Assembly: GCA_964016885.1 (NCBI GenBank)
Contig: OZ024747.1
Span: 53,444,001 to 53,508,000 of the forward strand
Origin: Eledone cirrhosa
Taxonomy: Eukaryota
Length of the DNA: 64,000 bases
Direction: 5' to 3'
The notes beneath the pieces are model-generated. The model was not told where the DNA came from. It was given only the letters and a program-made list of their open reading frames with translations, and did not search any database. A program made the translations under genes and the position numbers. Shown piece by piece: positions 1 to 64,000 of the stretch (position 1 is the stretch's first letter; the number at the start of each line of letters is the position of its first letter).

Positions 1-390
1 AGGGACTTCCTTGGCTGCAGTGGATGGCCACGACGTCTGTAGTGCCTTGCCGTGCCCTAGCACTCCACACCGCTTGCTGTCACCGCCTTTGTGACTGTTG
101 GGATGATGTTGTCCTCCTCCACTCACTCCGCCGGATCCAGTCTTCGCATGCAGGGGCAGGCATCCCCTATCTATCTCACCATGGAGTTTCAGACTCATGG
201 CTACCCTCAACCTGGTTCGGCCCACCAGCCAAGGCCGTTTACAGGGGTGTGGCCGCTGTCGCATGCTACAGCTTCTTGGGGCCACAGGTGAGAGCTGAGT
301 GTCAGGTGGGACCCAATGCAGGATGAGCTGTCCTGAAAAGGGTATCGCTAGCCCTCCCTACAGAGGTACATGCCCCTCCCTGACACCCCA
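1..390 (-). mobile_element. Probable 5' UTR of a LINE (RTE-like) running off the left edge
   Basis: GC-rich structured block beginning GGGGTGTCAGGG next to (TA)n. It resembles RTE-clade 5' ends from recall, and no ORF lies inside the window. Confidence 0.4.
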
Positions 391-430
391 TATATATATA
401 TATATCTGTGTGTATGTGTGTGTGTGTGCA

Positions 431-463
<33 letters not shown>

Positions 464-468
464 TTATA

Positions 469-519
<51 letters not shown>

Positions 520-562
520 GCACACACATACACACAGATATATATATATATCTGTGTGTATG

Positions 563-666
<104 letters not shown>

Positions 667-691
667 TGCACACACATGCACACACAGACAC

Positions 692-740
<49 letters not shown>

Positions 741-1064
741 AACACAGACACACACGCATTCTGCTCTCTTTCTCATCTTCCTTCTATTACCCACCCCCTC
801 TCCCCACACACTAGTCTCCTCACTCCATCTATATGTGAACACTAGACAACATGCTTCCAGCTGAGAAACCCCTACGTCACTGATCCATTGTTTTAAGACA
901 TACCAAACAAGACTGCTTCATCAATTATTTGTTCAGGATCTACTTTTATTCCATCTCTTTTTTTACTATTCATAAGTACATGTGCTCCTGCACATATACA
1001 TAAATACGTATGTGTGTGTGTATGTGCGTGTGTGTGTGTATGTGCGTGTGTGTATGTGTGTATG

Positions 1065-1142
<78 letters not shown>

Positions 1143-1149
1143 TATTTGT

Positions 1150-1181
<32 letters not shown>

Positions 1182-1628
1182 GGTGGCTGCCAACTCGTTT
1201 TCGAGTACGGCCACTACTTTATATCCATGTAGGAGAACTCCTACCGATGCGCTGAATGAGTGTGACATTTTAGTCCAGCCAGCGACTTGAAAACTCTGAT
1301 ACAAACACTTCACTTGTGACAATTATTGACACATAGTGCTGGGCCCATGGTACCATGTGACGACAAGTGCAGAGAGATCTCCAGATATAAAGCAATGCCT
1401 GTGCCGTGAAGCTTTTATAGTGAGCAAAGGCACTGCACAAAGCCAGTCCCACTCTCTTAACCAAGATGATATTTACCAAAAAGAAGAACAAGTCAACATC
1501 ATTGGATACCATCAGGGTTGCAGGTGTTATATCAGAATTTTCCTTCTCCTAGAATTATATATATATACGGACATATATTTGTATATATATACACATATAT
1601 ACATATATATATACAAATGTGTATATAT

Positions 1629-1705
<77 letters not shown>

Positions 1706-1997
1706 TATATATATTTGTATATATACACATACATATATTTGTATATATACACATACATATATCTATATATACATAAATACATACATATACGCAAATATAT
1801 AATGAAAAAAAAATATATATATATATATATAATCATTTTTACAAATACAGACAGAAGCAAGTATACAAACACACTCAAATAGATACATATATGATATATA
1901 TATATAATGAGAGAAAGAGAGATGAGCTCATCTACTTACAAACACATTATTTCATGATGTATTTATATATTTATATATAATATATGAGTATTATTTG

Positions 1998-2183
1998 GGT
2001 AGATTGGCAGTATCGGTAGAGGGTCGGACGCCATGCTTTCCAGCATAGTTACGTCCCTTTACGATCTGAGTTCAAATCCCGCCGAGGTTGACTTTGCCTT
2101 TCATCCTTACGGGGTCGATAAAATAAAGTACCAGTAATGCACTGGGTAATTGCTGGCCTTGTGCCTAAAGTAGAAACAATTAT
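1998..2183 (+). mobile_element. SINE family B (~185 bp, tRNA head plus CCTTTCATCC..GGTCGATAAA domain, Meta-SINE-like)
   Basis: A box TGGCAGTATCGG and B box GAGTTCAAATCC, ending AGTAGAAACAATTATT. Imperfect TSD TTATTTGG(G/A)TAG. Confidence 0.8.
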
Positions 2184-2519
2184 TTGGATAGTGTATATGT
2201 ATAAATTTATTATGTTCCTAAATAAATAGAAAAAAAATCAAAAATCTATATATTTGAAATGTGTGTGCATATAGATAAGTTCTATGAGTTGAGTTGTGTG
2301 TTTGTTTGTGCAGGTGTGTATATATATATCATCATCATCATCATCATCATCATCATGATTATCACACTATAACGTCCATTTTCCCATGATAACATGGGTT
2401 AGATGCAATAGTCCAGATCAAGTGACCATGTCTTACTTTGCTCATTCAGAACTGATTTTGGCTTGGTTTCTACAGCTGGATGCCCTTCCAAACACCAACC
2501 ACATTACAAACACACACAC

Positions 2520-2565
<46 letters not shown>

Positions 2566-2566
<1 letters not shown>

Positions 2567-2762
2567 AATATATTACACAAAGAGAAGTGTGTTAGACAGT
2601 GAGATGTGTGTAAAGAATTATTTGATTCTGACTTAGTTTTTTTTCTATTTAATTGCTAAACCTGTAGATATTGTTCTCTATACAGTAACGGTAAAACTCA
2701 CTTGTAATAATTCTTTACACACATCTCACTGTGTAACACACTTCTCTTTGTGTAATATATTT
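2566..2762. repeat. Inverted repeat, 57-bp arms, TA-adjacent
   Basis: 2566-2622 is the reverse complement of 2706-2762 with one mismatch. Confidence 0.8.
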
Positions 2763-2866
2763 GCATTTGAGCTCAGAAGGAAATTCTCTATTCTTCTTTG
2801 AGCTAATACTATTATTATTATTACAGTGAACTGCGGAATACTCTTAATTCCGATCTTTGTATACAT

Positions 2867-3222
2867 ATCATCATCATCATCATCATTTCATTTTATGTCC
2901 GCTTTTTCCCTGCTTGCAAGGGTGGGACGGGAACTGATGCTGGCTTGATTTCTACAGCTGGATGCTCTTCCTAACACCAACCTCATTTACAGTGAGTGCT
3001 GGGTGCTTTTTTGCCATGGCACCTCCACGACCACTTTGCAGTGGAATGATATGGATCCCCAGTCCCTATCATCTCATTTCTACAGCTGAGTAAACTGGAG
3101 CAATGTGAAATAAAGTGTCTTGCTCAAGGAAACAACACATCACCTGGTCTGAGAATTGAACTCACAACCTTTCGATTGCAAGGCCAATGCTCTAACCACT
3201 AACCACTAAGCCATGTGCCTCC
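2867..3222 (-). mobile_element. SINE family A: tRNA head, CORE-like domain, RTE 3' tail
   Basis: A box TGGCTTAGTGG, B box GAGTTCAATTCT, CCTTGAGCAAGACACTT core, an RTE-like tail and (GAT)n. Confidence 0.85.
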
Positions 3223-3310
3223 ATATATATATATATATATTCAAAATTATAAAAAATTATAAAAACATATCTATATATATATATATACATACATATACAC
3301 AAATATATAA

Positions 3311-3481
<171 letters not shown>

Positions 3482-4051
3482 AAATATAGATTCAGCGAGA
3501 ATCGCATTTCGGCGTGTAGAAACGGCGAAACGAAACGCAAAAATCAGAAATGACACTGGCAAAGTGCTCAATAGTTAAAAACCAGAGCTAAACAAGGTGT
3601 TAAGAAGCCATACAAAACTGAAAAAGTGGTCAAGAAAGCATCAACCACCTAAGCCAAAAAGCAAATCAAGCTAAACAGGTCAAAAGAAAATAAATGAAAA
3701 AAAAGAATATATATATATATATATAGTCCATATATATATAGTCCTTATATATATATACAGTCCAGAAATAGCTGTCGAAATGGCTTGAGCTCTGCCGTCG
3801 GGGTCATACTTTTTCCTATATATATATATCAAAGGTATATATTGAGTTAGAAACTCAAAATAGTCTCTTACAATAAAATAGCTCTAGGAAAGAGATTTTT
3901 CCGAGCCGTATATCCCAATTGAATATAAAAGAGAGATAAACTCAGACATATACATATGTGTTCAAATCATAAGGGACCAGGTTCACTAAGGGAAAAAAAT
4001 ACTAACTATGGACAATAGGGTTTGCCAGACACAATTTAAGAATAAATCAAG

Positions 4052-4127
<76 letters not shown>

Positions 4128-4524
4128 ATGTATGAGAACTTTCTAAGTGAAACCAGTATGACCATTATTCAAATTAGTACTTTTATACATAAGAAAAATA
4201 GAATGTACTGTAGATATTATTATAGGTTTCTCTGACCTAAGGTTAAGCTTTTACCATTTTAATATTAAATGAAGTATATAAATGATTTAATTTAGTTCAA
4301 ATCTATGTCTTTAGAGGAGTGGTTGTTATTTTATTGACAGCTCTTAGAAGAGATAAATTTTAATCAAATTAAATCAAAAAAAATTATTTCTCATTTCCTA
4401 TCAAACTGTTAGCTTAACTATTATTCAGAGTAACTTCATAATAACACTTAGATTCTACTTTTCTTAAGACTGATCTCATCTAGTAAGATCTCATTCATAT
4501 ATTAGTCCCTTCTTTACAAAACTC

Positions 4525-4593
<69 letters not shown>

Positions 4594-5054
4594 AATATTA
4601 GAATAAACGTGCTGCGTGGTTGCTAATGGGTTACATATGAATAAAGTTAGTCCTTCATCAGTGATCTTCCAACCATCATTGGTATTTCATCGCTTTAAAG
4701 ACCATATACCTCCGGTTGGTGCGAGCAACGGCTAAAAAAAGTCGTTGGGACACGTAAATAAAGGGGACACGAGTGTAAACAAACAAAGATGGTGAAGCAA
4801 CGAAAAGTGAGGAAGAAGGAGTCAAGTCCCAAATTTCTATGAATTTAAATTCGGTGAAATCGTGAACGAGAGAGAATAAAGACCATCAAACCTGGTTGGA
4901 ATGTGAGCAAGGAAGGAATTCCGTACAGGTCTAATGGGAGGAAGAAGGGATCTAGTCTGTGAATTCGGTGAACGTAAGTTCTGTGAAATCGTAGACGAGA
5001 GAGAGAAAAAATATATGACTGCCAAGACTGGAATTGAACCATCAGACATCAATT

Positions 5055-5122
5055 TATTTTATCTGATGAGGACATATTGAGGAAACAGCACAGTACCTCT
5101 GAAATATATATATAATAAAATA
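5055..5122 (+). ncRNA. Minimal type-I hammerhead ribozyme, degenerate stem II
   Basis: TATTTTAT-CTGATGA-GGAcaTATTG...CAGTAccTCT-GAAA-TATATATA-TA-ATAAAATA. Stem I is 8 bp and stem II is interrupted. Confidence 0.6.
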
Positions 5123-5263
5123 TATTTGATTACATGAATGTCTATATTTATTAATATTTTGAATTTATATATATATATATATATGCGAATTAGGCTGCTC
5201 AGCCGTTAATATGCATAAGGAAAGTATATACTTCAGATGTTCAGTCATCTGGCAGGAAGGTAT

Positions 5264-5306
5264 ACGATGCTGACGATAGCTAATAAGCTTGAAACTAGTA
5301 CATCGT
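5264..5306 (+). ncRNA. Minimal type-I hammerhead ribozyme
   Basis: ACGATG-CTGACGA-tAGC(TAATAA)GCTt-GAAA-CTAG-TA-CATCGT. Stem I is 6 bp, stem II is 3 bp after a U-U pair, the palindrome is CTAG and the triplet is GUA. Confidence 0.85.
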
Positions 5307-5822
5307 TACTTTCTCAGTGTTGAACAAAACGGCAACGATGGTTGCTAAACACTGTACGGCTTAATTCGGGCTGTTTGTTTACAAACACACCGAGCATTTA
5401 TAATAAATGTCCGGTAAAAACGATACGTACATATATATATGTGTGCATGTATGTATATATATACATACTACTGTACGTCGGATTACCTATATGCATGTAC
5501 GTATACATACTTATATTTACGTAACAGCCGTACTAAGAGAGAGAAATGAAATTTTGTTTCATTTTTTCCATTTATATATATATATATATATATATTTATT
5601 AAAATAACAGGTTAAAGTTTAAGCTAAGAATCGCTGCTTTCACCCTTAACGGGATCTTTGGATTTTAGTCTTCAAATTTATTATTATTACTATATATATA
5701 TATATATATATCACCATCATCATCATAACCACTTAACGTTTGTTTTTCCACACTTGCATGGGTTACATACACATACATACTCACACTCATATATATATAT
5801 GTGTGTGTGTGTGTATCCATTC

Positions 5823-6115
5823 CATTTTGTATCCGCTTTTTCCCTGCGTGCAAGGGTGGGACGGGAACTGATTCTGGCTTGATTTCTACAGCTGGATGCC
5901 CTTCCTAACACCAACCTCATTTACAGTGAGTGCTGGGTGCTTTTTTGCTGTGGCACATGCTAGTCCCTATCATCTCATTTCTAAAGCTGAGTAAACTGGA
6001 GCAATGTGAAATAAAGTGTCTTGCTCAAGGAAACAACACATCACCCGGTCTGAGAATTGAACTCACAACCTTTCGATTGCAAGGCCAATGCTCTAACCAC
6101 TAAGCCATGTGCCTC

Positions 6116-6116
<1 letters not shown>
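5823..6116 (-). mobile_element. SINE family A, internal deletion
   Basis: Near-identical to 2867-3222 but lacking about 35 bp. Confidence 0.85.
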
Positions 6117-6151
<35 letters not shown>

Positions 6152-6423
6152 TACATGCATTCAGTCTATGTCTATCTCTCCCATATACATATGAAGATTA
6201 AGAGGATATACTAGAAAGATATGGTCTGTACATGTAATGGGAGCAGTTGTTGTTGAGATCATTGACTACAAGGAACTTGTCACAGTTATATTTACACAAT
6301 CATACATTAGTAGGAACACGAATATACATACACACATGGAGGTGGATATAAGATGCTGCTGCTGATGGTATATATATCATCATCATCATCATTTAACGTC
6401 TATCTTCCATGCTAGCATGGGTT

Positions 6424-6483
<60 letters not shown>

Positions 6484-6484
<1 letters not shown>

Positions 6485-7364
6485 ATTAAGTTAAAAGTGT
6501 ACATCTACATATGTATACTGAAATACTAGTATGCATATAAATACACACATGTATACATATGTACATGTACTGAGTTTTTCACTGGACACTTTACTGTGAG
6601 TGTCCAGCTAGTCTGTATGTAACCAAACAGACAAACCGGGTTTTAGAGTCATACGGGTTTTCAAGGAAACACATTTCCTCTATTCTCCAGAGAGCCAGAC
6701 AGGAATATTGGACTAGTTTCGATGTTATTACATCTCATCAGCAATATATACCCATCTTCCGGCTTCTCTAGAGAATCGTAAAAGCACATATCGTTATATG
6801 CTTTTTCTATGAAAATTAGTAGTGGGCAGACTAATTTGCATAGAACGTGAGTCATTGTACGCACCGGTTCAGCGGAAACGATAAAAACAAATAACGAAAC
6901 GAAATTAAATTTCGTTTCGCTTCCAACTCACTTTTGTATGACTGACGCTTAAACAATTAAGTTAAAAGTGTACATCTACATATGTATACTGAAATACTAG
7001 TATGCATATAAATACACACATGTATTCATATGTACATGTACTGAGTTTTTCACTGGACACTTTACTGTGAGTGTCCAGCTAGTCTGTATGTAACCAAACA
7101 GACAAACCGGGTTTTAGAGTCATGACTCTAAAACCCGGTTTGTCTGTTTGGTTACATACAGACTAGCTGGACACTCACAGTAAAGTGTCCAGTGAAAAAC
7201 TCAGTACATGTACATATGTATACATGTGTGTATTTATATGCATACTAGTATTTCAGTATACATATGTAGATGTACACTTTTAACTTAATTGTTTAAGCGT
7301 CAGTCATACAAAAGTGAGTTGGAAACGAAACAAAATTTAATTTCGTTTCGTTATTTGTTTTTAT
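6484..7364 (-). mobile_element. Non-autonomous Penelope-like/retrozyme-type element: partial tandem repeat plus inverted truncated copy, in (TA)n
   Basis: Direct repeat 6484-6652 = 6955-7123 (period 471 bp). Spacerless palindrome 6881-7122/7123-7364 with about 3 mismatches. Hammerhead at 6705-6747 and (TA)n on both sides. Confidence 0.7.
6705..6747 (-). ncRNA. Minimal type-I hammerhead ribozyme, perfect core
   Basis: Minus strand reads ATATTG-CTGATGA-GATGT(AATA)ACATC-GAAA-CTAG-TC-CAATAT. This gives a 6-bp stem I, a 5-bp stem II, a palindromic stem III insert (CTAG) and a GUC cleavage triplet. Confidence 0.9.
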
Positions 7365-7366
7365 AT

Positions 7367-7443
<77 letters not shown>

Positions 7444-7477
7444 TATTAGACTATATATATATATTAGATTATATAAT

Positions 7478-7513
<36 letters not shown>

Positions 7514-7786
7514 CTATTAGACTATATATATATATTAGACTATATGTATATATACATATATATATATCAGGACAGAACCAGTTTTAAAGTAGTTAGACCA
7601 ATACTCAACAGAATACTCAATACTTTGGATAGGAGAGTATACCTAAATTAGGAAGAGATGAAGTCTGATGGCTGAGCTCTTGGCATTTCAACAGCTAATT
7701 CCAGAGTGGTTTGTATTTAATGAGCCCAAACCCCTAGCCATTGCGATCGGGTTTTTACCTACATTTATATATATATATATATATAT

Positions 7787-8118
7787 GGAGGCACATGGCT
7801 TACTGGTTAGAGCATTGGCCTTGCAATCGAAAGGTTGTTAGTTCAATTCTCAGACCGGGTGATGTGTTGTTTCCTTGAGCAAGACACTTTATTTCGCATT
7901 GCTCCAGTTTACTCAGCTGTAGAAATGAGATGATAGGGGCTGAGGTCCCTATCATTCCACTGCAAAGTGGTCGTGGAGGTGCACCCAGCACTCACTGTAA
8001 ATGAGGTTGGTGTTAGGAAGGGCATCCAGCTGTAGAAATCAAGCCAGAATCAGTTCCCGTCCCACCCTTGCAAGCAGGGAAAAGCGGACGTAAAATGAAA
8101 TGATGATGATGATGATGA
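7787..8118 (+). mobile_element. SINE family A
   Basis: Same head, core and tail. Confidence 0.85.
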
Positions 8119-8913
8119 TATATGTAGTCTGCGGTGTTAAGATATATATATATAAGAAAATGAGTTTATTTTAATTAAAAAACAAGATGCCCTACACGGG
8201 TGAAAGTATAAGGAAAAGAAACCGAAAATGCAACTGGAGTCTTTTTAAGAATAATTATTTATTTCCTTTACTGGTTTAACAGTTCTTATGCTTTTCAAAG
8301 TAAAATTAAGATGGAAGGTCTGTGGTTTGTCTTGCATCTGATGCAATACATGTGTGTTCTTCCTCGATGGGATCGGAGATCCCGTCATCAGTAGGCTTTG
8401 TTCCTTGTATCCAAACTTCGATCTGACGACAGAGGCATTTTAGCTATAGTAGTTTCTAACTTGTGTTTTCACACAAACTTTTTCAAAAGAGGAAGGTCAA
8501 GGTGGCTGAAGTTTTGGCGATTGTTTACTGCGTATGAAAACAAAGGGATTTTCACTGCCCCAAGATAGAAGGTCTCAACTAAATATATAATAAGTATGGA
8601 AGGGGTGTCAAATTTTCATTAAGTTTATTCAGGTGTGATGTGCATTTTGTGATTGATGAGGACAAGGTTTGATCTCTATCAATCAAGCTCGGATCTGGAA
8701 TCAAAAGCTTATCAGACATCAATGAGCTTAATGACACAATGATACCTGTACAGCGTTAAAACAACAACAAAAAGTAAAAACTCAACTGCGATGCCTAGTA
8801 ATTTTGGTACGAGCGACTCTGCTTCATCTTATGCATAGAGTACTACCCTGATTTGTGGTGTCCCTAGTCTTGGCACTGCAGACTTTATATATATATATTT
8901 ATATATATATATT

Positions 8914-8948
<35 letters not shown>

Positions 8949-9059
8949 ATGTATATATATATATATAAAATTTAATACAATAACAGAGAAAGCTTTAAGC
9001 TAAACTCTGACTGGTAACCATCTCACTCAACAATCATTAGGATATACGTTAGTATAATC

Positions 9060-9400
<341 letters not shown>

Positions 9401-9401
9401 T

Positions 9402-9753
9402 GGAGAGGCACATGGCTTAGTGGTTAGAGCATTGGCGCCTTGCAATCAAAAGATTGTGAGTTCAATTCTCAGACCAGACGATGTGTTGTTTCCTTGAGCA
9501 AGACACTTTATTTCACATTGCTCCAGTTTACTCAGCTGTAGAAATGAGATGATAGGGACTGGGGTCCATATCATTCCACTGTAAAGTGGTCGTGGAGGTG
9601 CCACGGCATAAAAGCACCCAGCATTCCCTGTAAATGAGGTTGGTATTAGGAAGGGCATCCAGCTGTAGAAATCAAGCCAGAATCAGTTCCCATCCCACCC
9701 TTGCAAGCAGGGAAAAAGCGGACATAAAATGAAATGATGATGATGAATGATGA
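9402..9753 (+). mobile_element. SINE family A
   Basis: Same head, core and tail. Confidence 0.85.
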
Positions 9754-9767
9754 TATATATATATATA

Positions 9768-9972
9768 TAACAAAGGAAGAGTGGTAAGGAACCAGATGGA
9801 CCTTGACGCACCAGAGTACTCAATAATTAGGGTAGTAGAGTGGGTAATAGGAAAATGTTTGACCCCAATGGCAGAGCTCAGGCCATTTCGACGGCTATTT
9901 CTGGACTATTGCATCCAGAAATAGCCGTCGAAACGGCTTGAGCTCTGCCGTCGGGGTCAAACATTTTCCTAT
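9768..9972. mobile_element. TA-embedded fold-back element, same family as 9118-9286 in opposite orientation
   Basis: Arms at 9847-9905 and 9914-9972 with a few mismatches. 9768-9850 is the reverse complement of the 9206-9286 tail. Confidence 0.7.
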
Positions 9973-10180
9973 ATATATATATATATATATATATATCGTG
10001 GTAAAAAGTCAGGAGGTTATACCCGTGGTAAGTAGAGCACTAAGTCCAGAGGATGAGTTTGGTATAGAGTTGGTCCTACAACAAATTAGCAAACCTTACT
10101 CAAGGATGCATGTTTCACCCAAAAGATTTTCTGAAAATCCGTTGGGTGAAATGTGCGTCTTCAAATATATATATATATAT

Positions 10181-10476
10181 ATACGATATTAATAAATGGA
10201 AACTATATTTATAAAACCATATTTATTTCATTATATATATTTCAAGGATACCAAGTTACATTATGGTATGCCTTCATCAGACAAAATACAATATGAAGGC
10301 ATACCATAATGTAACTTGGTATCCTTGAAATATATATAATGAAATAAATATGGTTTTATAAATATAGTTTCCATTTATTAATATCGTATATCTACTCCAA
10401 ATATTTGTCGAGTGCTTTATATCAGTTATAAAAATATTTGCTTGTTGTATCCCAACAATTTAAATAAAACTTTTGC
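10181..10476. mobile_element. Hammerhead-bearing fold-back element in (TA)n
   Basis: Inverted arms at about 10181-10277 and 10293-10391. The tail 10395-10470 is homologous to 37799-37875. Confidence 0.65.
10224..10288 (-). ncRNA. Minimal type-I hammerhead ribozyme
   Basis: Minus strand: TATTTTGT-CTGATGA-AGGcATACCA...TGGTATcCTT-GAAA-TATATA-TA-ATGAAATA. It is homologous to 37666-37730. Confidence 0.72.
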
Positions 10477-10492
10477 ATATATATATATATAT

Positions 10493-10843
10493 AAGTATTA
10501 AGTTGGTAAACAATATTCGATGATTATGTCAAAGAATGAGTTTTACAGTAGATTGGAAGCACTCAACGATTAAAAATAATTTTCAGGAGTTATTAATATT
10601 AAAATATAAGTATTAATAAAATAGATGTTCTTTTGATCAATTACATTTTATTATACATATTTCGGATATACAACAGTACGTCCTCATCAGACAAAATGTA
10701 ATGATACATGACATACCCTGAGATGTTAAATGGATTTAATCAAGGTAGTCAATGACTCTGATGAGGACGTACTGTTGTACATCCGAAATATGTATAATAA
10801 AATGTAATTGATCAAAAGAACATCTATTTTATTAATACTTATA

Positions 10844-10853
<10 letters not shown>
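10493..10853. mobile_element. Hammerhead-bearing fold-back element in (TA)n
   Basis: Inverted arms at about 10596-10691 and 10757-10853, flanked by TA tracts. Confidence 0.65.
10641..10701 (-). ncRNA. Minimal type-I hammerhead ribozyme
   Basis: Minus strand: TTACATTTTGT-CTGATGA-GGACGTAC(TGTT)GTATATCC-GAAA-TATGTA-TA-ATAAAATGTAA. Stem I is 11 bp and stem II is 8 bp with one mismatch. An inverted copy lacking the 5' strand of stem I starts at 10758. Confidence 0.8.
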
Positions 10854-10888
<35 letters not shown>

Positions 10889-11087
10889 TGCAGAGATACA
10901 GTGCAGCAATATATATATAGGTACACTGTATCTCTGCTTGTTATGAGAAATAACTAATAGGGTTGGTATCAGGAAGAGCATCCAGCTGTACCACTTTACT
11001 TCAAAAAGTCCCATATACCTCATATTACCATGGAGAATTCAATGTAACAAGGACAACAAAGATGATGATGGTGATGACAATGATTAA

Positions 11088-11433
11088 TATCATCATCATC
11101 ATCATTTCATTTTACGTCCGCTTTTTCCCTGCTTGCAAGGGTGGGACGGGAACTGATTCTAGCTTGATTTCTACAGCTGGATGCCCTTCCTAACACCAAC
11201 CTCATTTACAGTGAGTGCTGGGTGCTTTTTTGCCGTGGCACCTCCACGACCACTTTGCAGTGGAATGATATGGACCCCAGTTCCTATCATCTCATTTCTA
11301 CAGCTGAGTAAACTGGAGCAATGTGAAATAAAGTGTCTTGCTCAAGGAAACAACACATCACCCGGTCTGAGAATTGAACTCACAACCTTTCGATTGCAAG
11401 GCCAATGCTCTAACCACTAAGCCATGTGCCTCC
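11088..11433 (-). mobile_element. SINE family A
   Basis: Same head, core and tail. Confidence 0.85.
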
Positions 11434-11626
11434 ATTAATATATATATATATATTATATTAATATATATATATTATATATATATATATATTATATGTATAT
11501 ATATATATTATATATATATATTATATATTATATATATTATATATATATATATTATATATATGTATTATATGTATTATATTTGTTGAATTACCAACAAATT
11601 GAATACCCCTTCTGCTTATATATATG

Positions 11627-11679
<53 letters not shown>

Positions 11680-11742
11680 TATATATATTTAATAAATATA
11701 TTCTGAGTATAGAGCAGTCTTGAAAAACAGGTTTCTGCAGTT

Positions 11743-11782
<40 letters not shown>

Positions 11783-12044
11783 AATTATTATTTTTGAAGA
11801 TTTAATATTTGTTTATCTCTCCTCACTCTTTCACACTCTTTCTTTCTCACCTTTTCTCTTTGACACACGCACTCACACACACTCTTATTCTCTCACACAC
11901 GCACTCTCTTACTCTTCCCTTCTCTCTCACTCTTTCTTTCTCACAAACTACCTCTATTGTCCTTTAAATGTCTTTTTCTTCTTTTTCACCCTTTTTCTCT
12001 GTCATTCTTCCACTCTGTTTACACCTCAAAGCTCTCTCTCTCTC

Positions 12045-12103
<59 letters not shown>

Positions 12104-12875
12104 TCCTCTCTCTCTCTCCCTCTCCCTCTCCCTCTCCCTCTATTTCTCTCTCAGTATCTCTCTCGCTCCTTCTTTCAGGTACTTTTCCCTTCTCTCTTTA
12201 TCCTTGAGAAATATCCATCATCATCACCACTACAACAACCACACCACTGCCATTTCTGCCACCAGTACAACCACCATCAGTATTATCATCTCCCTTACTA
12301 TCACCACCACCACCATCACCATTACCACTACCACCACTACCACCATCACTAACCCCCCACCCACCCCACAATCACACTCAGTACTATAATAACCCCACCA
12401 CTGCTACATATACCATCACCACCATCACCATTACCACTACCACCACTACCACCATCACTACCCCCCCCCCCCCCCACAATCACACTCAGTACTATAATAA
12501 CCCCACCACTGCTACATATACCATGACCACCATCACCACCACCATCACCATTACCACTACCACCACTACCACCATCACTACCCTACCCCCCCACAATCAC
12601 ACTCAGTACTATAATAACCCCACCACTGCTACCTATACCATCACCACCATCACCTTTACCACTACCACCACTACCACTATCACCACCACCACTACCACCA
12701 TCAATCATCACCATCACCATCACCACTACCACCACTACCCTCACCACCACTACCACCACACCACAACCACTACTACCACCATCACCGCCACTACCACCGT
12801 CACTACTACCACCACAACTACCCCCACCACCACTACCACCATCACACACAGTACTACAATAAACCCACCACCACC

Positions 12876-12930
<55 letters not shown>

Positions 12931-13563
12931 CCACCACCACCACCACCACCACCACCACCACAACAACAACAACACTAATTTATGCAACCAGAAATAAAGC
13001 TAAACCTGTTTGCTATATTTTTAAATGTTTAATTTCATTGAAATTCATTCCTGTTTTATTTCCATGGATATTAAATTCTAATTTTTGTTACAAATGGAGG
13101 ACAAATGTTACAGGTTTCATCAGTATTATATAACATTTGAAATGTAGTCTTCCCAGTGTAAGATATATAAAAGACACGCCTTTCTGTGTGCACAGATTCA
13201 GATACATACAATGATGTAGACCAGTTATACTTTTTAGGTAAATGTATTCGATGTCCACAGATCTAGCAGGTACCTCTTAACTACTATACCTCCACCCACC
13301 TACTTCTGTCAAGCCCACACTGTAAAGTGGTTGTGTAAGGGTCACAAGAAAAAGCACGCAGCCCACACTGTAAAGTAGTTGTGTAGGAGTCACGACAAAA
13401 AGCAGCCAGCCCACACTAAATGTGGTTGGCATTAGGAAGGGCATCCAGCCTTAGAAACCTAGGCAGAAACAGTTTGATATGAGCAAGACATCGTCACCTG
13501 ACCAAACTTGCTTTTAATGGGACAATCAGTGTAACCCATACTAGCATGGAAAATGGATGATAT

Positions 13564-13637
<74 letters not shown>

Positions 13638-13937
13638 GGTGGTTGTGGTGGTGGTGGTGGTAGTGGTGGTGGTGAGGATATGATGGCTGAAATTCGATTT
13701 CGAGTAATGTCATCATTTGATACTTAAGCACGAGCATCATGGACATGGCTTTTTAGTCCTAATAGGGACTTGCTTATGTCCAGCAATACCATGCATTGCA
13801 AAAATATGTCACATATCAAGCAATACCAGTGCATGAAGCTTTTTTAAGTGAGGAAATTCTTTGCATGGGGCCAATCCCACTTTCTGGACATCGAATACAT
13901 TTACCTAAAAAGTCTAACTGGTCTACATCATTGTATG

Positions 13938-14016
<79 letters not shown>

Positions 14017-14149
14017 TCACATACTCCATCATAATTCACACTGAGAATATTGTGGCATGACAACTGAATTTTGTTCCTCTTTTTAAATAAGAGGGTTTTA
14101 TATTATTCACTGTGACTAACAACTATCATTAAACTATGCCACCACTAAC

Positions 14150-14467
14150 CCAATGATATGATCCTAAACAGTGTGGGAGAAGGTTCTCTGATAGGGAGAA
14201 CCCTAGATACAAACCACCTCGTGGCCCCATTTGACAAAATGGAAAAATGTATTATTTCAGAGGATAGCAAGAAAGATACACTGAATTGCCATTCCAACAC
14301 ATGGGGCTCCTTTATTTGGGTGGCCAATTCTGCCCTTATAGCTGTAAATAGAGAGGTGGTATGGTAGGGTAAGAAGTCTTCACTAAACAAACTGATATTA
14401 CAAAAGCTTCTGAATTCCATCTCAACAGGCAATGAAACCTGGGTATGTTGCTGAATGTAGTAGGCTG
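14150..14467 (-). CDS. Candidate internal coding exon (alternative acceptor at 14341)
   Basis: tctctctccag|CA ... TTGG|gttagt. 318 nt open, phase 1-1, non-repetitive sequence. Confidence 0.3.
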
Positions 14468-14501
14468 CTGGAGAGAGATTGCTACATAAAATTATCATGG
14501 A

Positions 14502-14798
14502 CAGGGCTGGATTTAGATCTTGTGGGGCCTGGGGCATTTCATGTTTAGGGTGCCCCATCATACACAAAAGATTAGAATACACAGCAAACCCCCAATTTTA
14601 CATATCAAAGTCAGTTTGGTGCAAATAATTGGAATTGAGAAGTTATACGTACAGGTATTAAATTGAAAAACTCTAACCATCCTAAAATTAAAAAGCTCAG
14701 CACAAATAAATTGCTATGGTTGTCACTGTTTCCCTCCTTCCCCACTGCAGGGGGGCTGGGGCAATTTGCCCCTTTGCCCCTCATTAAATCTGGCCCTG
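14502..14798. mobile_element. hAT-type MITE, 297 bp
   Basis: TIRs CAGGGCTGGATTTA and TAAATCTGGCCCTG (12/14 match). Exact 8-bp TSD ATCATGGA at 14494-14501 and 14799-14806. Confidence 0.88.
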
Positions 14799-14905
14799 AT
14801 CATGGAAGGTGTTTAAATAAATATAAACAGTTTAACATAATCAACTTAGTAATACAGAACCATGAGCAGTTCCAGGCAGTTTAGTATGAAAATGGTTAAC
14901 ATATA

Positions 14906-15313
14906 TGAGAGCAATCCCAAAAGTAAGGTCTCCTTCTTATATTGCAACTTCTGATATTGCAACTTTTCCGCTAAAATCCTGTGGATGGTGCTTCAGGAAA
15001 CCTCAGGAACCAAAATGCAGAGAGCATCCAGAGTGATCCGCCGATCTTTACGCATATTTTCCTCGGAAGGAGACCTTACTTTTAGGATTGCTCTCTATAT
15101 AATAACTGCGCTAAATTCGCACTTGGCGGTAGCATTCAACGGGAGCTCCATTCTCAACGGCTGCCAAGCCAAGATTGAGCACCCCAGTGAAGCGCGCGCA
15201 TGCTTGTTTGGGAGTGAAGGAAGCACCAATCACAACAGTGTTGCCAACAGCCGTACGAACGGTTTCTCTGCGTTACCATCGCTTTGGAGACCTTACTTTT
15301 GGGATTACCCTCG
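14906..15313. mobile_element. Tc1/mariner-type MITE with an extra internal TIR
   Basis: TA-flanked TIRs (T/C)GAG(A/G)G(C/T)AATCCCAAAAGTAAGGTCTCC at 14906-14933 and 15286-15313. A third, right-facing TIR lies at 15066-15096. Confidence 0.8.
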
Positions 15314-15436
15314 TATGTTATTGTATTGCTTATTCCCACTTACAGCAGCTAACAACAACAGTATTCTACTTGAATTCTCCTCATCATATTTGTATTATAT
15401 TATATTACAAAGATACTATGAGACCATCAGACCCAC

Positions 15437-15588
15437 TGTGGTGCAGTAGTAATTGTAATGATATCCAAGCTGTGGATCATAAAATGCAAGGAACCACATA
15501 GTGTGTTGTCGTGTGCCATATACAGTTAACACAGCAGTTGAAGTTGAAGCAGGCGTCAAAGTTGCATTGATTTCAATCATATACTTTT
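15437..15588 (-). CDS. Candidate internal coding exon
   Basis: catag|AA ... ACA|gtgggt, encoding KYMIEINATLTPASTSTAVLTVYGTRQHTMWFLAFYDPQLGYHYNYYCTT. The acceptor tract is weak. Confidence 0.3.
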
Positions 15589-15591
15589 CTA

Positions 15592-15657
<66 letters not shown>

Positions 15658-16655
15658 TTTGTTTTATTTTGTGAATGTATGTGTGTGTGTGTGTGTGCAA
15701 TAATTATTATACTGGAATACAGACTGCAATGAATACAAAAAAAAAACAAAAAAACAAACAACAACTCAGAATTATAATTAGAGTAATATGAAAATGTAAT
15801 GAAGCTGAATAGAATCTGGATTACCATTACTGTAGGTTCATTGTCCAAATTATTAAAGTGAGATGAAGAACATTTCTGAAAATATTTCATATATAATATT
15901 AGGGTTGAGAAAGGTGATGGGAGAGAATCAAAAAGGAGTAAAAGAGAATATGGGAGAAGCATGTTAAGAGGAATCGACCCACAGAAACCACAGAGTAATT
16001 TGAATGCAGATTATAAAAATCTGGACCAAATACTGCAAGACATCTCAACAATTCTGCCAATCTATTGTCCTGGACTGCTACTTTGTTTTATCAACCCCAA
16101 AAGGACGAAAGGAATATTTGAACTTAGAGCAGAGAAAGGTGAAGGGAATACTAAAAAGCATTTTGTTCTATGATCAAATGGCTGCCAATTGGCTTATTAA
16201 CATATTTAAAGTAGGAAGCAATAAAAAAACAACTAATTGAGAAATAATTAAGCACTAAAAGAAAGACAATATTAATCAGTGGCTAATATCGTTTTAATTA
16301 ACTTCAACTACTTTGAAATTCCACTACAATCATTTAATTATTTTTAATAATAATATGTCAGTGTAGAGTTATGCACTCTGTCCAAGGACACAATATAATG
16401 ATGGTGGTGCTAGTATTAATGTTTGAAATAATAACTCTGTGCCAAATATTCCAAATTCTTTAATCTCACACATTTTATACCTTTTGCTCTGTTTAAATAT
16501 TCTTTTATTTTTTTACTGTTTCACTCATTAGACTGTAGCCATACTGGAGTACTTTCTTAAATAGATTTATTCAATCATATTGATACAACCCCACAAGTAC
16601 TTATATTAATATTTTTGTAGAACATCTAAGTTACAGGATATATTTAAAGACATAG

Positions 16656-16690
<35 letters not shown>

Positions 16691-16830
16691 GGATAAGAGT
16701 CAAGACCCCAACGGCTGAGCTCTGGCTGTTTTGACAGCTAGATCAGACCAACTCTACTACCCTAAGTATTGAGTATTCTGGTACGTTATGGTCCACCTGG
16801 TATCTTACCACACCCTCTTTGTTATATGTA

Positions 16831-16897
<67 letters not shown>

Positions 16898-17293
16898 GAG
16901 GCAAAAGAACGAAATGCCTGTCGATGAAGTGAGTCTCCTGTTCGATCATGGAATACCACAAGCTTACTTGTTACGTAAGTTGGGTTGATGATTTCGGATT
17001 CATAGAAACATATCGGTGGTATTGCAGAATATCGTTCAATCTGTCCAGCTCTGTTGTTTTAACCTGATTAGTTCTTTCATTGTTTTGGTATTGTATGGTT
17101 GGGTTTTTCCTACTGTAATTTTTAATTTGTCAAGCTATTTAAACGTAATGTTATTACTCTAAGGACCTACCTTTATTGAGTGCTTTGCTACTCATTCCTT
17201 ATTGTAGGTCGACTTTGCTTGGCCACAGCCAAAGCTTAGATTTTACTAAGCTTCCACTTGTATATATATATATATATGTGTGTGTGTATGTGT

Positions 17294-17335
<42 letters not shown>

Positions 17336-17408
17336 GGTGTTGGATGCTTAAAGCATCCGTATGTGGTAGGCCGTATGAGCACTTGATGCTCTCATAGAGC
17401 AGAGTATG

Positions 17409-17685
17409 ATATCACAGAAAAAAAGAGAATCAGTGTTGGGGCGAATGGAATTTATTGGACATATTACAATTGTTTCTCTGACGACCAGCTCGAGGCACGA
17501 AGCAGATTTTCCTATAGGAAAATCTGCTTTGTAGAATCAAGACGTATCTGAGGACCTTGCAATTTTCAGAGTCAGGTTTGATCATCACATCAATCGTGCC
17601 TCGAGCTGGTCGCCAGAGAAATGATTGTAATATGTCCAATAAATTCTATTCGTCGCAACACTGATTCTCTTTTTTTCTGTGATAT
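17409..17685. repeat. Inverted repeat (92-bp arms) with nested perfect 30-bp palindrome
   Basis: Arms at 17409-17500 and 17594-17685. AAGCAGATTTTCCTATAGGAAAATCTGCTT lies at 17500-17529. Confidence 0.8.
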
Positions 17686-18574
17686 ATATATATGTACATG
17701 GTGGCCTTTTGCAGATTCTGTCCACTAATTTCCATTCACAAGGCATTGGTCAACTCGAGGCTAGAAAGGTCTTATTCAAGGTACAATGCAATATGAATGA
17801 TCTCTAAATTGGAAGTGAACCCCTGAACCATGCAGCCATACCTGCACCAATATCTCTTAAATTCTACATTAATTCTCAAACAACATTCAATTTAATGTAA
17901 AGAACATTATAGTAAAATTATAAGTGTAACGAGAAAGCCACAAGTTTGGGAAAAATAAAAATTAAAACATAATGTGCATTTATAATAAATAATTGTATTA
18001 GTGTTATTATATTTAATGCAGAGAGCATTAAAATTCTAATTGCAATTAATTAAGTGGTGACAAAAAAAAAAGTACACTGTTAGTTCATTATAATTTTATT
18101 TTAATCATTTCAGAAAGTATGGGAGACAACCTCTCACATGCTTCAATCTTCTTATAACCTCGTCATATAATTGCCAAAACTTCAGGCACACACATTTTTA
18201 TATGCACATACAAATATAAATATATCTGAGAAAAGCTGAGTATAGAAGGAGTCAGATGTAGTGTAGAAGAGAGATGTTTTCACTCAGATGGTTCTGTGTT
18301 GTGTAAGGAGAGTGAGAGCTGAGCACTTGAAGGAAATAGAACCATTGGAAGAGGGAGACCAGGGAAGCAAAAGAAGTTGTAATCTCAAGAAACTGAACTT
18401 CATACAGAAGATGAGAGAGTATCATAATTACGCATCCTACAGTAGAAATACAGTGACACTAAATCTAAATATGGTGAGGTATAGAGGTTGCATTGAATAA
18501 AATGTCCTCTGTTAGTCTGCATAGGACTGGCTGATAAACAATCTAACTCAACTAAAATATGACAACTTTTCTAG

Positions 18575-19032
18575 TGCTGGAGCCATGATAAAATGCATCC
18601 AGTACACCCTGTAAAGTAGTAGTATTGGTACTATGATAAAATATACCCAGTACACCCTGTAAAGTGATAGTATTGGTGCTATGATAAAATACAGCCAGTA
18701 CACCCTGTAAAGTGGTAGTGCTGGTTCTATGATAAAATACATTCAGTAGACCCTGTAGTGATAGTATTGGTGCTATGATAAAATACACCCAGTACACCCT
18801 GTAAAGCGATAGTATTGGTGGTATGATGAAATACATCCTGCACACCCTGTAAAGAAGTAGTGCTGGTGCTATGATAAAATGCACCCAGTACACCCTGTAA
18901 AGTAGTAGTATTGGTGCTATGATAAAATACACCCAGTACACCCTGTAAAGTGGTAGTATTGGTGGTATGATAAAATACACCCAGTACACTCTGGAAAATG
19001 GCAGTATTGGTACTATTATAAAATACACCCAC
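18575..19032 (+). repeat. Minisatellite, ~46-48 bp x ~9, derived from an RTE/SINE tail unit
   Basis: Unit AGTACACCCTGTAAAGT.GTAGTATTGGTGCTATGATAAAATACACCC, followed by GAAGGGCATCCAACTGTAGAA and a (GAT) tail. Confidence 0.85.
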
Positions 19033-19652
19033 TACAGTCAGTATAGAAGTTTATGTTAAGAAGGGCATCCAACTGTAGAAGTGATGTCAAAATATTGAAT
19101 GTAGGAATAAGAAGGAATTACCTAACTGTTTTCTTTTGAACATTGATGACCCATCTAACCCAAGCCAAATGTAATACCGATGTTAAATAATGATGATGGT
19201 TATGATGATATATATATATATATGTATACATGATAGGCCTCCTCCAAGTTTCCAGGTACCAAATCTTATTCACAAAGCATTGTCCCGAGGCTATAGTTAA
19301 GGCCTCTTGTTCAAAGTGTCACATATTTGGACACAAAAAAACATTATTACAAAACTAGCTTCTTCACAATGCAACCATGTTTATGACTAATAACACTAAC
19401 GATTATGATATCATTATCATCATAATAGTAATAATAATAGATTTCTAATCTGTGTGTGTGTGGGGGGGGGGGGGGGAGTCATTTTTTCAAACCCCAGTAT
19501 TTGATTGGTACATTATTTTACCAACCCTGGAAGGATGAAATGCAAAGCTGATCTTGGAATGATTTGAACTCAGAACTTTAAAATCTGTAAGTATATGCAG
19601 CAAAACATTTTGTCCAATGCTCTTACAATTCTGCCAATGCCACACCTGATAC

Positions 19653-19697
<45 letters not shown>

Positions 19698-19699
<2 letters not shown>

Positions 19700-20087
19700 C
19701 CTGGTGGTTTTGGACAAGGGAAAAAGATTGTGCCTGATTGTGGATGTAGCCTGCCCATTCGACACGAGAGTGCAAGAGAAGGAGAGGGAGAAAATTAACT
19801 GATACCAGGTCTTAAAGTGGGAGGTAAAAAGGATTTGGAACTGCCTGAGGTCAAAGTGGTCCCGATTGTCATAGGTGCACTAGGTACTATCTCAAAGAAT
19901 TTCCAAGGATGGTTAAAGAAAATTGGTCCCGCCCTGCTTTTTGGAACACTTCAAAAGGCATGCTTGCTGGGAACAGCAAGAACCCTCCGATACGTCCTGA
20001 ATATCTGAGGCTGCAGGTAGTGGCTTGATATTCATTTCAACAAACTTTCCAGTTAAATAACATCAATGACTGAGACTCAAAGAACAA
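19698..20087 (+). mobile_element. 3' remnant of an R4/Dong-clade non-LTR retrotransposon (restriction-like endonuclease domain)
   Basis: DLVVLDKGKRLCLIVDVACPFDTRVQEKEREKIN*YQVLKWEVKRIW (frameshift) VKVVPIVIGALG...LQKACLLGTARTLRYVL. It is flanked by (TAA)n, the known Dong-type target. Confidence 0.88.
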
Positions 20088-20515
20088 TAATAATTATTTC
20101 TACTTTTGGCACAAGGCCAGCAACTATCCCAGTGCATTACTGGTACTTTATTTTATCGAGCCTGTAAGGATGAAAGGCAAAGTTAACCTTGGCGGGATTT
20201 GAACTCAGTCCGCAAAGGGACGTAGCTGTGCTGCAAAGCATGGCGTCCGACCCTCTACCCATACTGCCAATCCACAGCCTTATAATAATAATAATAATAA
20301 TGGTTTCTGATTTAGTCACAAGGCCAGCAATTTTTAGTGGAGGGGAAAGTTGATGAATTGAACCCAGTGAATTACTGGTACTTTCTTTTATCAACTCCAT
20401 AAGGATGAAAGGCAACACTAACCTCGGCAGGATTTGAACTAAGAACATAAAGGGCCATAACTCTATGCTGCAAAGCATGTTGCCTGACTCTCTACCAATA
20501 CTGCCAATCCACTAT
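20088..20515 (-). mobile_element. Two adjacent SINE family B copies (another at ~19435-19650)
   Basis: Homology to 1998-2183. Confidence 0.75.
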
Positions 20516-20576
20516 CCTAAAAATACAAAAGGCATCAGCTGGAATGCATAAAAATAAATACAGAAAATAGCACTAC

Positions 20577-21290
20577 TAGGCACTGCATACATATTGTGAT
20601 GTGTATATTCTAGGCACTGCATACATATTGTGATGTGTATTTTCTAGGCACTGCATACATATTGTGATGTGTATTTTCTAGGCACTGCATACATATTGTG
20701 ATGTGTATTTTCTAGGCACTGAATACATATTGTGATGTGTATATTCTAGGCACTGCATACATATTGTGATGTGTATTTTCTAGGCACTGAATACATATCG
20801 TGATGTGTATTTTCTAGGCACTGCATACATATTGTGATGTGTATTTTCTAGGCACTGCATACATATTGTGATGTGTATTTTCTAGGCACTGAATACATAT
20901 TGTGATGTGTATATTCTAGGCACTGCATACATATTGTGATGTGTATTTTCTAGGCACTGCATACATATTGTGATGTGTATTTTCTAGGCATTGCATACAT
21001 ATTGTGATGTGTATTTTCTAGGCACTGCATACATATTGTGATGTGTATTTTCTAGGCACTGCATACATATTGTGATGTGTATTTTCTAGGCACTGCATAC
21101 ATATTGTGATGTGTATTTTCTAGGCACTGCATACATATTGTGATGTGTATTTTCTAGGCATTGCATACATATTGTGATGTGTATTTTCTAGGCACTGCAT
21201 ACATATTGTGATGTGTATATTCTAGGCACTGCATACATATTGTGATGTGTATTTTCTAGGCACTGCATACATATTGTGATGTGTATTTTC
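20577..21290. repeat. Minisatellite, 34 bp x 21
   Basis: Unit TAGGCACTGCATACATATTGTGATGTGTATTTTC, very homogeneous. Confidence 0.95.
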
Positions 21291-21494
21291 AATAAATAGA
21301 TATGACACCAGCAAAAGAATACACATATGGAAGATGCATACAGCTGTGCTCACTAATGCAGTGACAACACGCAATGAAGATAAGACAAATGGTATTTATA
21401 ATCTAAACTATAATAAAGGAAGGACTGCGGGACTGCGTACGGTTTAATTTTTTTTTTACTCCGTTAGTAAAATAAGTTGGATTACTTTGAATAA

Positions 21495-21682
21495 ATAATT
21501 GTTTCTATTTTTGGCACAAGGCAGCAATTATCCCAGTGTATTACTGGTACTTCATTTTATCGAGCCCGTAAGGATGAAAGGCAAAGTTAACCTCGGCGGG
21601 ATTTGAACTCAGACTATAAAGGGCCGTAACTCTTTGCTGCAAAGGATGGCGTTCGACCCTCTACTGATACTGCCAATCCACA
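21495..21682 (-). mobile_element. SINE family B
   Basis: Homology to 1998-2183. Confidence 0.8.
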
Positions 21683-22620
21683 TCAATGAATATTACATAA
21701 TTTATCTACTAAATTTCATAAACAAAAATAATTTCGTAAAAATAAATAATTTAAAATTGACTTCTTTTCAAAGTTGCATTTCCAGTATACTGTTGCCACC
21801 ACCACCACTTCAACTACCATATATATAGAAAGAGAGAGTGTGTGATGTCAAAACTTCCGGTGGCGATCACTTAAATAAACATACTAATTTTCTGTCACTA
21901 ATTTTCTCCTAATACAATTTATATATAATATCGTCTTTTTTAATATATCATGGATTACGTTACTGATTACATAAGACAGTGTAACAATGTCTTCATTCAA
22001 TTTCTGTTTATATTGTCAATTACGATTTTATTTGATGTATTATATCTACATGTATATATACTTGCATATAATATCAATATACACACTACACATACTAGCA
22101 GAAAACCACAGGGTGGTTTTCTGCTAGTATTAATAATAATCATAATGATAATAATTTGAAAAAGAAAATATTTAACTAATTATACACAATTATTAATTAA
22201 TTCTAAGTTTCATTAAAATCCAGATGACAATTGGTAATTCATCTGGCATCTAGCAGAGAATTTTTGAATTTTGGATTGGTAAATGTTTCTGAACATGAGG
22301 AGAATAGTTCTTTAATGAATTGCAGCTGCACATTTAACTTGCATGGTAAAATAATTGATGGTATTACAGTTGAGAATAATCAAAGACAATTACACAAAGA
22401 TACAATGAAGAAATCTGTCAAGTAGATAGCAGACACATTTGAGGGGCAACAATTATTTCTAGGAGATGCCAAAGACATATTCTATAATGGCAGCAGAATT
22501 GTGTATTTTATTCCAATGGACTGTTACCATTGTTGTTGTTGTTGTTGCTGTTGTTGTTGTTGTTGTTATTGAGTTGTTGTTATCATTGGCATTATCATCA
22601 TCATCCTAACCACCACATGC

Positions 22621-23570
<950 letters not shown>

Positions 23571-23681
23571 TTTTTCTATTTTTTGCTGTTTATGTTGTTT
23601 TGATGTTGTTTTTATTTTATGATAAATTGTTCAATATTGTTCTTGTTGCTGCAGATGTTCTTCCAATGTTGATTATTAGCT

Positions 23682-25533
23682 CACACACATCCACACAATT
23701 ACACACACATAGACACATACATAGACACACATTCACACACATAGACACATACATAGATACACATCCACACAAACACATCAACACACATAGACACATACAT
23801 AGACACACATCCACACACATAGACACACACATAGACACATACATAGACACACATCCACATAAACACATCAACACACATAGACACATACATAGACACACAT
23901 CCACACACATAGACACATACATAGACACATATATATACACACATCCACACAAACACATCAACACACATAGACACATACATAGACACACATCAACACACAT
24001 AGACACATACATAGACACACATCAACACACATAGACACATACATAGACACACATCCACACAAACACATCAACACACATAGACACATAAATAGACACACAT
24101 CCACACACATAGACACATACATAGACACACATCAACACACATAGACACATACATAGACACACATCCACACAAACACATCAACACAAATAGACACATAAAT
24201 AGACACACATCCACACACATAGACACATAAATAGGCACACATCAACACACATAGACACATACATAGACACACATCCACACAAACACATCAACACACATAG
24301 ACACATACATAGACACACATCCACACACATAGACACATACATAGACACACATCCACATAAACACATCAACACACATAGACACATACATAGACACACATCC
24401 ACACAAACACATCAACACACATAGACACATACATAGACACACATCAACACACATAGACACATACATAGACACACATCCACACACATAATCACATACATAG
24501 ACACACATCCACACAAACACATAAACACATACATAGACACATACATAGACCCATACATAGACACACATCCACACAAACACATCAACACACATAGACACAT
24601 ACATAGACACACATCCACATACATAGACCCATACATAGACACACATCCACACAAACACATCAACACACATAGACACATACATAGACACACATCCACACAC
24701 ATAGACACATACATAGACACATACATAGACACACATCCACACACATAGACACATACATAGACACACATCCACACACATCAACACACATAGACATATACAT
24801 AGACACACATCCACACAAACACATCAACACACATAGACACATACATAGACACATAAATAGACACACATCCACACAAACACATCAACACACATAGACACAT
24901 ACATAGATACACATCCACACACATAATCACATACATAGACACACATCCACACAAACACATAAACACATACATAGACACATACATAGACACATACATAGAC
25001 ACACATCCACACAAACACATCAACACACATAGACACTTACATAGACACACATCCACACACATAGACACATACATAGACACACATCCACACACATAGACAC
25101 ATACATAGACACACATCCACACACATAGACACATACATAGACACACATCCACACAAACACATCAACACACATAGACACTTACATAGACACACATCAACAC
25201 ACATAGACACTTACATAGACACACATCCACACAAACACATAAACACATACATAGACACACATCCACACAAACACATCAACACACATAGACACATACATAG
25301 ACACACATCCACACAAACACATCAACACACATAGACACATACATAGACACATAAATAGACACACATCCACACAAACACATCAACACACATAGACACATAC
25401 ATAGACACACATCCACACACATAATCACATACATAGACACACATCCACACAAACACATAAACACATACATAGACACATACATAGACACATACATAGACAC
25501 ATACATAGACACACATCCACACAAACACACACA
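23682..25533. repeat. Complex (CA)-derived satellite
   Basis: Units ACATAGACACAT, ACATCCACAC and AAACACATCAAC. Confidence 0.9.
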
Positions 25534-25842
25534 TACTTTATCATTCAATCATGCCATGGTGAGATGCTCTTGTCATTGTTGATGTTGTTGTTGTTGTAAT
25601 TGCTGTTGTTGTTGTTGATGATGGTGTTGTCATACTTGTTGGTGTTGTTGTTACTGTTATTGTTCTTATTAATGATGGATGTTGCTGTTGTTGTCATTGT
25701 TGTTGTTACTGTTGTTGTGGTTACTGTTGTTGTGGTTGTTGTTGTTGTTGTTGTTGCCATTCTTACAGTGGGTGTTTCTCCATCTTTTATTCCCAAATAT
25801 ATCTTATTGTTTTACATGTGAAATATTTGACACCTCTATATG

Positions 25843-25873
<31 letters not shown>

Positions 25874-26084
25874 GCGTGTGTGTATATATATATGTATATA
25901 TGTGTGTATATATATATATATATGTGTGTGTATGTATATGTGTGTGTATATATATATATAAAGCGAAACCTACAGTCAGTGGGCACCTCTAACAAAATAC
26001 ACCCCCGTCCCACTACCCACGCCCCATCCACACCACCCCCTTAAATGTGAAGTTATGTTGGTACCACAACATCCAGTCCGAAAT

Positions 26085-26479
26085 AAATGAGGTCGTGTAG
26101 GTGTCATGACAAAAAAAAAAACACACAGTCCACGCTGTAATGTGGCCGTGTAGGTAACATGGTAAAAACCTCCCAGTCCACACTGTAAATGTGGTTGGTG
26201 TTAGGAAGGGCATCCAGCCGTAGAAAACCCGCCAGATGTGTAGGTGTCATGACAAAAAAACACACAGTCCATGCTGTAATGTGGTCGTGTAGGTAACACG
26301 GTAAAAATCTCCCAGTCCACACTGTAAACGTGGTTGGCGTTAGGAAGGGCATCCAGCCGTAGAAAACCCGCCAGACAGTCCTATATGAGCAGGACAACCA
26401 ATCTTGCCTCAAGTGGGAAAAGTCCCGTCCAAACCCATGCAAGCATGGAAGATGGACGTTAAACGATGATGATGATGAT

Positions 26480-26480
<1 letters not shown>
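26085..26480 (+). mobile_element. RTE-type 3' UTR fragment (related subfamily) with ~140-bp internal duplication
   Basis: Two copies of GTGTAGGTGTCATGACAAAA...GGAAGGGCATCCAGCCGTAGAAAACCCGCCAG, then CCCATGCAAGCATGGA..GGACGTTAAACGATGATG. Confidence 0.75.
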
Positions 26481-26518
<38 letters not shown>

Positions 26519-26614
26519 ATGTGTGTTTATGTGTGTATATATTTATATACACACACACATATACATATACATATATACATATATACACACACACATATAC
26601 ATATACATATATAC

Positions 26615-26648
<34 letters not shown>

Positions 26649-26813
26649 TTGACACCTCTATATGTATATATATATATATGTATATATATATATGCGTGTG
26701 TGTATATATATATGTATATATGTGTGTATATATATACACACACATATACATACACACACATATATATATATATGTGTGTATATATATATATAAAGCGTAT
26801 ATATATATATATA

Positions 26814-28937
26814 GAGGCGACGGATGAGGTTTGTGGCTGGAGTAAGACCTCAAGCAGGAGGAGAGTGACTTGGTGGTGGAACGATAAGGTAGATGAAGCA
26901 GTCAAGGCCAAGAGACAGGCATGGAAAGAATGGAAGAACGGGGGGTGCAGGGTACATTACATAGAGACCAAGAGGGAAGCTAGGCGACAAGTATACTTAG
27001 CTAGGAGGGAAGCAGAGGATAGAAAATTCAAGCATGTTTTACAACGTGAGGACCAGAAACAGGAGGTATTCAAGATTGCGAGGCAGTGTGTCAGAGATAG
27101 TTGTGATGTCATTGGAGAGAAGTGTATCCGGAATGATAAAGGTGAGCTTGCCCTCACAAGTGCTGAGAAGAAAGATGCATGGAAGAGTCATTATGATAGA
27201 TTACTAAATGAGGAGAATGCATGGGAAGAAGAGACCCTACCCCACGTAGACCCTATAGAGGGACCAGCAGTACAAGTCAGCGGCAGCGTAGTAAGTAAGG
27301 CAATCAGAGATATGAAGATAGGGAAGGCAACCGGTCCATCGGGTATAGCTGCCCAGATGCTGAAGGCATCTGGGTCTGTAGGTCACACTATAACCACACG
27401 TATCGTTAACCAGGTAATACTAGAGGGGGCCATACCAAAAGATTGGTGCAGTAGCATCATTGTCAACTGCTACAAAGGTAAAGGCGATGCACTAGATAGA
27501 GGAAACTATAGAGGTATAAAGTTGATGGACCAGGTCATGAAAGTAACAGAAAGAGTTATAGCACAGCTGATTAGGGACCGGGTGAATATAGACGAGATGC
27601 AATTTGGGTTTGTACCAGGGAAAGGCACCACTGATGCGCTCTTCCTTGTAAGGCAATTACAGGAAAAGTACCTAGCTAAAAGTAAGCCACTCTACTTGGC
27701 ATTTGTCGACCTTGAGAAAGCCTTTGACAGAGTTCCACGTGCAGTAATCTGGTGGGCTCTTAGAAAACTAGGAGTAGATGAATGGCTTGTGAAAGCGGTA
27801 CAAGCCATGTATAGGGGAGCAGTCAGCAAAGTTAGGATTGGCAATGAGTATAGCGAGGAATTTAGCGTACAGGTTGGGGTCCACCAGGGCTCTGTTCTTA
27901 GCCCTCTCCTGTTCATCATAGTCCTGCAGGCAATAACGGAGGAGTTTAAGACCGGATGCCCATGGGAACTCCTGTATGCTGATGACCTCGCACTCATAGC
28001 TGAATCTATGGTAGAACTAGAGAATAAATTCCAAACCTGGAAGCAGGGACTAGAGAGAAAGGGCCTCAAAGTCAACATGACAAAGACTAAGGTCCTTATA
28101 AGTAGACGAGAAAACAGAACCCAGATCCCCTCAGGGAAATGGCCTTGCTCAGTATGTAGGAAAGGTGTAGGTAGGAACTCCATTCTTTGCCCCAAATGCA
28201 AACAATGGGTACACAAGAGATGTAGCGGGATCTCAGGAAGCTTAATTAAGAATGTAGGATTCACATGCAGCAGCTGTGCTGAAACAGCAAGCAAACAGCC
28301 ACAGGAAACAAGTACCACCAATCTCTGGGAGGGCCCTGTAGAAACAGTAGACAGCTTCTGCTACCTAGGTGACCGAATTAGCAACGGAGGTGGGTGCTCA
28401 GAAAGTACAATAACTAGGGTAAGAACGGGATGGAAGAAGTTTAGGGAACTACTACCACTGCTAGCTGCAAAAGGCTTCTCCCTCAGAATGAAAGGCAGAC
28501 TGTATGATGCGTGTATCCGAACAGCGATGTTGCATGGTAGTGAGACCTGGGCGCTGAAGGTGGAAGACTTACGTAGATTAGAGAGAAACGAAGCCTGCAT
28601 GCTCCGATGGATGTGTAACAGTAATATACGTGAACGACAAAGCATAAAGGAATTGAGAGAGAGACTGAGCATAAGAGGAATCAAATGCTGCGTGCAGGAG
28701 AGGCGGTTACGCTGGTATGGACATGTGATGCGTATGAAGGATGACAGCTGCATAAAAAGGTGCAGAGCACTAGAAGTTGATGGAAACCGCGGAGTGGGGA
28801 GACCCAAGATGACTTGGGATGAGGTGATAAAAGCCGACCTTACCCAACTACACCTCTCAAAGTCAATGACACACGACCGTGACTTCTGGCGTCACGCAGT
28901 AATACAGGGTACCCGACCTCCCATGGGTACATGCTGA
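26814..28937 (+). CDS. Reverse transcriptase ORF of an RTE-clade LINE (5'-truncated, no APE endonuclease), with internal PHD-like Cys/His finger
   Basis: About 707 uninterrupted codons. Motifs include [71 protein letters not shown] and GRPK..W. The finger reads CSVC..CPKC..WVHKRC..CSSC. The ORF-track N-terminus (26466-26813) is microsatellite. Confidence 0.95.
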
Positions 28938-29236
28938 AGCATATAAACAATATGCCCCCCCCCCCCGCAAGGTGGTCGTGGAGGTGCCACGGCAAAAAAG
29001 CACCCAGCCCACACTGTAAAGTGGACGTGTAGGCGCCACGAAAAAGCACCCAGCACTCACTGTAAATGAGGTTGGTGTTAGGAAGGGCATCCAGCTGTAG
29101 AAATCAAGCCAGATCAGTTCCTGTATGAGCAAGGCATGGTCAGCCGACCAGACACTGCCCACAACAGGACAACCCGTCTAACCCATGCTAGCGTGGAAGA
29201 ACGGACGTAAAACGGTGATGATGATGATGATGATGA

Positions 29237-29240
<4 letters not shown>
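26814..29240 (+). mobile_element. RTE-clade LINE, 5'-truncated, with 3' UTR and (GAT)n tail
   Basis: The RT ORF is followed by a ~280-bp UTR with tandem ~50-bp units and a terminal stem-loop, then (GAT)n. It is embedded in (TA)n. Confidence 0.92.
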
Positions 29241-29283
<43 letters not shown>

Positions 29284-29459
29284 TGTGTGTATGAATGTGT
29301 GTGTGCATGTGTGTGTGTAAAATGAGACAAAGTACACATACACACAAACATTCATACAAACACACACAAATACACTTACATACACACTTATGTACACCCA
29401 CCAACATACATGGAATATTCTCACAGTTTGCCCAACCAATTCCAGCTTATTTCTCTGCC

Positions 29460-30410
29460 CACCCCACCATGTCACCCACCCCACCATGTCACCCACCTCA
29501 ACCTAGTCACCCACCCGACCATGCCACCCACCCCACCAGGTCACCCACCTCATCATGCCACCCACCACACCATGTCACCCACTCCACCATATCACTCACC
29601 CCACCAGGTCACCCACCCCACCATGTCACCCACCCCACCATGTCACCCACTCCACCATGTCACCCACTCCACCATGTCACCCACCACAATCTAGACACCC
29701 ACCACACCATGTCACCCACCCCCTAGCCACCTCCCACCATGTCACCCCCTAGCCACCTTCCACCATGTCACCCACCCACCTAGCCACCTCCCACCATGTC
29801 ACCCACCCCCTAGCCACCTCCCACCATGTCACCCCCATAGCCACCTCCCACCAGGTCACCCACCCACCTAGCCACCTCCCACCATGTCACCCACCCCCTA
29901 GCCACCTTCCACCATGTCACCCACCCACCTAGCCACCTTCCACCATGTCACCCACCCCCACCTAGCCACCTCCCACCATGTCACCCACCCACCTAGCCAC
30001 CTCCCACCATGTCACCCACCCCCACCTAGCCATCTCCCACCATGTCACCCACCCCCACCTAGCCACCTCCCACCATGTCACCCACCCACCTAGCCACCTT
30101 CCACCATGTCACCCACCCACCTAGCCACCTCCCACCATGTCACCCACCCCCACCTAGCCACCTCCCACCATGTCACCCACCCCCACCTAGCCACCTCCCA
30201 CCATGTCACCCACCCCCACCTAGCCACCTTCCACCATGTCACCCACCCACCTAGCCACCTCCCACCATGTCACCCACCCCCACCTAGCCACCTCCCACCA
30301 TGTCACCCACCCCCACCTAGCCACCTTCCACCATGTCACCCACCCACCTAGCCACCTCCCACCATGTCACCCACCCCCACCTAGCCATCTCCCACCATGT
30401 CACCCAGCCC
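29460..30410. repeat. C-rich minisatellite, ~27-33 bp
   Basis: CCTAGCCACCTCCCACCATGTCACCCACCC repeated. Confidence 0.9.
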
Positions 30411-30588
30411 CCACATAGTTACCCCACCAAACCAAGTCCCACAATGTCACCCCCATACCATCTCAACGCCCCCATCCCATGTCAGCTGCAGTCTCCATAT
30501 TGTAAATTTCTTTTCCCCCCTCCACCTTACCCTCACTTTCATGATACTACACAACACACAAACACAGTAATGGTACTATTCTTATAAC

Positions 30589-30627
<39 letters not shown>

Positions 30628-30811
30628 ATATACATACACATATACATACATATATATATATATATACATACACACACACACATTCCTGCACTCAACTACT
30701 CAATCACAGTAATACAATCACTACCACTACTACTACTACTACTAATATCAACATCACTAATACAACCCCACACACCATGAACACTAGCACCCCCTCCTCC
30801 TCTCCCCTCAC

Positions 30812-31650
30812 ACACCACCACTACCACCACGTATACCACCACTCTAACCATATACCAGTCATCAACAGCACCACTACCACCAGCACCACCACCATTCTAA
30901 CCATTTACCAGCCATCAACACCACCATTAACCCCACCACCAGCACCACCTCCACTCTAACCATCCACCAGTCATCAACACCACCATTAACACCAGCACCA
31001 CCAGCACCACCACCACTCTAACCATCTACCAGTCATCAACACCACCATTAACACCACCAACACCACTGTCATCACCACCACTCTAACCATCCACCAGTCA
31101 TCAACACCACCATTAACCCCTCCAACACCACCAGCACCACCTCCACTCTAACCATCCACCAGTCATCAACACCACCATTAACCCCTCCAACACCACCAGC
31201 ACCACCTCCACTCTAACCATCCACCAGTCATCAACACCACCATTAACACCACCAACACCACTGTCATCACCACCACTCTAACCATCTATCAGTCATCAAC
31301 AGCACCACTACCACCAGCACCACCACCATTCTAACCATCTACCAGCCATCAACACCACCATTAACCCCACCATCAGCACCACCTCCACTCTAACCATCCA
31401 CCAGTCATCAACACCACCATTAACACCACCAACACCACCACCAGCACCACCACCACTCTAACCATCTACCAGTCATCAACACCACCATTAACACCACCAA
31501 CACCACCAGCACCACCACCACCAACAGCCACCATTACACCACCAACACCCACACCCACCATTACACCACCAACACCCACACCCACCATTACACCACCGAC
31601 ACCCACCCACCCACCATTACACCACCAACACCCACCATTACACCACCCTC
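30812..31650. repeat. (CCA)-derived minisatellite, ~60-66 bp
   Basis: CCACTCTAACCATC.ACCAGTCATCAACACCACCATTAAC repeated. Confidence 0.88.
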
Positions 31651-32879
31651 CTGACACCATCATATGTCTTGTCCCTCATTTCATCTACGCAGCCTCACAC
31701 ATTCCATTCCGCCACTACCACCACCACTACCCCCCCCTAATATGCCACCATCGTTTCCCCCCACTACCTCATCATTGCTATTACATCCATCAGTGGTGCC
31801 GGCATCTCACCCCTGTTCTCATTACCCCCTCCCCTCACTCATCTCAGATCCACCATCAAGCTACCATCTTCACAACAGAATTCTCAGCATATAACTACAA
31901 AGGACCACCACAACTAAATTGTAAAAGCAAGTTCAATGAGTTAGAATCATTATGATCACACCCATACTTCCTTGGAGGGTGAAGGCACCTAACATAGCCT
32001 TTAGCTCATATCATAAAGTTCATTGTGTCCTTGGGCAAGACACTTTATTTTTCACATTGCTCCATTTTACTCAGCTGGCAAAAATATGTTGTATCTGTAG
32101 TTCAAAAGACCAACCTTGTCACATAGAGAATCATGCTGCATATTCATGAGAAGATTTTACATAAAGGGTATATCAATGGAATGCTCAACCACACACCTGA
32201 AGCTTCCTGAGAATTAGAGTACGAGTGGAAGAAAGAATGATAAAGTAGAACGAATTAGATACTTAATAAATGGTGGTTGATTGAGAGAAGGGAAAATGAT
32301 CAGGAAGCTCCATTTTCAAGAGATGTCACCGCAAGTTACTTTTAAATTTTCTTTGATCAGTCAGGTGTCAGTTTACCTGGAAAGAAGTAATGCAGTTATA
32401 AATAAAAAGAGTTGAAATTAATGCATGCAAGATTTCCCAGTTCTAGCATCACTCCTTTATAGTCATCCTATGTAAATTTCAGCCCAGCCTTGTATTACTA
32501 AATCACTCCAATATTTTGTGATTTTCAAAATTATTTGAAAAACTACAGGCAGTGTCTTTCATTAGAAATATGGTGAGAAAAGAGTTAAATAAAAAGACCT
32601 TGATAATGAAAAGTTTCAAAACCTGTCTTAGACACAAGATGGTTGAAAAAGAAGAAAAATATTGGATGGTCACAACTGGAACACCATTGACCATAAATCT
32701 GTTAGATCAAACTATCCTGGAGTTAAACAACAATGGCATCATGTACCACTTTGGGATATTTCATGGTAAATTTCAACTGCCAGATGTCTTTCCTGGCATC
32801 AACCCACACTTATCACCAATTGAGGATGTGAAAACATAGATAAACATATATATATATATATATATATACATGAAAATGA

Positions 32880-33032
32880 CAGTCATCCACATAGTTTCCA
32901 TCTACCAAATGAACTCACAAAGCATTGGCAGGGTCATGGCTATAGTAGACAAAGGTTAGCCAAGGTGCCCCATGGTGGGATTGAGCCTGTAACCACATGA
33001 TTGAAAAGTGAACAACTTAAACACATAGCCAG
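32880..33032 (-). mobile_element. Old CORE-type SINE (decayed relatives at ~17700-17850 and ~19235-19385)
   Basis: Shared TTCCA..TACCAAAT..ACTCACAAAGCATTGG...GGCTATAGTAG...CCAAGGTG. Confidence 0.55.
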
Positions 33033-33063
33033 ATACTCATGACATGGTATTTTTCATTTCATT

Positions 33064-33238
33064 CAGTATCGGTAGAGGGTCGGACGCCATGCTTTCCAGC
33101 ATAGTTACGTCCCTTTACGATCTGAGTTCAAATCCCACCAAGGTTGACTTTGCCTTTCATCCTTACGGGGTCGATAAAATAAAGTACCAGTAATGCACTG
33201 GGTAATTGCTGGCCTTGTGCCTAAAGTAGAAACAATTA
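33064..33238 (+). mobile_element. SINE family B
   Basis: Near-identical to 1998-2183. Confidence 0.8.
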
Positions 33239-34249
33239 TCACTCCTAGATATAATAACTTTATACACATTGTAAATTGGTTGGTATTAGGAAGGGTATCC
33301 AGCTGTAGATAACCAAAACAGGAATCAAGAACATGACAACCTCTCTAGTGCTGGTGCAACAATAATGTGCACCCGGTACACTTTGTAATTTGCTGGAACA
33401 TATATCTGGGATGTGATGCAGCCCTCAGCCTGTATGAGGTCTCCATAGCTCTGACTAAGTACTGACTAGGTCTGTGATGACCCCAATCAACCTATGACAA
33501 CATGGAAAATGGAATTCAAATAATGATGATGATGATGATGATGATGATATTGTTAATGATGATGATGATGATGATCATGACATTGTTAATGAGGATGATC
33601 ATGATGATCGTGATGATGATCATGATGATGGGTGATGATGGTGATGGTGATGGTAATGATGATGATGGTGATGATGATACTGATGATGATGATGATGAAG
33701 ATTATGGTGGTGATGAAGATGATGAACATGATGATGATGATAATGATGATGATGGAGATGATGCTAGTGAGTCCTTGGCAGTGAGAAGGCTGGGAACTTC
33801 TCTAGATGCATGAGGGTTGAGAAAGTATTGGTTAGTCATGACTAGCATGTTAACGATCACAGATATGTTGATGACTAGATCAACCCTGACCTGGGGTTAA
33901 ACAACAACAACAACAACTGCAACAACAGCAACAACTGCAACGACAGCAAAACAACAACAACTGCAATGACAGCAAAACAACAACAACTGCAACGACAGCA
34001 AAACAACAACAACTGCAACAACAGCAACAACTGCAACAACAGCAACAACTGCAACAACAGCAACAACTGCAACAACAGCAAAACAACAACAACAGCAACA
34101 ACAACAACAACATTAACTACAACAACAATAACTACAACAACAACTACAACAGCAACAAGAGTAACTACAACAACAACATTATAGGCTATAAATAAATTAA
34201 ACTTTGAAGCAATGTCTCTACAGATGGAAGCTTTTAGATTATATCTTCA

Positions 34250-35310
34250 TTGGAGGAAATAAAATCACTATTTCCTCTCTTTCACCTCTTTCATTTCCTT
34301 CACTTCCTTCTTATCCTATCTTCCCCTTCATCCTCTCTTTCAAAATCTTCCACTCTTTCGTCTTCCTTCGTCGTCTGTCGTTACCTTCCTCACCACACAC
34401 AGTCCTTCCCTTCATCGCCTACCTCCTCCTCCTCCTCCTCCTCCTCCTCCTTTCCCTCCTTCATCACTTACCTCTCAAAATCCTTCCCTTCATCACCTAC
34501 CTCGCCCTCCTCTCCTCCCCAACACCACCCTCTCTCTCTCTCTCTCTCTCCTTCACCACCCACCCACCCCTACCTTCCACCAACCCATTCTCTCCCTCCC
34601 AACACTCCCTCTCCTTCACCCCCCTCTCCTTCACCCCCCTCTCCTTCACCCCCTCCTTCGCCACCACCCTCCCTCCCTCCTCCCTTCAGCCCCACCCCAG
34701 CCATTGAAAATAAATTTAAAATAAAAATACCACTTTATGACTGTCAGATCATAATAAAATATTTGAAAATTTATTACAGCTGCAGATTTACACAAACTTT
34801 TACTTCACCTCTTATGGTTCTCTCTCTCTTTCTCTCTCTCTCTCTTTCTCTTACTCTTTCTCTCTCTCACTCTCTCTCTATCTCTCTCACACACTCTCTC
34901 TCTTTCTCTCTCACTCCCTCCCTCTTTCTCTCTCTCTCTCACTCTCTCTCCCTCTTTCTCTCTCACTCTCTCTTCCTTTCCCTCACTCTTTCTCTCTCAC
35001 ACCCTCTTCCTTTCCATCACTCTTTCTCTCTCACACCCTCTTCCTTTCCATCACTCTTTCTCTCACACCCTCTCTCTTTTCCTCACTCTTTCTCTCTCAT
35101 TCCTTTTTCAGCCTTTATTTTTCATTTTTTTCTGTCTTGGTCCCTTTTCTCTCACTTTCTTTCTTATACTCTCTCTCTCTCTCTCTCTCTCATTTTTCAT
35201 CTTTTCCTCACTTTTTCTTCCTTTGTCTTACTATTTCTTCTTTTGCTTCTTTCTTCCTTTCTTTCTCCCCCTCCTCCCCCAACCAATCATCTCCTTTCTT
35301 CATCTCCTCC
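34250..35310. repeat. Polypyrimidine (CT/CCT) low-complexity tract
   Basis: Direct inspection. Confidence 0.85.
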
Positions 35311-35585
35311 TTCACACCTTATGTGTAGAAGACATTACACTGAGGTCAATAATTATCTCCTTCTTTCTCTCTCTACTTCTTCTATATTTTATATTTTATA
35401 TTTTATATCTCCAGTCAGACATTTTAACCCCTGGTTAAACAAGCTGAGAAACTTTTTGAAAGCTATTTAATTATCAATTTTCATCTACTCTCTACTCTCA
35501 TATATTTATTTAACTATCTGTCTAACCCCTCCCTCTCTCTCTCTCCCTCTCTCACTCTCTCTCTCTCTCTATATATATATATATG

Positions 35586-35667
<82 letters not shown>

Positions 35668-35675
35668 TATATATG

Positions 35676-35730
<55 letters not shown>

Positions 35731-35731
35731 G

Positions 35732-35834
<103 letters not shown>

Positions 35835-36575
35835 GTGTACACATAAAATACACTCACATATGAATTTACTGTTTTTGTTATTATTATCATTATTATTGTT
35901 GTGGTTGTTATTATCATCATTGTTATTTTTTTTTTAAAGATTATTTTTTTCGTTCATCTTTTCCTAACACCATCTTTCAAATAAACTGTTGTATATTTAT
36001 AAATATATAATGCACATTAGCAGTTTGATGAGAAGTGTAAAACATAAATCATTTAGACAACCTGCACGCAGTTTGACTTGAAAATACACATATGCACAGA
36101 AATGCACTTATACACATGCACATAGATATGTACATTTGCATATACATATACATTAAATACATATGCAGTCAAATGCATAGATACGCATTCACAAATACAC
36201 AGATACACATCCATGCAAATAATACGCACAAAGAGATGTATAAAATAATTTTTAAAACTACATAAATAAATAGCAATAAGAGGCAGCCATAGATAAATTA
36301 AAGAAGTTTACAAAATGTATCAAAGATAAACAAAATCAATAATAAGTTTTAAATTAAGCACAAGGCCAGCAATTTGTGTTGAAAGGAAAATTAACTAACT
36401 ATATCAACCCCAGTTTGTTACTGGTACTTTATTTTATTGAACCCTGGAAGGATGAAAGGTAAAATTGACATCAGTGGGATTTGATCTCAGAATGTAATGG
36501 GATGTGACTAAATGCCACAAAGTATTTTCTCTGATGTTCTAGTGGTTTTTCCAAGCAGGGAAAAGCGGACATAAA

Positions 36576-36611
<36 letters not shown>

Positions 36612-36823
36612 TCATTAAATGTATTTGTTTTACAAAGTTTTTGATATGTGCCAAGTCAACAGGGTATTAAAAGTCACAGTGTGTGTTACTATTTTTGGCA
36701 ATAATATTAGGATATGACATGACCCTCCCCAAATATAACAATGTCATTAAAACTAATAATGATAACATACAAAATGGACTCTAACTACACATACTTTTCC
36801 AAACCATTATTAATAACTATTTA

Positions 36824-37037
36824 GGGCGGTGGATTGGCAGTATCGGTAGAGGGTTGGATGCCATGCTTTGCAGAATTACGGCCCTTTAGGGTCTGAGTTC
36901 AAATCCCGGCGAGGTTACTGGTACTTTATTTTATCGACTTTATTTTATCGAGGATGAAAGGCAAAGTCGATAAAATAAAGTACCAGTAATACACAGGGCT
37001 AATTGCTGGCCTTGTGCCAATAGTAGAAACAATTATT
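36824..37037 (+). mobile_element. SINE family B with internal inversion
   Basis: 27-bp inverted arms at 36915-36941 and 36963-36989. Confidence 0.8.
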
Positions 37038-37629
37038 AATAACTTTTTAAGTATGTTTTTTCTTTTCCTAAAGAACTTTTCTCAGAGCTTCATCACAGAG
37101 AAATTACATCTTATCATGAATATGAACCATTAAATCCCCTCACAAAAAAATAACACTTAACACTAGTGCAGACACCATAAACCAACTACATTTAAATGAC
37201 TATTGATGCTATCTCACTTTTAATATTTTTAAAGCATATGGGAAAAAAAACTTCTAGGGAAACATATATTTCTCCCAGTGAGGACTTCACATGATTTTGC
37301 ATCCTATTTGAAATTCTTACTGTCTATAATGGTTGATGTCACCATTTCTGTAATTGATATATATGAGAGTTAATATGTGTGAATAAACTCTGATATGCCG
37401 ATTTTGAACCCATTTCTGATGGTCTCAGTATAAAACCATAAGGAAATTTTGAAAAAAATTTTTGGAAAATATTTCTTTAAAGAACTTTAAATGTAACTAT
37501 ACAACCTCGGTATGAAGCTCTAGTGGCTGAAACATGTGTTAATTCAAAATCGTAGTAATTATTTGGTGCCTTTTATAAACATTATATACATATATATATA
37601 TATTGTATATATATATATATATACAATAT

Positions 37630-37877
37630 ATTAACAAATGGAAACTATATTTATAAAACCATATTTATTTCATTATACATATTTCAAGGACACCAAAGCA
37701 AATTATGGTGCGCTTTCATCAGAGAAAATATAATATAGATCAGTTTTATAAACAAATATTGACATACCCTTAAAGAATGCGACCATGTCGGTTGGAAGCT
37801 CCAAACATTTGTTGAGTGCTTTATATCAGTTATAAAAATATTTGCTTATTGTATCCCAACAAATTAAATATAACTTC

Positions 37878-37880
<3 letters not shown>
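37630..37880. mobile_element. Second, diverged copy of the 10181-10476 element family
   Basis: Shares AAATGGAAACTATATTTATAAAACC... and GAGTGCTTTATATCAGTTATAAAAATATTTGC..., and is TA-flanked. Confidence 0.65.
37666..37730 (-). ncRNA. Minimal type-I hammerhead ribozyme (same family as 10224-10288)
   Basis: Minus strand: TATTTTCT-CTGATGA-AAGcGCACCA...TGGTGTcCTT-GAAA-TATGTA-TA-ATGAAATA. Stem I has one mismatch, and stem II shows a compensatory change relative to the other copy. Confidence 0.68.
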
Positions 37881-37973
<93 letters not shown>

Positions 37974-38118
37974 AGGGGGATGAGGGAGAAGGGGAGGGAG
38001 GTAGAGAGAGAAAGAGACAGACAGACACAACAAGAAAATCAGATGTTCAATAAGTAATGTTGCATTAAACTATATTCAAACACACTCACATATATATAAA
38101 TATGTGTGTGTGTGTGTG

Positions 38119-38852
38119 TGAAAGGCAGACTGTATGATGCGTGTATACAAACACCAATGTTACATGGTAGCGAGACCTGGGCATTGTCTGTAGAAGACTT
38201 GCGTAGATTAGAAAGAAACGAAGCTTGCATGTTCCGATGGATGTGTAATATAGTAATATATGCAAACAGCAAAGCATAAACGAATTGAGAGAGAGACTGA
38301 GCATAAGAGGAATCAAATGCTGTGTGTAGGAGAGGAGGTTGCATTCGTATGGACATGTGATGCGTATGAAGGATGACAGCTGCATAAAAAGGTGCAAAGC
38401 ACTAGAAGTCGATGGAAGCCACGGATTGGGGAGACCCAAGAAGACCTGGCATGAGGTTATAAAAGCTGACCTTACCCAATTGCACCTCTCACTGGCGTCA
38501 CACAGTAATATAGAAGACCCGACTTCCCATGGGTACAAGCTGAAGCTGAAGCATATAGACAATATGCCCCCACCTCCTCCCACTGCAAAGTGGTCGTGGA
38601 GGTGGGGCATGGCAAAAAAGCACCCAGCCCACACTGTAAAGTGGACGTGTAGGCGCCACGGAAAAAAAGCACCCAGTACTCACTGTAAATGAGGTTGGTG
38701 TTAGGAAGGGCATCCAGCTGTAGAAATCAAGCCAGAATCAGTTCCTGAATGAGTAAGACAATGTCAGCTGACCGGGCACTGCCCACAACAGGACAACCCG
38801 TCTAACTCATGCTAGCGTGGAAGAACGGACGTAAAACGGTGATGATGATGAT
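38119..38852 (+). mobile_element. Decayed 3' fragment of the same RTE LINE
   Basis: Colinear with 28489-29240 (KGRLYDAC...[14 protein letters not shown]...), with frameshifts, a deletion and a (GAT)n tail. Confidence 0.9.
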
Positions 38853-40652
38853 ATATATTTAATATATAGTATCTGTGATAGTACCCCCTTTTACTTTTTA
38901 GAGTGGACTAGGTAAATTTCATTATGGTCCCAGCACTTGAGAGGTTGTCATGTACCAGGCAATGTGGAAGGGTTCTCTCAAATGCAATACATTCTCTAGT
39001 AACTTTTGATAGCCAAACACTATAGTTTCTGTTGTTGCACTATATTGATTTTTCCTGTCTCAGTTCTTGTACTAGTGGATGGGCTTTTGCATCATCGCAT
39101 ATTGACAGTCAGCGTAGTCCTGTGTTATCACCTTCATGAAGTTCAGTTTCATATTCAATTGATGGTGTACAACCTTTATAGACCCAAATGATGGTATTCA
39201 GAGAAACTATACTGGGGCAGATGGGCACTTGTTCAGAAGAATTTATTTAATATCTAATTTTTTTTACTCAGCCGTCCTGTGTCTCATTTACTATCTCTGC
39301 TGCCTTTACATTAACAAATATTTGTCTTGTAATTTATACCATATTTTAAAGATGAATTTGTTTTTGTATATGCAACAAAAATTTATTGATTTATAATGTG
39401 GTAATTTTTTAGTGCCAAAAGGACATGTTCTGGAACCATTTGTGTAATGAGTGGAACTGTCTATTATTTCCCAGTTTATATTCAAATTTTGTTCTCTTAG
39501 TTTCCAAATGTGCTTTGAAAGAAATGCTATGCTCCATATGTTTATATTGTGGATGGATTGTATATGATGTAAGTATCTAGCTTTGAATGTCAGGAGACAT
39601 AAAAACTATATACATTAAAAGACAAGGGAAGGAATATCTGTTAATTGATACTGGCATCAAATAATTGTCATGTGATAACAATTCTGCTGTTGTTGTTGCT
39701 GCTTTGTGGTTTCCCCTTCCTTATTATAAGATGCTGTTATGGTAGTAAATGTTGTTTTTATTGTTAATGTCATTGCTGCTACTGCTTTTTATGATGGCGA
39801 TGAAGATGGAACTGATGCTGATGATGATGGTGATGGTGATGAAGGTGGTACTGTTGCTGCTGATGATGGTGATGGAGATGGTACTGTTGCTGCTGATGAT
39901 GATGGTGATGGTGATGAAGATGGTACTGTTGCTGCTGATGTTGGTGATGGTGATGAAGGTGGTACTGTTGCTGCTGCTGCTGATGATGATGGTGGTGATG
40001 GAGATGGTGATGAAGGTGGTACTGTTGCTGATGATGATGATGATGATGATGATGGTGATGGAGATGGTGATGAAGGTGGTACTGTTGCTGCTGATGTTTG
40101 AATCTGTTTCTCTGTCATACCACTCCAAACTACTTCCCCACCATCTCCTCCTTTCACTTAACAACAGCAGCATGGACCCTGTCACTATCGCCACCACCAC
40201 CATCATTACCATTCCAGTCACCACCACTACTATAACTACTATCACCTCCACTCCAGTCACGACTACCACTTCTACTACCACCCAGTCACTATCATGACCA
40301 TCACTACCTCTCTAGTTACCACCACCACCACCATCATTACCATTCCAGTCACCACCACTACCATCACTTTCACTACTATAACTACTATCACCTCCACTCC
40401 AGTCACGACTACCACTTCTACTACCACCCAGTCACTATCATGACCATCACTACCTCTCTAGTTACCACCACCACCACCATCACTACCTCTCTAGTTACCA
40501 CCACCACCACCATTATCAATACTATTACCACTAGCACACCACTTATCATCAACATGATCATCACCATTAACACCACAGCAACAACAATGAACTAATAAAA
40601 GGCCTCTATATTGTTACTTGACCTGCTAGAAGGAACTCCTTATTATCTTCTA

Positions 40653-40841
40653 TAATTGTTTCTACTTTTTGGCACAAGGCCAGCAATTACCCAGTGCATT
40701 ACTGGTACTTTATTTTATCGACCCCGTAAGGATGAAGGGCAAAGTTAACCTCGGCGTGATATGAACTCAGAATGGCAAGGGCCGTAACTCTAAGTGTCAA
40801 AGCATGGAGTCCGACCCTCTACCGATACTGCCAATCCACCG
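40653..40841 (-). mobile_element. SINE family B
   Basis: Homology to 1998-2183. Confidence 0.8.
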
Positions 40842-41051
40842 AGGAAACTTTAGATAATGTAGACTCACTTATGTCTAAAATGACGGGATGGTCATGGCTG
40901 GAATGACTTCCATCATATATCTACTCAATCCCTGTTGGTCTGATGCTAAACATCTACAGCAACATTGAAAATTCTAAAATATGTCACCAATAACATCGAC
41001 AACAACACCAACAATAACAACAACAGTAACAACAACAATATCAGCCACAAT

Positions 41052-41084
<33 letters not shown>

Positions 41085-41148
41085 AATCAATGCTTTGAGA
41101 CTAAACAGCTACAGTAACAACAACATTGAACATTTCAAAATATGTCAC

Positions 41149-41179
<31 letters not shown>

Positions 41180-41923
41180 ATCAGCAACAATAACAACAGT
41201 AACAATAACAACAACAACAACAACAACAATAATACTGTCTACAAAAACAGTGACATCAGTGATAACAATAACAACAACATCAAACACATCATCATCAACA
41301 ACATCACCAACAACAACAACGTCATCACCTTCAATACCGTCATCAGCAGCAACTACAACTACAACAACAACATCATCATCATCATCATCATCAACATCAA
41401 CAACATAATCAACATCACCATCACCACCAACAGCAACATCATCATCATCATCATCATCAACATCAACATCAACAACATAATCAACAACACCATCACCACC
41501 AACAACAACATCATCATCATCATCATCATCAACATCAACATCAACAACATAATCAACAACACCATCACCACCAACAACAACATCATCATCATCATCATCA
41601 TCAACATCAAATACGACTTCAACAACAGCAACAACAACAACTACAACAACAACAACAACATCAACTACAACAACAATATCTCTGACAATATAAACCAGCA
41701 TGACAGCAAATGTAGGCCATCTTTAATTTAGTCCTTAGGCAAGAATTGTTCAGCTATTTCTGCTTGACCAGTTCATGGTTTATTCATAAGGACCAGCCCT
41801 CTCCTACTCCCTCACAAAAATCTACTCCATAATCTAAAGGTTAACATGTGACCTCTGTTAGGCACTGGAATTATAATCCTGGATACATAGACTAGACAAC
41901 AACCAGCAGCTCTGACTCTATCT

Positions 41924-43283
41924 TCACCACCACCACCACCACCATCACCACCACCACCACCATCATCACCACCACCACCACCACCACCATCACTACCACC
42001 ACCACCATTACCACCACCATCACCACCACCACCACTATCACTGTCACAGCCAGCATCATCACCACCACCACCATCACCACCACCAACATCACCACCACCA
42101 CCACCACCATTACCACCATTACCACCGTCACAGCCAGCATCACCATTGTCACAGCCAGCATCACCACCACCACCACTATCACCACCACTATCACCAATAC
42201 CATCAGCATTACCATGACCACCTCCATTACTACCACCACCACCATCTCTACCACCACCACCATCACTATCACCACCAGAATCACCAACACCACCATTACC
42301 ATCACCACCTCCACCACTATCATTACAACCAGCACTATCACAACCATCTTCACCACCATCACTACCACCACCACTATCACCATCACTACCACCACCACTA
42401 TCACCATCACCACACCATCACTACCACCACCACTATCACCATCACCAACACCATCACTACCACCATCACCACCACCACCACTATCACCATCACCACCACC
42501 ATCACTACCACCACCACTATCACCATCACCACGACCATCACCACACCATCACTACCACCACCACTATCATCATCACCAACACCATCACTACCACCATCAC
42601 TACCACCACCACTATCACCATCACCACCACCATCACTACCACCACTACTATCACCATCACCAACACCATCACTACCACCATCACCACCACCACCACTATC
42701 ACCATCACCACCACCATCACTACCACCACCACTATCACCATCACCACCACCACCACTATCACCATCACTATCACAACCACCATCACTACCACCACCACTA
42801 CCACCATCACCACCACCATCACTACCACCACCACTATCACCATCACCACCACCACCACTATCACCATCACCATCACCACCACCATCACTACCACCACCAC
42901 TATCACCATCACCACCACCATCACTACCACCATCACTACCACCATCACCACCACCATCACTACCACCACCACTATCACCATCACCACCACCACCACTATC
43001 ACCATCACCATCACCACCACCATCACTACCACCACCACTATCACCATCACCACACCATCACTACCACCACCACTATCACCATCACCAACACCATCACTAT
43101 CACCATCACTACCACCATCACTATCACCATCACCAACACCACCACTGCCACAACAACAACAACATCAACAACTACATCATCATTAACAACAGCATCACTA
43201 ACATCAACAAAAAACATCTACAACAACAATATCAACAACAATAACAGCAATAACAGCAAAATCATCAACACCAACAACAACAT

Positions 43284-43315
<32 letters not shown>

Positions 43316-43400
43316 ACAACTACTACAACAACTTCAACAACAACAACAATAACAACATAGACAATATCAACAACAATATCAACAACAACATTAATAATAT
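41924..43400. repeat. (ACC/ATC)n and (AAC)n degenerate trinucleotide array
   Basis: Direct inspection. Confidence 0.9.
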
Positions 43401-44759
43401 TAAAAAAAACAATTGTGACAATGTAAATGAGAATGACAGAAAATGTAGGCCAGATTTAATTCAGACCTTAGGCAAGATTTGTTTTAATATTTCTGCTTGA
43501 CCAGTTCATGGTTTATTCATATAGAACTTATAATTACACACCATTCACTCACCAACCAATCGTAATGAAGGCTTACAATTTAAAAATATAACTGAACTTC
43601 TAATGGTAATTTTAATAATAAATTATAATGATCCACTATATAAAGAAATATTCATGATATCTCCCCCCCTCCACTGCCCACTGCCCACATTACATGATAA
43701 ACCAGAGAATGGTGAACCTCTGAGTTAGAAAGCTTTATAGTAACTTTCAGCTAATATATATTTATGTAAGCTTATATGGGACCAGCTGAGCTAGTTTCAA
43801 ACCTGTATTGGGATTTAATCAGTGACATATCATACATGCCTGTAAATTATTTAGCTAACTGCACAGTTTCTAAAGTTTGTCTCAAGCCAGGAGATTCGTC
43901 AGGCTGGTGCTTATTCAAGTTTTGTGGTGTGAAATGGCTGAGAGTACAAGACCGCCCCCTTTCATCGCAGGGTTGAACCCCCCCCCCCCCAGCTATTGCT
44001 GGTACTCATTTTCAGTTGCATGTATTGGAGCAACGTGAAATGAAGTGTTTGGCTTAAGAACACAGTGTACAACCCAGCCCAGGAATTGAACCCACAATAT
44101 TATGACCATAAGTCCAAAATCCTTACAACTAGGTGCAGTTTCTGAATGACCAAAATATTTCTTTCCTAGATCATGTCCATTGTGGACATGCAATAGCAAA
44201 ATTTAAGGTTTCAAGGCAGCAGTTAGAACTGTCTTTAAAAACAGTGATAAAAACTAGCTTATACTATTATTAATTATCGACTTAAAAAATGTGTGCAAGG
44301 CAGCGAGTTGGCAGAGTCATTAGAATGTCAGATAGAATGTTTTGTGGTAATCATTTTTACTCTCTGTAATCTCTGAGTTCAAATCCTGCCAAGGTCAACT
44401 TTGCCTTTCATCCTTTTAAGGTCAATAAAAAAGTACCAGTCTAGTATTGAGGTCGATATTTCCTCTATATCTCTTTTTCACTTCTCTCTCACTTTCTATC
44501 ATTCTCTGGAAGAAATCTCATGTAATCACTGAACAACATGCCTTGAAGAATTTGAAAGATGTTTACATCACCTAAGTTTCCCAAATGGTCCCTCATCTAA
44601 GTACTAAATAGGTTTGACATTGTTTAACCTCTGTGATTGGACAAGCACTTAGGCTTTCAACATGATAGGGTCATAAACAACAATAAAAACTATTAATACA
44701 TCAACATAGCAGTCATTGTGTTGTCTAAAAAGGGAGGTAATTAAAATATAAGTAACTCA

Positions 44760-45087
44760 CACATGGCTTAGTGGCCTTGCAATCGAAAGGTTGTGAGTTC
44801 AATTCTCAGACCAGGTGATGTGTTGTTTCCTTGAGCAAGACACTTTATTTCACATTGCTCCAGTTTACTCAGTTGTAGAAATGAGATGATAGGGACTAGG
44901 GTCCCTATCATTCCACTGTAAAGTGGTCGTGGAGGTGCCATGGCAGAAATGCACCTACGACTCACTGTAAATGAGGTTGGTGTTAGGAAGGGCATCCAGC
45001 TGTAGAAATCAAGCCAAAATCAGTTCCCATCCCACCCTTGCAAGCAGGGAAAAGCGGACGTAAAAATGATGATGATGATGATGATGA
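44760..45087 (+). mobile_element. SINE family A, head partly deleted
   Basis: Same core and tail. Confidence 0.85.
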
Positions 45088-45749
45088 TATTATCACATGA
45101 CACAGCTACCTACATAATTTCTACAAGTTGTCATTTATAATGTCCAAGAGAAATTTCACAAAATAAAATGTGACAGCTTTCAAAGGACGCCAAGGTCGAA
45201 TAAGGGAGAGCACCCCTCAAAATTCAAAGGTGCTAAAACCTTTTCATTTTTTTAAGATAGAGGGCAACGTTTCCCCTAAACTACATGGATATATGGATGT
45301 ATAGTGGTTCTACTGGTGTTGCACACATTAAACTGTTACCAAACATCTTAGAATATTGTAGCTTTCACACAGTCACTTTCTATTTAAAATTATTTAGCTC
45401 AAGACAGCAAAAAGTTCTGCTCACTGATTGGGTAAAAATTAGAGGGAATTCTTTCTTCTGTGAGGGTGGGGAGGGGACATCAGATTATCACAGAAAGGGG
45501 AATATTTGCTTCTCTATCAGTACCCTACATACAAACACAACTAATGTACCGATTGAACCAATGTTCATTTTATAGGACCTGTGGTTGTTGTTGTCAAATG
45601 AAGACAACAATTATCATCACTTAAAATTTCAGCTACTGTTAATTTGCCAAATAGGAGTAAAATATCTAGTTTATCTGTGAAAATAATCTTCAAAACTTAT
45701 CATTTATAACTACATCTACCTTCACTTTTAATTATTATCAACACCTGAA

Positions 45750-47440
45750 CCCCCCCCACCCCCCACCCCACCACCACCAACACCACCACCACCACTACAA
45801 CCACCCCCACAACTACCACTACCTCTGACAGCAGCACCTCCACCACCACCACTACCACCACCACTACCACCACCAACACCACCACAACCACCAACACCAC
45901 CACCACCACTAACCACAAAAAAAAACTTACACCACCATCACCACCACTACCACCTACACTGCCACCACCACTACAAGCACCACCACCACCACCAACACCA
46001 CCACAACCACCACCACTACCACCTATACTACCACCGCCACCATCAACACCACTACCACAACCACCACTACCACCACCACCATCAACACCACTACCACAAC
46101 CACCACTACCACCACCACCATCAACACCACTACCACAACCACCACTACTACCACCACCACCATCAACACCACTACCACAACCACCACTACCATCACCACC
46201 ATCAACACGACTACCACAACCACCACTACTACCACCACCACCATCAACACCACTACCACAACCACCATCAAAACGACTACCACAACCACCACTACCACCA
46301 CCACCATCAACACCACTACCACAACCACCACTACCACCACCATCATCAACACCACTACCACAACCACCACTACCACCATCACCATCGACCCGACTACCAC
46401 AACCACCACTACCACCACCACCATCAACACCACTACCACAACCACCACTACTACCACCACCACTACCACAACCACCACTACCACCACCACCACTACCACA
46501 ACCATCACTACCACCACCACCATCAACACCACTACCACAACCACCGCCACTACCACCATCACCATCGACCCGACTACCACAACCACCACTACCACCACCA
46601 CCATCAACACCACTACCACAACCACCACCACTACCACCACCACCATCAACCCAACTACCACAACCACCACTACCACCACCACCATCAACACCACTACCAC
46701 AACCACCACTACTACCACCACCACCATCAACACCACTACCACAACCACCACAACCACCACTACCACAACCACCATCAACACCACTAACACAACCACCACT
46801 ACTACCACCACCACCATCAAAACCTCTACCACAACCACCACTACCACCACCACCACCATCAACACCACTACCACAACCACCACCACTACCACCACCACCA
46901 TCAACACCACTACCACAACCATCACTACCACCACTACCATCAACACCACTACCACAACCACCACTACCACCACCACCATCAACACCACTACCACAACCAC
47001 CACTACCACCACCACCATCAACACCACTACCACAACCACCACTACCACCACCACCATCAACACCACTACCATAACCACCACTACCACCAGCACCATCAAC
47101 ACCACTACCACAACCACCACTACTACCACCAACACCACTACCACAACCACCTCTACTACCACCACCACCATCAACACCACTACCACAACCACCACTACCA
47201 CCAGCACCATCAACACCACTACCACAACCACCACTACTACCACCAACACCACTACCACAACCACCTCTACTACCACCACCACCATCAACACCACTACCAC
47301 AACCACCACTACCACCACCACCATCAACACCACTACCACAACCAGCACTACCACCACTACCACCACCACCATCAACACCACTACCACTACCACAACCACC
47401 ACCACCACCACCATCAACAACAACAACAACAACAACAACA
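45750..47440. repeat. (CCA)n-derived array with 33-36 bp period
   Basis: CCATCAACACCACTACCACAACCACCACTACCA repeated. Confidence 0.9.
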
Positions 47441-47789
47441 GCAGTAGTTACATATATCCTATACTCATCTACCATTTCTCAGTCTTATTAAAATAACAAC
47501 CATAGAGGATGTTTTAAATTTGAAGAATTCAAAAATATTTTTTATTATCTGCCCTATTTTTCTCCCTAATTTATTTCTCATCATTCTTTTTTTCCTAACA
47601 ATCTGATCTAACCCCTAAATTGTGCCCCTTTTCTTACCCTCATTCATGTCTAATATCATCTTATTCCCATATTCGAAGCAATTTCTTGCTTCGTGTTTTT
47701 TTTCTTAAATTTCTAAATTTTGTTTGAAGAGATTTATTATCATATTGCTCTTTTAATATATTTTATCATCTATATAGAGATACACACAC

Positions 47790-48630
47790 AGATATATACA
47801 TACATACATACGCATGCACATACGTATATACATATGTGTACATACATACATACATATACATATACATATGTGTACATACATACATACATACACATACGTA
47901 TATACATATGGGTACATACATACATACATACATATACATATACATATGTGTACATACATACATACACACACATACGTATATACATATGTGTACATACATA
48001 CATATACATATGTGTACATACATACATACATACATGCACATACGTATATACATATGTGTACATACATACATACATATACATATACATATGTGTACATACA
48101 TACATACATACACATACGTATATACATATGGGTGCATACATACATACATACATATACATATACATATGTGTACATACATACATACACATACGTATATACA
48201 TATGTGTACATACATACATATACATATGTGTACATACATACATACATACATGCACATACGTATATACATATGTGTACATACATACATACATACATATACA
48301 TATACATATGTGTACATACATACATACACACACATACGTATATACATATGTGTACATACATACATATACATATACATATGTGTACATACATACATACATA
48401 CACATACGTATATACATATGGGTACATACATACATACATACATATACATATACATATGTGTACATACATACATACACATACGTATATACATATGTGTACA
48501 TACATACATATACATATGTGTACATACATACATACATACATACATGCACATACGTATATACATATGTGTACATATATATACTCACACATTCACATACACA
48601 CATACATGCATACATACATACACACACATA
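47790..48630. repeat. (TACA)n-derived satellite
   Basis: CATACGTATATACATATGTGTACATA repeated. Confidence 0.9.
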
Positions 48631-48637
48631 GATAAAT

Positions 48638-48688
<51 letters not shown>

Positions 48689-48799
48689 CATGCATGTATG
48701 TATATGTATGTATGTCTCTACATGCATCTATATAACTTTCATTCTCAAAAACTCCCTTCTCAACTAAGATATATATATAGATATATACACACATATATG

Positions 48800-48833
<34 letters not shown>

Positions 48834-48999
48834 AATATATATATATATGTATATAACCCATGATAGCGTGGAATATAGACGTTAAACGATGATGATGATG
48901 ATGATGGTGATGATATATGTGTGTGTGTGTGTGTATATATGTTTGTGTATGTAAATATTTACGTATAAAATTCTATACATGTAACTACACTTTAGTGTT

Positions 49000-49032
<33 letters not shown>

Positions 49033-49703
49033 AAAAAAAAAAAAAATAAGAATATATATTTCTTCAAACACACATAAAAAAACATACATACATTTATATA
49101 CACATCTGAGTACCATCATATATATATATATATATACATTTCTATATAATTCGGGTGCTTGTGTATGTGTTGATGGATGCATACATGTGTGTATATATAT
49201 ATACGTATTCTTGAATTATACTTTGTGAGTATGTGAGTGTATATATATCTTTTCAAATAAGCTATTTTTCCAAATAATAATTTCATATTTTCATTCTTTT
49301 TTCCATATTAATAATCACAGACTTTAATTTTTTGGTGCCAAAACTATTATTTTTTTCCCTATTATCTTACATCTATATACATAAATATATATATACATCT
49401 ATAAATACATACATATATATATATATATTGCTTCTTTAACACTTTTCCTATTTTTACAATTCCTTTATCTTATATTTTTTCATTCATTTTTAACATTCAA
49501 TTTATTTCCCTCTTATCTGAATTAGGAATCCCATATTGGATAAACTAAGTAAATAGTAGGGGTTGAAATCTTATTTGTATTTCAAATTTTTTTTTACAAA
49601 TCATGAGGGAAGCATATATATATGTGTATGCACCCACCCCACTCTCTCTCTCTCTCTCTTTATATATATATATATGTATATACACATGTATATATATCCA
49701 CAC

Positions 49704-49768
<65 letters not shown>

Positions 49769-50669
49769 AATGTATGTATATATATATATATATGTATATT
49801 TATATATTTGAAAATAAGAGAAAAGTGGAAAATATTGAATTAAAAAAAAAATTACTTGCTCACCTCTCTCTCTCTCTCTCTCTCCCTCACTCTTCCCCTC
49901 CTTCTCTCCCTCTATCTCTTCACAATGACAAAATCAATGGCTAAAGGGGAAGTAAAGACAGCAAGGGGTGTGGGTAGGGGGAGATAACTAAGATAATAAA
50001 ATATGATAAAATATAATGAAAAAACATATCCAATTGTTGAAAATACAGAAAGAACGAAAGAAACTAATAAGAAAAAAATATTCAAATAAAATATTTGATG
50101 CAGAGAAAAAAAAAAGGGGGTGATTGAAGAAAAAATATAATTGAATGAAAAAAATATTCTTCAGAAATAGAAAATGAATTATGACAACACCGACACACAC
50201 ACTCACACAATCATCCACATACACACATATAAAGATCTATACATATGTTTATTCACACACACATTTGCATACACATACAGGCTCATAAAACACATACATA
50301 TGTACAAACATACATACTTACATACATACACACATACATATATGTATACATACATACATACCATACATATATATATATTTACATACATACACACATACAT
50401 ATATGCATACATACATACCATACATATATATATATTTACATACATACACACAAACATACATGCATACATACATACATACACACACATGTACTTACATACA
50501 TACACATATACATACACACATTCACCGGTAAACAAAAAAATCTGAATTAAAGATAAATTCGAAAATAAACATGAACAGTCATATTAAAGTAAATGAAGAC
50601 ACATTACTGATGTATACACACATCATCTAACTCTCATATATATATATACACTCACTCACATATCCATTT

Positions 50670-50705
<36 letters not shown>

Positions 50706-51325
50706 CTGACATTGCATATATACATATTTAAATCAAATAATTCATATATGCTTATGTATGCTTTCATTAAAATCAATCAATCTATCTATCTATCTCCACA
50801 GAAACACACACAAACACACACAGACAGACACACACTCACACGCTCATATATACAGGGATGGAAGGAAGTGAAGAACTTCATTATTCTCAGCTTGGGATAC
50901 TGGTTTCTAAACATCCAACAGCAATATCTAACTTTCCAATTTCATTTCTTAATATTCTATTAATATCTAAAATTATCCATATATAATCCATATATTTCCA
51001 ATGTAATAGAATATTTTTAATCTACAGCTCTTGTGATACTATATGTAGCTGTAAAAAGCACATTATTAACTCTTATGAAACATTACACTTATCGATGTGT
51101 AGAGTTTTAGTGTAAGACAAATACAATATATGTATATATGTATGTATGTATTATGTGTATATTATCACCATCATCATCGTTTTTTCCATATTGGCATGGG
51201 TTGAACAGGACATTTTGTGGTAATGTTTTACAATTCAGATGCTATTCCTGATGCTATCCCATTTTGTTACTTCCCACAACACTCAAGGTCTTTCTTATTC
51301 TGAACCAGATACACATGCATATATA

Positions 51326-51660
51326 TCATCATTTCATTTTACGTCCGGTTTTTCCCTGCTTGCAAGGGTGGGACAGTAACTGATTTTGGCTTGATTTCTA
51401 CAGCTGGAGGCCCTTCCTAACACCAACATCATTTACAGTGAGTGCTGGGTGCTTTTTTGCCAAGGCACCTCCACGACCACTTTGCAGTGGAATGATATGG
51501 ACCCCAGTCCCTATTATCTCATTTCTACAGCTGAGTAAACTGGAGCAATGTGAAATAAAGTGTCTTGCTCAAGGAAACAACACATCACCTGGTCTGAGAA
51601 TTGAACTCACAACCTTTCGATTGCAAGGCCAATGCTCTAATCACTAAGCCATGTGCCTCC
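51326..51660 (-). mobile_element. SINE family A
   Basis: Same head, core and tail. Confidence 0.85.
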
Positions 51661-51673
51661 ATATATATATGTG

Positions 51674-51708
<35 letters not shown>

Positions 51709-51895
51709 GTGGGTGTGTATGTGTGTGAGTGAGTGTGAACTCTGTAAGATAGTTGGTGGTAAAAAGGGCATCCAACTGTAGAAACCATGCTAGTATGGAA
51801 AACAGGCATAAATCAATGATGATAATGATGATGATGATATAGTAGCAAGAAACTTTATGGAGAGTTGAACAGAAGGTCTTCAGAGAATAAATTAC

Positions 51896-52005
51896 CTGCC
51901 ATGTAAGGTTTTCAATCCTTAACACTTTATACTCTGAAGAGAGGCTGGGTAACATCCATGTCCTGACCCCTGAGTACCATTCTGTTGTCATATTTAATCC
52001 ATTAC
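51896..52005 (-). CDS. Candidate internal coding exon of an unidentified gene
   Basis: ctctaatag|GT ... CAG|gtaatt. Only one frame is open: NGLNMTTEWYSGVRTWMLPSLSSEYKVLRIENLTWQ. Confidence 0.35.
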
Positions 52006-52525
52006 CTATTAGAGACTTGTACATAGGGTATTTAAGCCATTATCGCTTCTGTTGCTCCTCAACCATATCCAGCTGGAACTTCTCTTTACTATTGCCTTTA
52101 AGACTTTACTACTCTTCTTCCCAGGATTTCTAATTTAAACTCAAAACCAGCAGGTTTGGAGGAAGGGGAAAGTCGATTATTTACCCCCAATATTTAACAG
52201 CTACTTTATCTTATCGACCACAAAATTATGAAAATTAAAGTTGACCTCAGCAGAAGTTACAGTCAGCACATACAAAAACTTAAGTAACTACAGTAAAGTC
52301 TAATGCTTTGCTGATACTGCCATGAGATTTTGAACAAAAGGGTTTGCAGATAAATAGGCCTCTGGTTTCAAATTCTGGGAATTAGAAAGCAGCAGAGATT
52401 AAATGTGGGTTTACATTTATGACCTAGAAACCAAAGTTCAATCATTACAGTGTAATCATCCAGCATTATTAGTCTGTATTAATAGAACCTACCCCAACTC
52501 TCTCTCTCTCTGTATTAATAGAACC

Positions 52526-52772
52526 GTACCAGTAATGTACTGGGTAATTGCTGGCCTTGTGCCAAAAGTAGAAACAATTATTAGTGTGGATGGGCAGTAT
52601 CGGTAGAGGGTCGGATGCCATGCTTTGACACATCGAGTTACGGCCCTTGCCATTCTGAGTTCAAATCGTGCTAATGTTAACTTTGCATTTCATCCTTACG
52701 GTGTTGATAAAAAAAAGTACCAGTAATACACTGGATAATTGCTGGCCTTGTGCCAAAAGTAGAAACAATTAT
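52526..52772 (+). mobile_element. SINE family B preceded by a duplicate of its own 3' end
   Basis: GTACCAGTAAT...AGAAACAATTATTAGTGT occurs at about 52526-52577 and 52727-52778. Confidence 0.75.
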
Positions 52773-53067
52773 TAGTGTCCAACTTGCCAGCTATGTTAGC
52801 TATAGAACAAATCAAAGTAATGCTGAGTATTTTTTTTACTACAAGTCATTGTACATCATAAATATACACCTGAAGGAAAAACAGTTACACGGGAATGATA
52901 TCAGGAAGTCCTCTGATGTCTTTCTAATACAGTTCAGTTCAACTGACTGGATCTGTAGGTCTTGCAAATGAGAATGCCCCCGTTAATTTGTTTCAGGTGA
53001 TCCAAGCTTTATTTGCAAAGAAAGGCAATTTTCTCATTTGCCCAGTGTCTTAGTCTCAACTCATGGC

Positions 53068-53392
53068 TTGTGACACCTTTGATAGCCAAGAAAACATCAT
53101 ATGACCTGTGACACCAGAGCTGGTGTCATTCTAGTCCTGACAAATTTAAGAGTTTAGGGGACATCATGTGGCCTGTGACACAAGAGCTCGGTGTTCATTC
53201 TAGTCCTGACACCTTTGTCAACCAAGGAGACATCATGTGAACTGTGACACAAGAGCTGGGTGTTCACTCAAGTCCTGACACCTTTTTGAGCCAAGGGGAC
53301 ATCATGTTACCTATGACAACAGAGTCGGGTGACACTCTAGTCCTGACACCTTTGATAGCCAAGAGGACATTGTGTGGTCTGAGACAACAGTG
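53068..53392. repeat. Diverged minisatellite, ~65-69 bp x ~5
   Basis: TGACACCTTT...GCCAAG..GACATCATGTG.CCTGTGACAC.AGAGCT...CTAGTCC repeated. Confidence 0.8.
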
Positions 53393-53741
53393 TTAAGAGA
53401 CATTTTAGAAGAAATTGTTCAGATGTGTTTTGGATCAGTGGAAGAATTGTTAGGCTAAGTGTGGGGAGTCACAAGGGGCCTACATAAAGAGGAGTAGTCA
53501 GTGAAACCCACCATGTATGGAATTTGTTTTCCTAACCTAAGTTGGGATACTTTTTCAAGAGATCTTGTATGTGTGTGTATATCTATATATACAGAGAGTG
53601 AGAGAGGTGGGGAGAATCTGCAGTGCTGAGGCCGATGAGACCACTAATCATGGGAGTACTCAATGCACGGGGAGATGCAAAGTGGGTATAGAAAAATGTA
53701 AAATCTCAAAACCGCTTGGCGCTGCGGTCGGGATTTTATAT

Positions 53742-54035
53742 ATCATCATCATCATCATCATTTCATTTTATGTCCGCTTTTCCCTGCTTGCAAGGGTAGG
53801 ACGGGAACTGATTCTGGCTTGATTTCTACAGCTGGATGCCCTTCCTAACACCAACCTCATTTACAGTGAGTGCTGTGTGCTTTTTTTCCGTGGCGCCTAC
53901 ACATCCACTTTACAGTGTGGGCTGGGTGCTTTTTTTGCCGTGGCACATCCACGACCACTTTGCAGTGGAATGATAGGAACCCCAGTCCCTATCATCTCAT
54001 TTCTACAGCTGAGTAAACTGGAGCAATGTGAAATA
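53742..54035 (-). mobile_element. SINE family A variant, headless, carrying both LINE-UTR repeat units
   Basis: Contains the extra ...GTGTAGGCGCCACGGAAAAAAAGCAC unit seen in the LINE UTR. Confidence 0.8.
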
Positions 54036-54200
54036 AATATACATATACATATACAGATGTGGATTCGACTCCCATGTACGTCAATACTCATCTTTTTCCA
54101 TTTATCTGAGGGTTCTAAACCACGTTATCAAGCTAAAATTCCTTTAGTCAAAAATACGGTGAAAGCTATATATTTTCTAATACATATATATATATATAGT

Positions 54201-54482
54201 GGAGGCACATGGCCTAGTGGTAAGGGTGTTGGACTTATGATCATAATGTCGTGGGCTCGATTCCTGGGTTGCGTGTTGTGTTCTTGAGCAAAACACTTCA
54301 TTTCACGTTGCTCCAGTATACTCAGCTGAAAATTAGTACCAGCAATAGCTGGAGGTTTAACCCTGTGATGGACTGGCGTTCTGTCCAGGGGGGAGTCTTG
54401 TACTCTCAGTCGCTTCACGCCATGAAACCGGGATAAGCACCGGCCAAATGAACCTTCTGGCTTAAGACAGACTTTAGACTTT
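54201..54482 (+). mobile_element. tRNA/CORE-like SINE with a different tail (relatives: ~43870-44130 minus, ~54967-55210 plus)
   Basis: GGAGGCACATGGCCTAGTGG head and TTCTTGAGCAAAACACTT core. The tail reads AACCCTGTGATGGACTGG...GAAACCGGGATAAGC...AGACTTT. Confidence 0.7.
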
Positions 54483-54530
54483 TATATATATATATATATA
54501 TCTTTCTCTCAATTTATCATAGGTTGCACT

Positions 54531-54574
<44 letters not shown>

Positions 54575-56137
54575 GCCCAGATACACACATCTCCATATTT
54601 TAGGTCATAAATTTGTGACAGATCATAAATTTTGGCTAAGTTTTAATGGCACTGGCATTAGAACAAGAAATAAGATATAATGGAAAATACAAAACTGAAA
54701 CTAAAACTACATATACACATATATCATCCTTTAGCCATCTTTAAATATATACTCATTCATACACACACACATAAACATACGACCATGCACATACACAAAT
54801 AATGATTCACACAATCATATATATGCATCCCTCCCCCACACAACACATGCATATATACCCATATACATGCACTCACAAATTCACATATAATCCCCACAGA
54901 AACATAATATACACACACATACATATATGCATACATATGCATATATGTACATATGTACATATGTAAAGGTGCATAGCTTAGTGGTTAGAGCATTGGGCTC
55001 GCAATCGATAGGTTGTGAGTTTGATTCTCGGACTGGTTGATTCGTTGTTTCCTTGAGCAAGACACTTTATTTCACGTTGTTCCAGTTTACTTAGCCGTAG
55101 AAATGAGTTGCGATGTCACTGGTGCCAAGCTGTATCAGCCATTGCCTTTCCCTTGGACAACATCGGTGGTGTGGAAAAGGGCAGGCTGGTCTTCCACAAA
55201 CAACCTTGCCTACCAAAGAGGGTTCTTTTTTTTCTTTTACATACATTCATGCATACATACATGCATTTATACTTACAAAAATACGTACATATTTACAGAT
55301 AGACTGAGGTTTACCAAAAGAGGTTCCTGGAGAAGCCATCTTTGATATTATTGGTTATCCTGGGAACTGGCCAGAGACAGATGTAATGTTGTCAGCACAG
55401 CAAACAGTCTTTATCAGTTTTTCTAAACTAAATTTCCTTTGACAATATCAGCCCAACCCCTGTAAATACTGACTGGTACTTATTCTAAACTACAATTGAA
55501 ATGATAGAAGGGTGTGTGCTGAGAAAAAAAAAAGGGGGGGGGGTATTATTGTGCTGAGCAGTGATGGTGGTCTGCATTTTTGTATGATGGTGGATTTAAT
55601 GTTGTAGATAAGCTGTGCATTAGTAGAATCATGAGGATATGATGTCCTAGAGGTTAGAATAGTTATAAGATCATTGGTTCCATTCCTAGACTGAGTGATG
55701 TGTTGCCTTCTTGAGAAAAGATACTTTCATTCATATTACTCCTTCTGCCAGGAGTTACATCCAGATATAATATCAACAGTGGAGAGATCAATGCATACAT
55801 AATTTCCTTGGTCAAGTCTGATGAATTGCTGGGCAGATTTTACAGGCAAAACCAACCAGCAGGGGACCAAGGCATAGACCCCAAGCAAGATGTTTGGATA
55901 ACGTCCATGAGCAAGCTTTGCTGGTCTTGCTTGGGGATCAAACAAGATCAGCTGGAGGTGGTTGCTTCAAACAGGACCAGCTGCACTCTGACCCCCAAGA
56001 CCCTCTCAGGAATAAGTGTGCGAAGAAGAAGAAGAAGAAGTCCAATGACTGGCTACATTCCCTTTTTAGGGCATCAAGTAGTGGTATTTATTCCAGCTCT
56101 CTGTACTTAGAGTTCAAATCCTACTGAGATCAATTTT

Positions 56138-56302
56138 GGTGTTGAGAAAATGACCTACCAATTCGGTGTTGATAAAATAACCTACCAGTTGATAAAATCA
56201 CCTACCAATTCGGTGTTGATAAAATAACCTACCAGTTGATAAAATCACCTACCAATTCGGTGTTGATAAAATAACCTACCAGTTGATAAAATCACCTACC
56301 AG
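56138..56302. repeat. Tandem repeat (45-bp dimeric unit)
   Basis: GTTGATAAAAT(A/C)ACCTACCA variants at the end of a decayed SINE-B head. Confidence 0.8.
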
Positions 56303-56902
56303 CCTACAGAGCAGAGATTTATCAGAATAGTTAAAGTGTTGTATAAGATCCCTGAAAGTATCTGTTCTATCAATCTATACTCTGAGTTTAAATGGTTAAA
56401 TTATTGTATAAGATCCCTGAGAGTATCTATAGTGGTGGAAGTGTATGTTTTAGTGTAGCTGTAATGGTGGTGGTGTTGTTGCTGGTGTAGTTCTTTTTGT
56501 GGTGGCAGCACTGGTGGTAGGGGTTATGATGGTGGTGATGGTGGTAAATAGTTGAGTTTATTGTTACAGATTTGTTTAGCCCCAGATCTGTTCTAGCTTA
56601 GTTGACCAAGATAAACTCTGTTCCAGCCATAATCATCCCTTTCTAGTTTCCAAACATTGGATATCTACAACTAGATTATCCAATCTGTGAGATGTTTATC
56701 AAAGTGTGTGCTGGCAAAGACATAGGGAGAAAATCCGACCAAACAAATTGATGAGAGGACTCTTCAGTTGTGTCAATGGTATGTGACAAACTCCCTAGTG
56801 ATGGCGCCATAATAAGTTGCAAGTAATACACTCTGTAAAGTGCTGAAATATATGTAAGAAAGTTGTAGACCTCCACCCCATCTGAGAGACCATAAGTTCT
56901 GT

Positions 56903-57266
56903 TTAATCCTTTACTTACCAACCTGGCCAAAACCAGCTCTGGTTCTATGAAATAAAACCACCCATTTTAACTCTTTAGTTACCAACCTGACTAAAACCAG
57001 CTGTGGTTCTATGAAATAAAACCACCCATTTTAACTCTTTAGTTACCAACCTGACTAAAACCAGCTCTGGTTCTATGAAATAAAACCACCCATTTTAAAG
57101 GTTTCCAATTTAAATTAAAATCTTCCAACATAATCTTATATAAGAACCTTACATTAAGTTACTATCTTAGTAATTAAATAATAATTTCACTAAATGCCTC
57201 AAAATTCTTCATTAATTAATTAAAATAGAGTATATTTCATTAGACATGTGGTAATGAAAGGGTTAA
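56903..57266. mobile_element. piggyBac-like MITE with tandemly triplicated left end (~62-bp unit)
   Basis: TTAA(T/C)(C/T)CTTTA..TTACCA at the left end, three times. TGGTAATGAAAGGGTTAA at the right end. Confidence 0.5.
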
Positions 57267-57368
57267 GTACTGACTAGGTCTGTGATGAACCATCCAAGAA
57301 TTGGCAGCATTTTCTTTTTAGTATGCAGTTGAATAATGGTTTGTGTAGTTTCAGTTAGTAACACCTTA

Positions 57369-57423
<55 letters not shown>

Positions 57424-57555
57424 GCTCGCTTTCTCTCTCTCTCTCTCTCTGTACATACACACTCACATAAGTAGGTGTGTGTTTGTAACTATAAATTTTA
57501 CAAATACATTTTCACATACCTTCATTTACAATTATATACACACATTCACGCACAC

Positions 57556-57591
<36 letters not shown>

Positions 57592-57640
57592 ATGTAAATA
57601 TAAATTTTACATGTACATCTTCACATACCTACAAATACAA

Positions 57641-57712
<72 letters not shown>

Positions 57713-57834
57713 TGAAACTAAACACTCAACACCCAACTAAACGTAAAATAAACAAGAAACCATGAAAATGTTTAAATATATATATGTGTGTGTATGAATA
57801 TATATATAAACACACACATATACACAAACGTATA

Positions 57835-57888
<54 letters not shown>

Positions 57889-57979
57889 CATATACACATT
57901 TCATTTAATCTTGTAAGAGTGTCAAATTACTTCAAACAAAAACAATAACCTTGTTGCATGTGTGTGAGTGTGTGATTGT

Positions 57980-58412
57980 ATATCTGTCTGTGTATGTGTA
58001 TGTGTCTATATGTGTGTGTATCTCCTTCTGTGTGTGTATATCTACATGTGTGTGTTTGAGTGTTTTTCTATCTGTGTGTGTCTGTCTGTATATGCATATG
58101 TGTCTATATGTGTGTGTATCTCCTTCTGTGTGTGTATATCTACATGTGTGTGTTTGAGTGTTTTTCTATCTGTGTGTGTCTGTCTGTATATGCATATGTG
58201 TCTATATGTGTGTGTATCTCCTTCTGTGTGTGTATATCTACATGTGTGTGTTTGAGTGTTTTTTCTATTTGTGTGTGTCTGTCTGTGTATGCATATGTTT
58301 CTATATGTGTGTGTATCTCCTTCTGTGTGTGTATATCTACATGTGTGTGTTTGAGTGTTTTTTCTATCTGTGTGTGTCTGTCTGTGTATGCATATGTTTC
58401 TATATGTGTGTG
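57980..58412. repeat. 98-99 bp x ~4 TG-rich tandem repeat
   Basis: TATCTCCTTCTG...TCTACATG...TTTGAGTG repeated. Confidence 0.88.
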
Positions 58413-59239
58413 TTTGTGTGTCTGTCTATATGTGTGTCTTGTTGCTATTTTTTCTTGTCTTGCTTTATTAATTTACACAGCTTTATATTTGACCTTGTTT
58501 TTTGTTGTTGTTTTTCATCTTCAGTAGTTAGCAACAATTTCACATCCAAGGACCTCTTCTTCTTCTTCTTCTTCTTCTTCTTCTTCTTCTTCTTCTTCTC
58601 CTTCTCCTTCTTCAAAAAATACTAGGTCATATGTGGAGTTGCTTGCTATAAAAACTGTTCTACTATTACCATCCAACATACATATATACATACACACATG
58701 CCTCATACGTACATACATACATACATACATGCATACATACACATAACTACACACATGCACGCTCACACACACACATATATATATACCTACATACATACAA
58801 ACATACACACATACATACCTACATACATACAAACATACATACAAACATACACACACACACACATACATACATATATACATACATATACACACATACATAC
58901 ATAGTTATATGCATACATACATACATACATACATACAAACATACACACACACATACATACATACATATATACATACACACACATACATACTTATATGCAT
59001 ACATACATACACATATACACATACATACACACACACATACATACATACATCATACACACACACACATACATAGCCATACATACACACATACATACATTCA
59101 CACATACATTCATCTTACCTATCTATCCTCCTACCCCTCACCCTGACTGACAAAAGACCCCTAACCATCCTCCACCCCATTCACTCAAGCTTGTAGAAAA
59201 TATATCACTAAATTATTCTAACCAGAAATCATGTAATAA

Positions 59240-59425
59240 TAATAATTGTTTCTACTTTTGGCACAAGGCCAGCAATTATCTCAGCGCATTACTGGTACTT
59301 TATTTTATTGACCCCGTAAGGATGAAAGGCAAAGTTAACCTCGGCGGGATTTGAACTCAGAATGGCAAGGGCCGTAACTCTATGCGTCAAAGGATGGCGT
59401 CTGACCCTCTACCGATACTGCCAAT
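59240..59425 (-). mobile_element. SINE family B
   Basis: Homology to 1998-2183. Confidence 0.8.
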
Positions 59426-59476
59426 AGCTATAATAAAACAGTCATAAATGAATAACTAAATATACCCCCTCCCCTA

Positions 59477-59507
<31 letters not shown>

Positions 59508-59510
<3 letters not shown>

Positions 59511-59854
59511 TCATCATCATCATCATCATCATTTTACGTCCGCTTTTTCCCTGCTTGCAAGGGTGGGACGGGAACTGATTCTGGCTTGATTTCTACAGCT
59601 GGATGCCCTTCCTAAAACCAACCTCATTTACAGTGAGTGCTGGGTGCTTTTTTGCCGTGGCACCTCCACGACTACTTTGCAGTGGAATGGTATGGACCCT
59701 CGTCCCTATCATCTCATTTCTACAGCTGAGTAAACTGGAGCAATGTGAAATAAAGTGTCTTGCTCAAGGAAACAACACATCACCCGGTCTGAGAATTGAA
59801 CTCACAACCTTTCGATTGCAAGGCAATGCTCTAACCACTAAGCCATGTGCCTCC
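59508..59854 (-). mobile_element. SINE family A
   Basis: Same head, core and tail. Confidence 0.85.
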
Positions 59855-59967
59855 ATATATGTATATATATATATATGTATGTAAAAGGTAAATTGAAATA
59901 ACAACACAATCGGTACAGTATATGGAAGAGATATATTAGGTTAATGCTTGATATAGCAGGAAGGGGG

Positions 59968-60003
59968 TCTTAACGTTTCGGGCGCTAGTCCTTCATCAGA
60001 AGA
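59968..60003 (-). ncRNA. Minimal type-I hammerhead ribozyme, slightly degenerate
   Basis: Minus strand: TCTT-CTGATGA-a-GGAC(TAGC)GCCC-GAAACGTT-AAGA. Stem I is 4 bp, stem II has one mismatch and the palindrome is AACGTT. Confidence 0.65.
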
Positions 60004-60325
60004 AAGAATGAGGTCCAAGTTATTCTTCAATCTATTTCTATTTATCATTGTTGTGGTATAAGTATGGCCACTGCCTTTGGTTGCATTTCTTGGTGTCAGA
60101 ATTTCTTAAGTTTGTGTTTATTCTGGATAAGAATGTCTAACTTCTCACTCCATTGAGTGCTTTAAGATTGCCTCAAACAATTCGATTAGTATCGGCTATA
60201 TTGTGGCTACAAACAAGCCAACACACATACATACATACAAACAGACTTGATAACAATGAATATATATATATATATATCATAATTGTTTTAAAGTCCGGTT
60301 TCCCTTTATTATATTGGGAAAGTGG

Positions 60326-60510
60326 CAGTGGATTGGCAGTATCGGTAGAGGGTCAGACGCCATGCTTTCCAGCATAGTTACGTCCCTTTACGATCTGAGT
60401 TCAAATCCCGCCGAGGTTGACTTTGCCTTTCATCCTTACGGGGTCGATAAAATAAAGTACCAGTAATGCTCTGGATAATTTGCTGGCCTTGTGCCTAAAG
60501 TAGAAACAAT
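60326..60510 (+). mobile_element. SINE family B with TSD
   Basis: TSD ATTATATTGGGAAAGTGG at 60308-60325 and 60509-60526. Confidence 0.88.
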
Positions 60511-61159
60511 TATATTGGGAAAGTGGACATTAAAACAATGATGAGGATGATATATATATATATCTATATATATATAGATATATATAGTAGTGAAATATTG
60601 AAGAATAACATGGTCGGCTGTACAAAAATGGTTTTATTAATAGTATTAACAATTGTTTCATTGATCAGGTGAGTCTAAAGGCCGCTAATCATTCAAAGTT
60701 GCGTCAAACTACGTTAAAACTATCCACAGTACCGAGTACTCACAACCTCTAACTGGATTACCTAAAATGATAACTTGTTATCCCATATATATATGTATAT
60801 AATTGTGTAACGTTGAGTGCTTTCCTACCATTTCATCATGGTTAACATTGCAGAATGACCAATTCTACCCAGTGGTGAACCATCAAATTTAAACATATAG
60901 CATGATAATAACGATGTTAATGACATATGTCTGTATATGAATTAGATTCTCATAATCTTCCATGTACTAAATTTTACTTATAAAGCATTGGTTGATCAAT
61001 CCAAGACAATAGTACAAGACTCATCAACTTTTTATCTGAAACACTGTAACATGTACCCTAGTCTACAATAGGATAAAATTACTTTATCTTAATAAATAAA
61101 TGTCCTGTCACTGTATATTGTTAAATATTCTATTTGGTAAATTGTTGTATCAATAAAAT

Positions 61160-61275
61160 ACCCTGTACTACTTTCTTGGGAGTCACTCTGGACCAGTCCC
61201 TTACATGCAAGGACCATATTGCAAATACTAAAGCCAAGGTCAGATCAAGAAACAATACCCTAAAGAAGCTATCTG
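61160..61275 (+). pseudogene. Non-LTR RT fragment (I-group, Ingi/Vingi-like)
   Basis: FLGVTLDQSLTCKDHIANTKAKVRSRNNTLKKL matches the YLGVxLD thumb region. Confidence 0.7.
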
Positions 61276-61437
61276 ATAAATTGTTGTATCAATTAGATAA
61301 ACGATATCAGGGTCAAATTGTTAGCTGAAGTAGAATGAATGATTGAAGTATCAGAAAGAACCTGAAATAGCTGAAATCTAAGGAGCACAGCTTTGGGCCA
61401 CTTTATACAGGCTTACAAATGTTACTTTAGACATAAT

Positions 61438-61617
61438 TGTTTCTACTTTAGGCACAAGGCCAGCAATTACCCAGTGCATTACTGGTACTTTATTTTATCG
61501 ACCCCGTAAGGATGAAAGGCAAAGTCAACCTCGGCGGGATTTGAACTCAGATCGTAAGGGACGTAACTATGCTGGAAAGCATGGCATCCGACCCTCTACT
61601 GATACTGCCAATCCACC
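61438..61617 (-). mobile_element. SINE family B with 17-bp TSD
   Basis: GTTACTTTAGACATAAT at 61421-61437 and 61618-61634. Confidence 0.88.
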
Positions 61618-62466
61618 GTTACTTTAGACATAATGACATGTAAAAATTATTGCTAGGAAAGATATATCCCTTCATTCTTTAAATATTTTAGAATATTTAA
61701 TTTTCACCTTCTCAGTTCCAAGATTAAATATTAACATGATTAATTTTTTTTTTTAAATTTTTTTTTTTAGTTTATACATAAAATAAGTACCAGTAATATA
61801 CTGGTTATATTAAATCGATCCACCTTCTTCTTTCCACCCTCTAGAAAACTGTGAATTTGGCTGCGTGCCTAGTAGAAGAATTGCATTAAAAAATAACTTT
61901 GAAGATTGTATTACAAAAGTTTAACCTTCAATATTTGAAACACTACCAATAATAATAATGATGATAATAACAATAATGAAAATAATAATAATAATAATAA
62001 CGATGATGATAATAATGAAATAATGATGGTGATGATGATGAAGGTGATAATGGTAATGATAATGATGATGAGGATAATGCATATGAAACTGATGATGAAA
62101 CATGATGACGATGATGATGATGATGATGATGATGATGTTGATGATGAAGTTGATAATGATGATGAGGATAATGGGAATGAAAATGATGATGATAAAACTG
62201 ATGATAGTGATGATGATGAAGATGATAATGGTAGTGGTGATGATGATAATAATAATTGTAAAAAAACACAATTCCAAAAAGCAACAAAAAAAAAAAAATA
62301 AACACAGTAGCATTCTAAAGGAATTGGAATTCCAACAAGATTGTATTGCAAATCTTCATTTGAACCTGTTATCTCAGTTTTACCACGTCACATTCTAAAC
62401 AGCAACACTATCATTGTATTTACAATGTGCTAAATTTAGTATACCACCCTTCTCTTCTCACAGACA

Positions 62467-62505
<39 letters not shown>

Positions 62506-62726
62506 TAAAATATATATATATTATATATGTGTGTATGTGAGTGTGTGTGTGTGTGTGTGTATTGGATAAAATATTATAAAGTTCAGTAAAGAAAAAAAAC
62601 TACAGAACAGTGCTATCTTATCATTACTTTTGTTAGTCAAGGATTTGTTGTTGATTTTTAAAGGCCAGTTCTAAAGAAAGATACCACTTCTCTTACATAT
62701 AAGAGAGATATTATCAATAGTGCATA

Positions 62727-62804
<78 letters not shown>

Positions 62805-62884
62805 TGTTAAACGGTGATGCTAATGATATGTACATACATACATATACATATATACACACATACCTACATATGATAATGATGATG

Positions 62885-63172
62885 ATAGTTGCAACTTAAT
62901 TTTGAGTAATGCCATCGCTTCATACTTAAACATGAGCATCATGGACGTGGCTTTTTAGTCCTACTAGGGACCTGCCCAAGGCCAGCAATACCATGCATCA
63001 CAAAAAATGTCACATATCAAGCAATGCCTGTGTTTGAAATTTTTGTAAGTGAGGAAAGGCTTTGCACGGGGACAATCCAACTCTCTGAACATCAAATACA
63101 TTTGCCTGAAAAAAAGAACTGGTCTACATCATTGGATGCAAACAAGGTCGCAGGTTTTATATCAGACTGACC
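62885..63172. repeat. Unclassified interspersed repeat with decayed coding character (copies at ~1181-1545, ~13681-13940, inverted ~13203-13257)
   Basis: Shared ATATCAAGCAAT..CC.GTG, AGTGAG and ACATCATTG. The + frame gives TYQAMPV...SEERLC..PIPLS...LPKKxNWSTSLD across copies. Confidence 0.6.
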
Positions 63173-63473
63173 TTCTCCTAAAGAAATGTCTTAATGAATA
63201 CTAGGAGTCTCTCACTCAAAATAAATAAGTAAATAAATATAAACTTTATTGGATGGCTGTTGACTCTCCTGAGTTCCTCCCCTGTTTGATGGGTTTTGTT
63301 TTTCATCCCGCAAGGTGTCCAAAATCACCCTCGTCACCAAGCACGCTTAGTGGGGTTGCCAGTTTAGTCTCCAATGGCCCGACCATGCATAGGTTGTACT
63401 AGGTTACACGTTACCAGTAGCACTGAAGAGTGAACTGACATAGACATATATATATATTTATAGATACATACAT

Positions 63474-63504
<31 letters not shown>

Positions 63505-63544
63505 ATCATATCTGGATTAGAAACAAGATAAGAAAAAACTCTTT

Positions 63545-63622
63545 AATGTCCCTACTGCAGTTTCATTGAGAAATAACAATACTCCAAGTGTTGTGAGAAA
63601 TCTCAAATCATCAGGAGACATT
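63545..63622 (-). ncRNA. Minimal type-I hammerhead ribozyme with long loop II
   Basis: Minus strand: AATGTCTC-CTGATGA-tTTGAGA...TCTCAAt-GAAA-CTGCAG-TA-GGGACATT. Stem I is 8 bp (one G-U), stem II is 6 bp and the palindrome is CTGCAG. Confidence 0.85.
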
Positions 63623-63847
63623 CTCAGTCAAGAAAGAAAATTCAAGTCAGGAAAATTCTTTCTTGTTCGCTATAAATGATAATTTCAAATGGAAGAAAAA
63701 ATCACGTGATTGGTTGTCAACAGACGGGTAGTAAGGTGGACATTGGCAGGTAACGTGCTGCTAGAAAAGCAGTCAGATTCGGCCAAATTTTGACTCTAGC
63801 ATAGGAGAGAGTATTACAAATTAATTGAAGAAATAAATCTTTACACA

Positions 63848-63980
63848 ATATATAAAGATGTCCAACTGATACCAAGTTTTGTTCTATGAAAGAATTAACA
63901 GAGATCAATCCATTCAAAGCTTATCTCTGTAAATTCTTTCATAGACCAAAACTTGCTATCAGGTGGACGTCCTTATATAT
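63848..63980. repeat. Inverted repeat, 58-bp diverged arms
   Basis: 63848-63905 versus 63923-63980, with TA at both ends. Confidence 0.75.
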
Positions 63981-64000
63981 ATCTATACTTGTGTAAAGAT

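Follow-up and report, generated by a model that had tools for sequence, protein, structure and literature searches.

What kind of element is the non-coding, hammerhead-bearing locus at 6484–7364, and which machinery inserted it? The preliminary description regarded it as a complete-looking retrozyme/Penelope-type unit, and within the window (the whole stretch of 64,000 nt analyzed) self-comparison recovered the minus-strand order given there, inverted(XY), X, Y, Z, X, with a period of 471. The element occupies 6484–7364, between two all-A/T tracts of 56 and 76 nt, and has the following parts:

6428–6483, unstranded: left (TA)n tract, 56 nt, all A/T; the likely insertion target
6484–6652, minus strand: segment X, last partial unit, 169 nt, period 471; stops 74 nt before the usual 3′ end of the family
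6653–7123, minus strand: one full 471-nt period, 36% GC, non-coding, strong self-pairing; joint 7123→6653 present in 4/4 public sequencing runs compared
6653–6880, minus strand: segment Z, carrying the hammerhead; likely the true 5′ part, judging by the recurrent 3′ end at 6881
6698–6756, minus strand: predicted extended type I hammerhead, with a 6-bp helix I that an internal loop separates from a distal helix, also of 6 bp (6756–6751/6698–6703)
6834–6841, minus strand: octamer ATGCAAAT, a candidate snRNA-type promoter element
6881–6954, minus strand: segment Y, with a 13-bp hairpin (6921–6893) and a T-rich tail; 6881 is where the 3′ end recurs in the family
6955–7122, minus strand: segment X, 5′-truncated upstream copy, a pseudo-LTR-like partial tandem
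7123–7364, plus strand: inverted 5′-truncated X+Y copy, head to head with zero spacer, stopping at the family's usual 3′ end
7365–7440, unstranded: right (TA)n tract, 76 nt, all A/T

The direct repeat 6484–6652/6955–7123 extends over 169 nt at a period of 471 with one mismatch (6555/7026), and the inverted arms 6881–7122/7123–7364 over 242 nt with no spacer and three mismatches (6913, 6920, 7026). On the minus strand the head-to-tail part thus amounts to 639 nt, or 1.36 units, preceded by the 242-nt inverted arm. The claim that a partial tandem with an inverted 5′-truncated copy is the Penelope insertion signature agrees with the layouts reported in PMC8557442, where PLE insertions are described as partial tandems with an adjacent inverted 5′-truncated copy, often in (TA)n. 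"Complete-looking", in contrast, was overstated: there is a single hammerhead, and another 74 nt would be needed for the leftmost unit to reach the end usual in the family. No further copy of the 471-nt unit was found by blastn in the 64-kb window, the other matches being low-complexity stretches of at most 86 nt and one of 136 nt at 71%.

Because both element ends sit in (TA)n, a target-site duplication is not definable. The motif TTAGACTATATA occurs in the whole window only at 6422, close to the left end of the element, and at 7446 and 7517, close to its right end, and these flanking copies may represent a blurred target-site duplication. An inverted pair further out (5821–6125/7777–8097) was considered as part of the element and rejected: its members are two of 20 matches in the window to a common SINE-like repeat, 88.5% alike overall.

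The earlier statement that no protein is encoded holds, with a longest ATG open reading frame of 64 aa in the closed 471-nt unit and no Pfam match in the two frames of the element that were searched. As RNA, the unit is predicted to fold at −159.1 kcal/mol (z −10.4; 0/100 shuffles as good), more strongly on the minus than on the plus strand (−159.1 vs. −136.5), and all three hairpin pairs named previously, including GTCTGT/ACAGAC, are present. Nothing within 6484–7364 reaches an Rfam gathering threshold; miRNA matches from Rfam at the element come from the palindrome and were discarded. The octamer ATGCAAAT deserves mention as a lead only: one is present in 109/5000 shuffles of the unit, and its first seven bases also occur in loose ends of three runs. 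Newt satellite 2 has an snRNA-type promoter (cited second-hand in PMC2220036), and retrozymes seem to be without promoters according to PMC7761336; the octamer at 6841–6834 recalls the newt satellite 2 promoter and is possibly a promoter itself. A sigma-70 promoter scan was irrelevant and at chance level (4 vs. 4.3).

A Helitron-like or MITE-like DNA element, non-autonomous and inserting at TA, could also have acquired a hammerhead; in its favor are the long inverted repeats, the TA-rich flanks, and the hairpin that lies immediately inward of the 3′ end. The inverted repeats are, however, not terminal, given that 6484 pairs with 7290 and not with 7364. Helitrons end in CTRR at their 3′ end, whereas this element's 3′ end on the hammerhead strand reads TTTTAT. 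A DNA element would moreover leave both the hammerhead and the exact head-to-tail period unexplained, and we consider this origin very unlikely.

The hammerhead core lies on the minus strand, with CUGAUGA at 6741–6735, GAAA at 6720–6717, and GUC at 6713–6711, within a motif spanning 6747–6705 and with the predicted cleavage site between 6711 and 6710. Helix II has 4–5 bp, a G-C first pair and no bulged base, and helix III is one A-U pair closing the 4-nt palindromic loop CUAG. The motif arose in 0/5000 dinucleotide shuffles of the unit, and the Rfam model Hammerhead_HH9 matches 6688–6760 with 32.9 bits (E 3.4e-6), under its gathering score of 52. It is the only hammerhead within 6484–7364, so that of the "one perfect hammerhead" claimed initially the single motif with an intact core stands, whereas "perfect" does not suit a helix III of just one pair and a palindromic tetraloop. 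With such a helix III, the hammerhead likely needs a partner copy to cleave well, by analogy with characterized ribozymes. The minimum-energy fold argues against activity, mispairing helix I, with the canonical pairs only 0.22–0.33 probable; in favor of a dimer, the computed loop–loop duplex of two helices III has 6 bp at −4.8 kcal/mol. The axolotl HHR_Amex1, with a comparable helix III, cuts to 6% in 1 h alone and far better as a dimer (PMC7229834), and of nine Xenopus dimers only one cleaved in vitro (bioRxiv 10.64898/2026.07.22.740005).

Two forms of animal hammerhead are set apart in PMC4209133: the canonical metazoan form, with a 6-bp helix I, a 4-bp helix II, and a helix III of 1–2 bp with a palindromic loop, which is active as a dimer, and the PLE minimal form. 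The minimal hammerheads of PLE pseudo-LTRs (pLTRs) have a helix II of 7–8 bp, a short helix I, and a bulged base before helix II, compared with 4–5 bp, 6 bp, and no bulge here. In its predicted geometry the motif fits the canonical metazoan type I hammerhead and not the PLE minimal form.

To place the unit in a family we turned to public sequencing runs. Of the 23 runs listed, 20 contain part of the stretch, three of these half or more; none is recorded as RNA. One 471-nt period was compared with four of the 23 (X1, X4, X5, and X21, from four studies; X1 may be the window's own sample), and 13 runs with shares below 0.2 were excluded. In X1, 952 contigs match the unit (352, 302, 224, and 74 at 99% or more, 95–99%, 90–95%, and below 90% likeness, respectively), although neither this number nor the summed contig depth is a measure of genomic copy number. 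Matches in the other runs comprise 36 contigs in X4, one contig in X5, and 3395 of 12,467,656 reads in X21. The head-to-tail joint 7123→6653 is found in 4/4 runs (four contigs in X1, two in X4, one in X5, and 49 reads with three starts in X21). That the unit is multi-copy and also joined head to tail elsewhere, as had been proposed, is thereby borne out.

The single X5 contig, of 499 nt, runs from 6883 to 7123 and then from 6653 to 6912, that is, one period plus a 30-nt overlap; the record classes this closed unit as neither RNA nor DNA. The break, at 6883, falls on the k-mer that sorts first in alphabetical order around the cycle and also lies 2 nt from the 6881 terminus. Assemblers may by convention open a cyclic contig at just such a k-mer. 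The break fits this convention, and with the kind of the contig not on record we rejected it as proof of a circular RNA.

Among the loose ends listed, (AT)n directly precedes 6881 in at least six X1 contigs and at least one X4 contig. The inverted arm of the window ends at this point too, which makes 6881 the usual 3′ terminus of the family, read on the hammerhead strand. The two ends of the element lie 74 nt apart (6881 vs. 6955 register), and only 6881 recurs among the loose ends listed. From this recurrent end it follows that the natural register of the unit is likely Z-X-Y, with the leftmost unit ending 74 nt early.

The same data bear on whether the unit amplifies in its own right. It could instead be the internally repeated pseudo-LTR of a coding PLE, with the locus a heavily 5′-truncated insertion and no independent amplification. 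Truncated copies of autonomous PLEs give exactly such a layout (PMC8557442), tandem hammerheads occur in axolotl PLEs (PMC7229834), and two other hammerhead loci in the window (10176–10394 and 10596–10852) also have inverted layouts. Against this, all four runs compared contain the 471-nt unit closed head to tail, X5 as a whole period; contigs that continue into unlike sequence make up a share of 0 after rounding in X1, the deepest run (0.09 in X4); and the hammerhead lacks the long helix II and bulged base of the PLE minimal form. Some room for this alternative is left by short contigs and by 111 loose ends beyond those listed: contigs matched in the X1 and X4 lists measure 60–160 nt, and among the loose ends listed X4 has one of 133 nt at 7040, so a rare coding partner of the family is possible. 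On balance we regard a truncated coding PLE as an unlikely source of the locus.

Head-to-tail closure would be equally expected of a hammerhead-bearing satellite that spreads at the DNA level, by unequal exchange or re-insertion of circular DNA, with a repair-made palindrome and no RNA step. Such a satellite route after PLE landing has been proposed (bioRxiv 10.64898/2026.07.22.740005), and the unrecorded kind of the X5 contig is compatible with it. A satellite does not account for the fixed (AT)n-joined end, seen in at least seven contigs from two runs and identical to the end of the inverted arm, nor for a conserved ribozyme core with variants that spare predicted pairs, and we judge it slightly less probable than the truncated PLE.

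Variation was read from 40 of 78 variant sites, a selected half related by descent; among these the conserved hammerhead core is untouched except at C17. Position 17 is U in 14% of the X1 depth and in 334/523 plus-strand X21 reads; hammerheads with U at this position cut less well. Most copies have A-U where the distal helix here has a G-U pair. Of the 40 sites, 22 are unpaired on the predicted fold, ten keep their pair, one does so only when its partner changes as well, and seven break it. Single-site changes break eight pairs against 16 expected (P about 0.006), a rough comparison given selected, kin-related sites and a fold taken from one copy.

Three events in 653 nt, or 0.46% (95% range 0.09–1.3%), separate the three parts of the locus, a divergence by which the insertion is to be read as young. 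The octopus clock of PMC13282606, valid only for an octopus host, would put its age at about 1.3 million years (0.3–3.7).

The zero spacer between the arms invites the objection that the inverted arm arose as a fold-back artefact during sequencing or assembly of a real 1.36-unit copy, and the window's fold-back junction 7122/7123 is absent among the joints listed in the runs. The arms, however, differ at three sites, and the inverted arm stops at the family's own terminus, followed by (TA)n and then by different DNA, with no mirror of the left side beyond. An artefact is thus the least probable of the explanations we weighed.

Further observations from the run comparison concern single libraries. 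An opposite-strand joint 6889/7123 in X21 (seven reads, four starts) is possibly another inverted insertion of the family or a library chimera. The X21 read ends at 6817, 6906, 6958, 6814, 6833, and 6908 were rejected as element ends: they fall on AATT sites (6814, 6833, 6903, 6908, 6955), and we therefore took them, together with the share of 0.9 running on into unlike sequence, as effects of a RAD library. A 20-nt exact pattern had 0 matches in viral contigs, and its one match to a metagenome contig showed no further likeness and was dismissed as chance.

Six further hammerhead-like cores were detected in the window, two of them with inverted layouts, and none in reversed or complemented control sequences; hammerhead insertions are accordingly common in the host genome. 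The cores at 10280 and 10690 (minus strand; 10176–10394 and 10596–10852) show an inverted-plus-direct layout, with arms 93% and 85% alike and a long helix II. Neither locus has blastn likeness to the 471-nt unit, and both are likely older PLE-type insertions. The remaining cores are at 5063 and 5270 on the plus strand and at 37722 and 63614 on the minus strand; the one at 37722 is 74% alike to the 10280 locus, and the one at 5270 also has a CTAG loop.

An autonomous partner was not found in the 64-kb window. The sole reverse transcriptase (RT) there is a long open LINE frame with an inserted PHD finger at 26463–28937 on the plus strand (RVT_1 E 6.6e-32, PHD E 3e-6), whose relatives, at 47–60% identity, often carry an APE endonuclease domain; we rejected it as PLE partner, as it belongs to an APE-type LINE and not to a PLE. 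A search of 150 of the 215 complex frames of the window gave no match to a GIY-YIG domain, and an RT plus GIY-YIG open reading frame is absent from the element. The short frame 39309–39605 (minus strand), which we take to resemble the endonuclease end of Penelope, has no Pfam or Atlas match. Also in the window, 44560–44678 (minus strand) is 5S rRNA-like, above the Rfam gathering threshold at 48.6 bits, and probably a pseudogene or the 5S-derived head of a SINE.

With layout, motif, many copies, head-to-tail closure, and the recurrent (AT)n-joined end directly observed, we read the locus as a young monomer-class copy of an abundant non-LTR retrozyme-type family, inserted by PLE machinery, and give this reading a probability of about 0.72. 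The initial designation as a retrozyme/Penelope-type unit survives in that the unit is non-coding, multi-copy, and laid out in PLE fashion, but not in its "complete", there being one hammerhead and no double cleavage at the locus. By analogy with characterized PLEs, the enzyme is likely a Penelope-like RT/GIY-YIG endonuclease and the target the (TA)n tract.

In the mechanism we propose, tandem source copies elsewhere would be transcribed on the hammerhead strand, and two hammerheads would pair via their palindromic helix III loops and then cut. A host ligase could close the released unit into a circle, by analogy with what has been demonstrated in vitro for both axolotl and mussel (PMC7229834). 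The PLE enzyme would nick both strands of the AT-rich target and prime cDNA at two internal RNA sites 74 nt apart, of which the usual site, in the 6881 register, would give the right arm and the other, in the 6955 register, the left end, and a fold-back at 7122/7123 would join the two cDNA products into the palindrome. In vitro, the protein of an anole PLE cleaves and extends both strands of AT-rich DNA, and its reverse transcription begins at two sites inside the RNA (PMC11167929), a behavior that would fit the two outward-facing 3′ ends seen here. Less in keeping with this reading, the 74-nt end difference exceeds the optional 3′ tail of 30–40 nt that two RT start sites give in PLEs.

In the left product of 639 nt, 412 nt precede and 227 nt follow a cleavage site that is intact, and we infer from this that a circle or an uncut multimer served as its template and not a cut linear monomer. 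Published models differ on this point: the anole work favors an uncut RNA as the main template, with insertion not needing hammerhead cleavage (PMC11167929), and the retrozyme model favors a circular template (PMC7229834). A base-exact meeting of the two 5′ ends by independent stops would occur about once in 471 cases, so the junction more likely reflects a fold-back or an RNA whose end at 7122 is defined. Double cleavage takes two hammerheads, and the locus, having one, cannot set a unit free in this way; it is likely a daughter copy and a dead end. The fullest version of this scenario has a Penelope RT travel around a ligated retrozyme circle and leave the locus as its direct footprint, with both strands of a (TA)n cut primed at two fixed internal sites, the re-ligated hammerhead junction copied through, and closure by fold-back; the family would be a circular RNA that promotes itself by the snRNA-type octamer, in a lineage, probably cephalopod, for which our literature search found no retrozyme. 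This version is tentative, and we hold it to be doubtful.

The retrozyme class itself and hammerhead repeats in molluscs are already known. Non-LTR retrozymes have been described in coral, mussel, and axolotl, and their circular RNA has been demonstrated (PMC7229834). The present unit resembles those of metazoans (axolotl Rtz_331 with HHR_Amex1, newt satellite 2) in being non-coding, below 50% GC, head to tail, and strongly self-paired, and shares with them the type I hammerhead in which a single pair closed by a palindromic tetraloop forms helix III. It differs in the single hammerhead at this locus and in its inverted 5′-truncated arm. At 471 nt it is longer than the 170–400 nt given in PMC7229834 and inside the 51–972 bp of bioRxiv 10.64898/2026.07.22.740005. 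The latter regards non-LTR retrozymes as non-autonomous PLE derivatives, and their monomer copies as likely inactive offspring; its "monomer" class fits the locus, which has one hammerhead unit where its "active" class has two consecutive units with complete hammerheads. We therefore file the locus as a monomer-class copy of a retrozyme-type family and as neither an active retrozyme nor an autonomous PLE.

With the EN+ PLEs (Neptune, Poseidon, Naiad; PMC8557442, PMC11167929) the element shares the partial tandem, the inverted 5′-truncated copy, the (TA)n target, and possibly the alternative 3′ ends. It is unlike them in having no RT or GIY-YIG open reading frame, a canonical instead of a minimal hammerhead, and a 74-nt instead of a 30–40-nt end difference; Naiads are reported to be without canonical hammerheads (PMC8557442). 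Non-autonomous Chlamys PLEs such as MRC1 are likewise non-coding, pLTR-forming, and often head to tail, but are green-algal and belong to a clade described as lacking canonical hammerheads (PMC8557442).

A literature search found no octopus hammerhead in the titles or abstracts of the papers listed, no paper on a type I hammerhead in cephalopods, and neither this family nor a retrozyme with an inverted PLE-type junction. The main text of the O. vulgaris repeat paper (PMC13282606), as available, contains neither "ribozyme" nor "hammerhead" and records 31 recently active Penelope-like families. The family is thus likely new within a known class, and may already be recorded in repeat databases or supplements.

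So far, co-occurrence and pLTR likeness are the grounds on which an enzyme has been proposed for the mobilization of animal retrozymes. The evidence in bioRxiv 10.64898/2026.07.22.740005 is of this kind (co-occurrence and pLTR phylogeny, mostly from vertebrates), and insertion junctions are not described in its available text. A non-coding unit with a canonical hammerhead and a full Penelope scar constitutes structural evidence for PLE mobilization. An abundant family with a fixed 3′ end permits a genome-wide test of RT start sites and template circularity and, should the circular-template footprint prove true, its many junctions could test the PLE-mobilization model across the genome.
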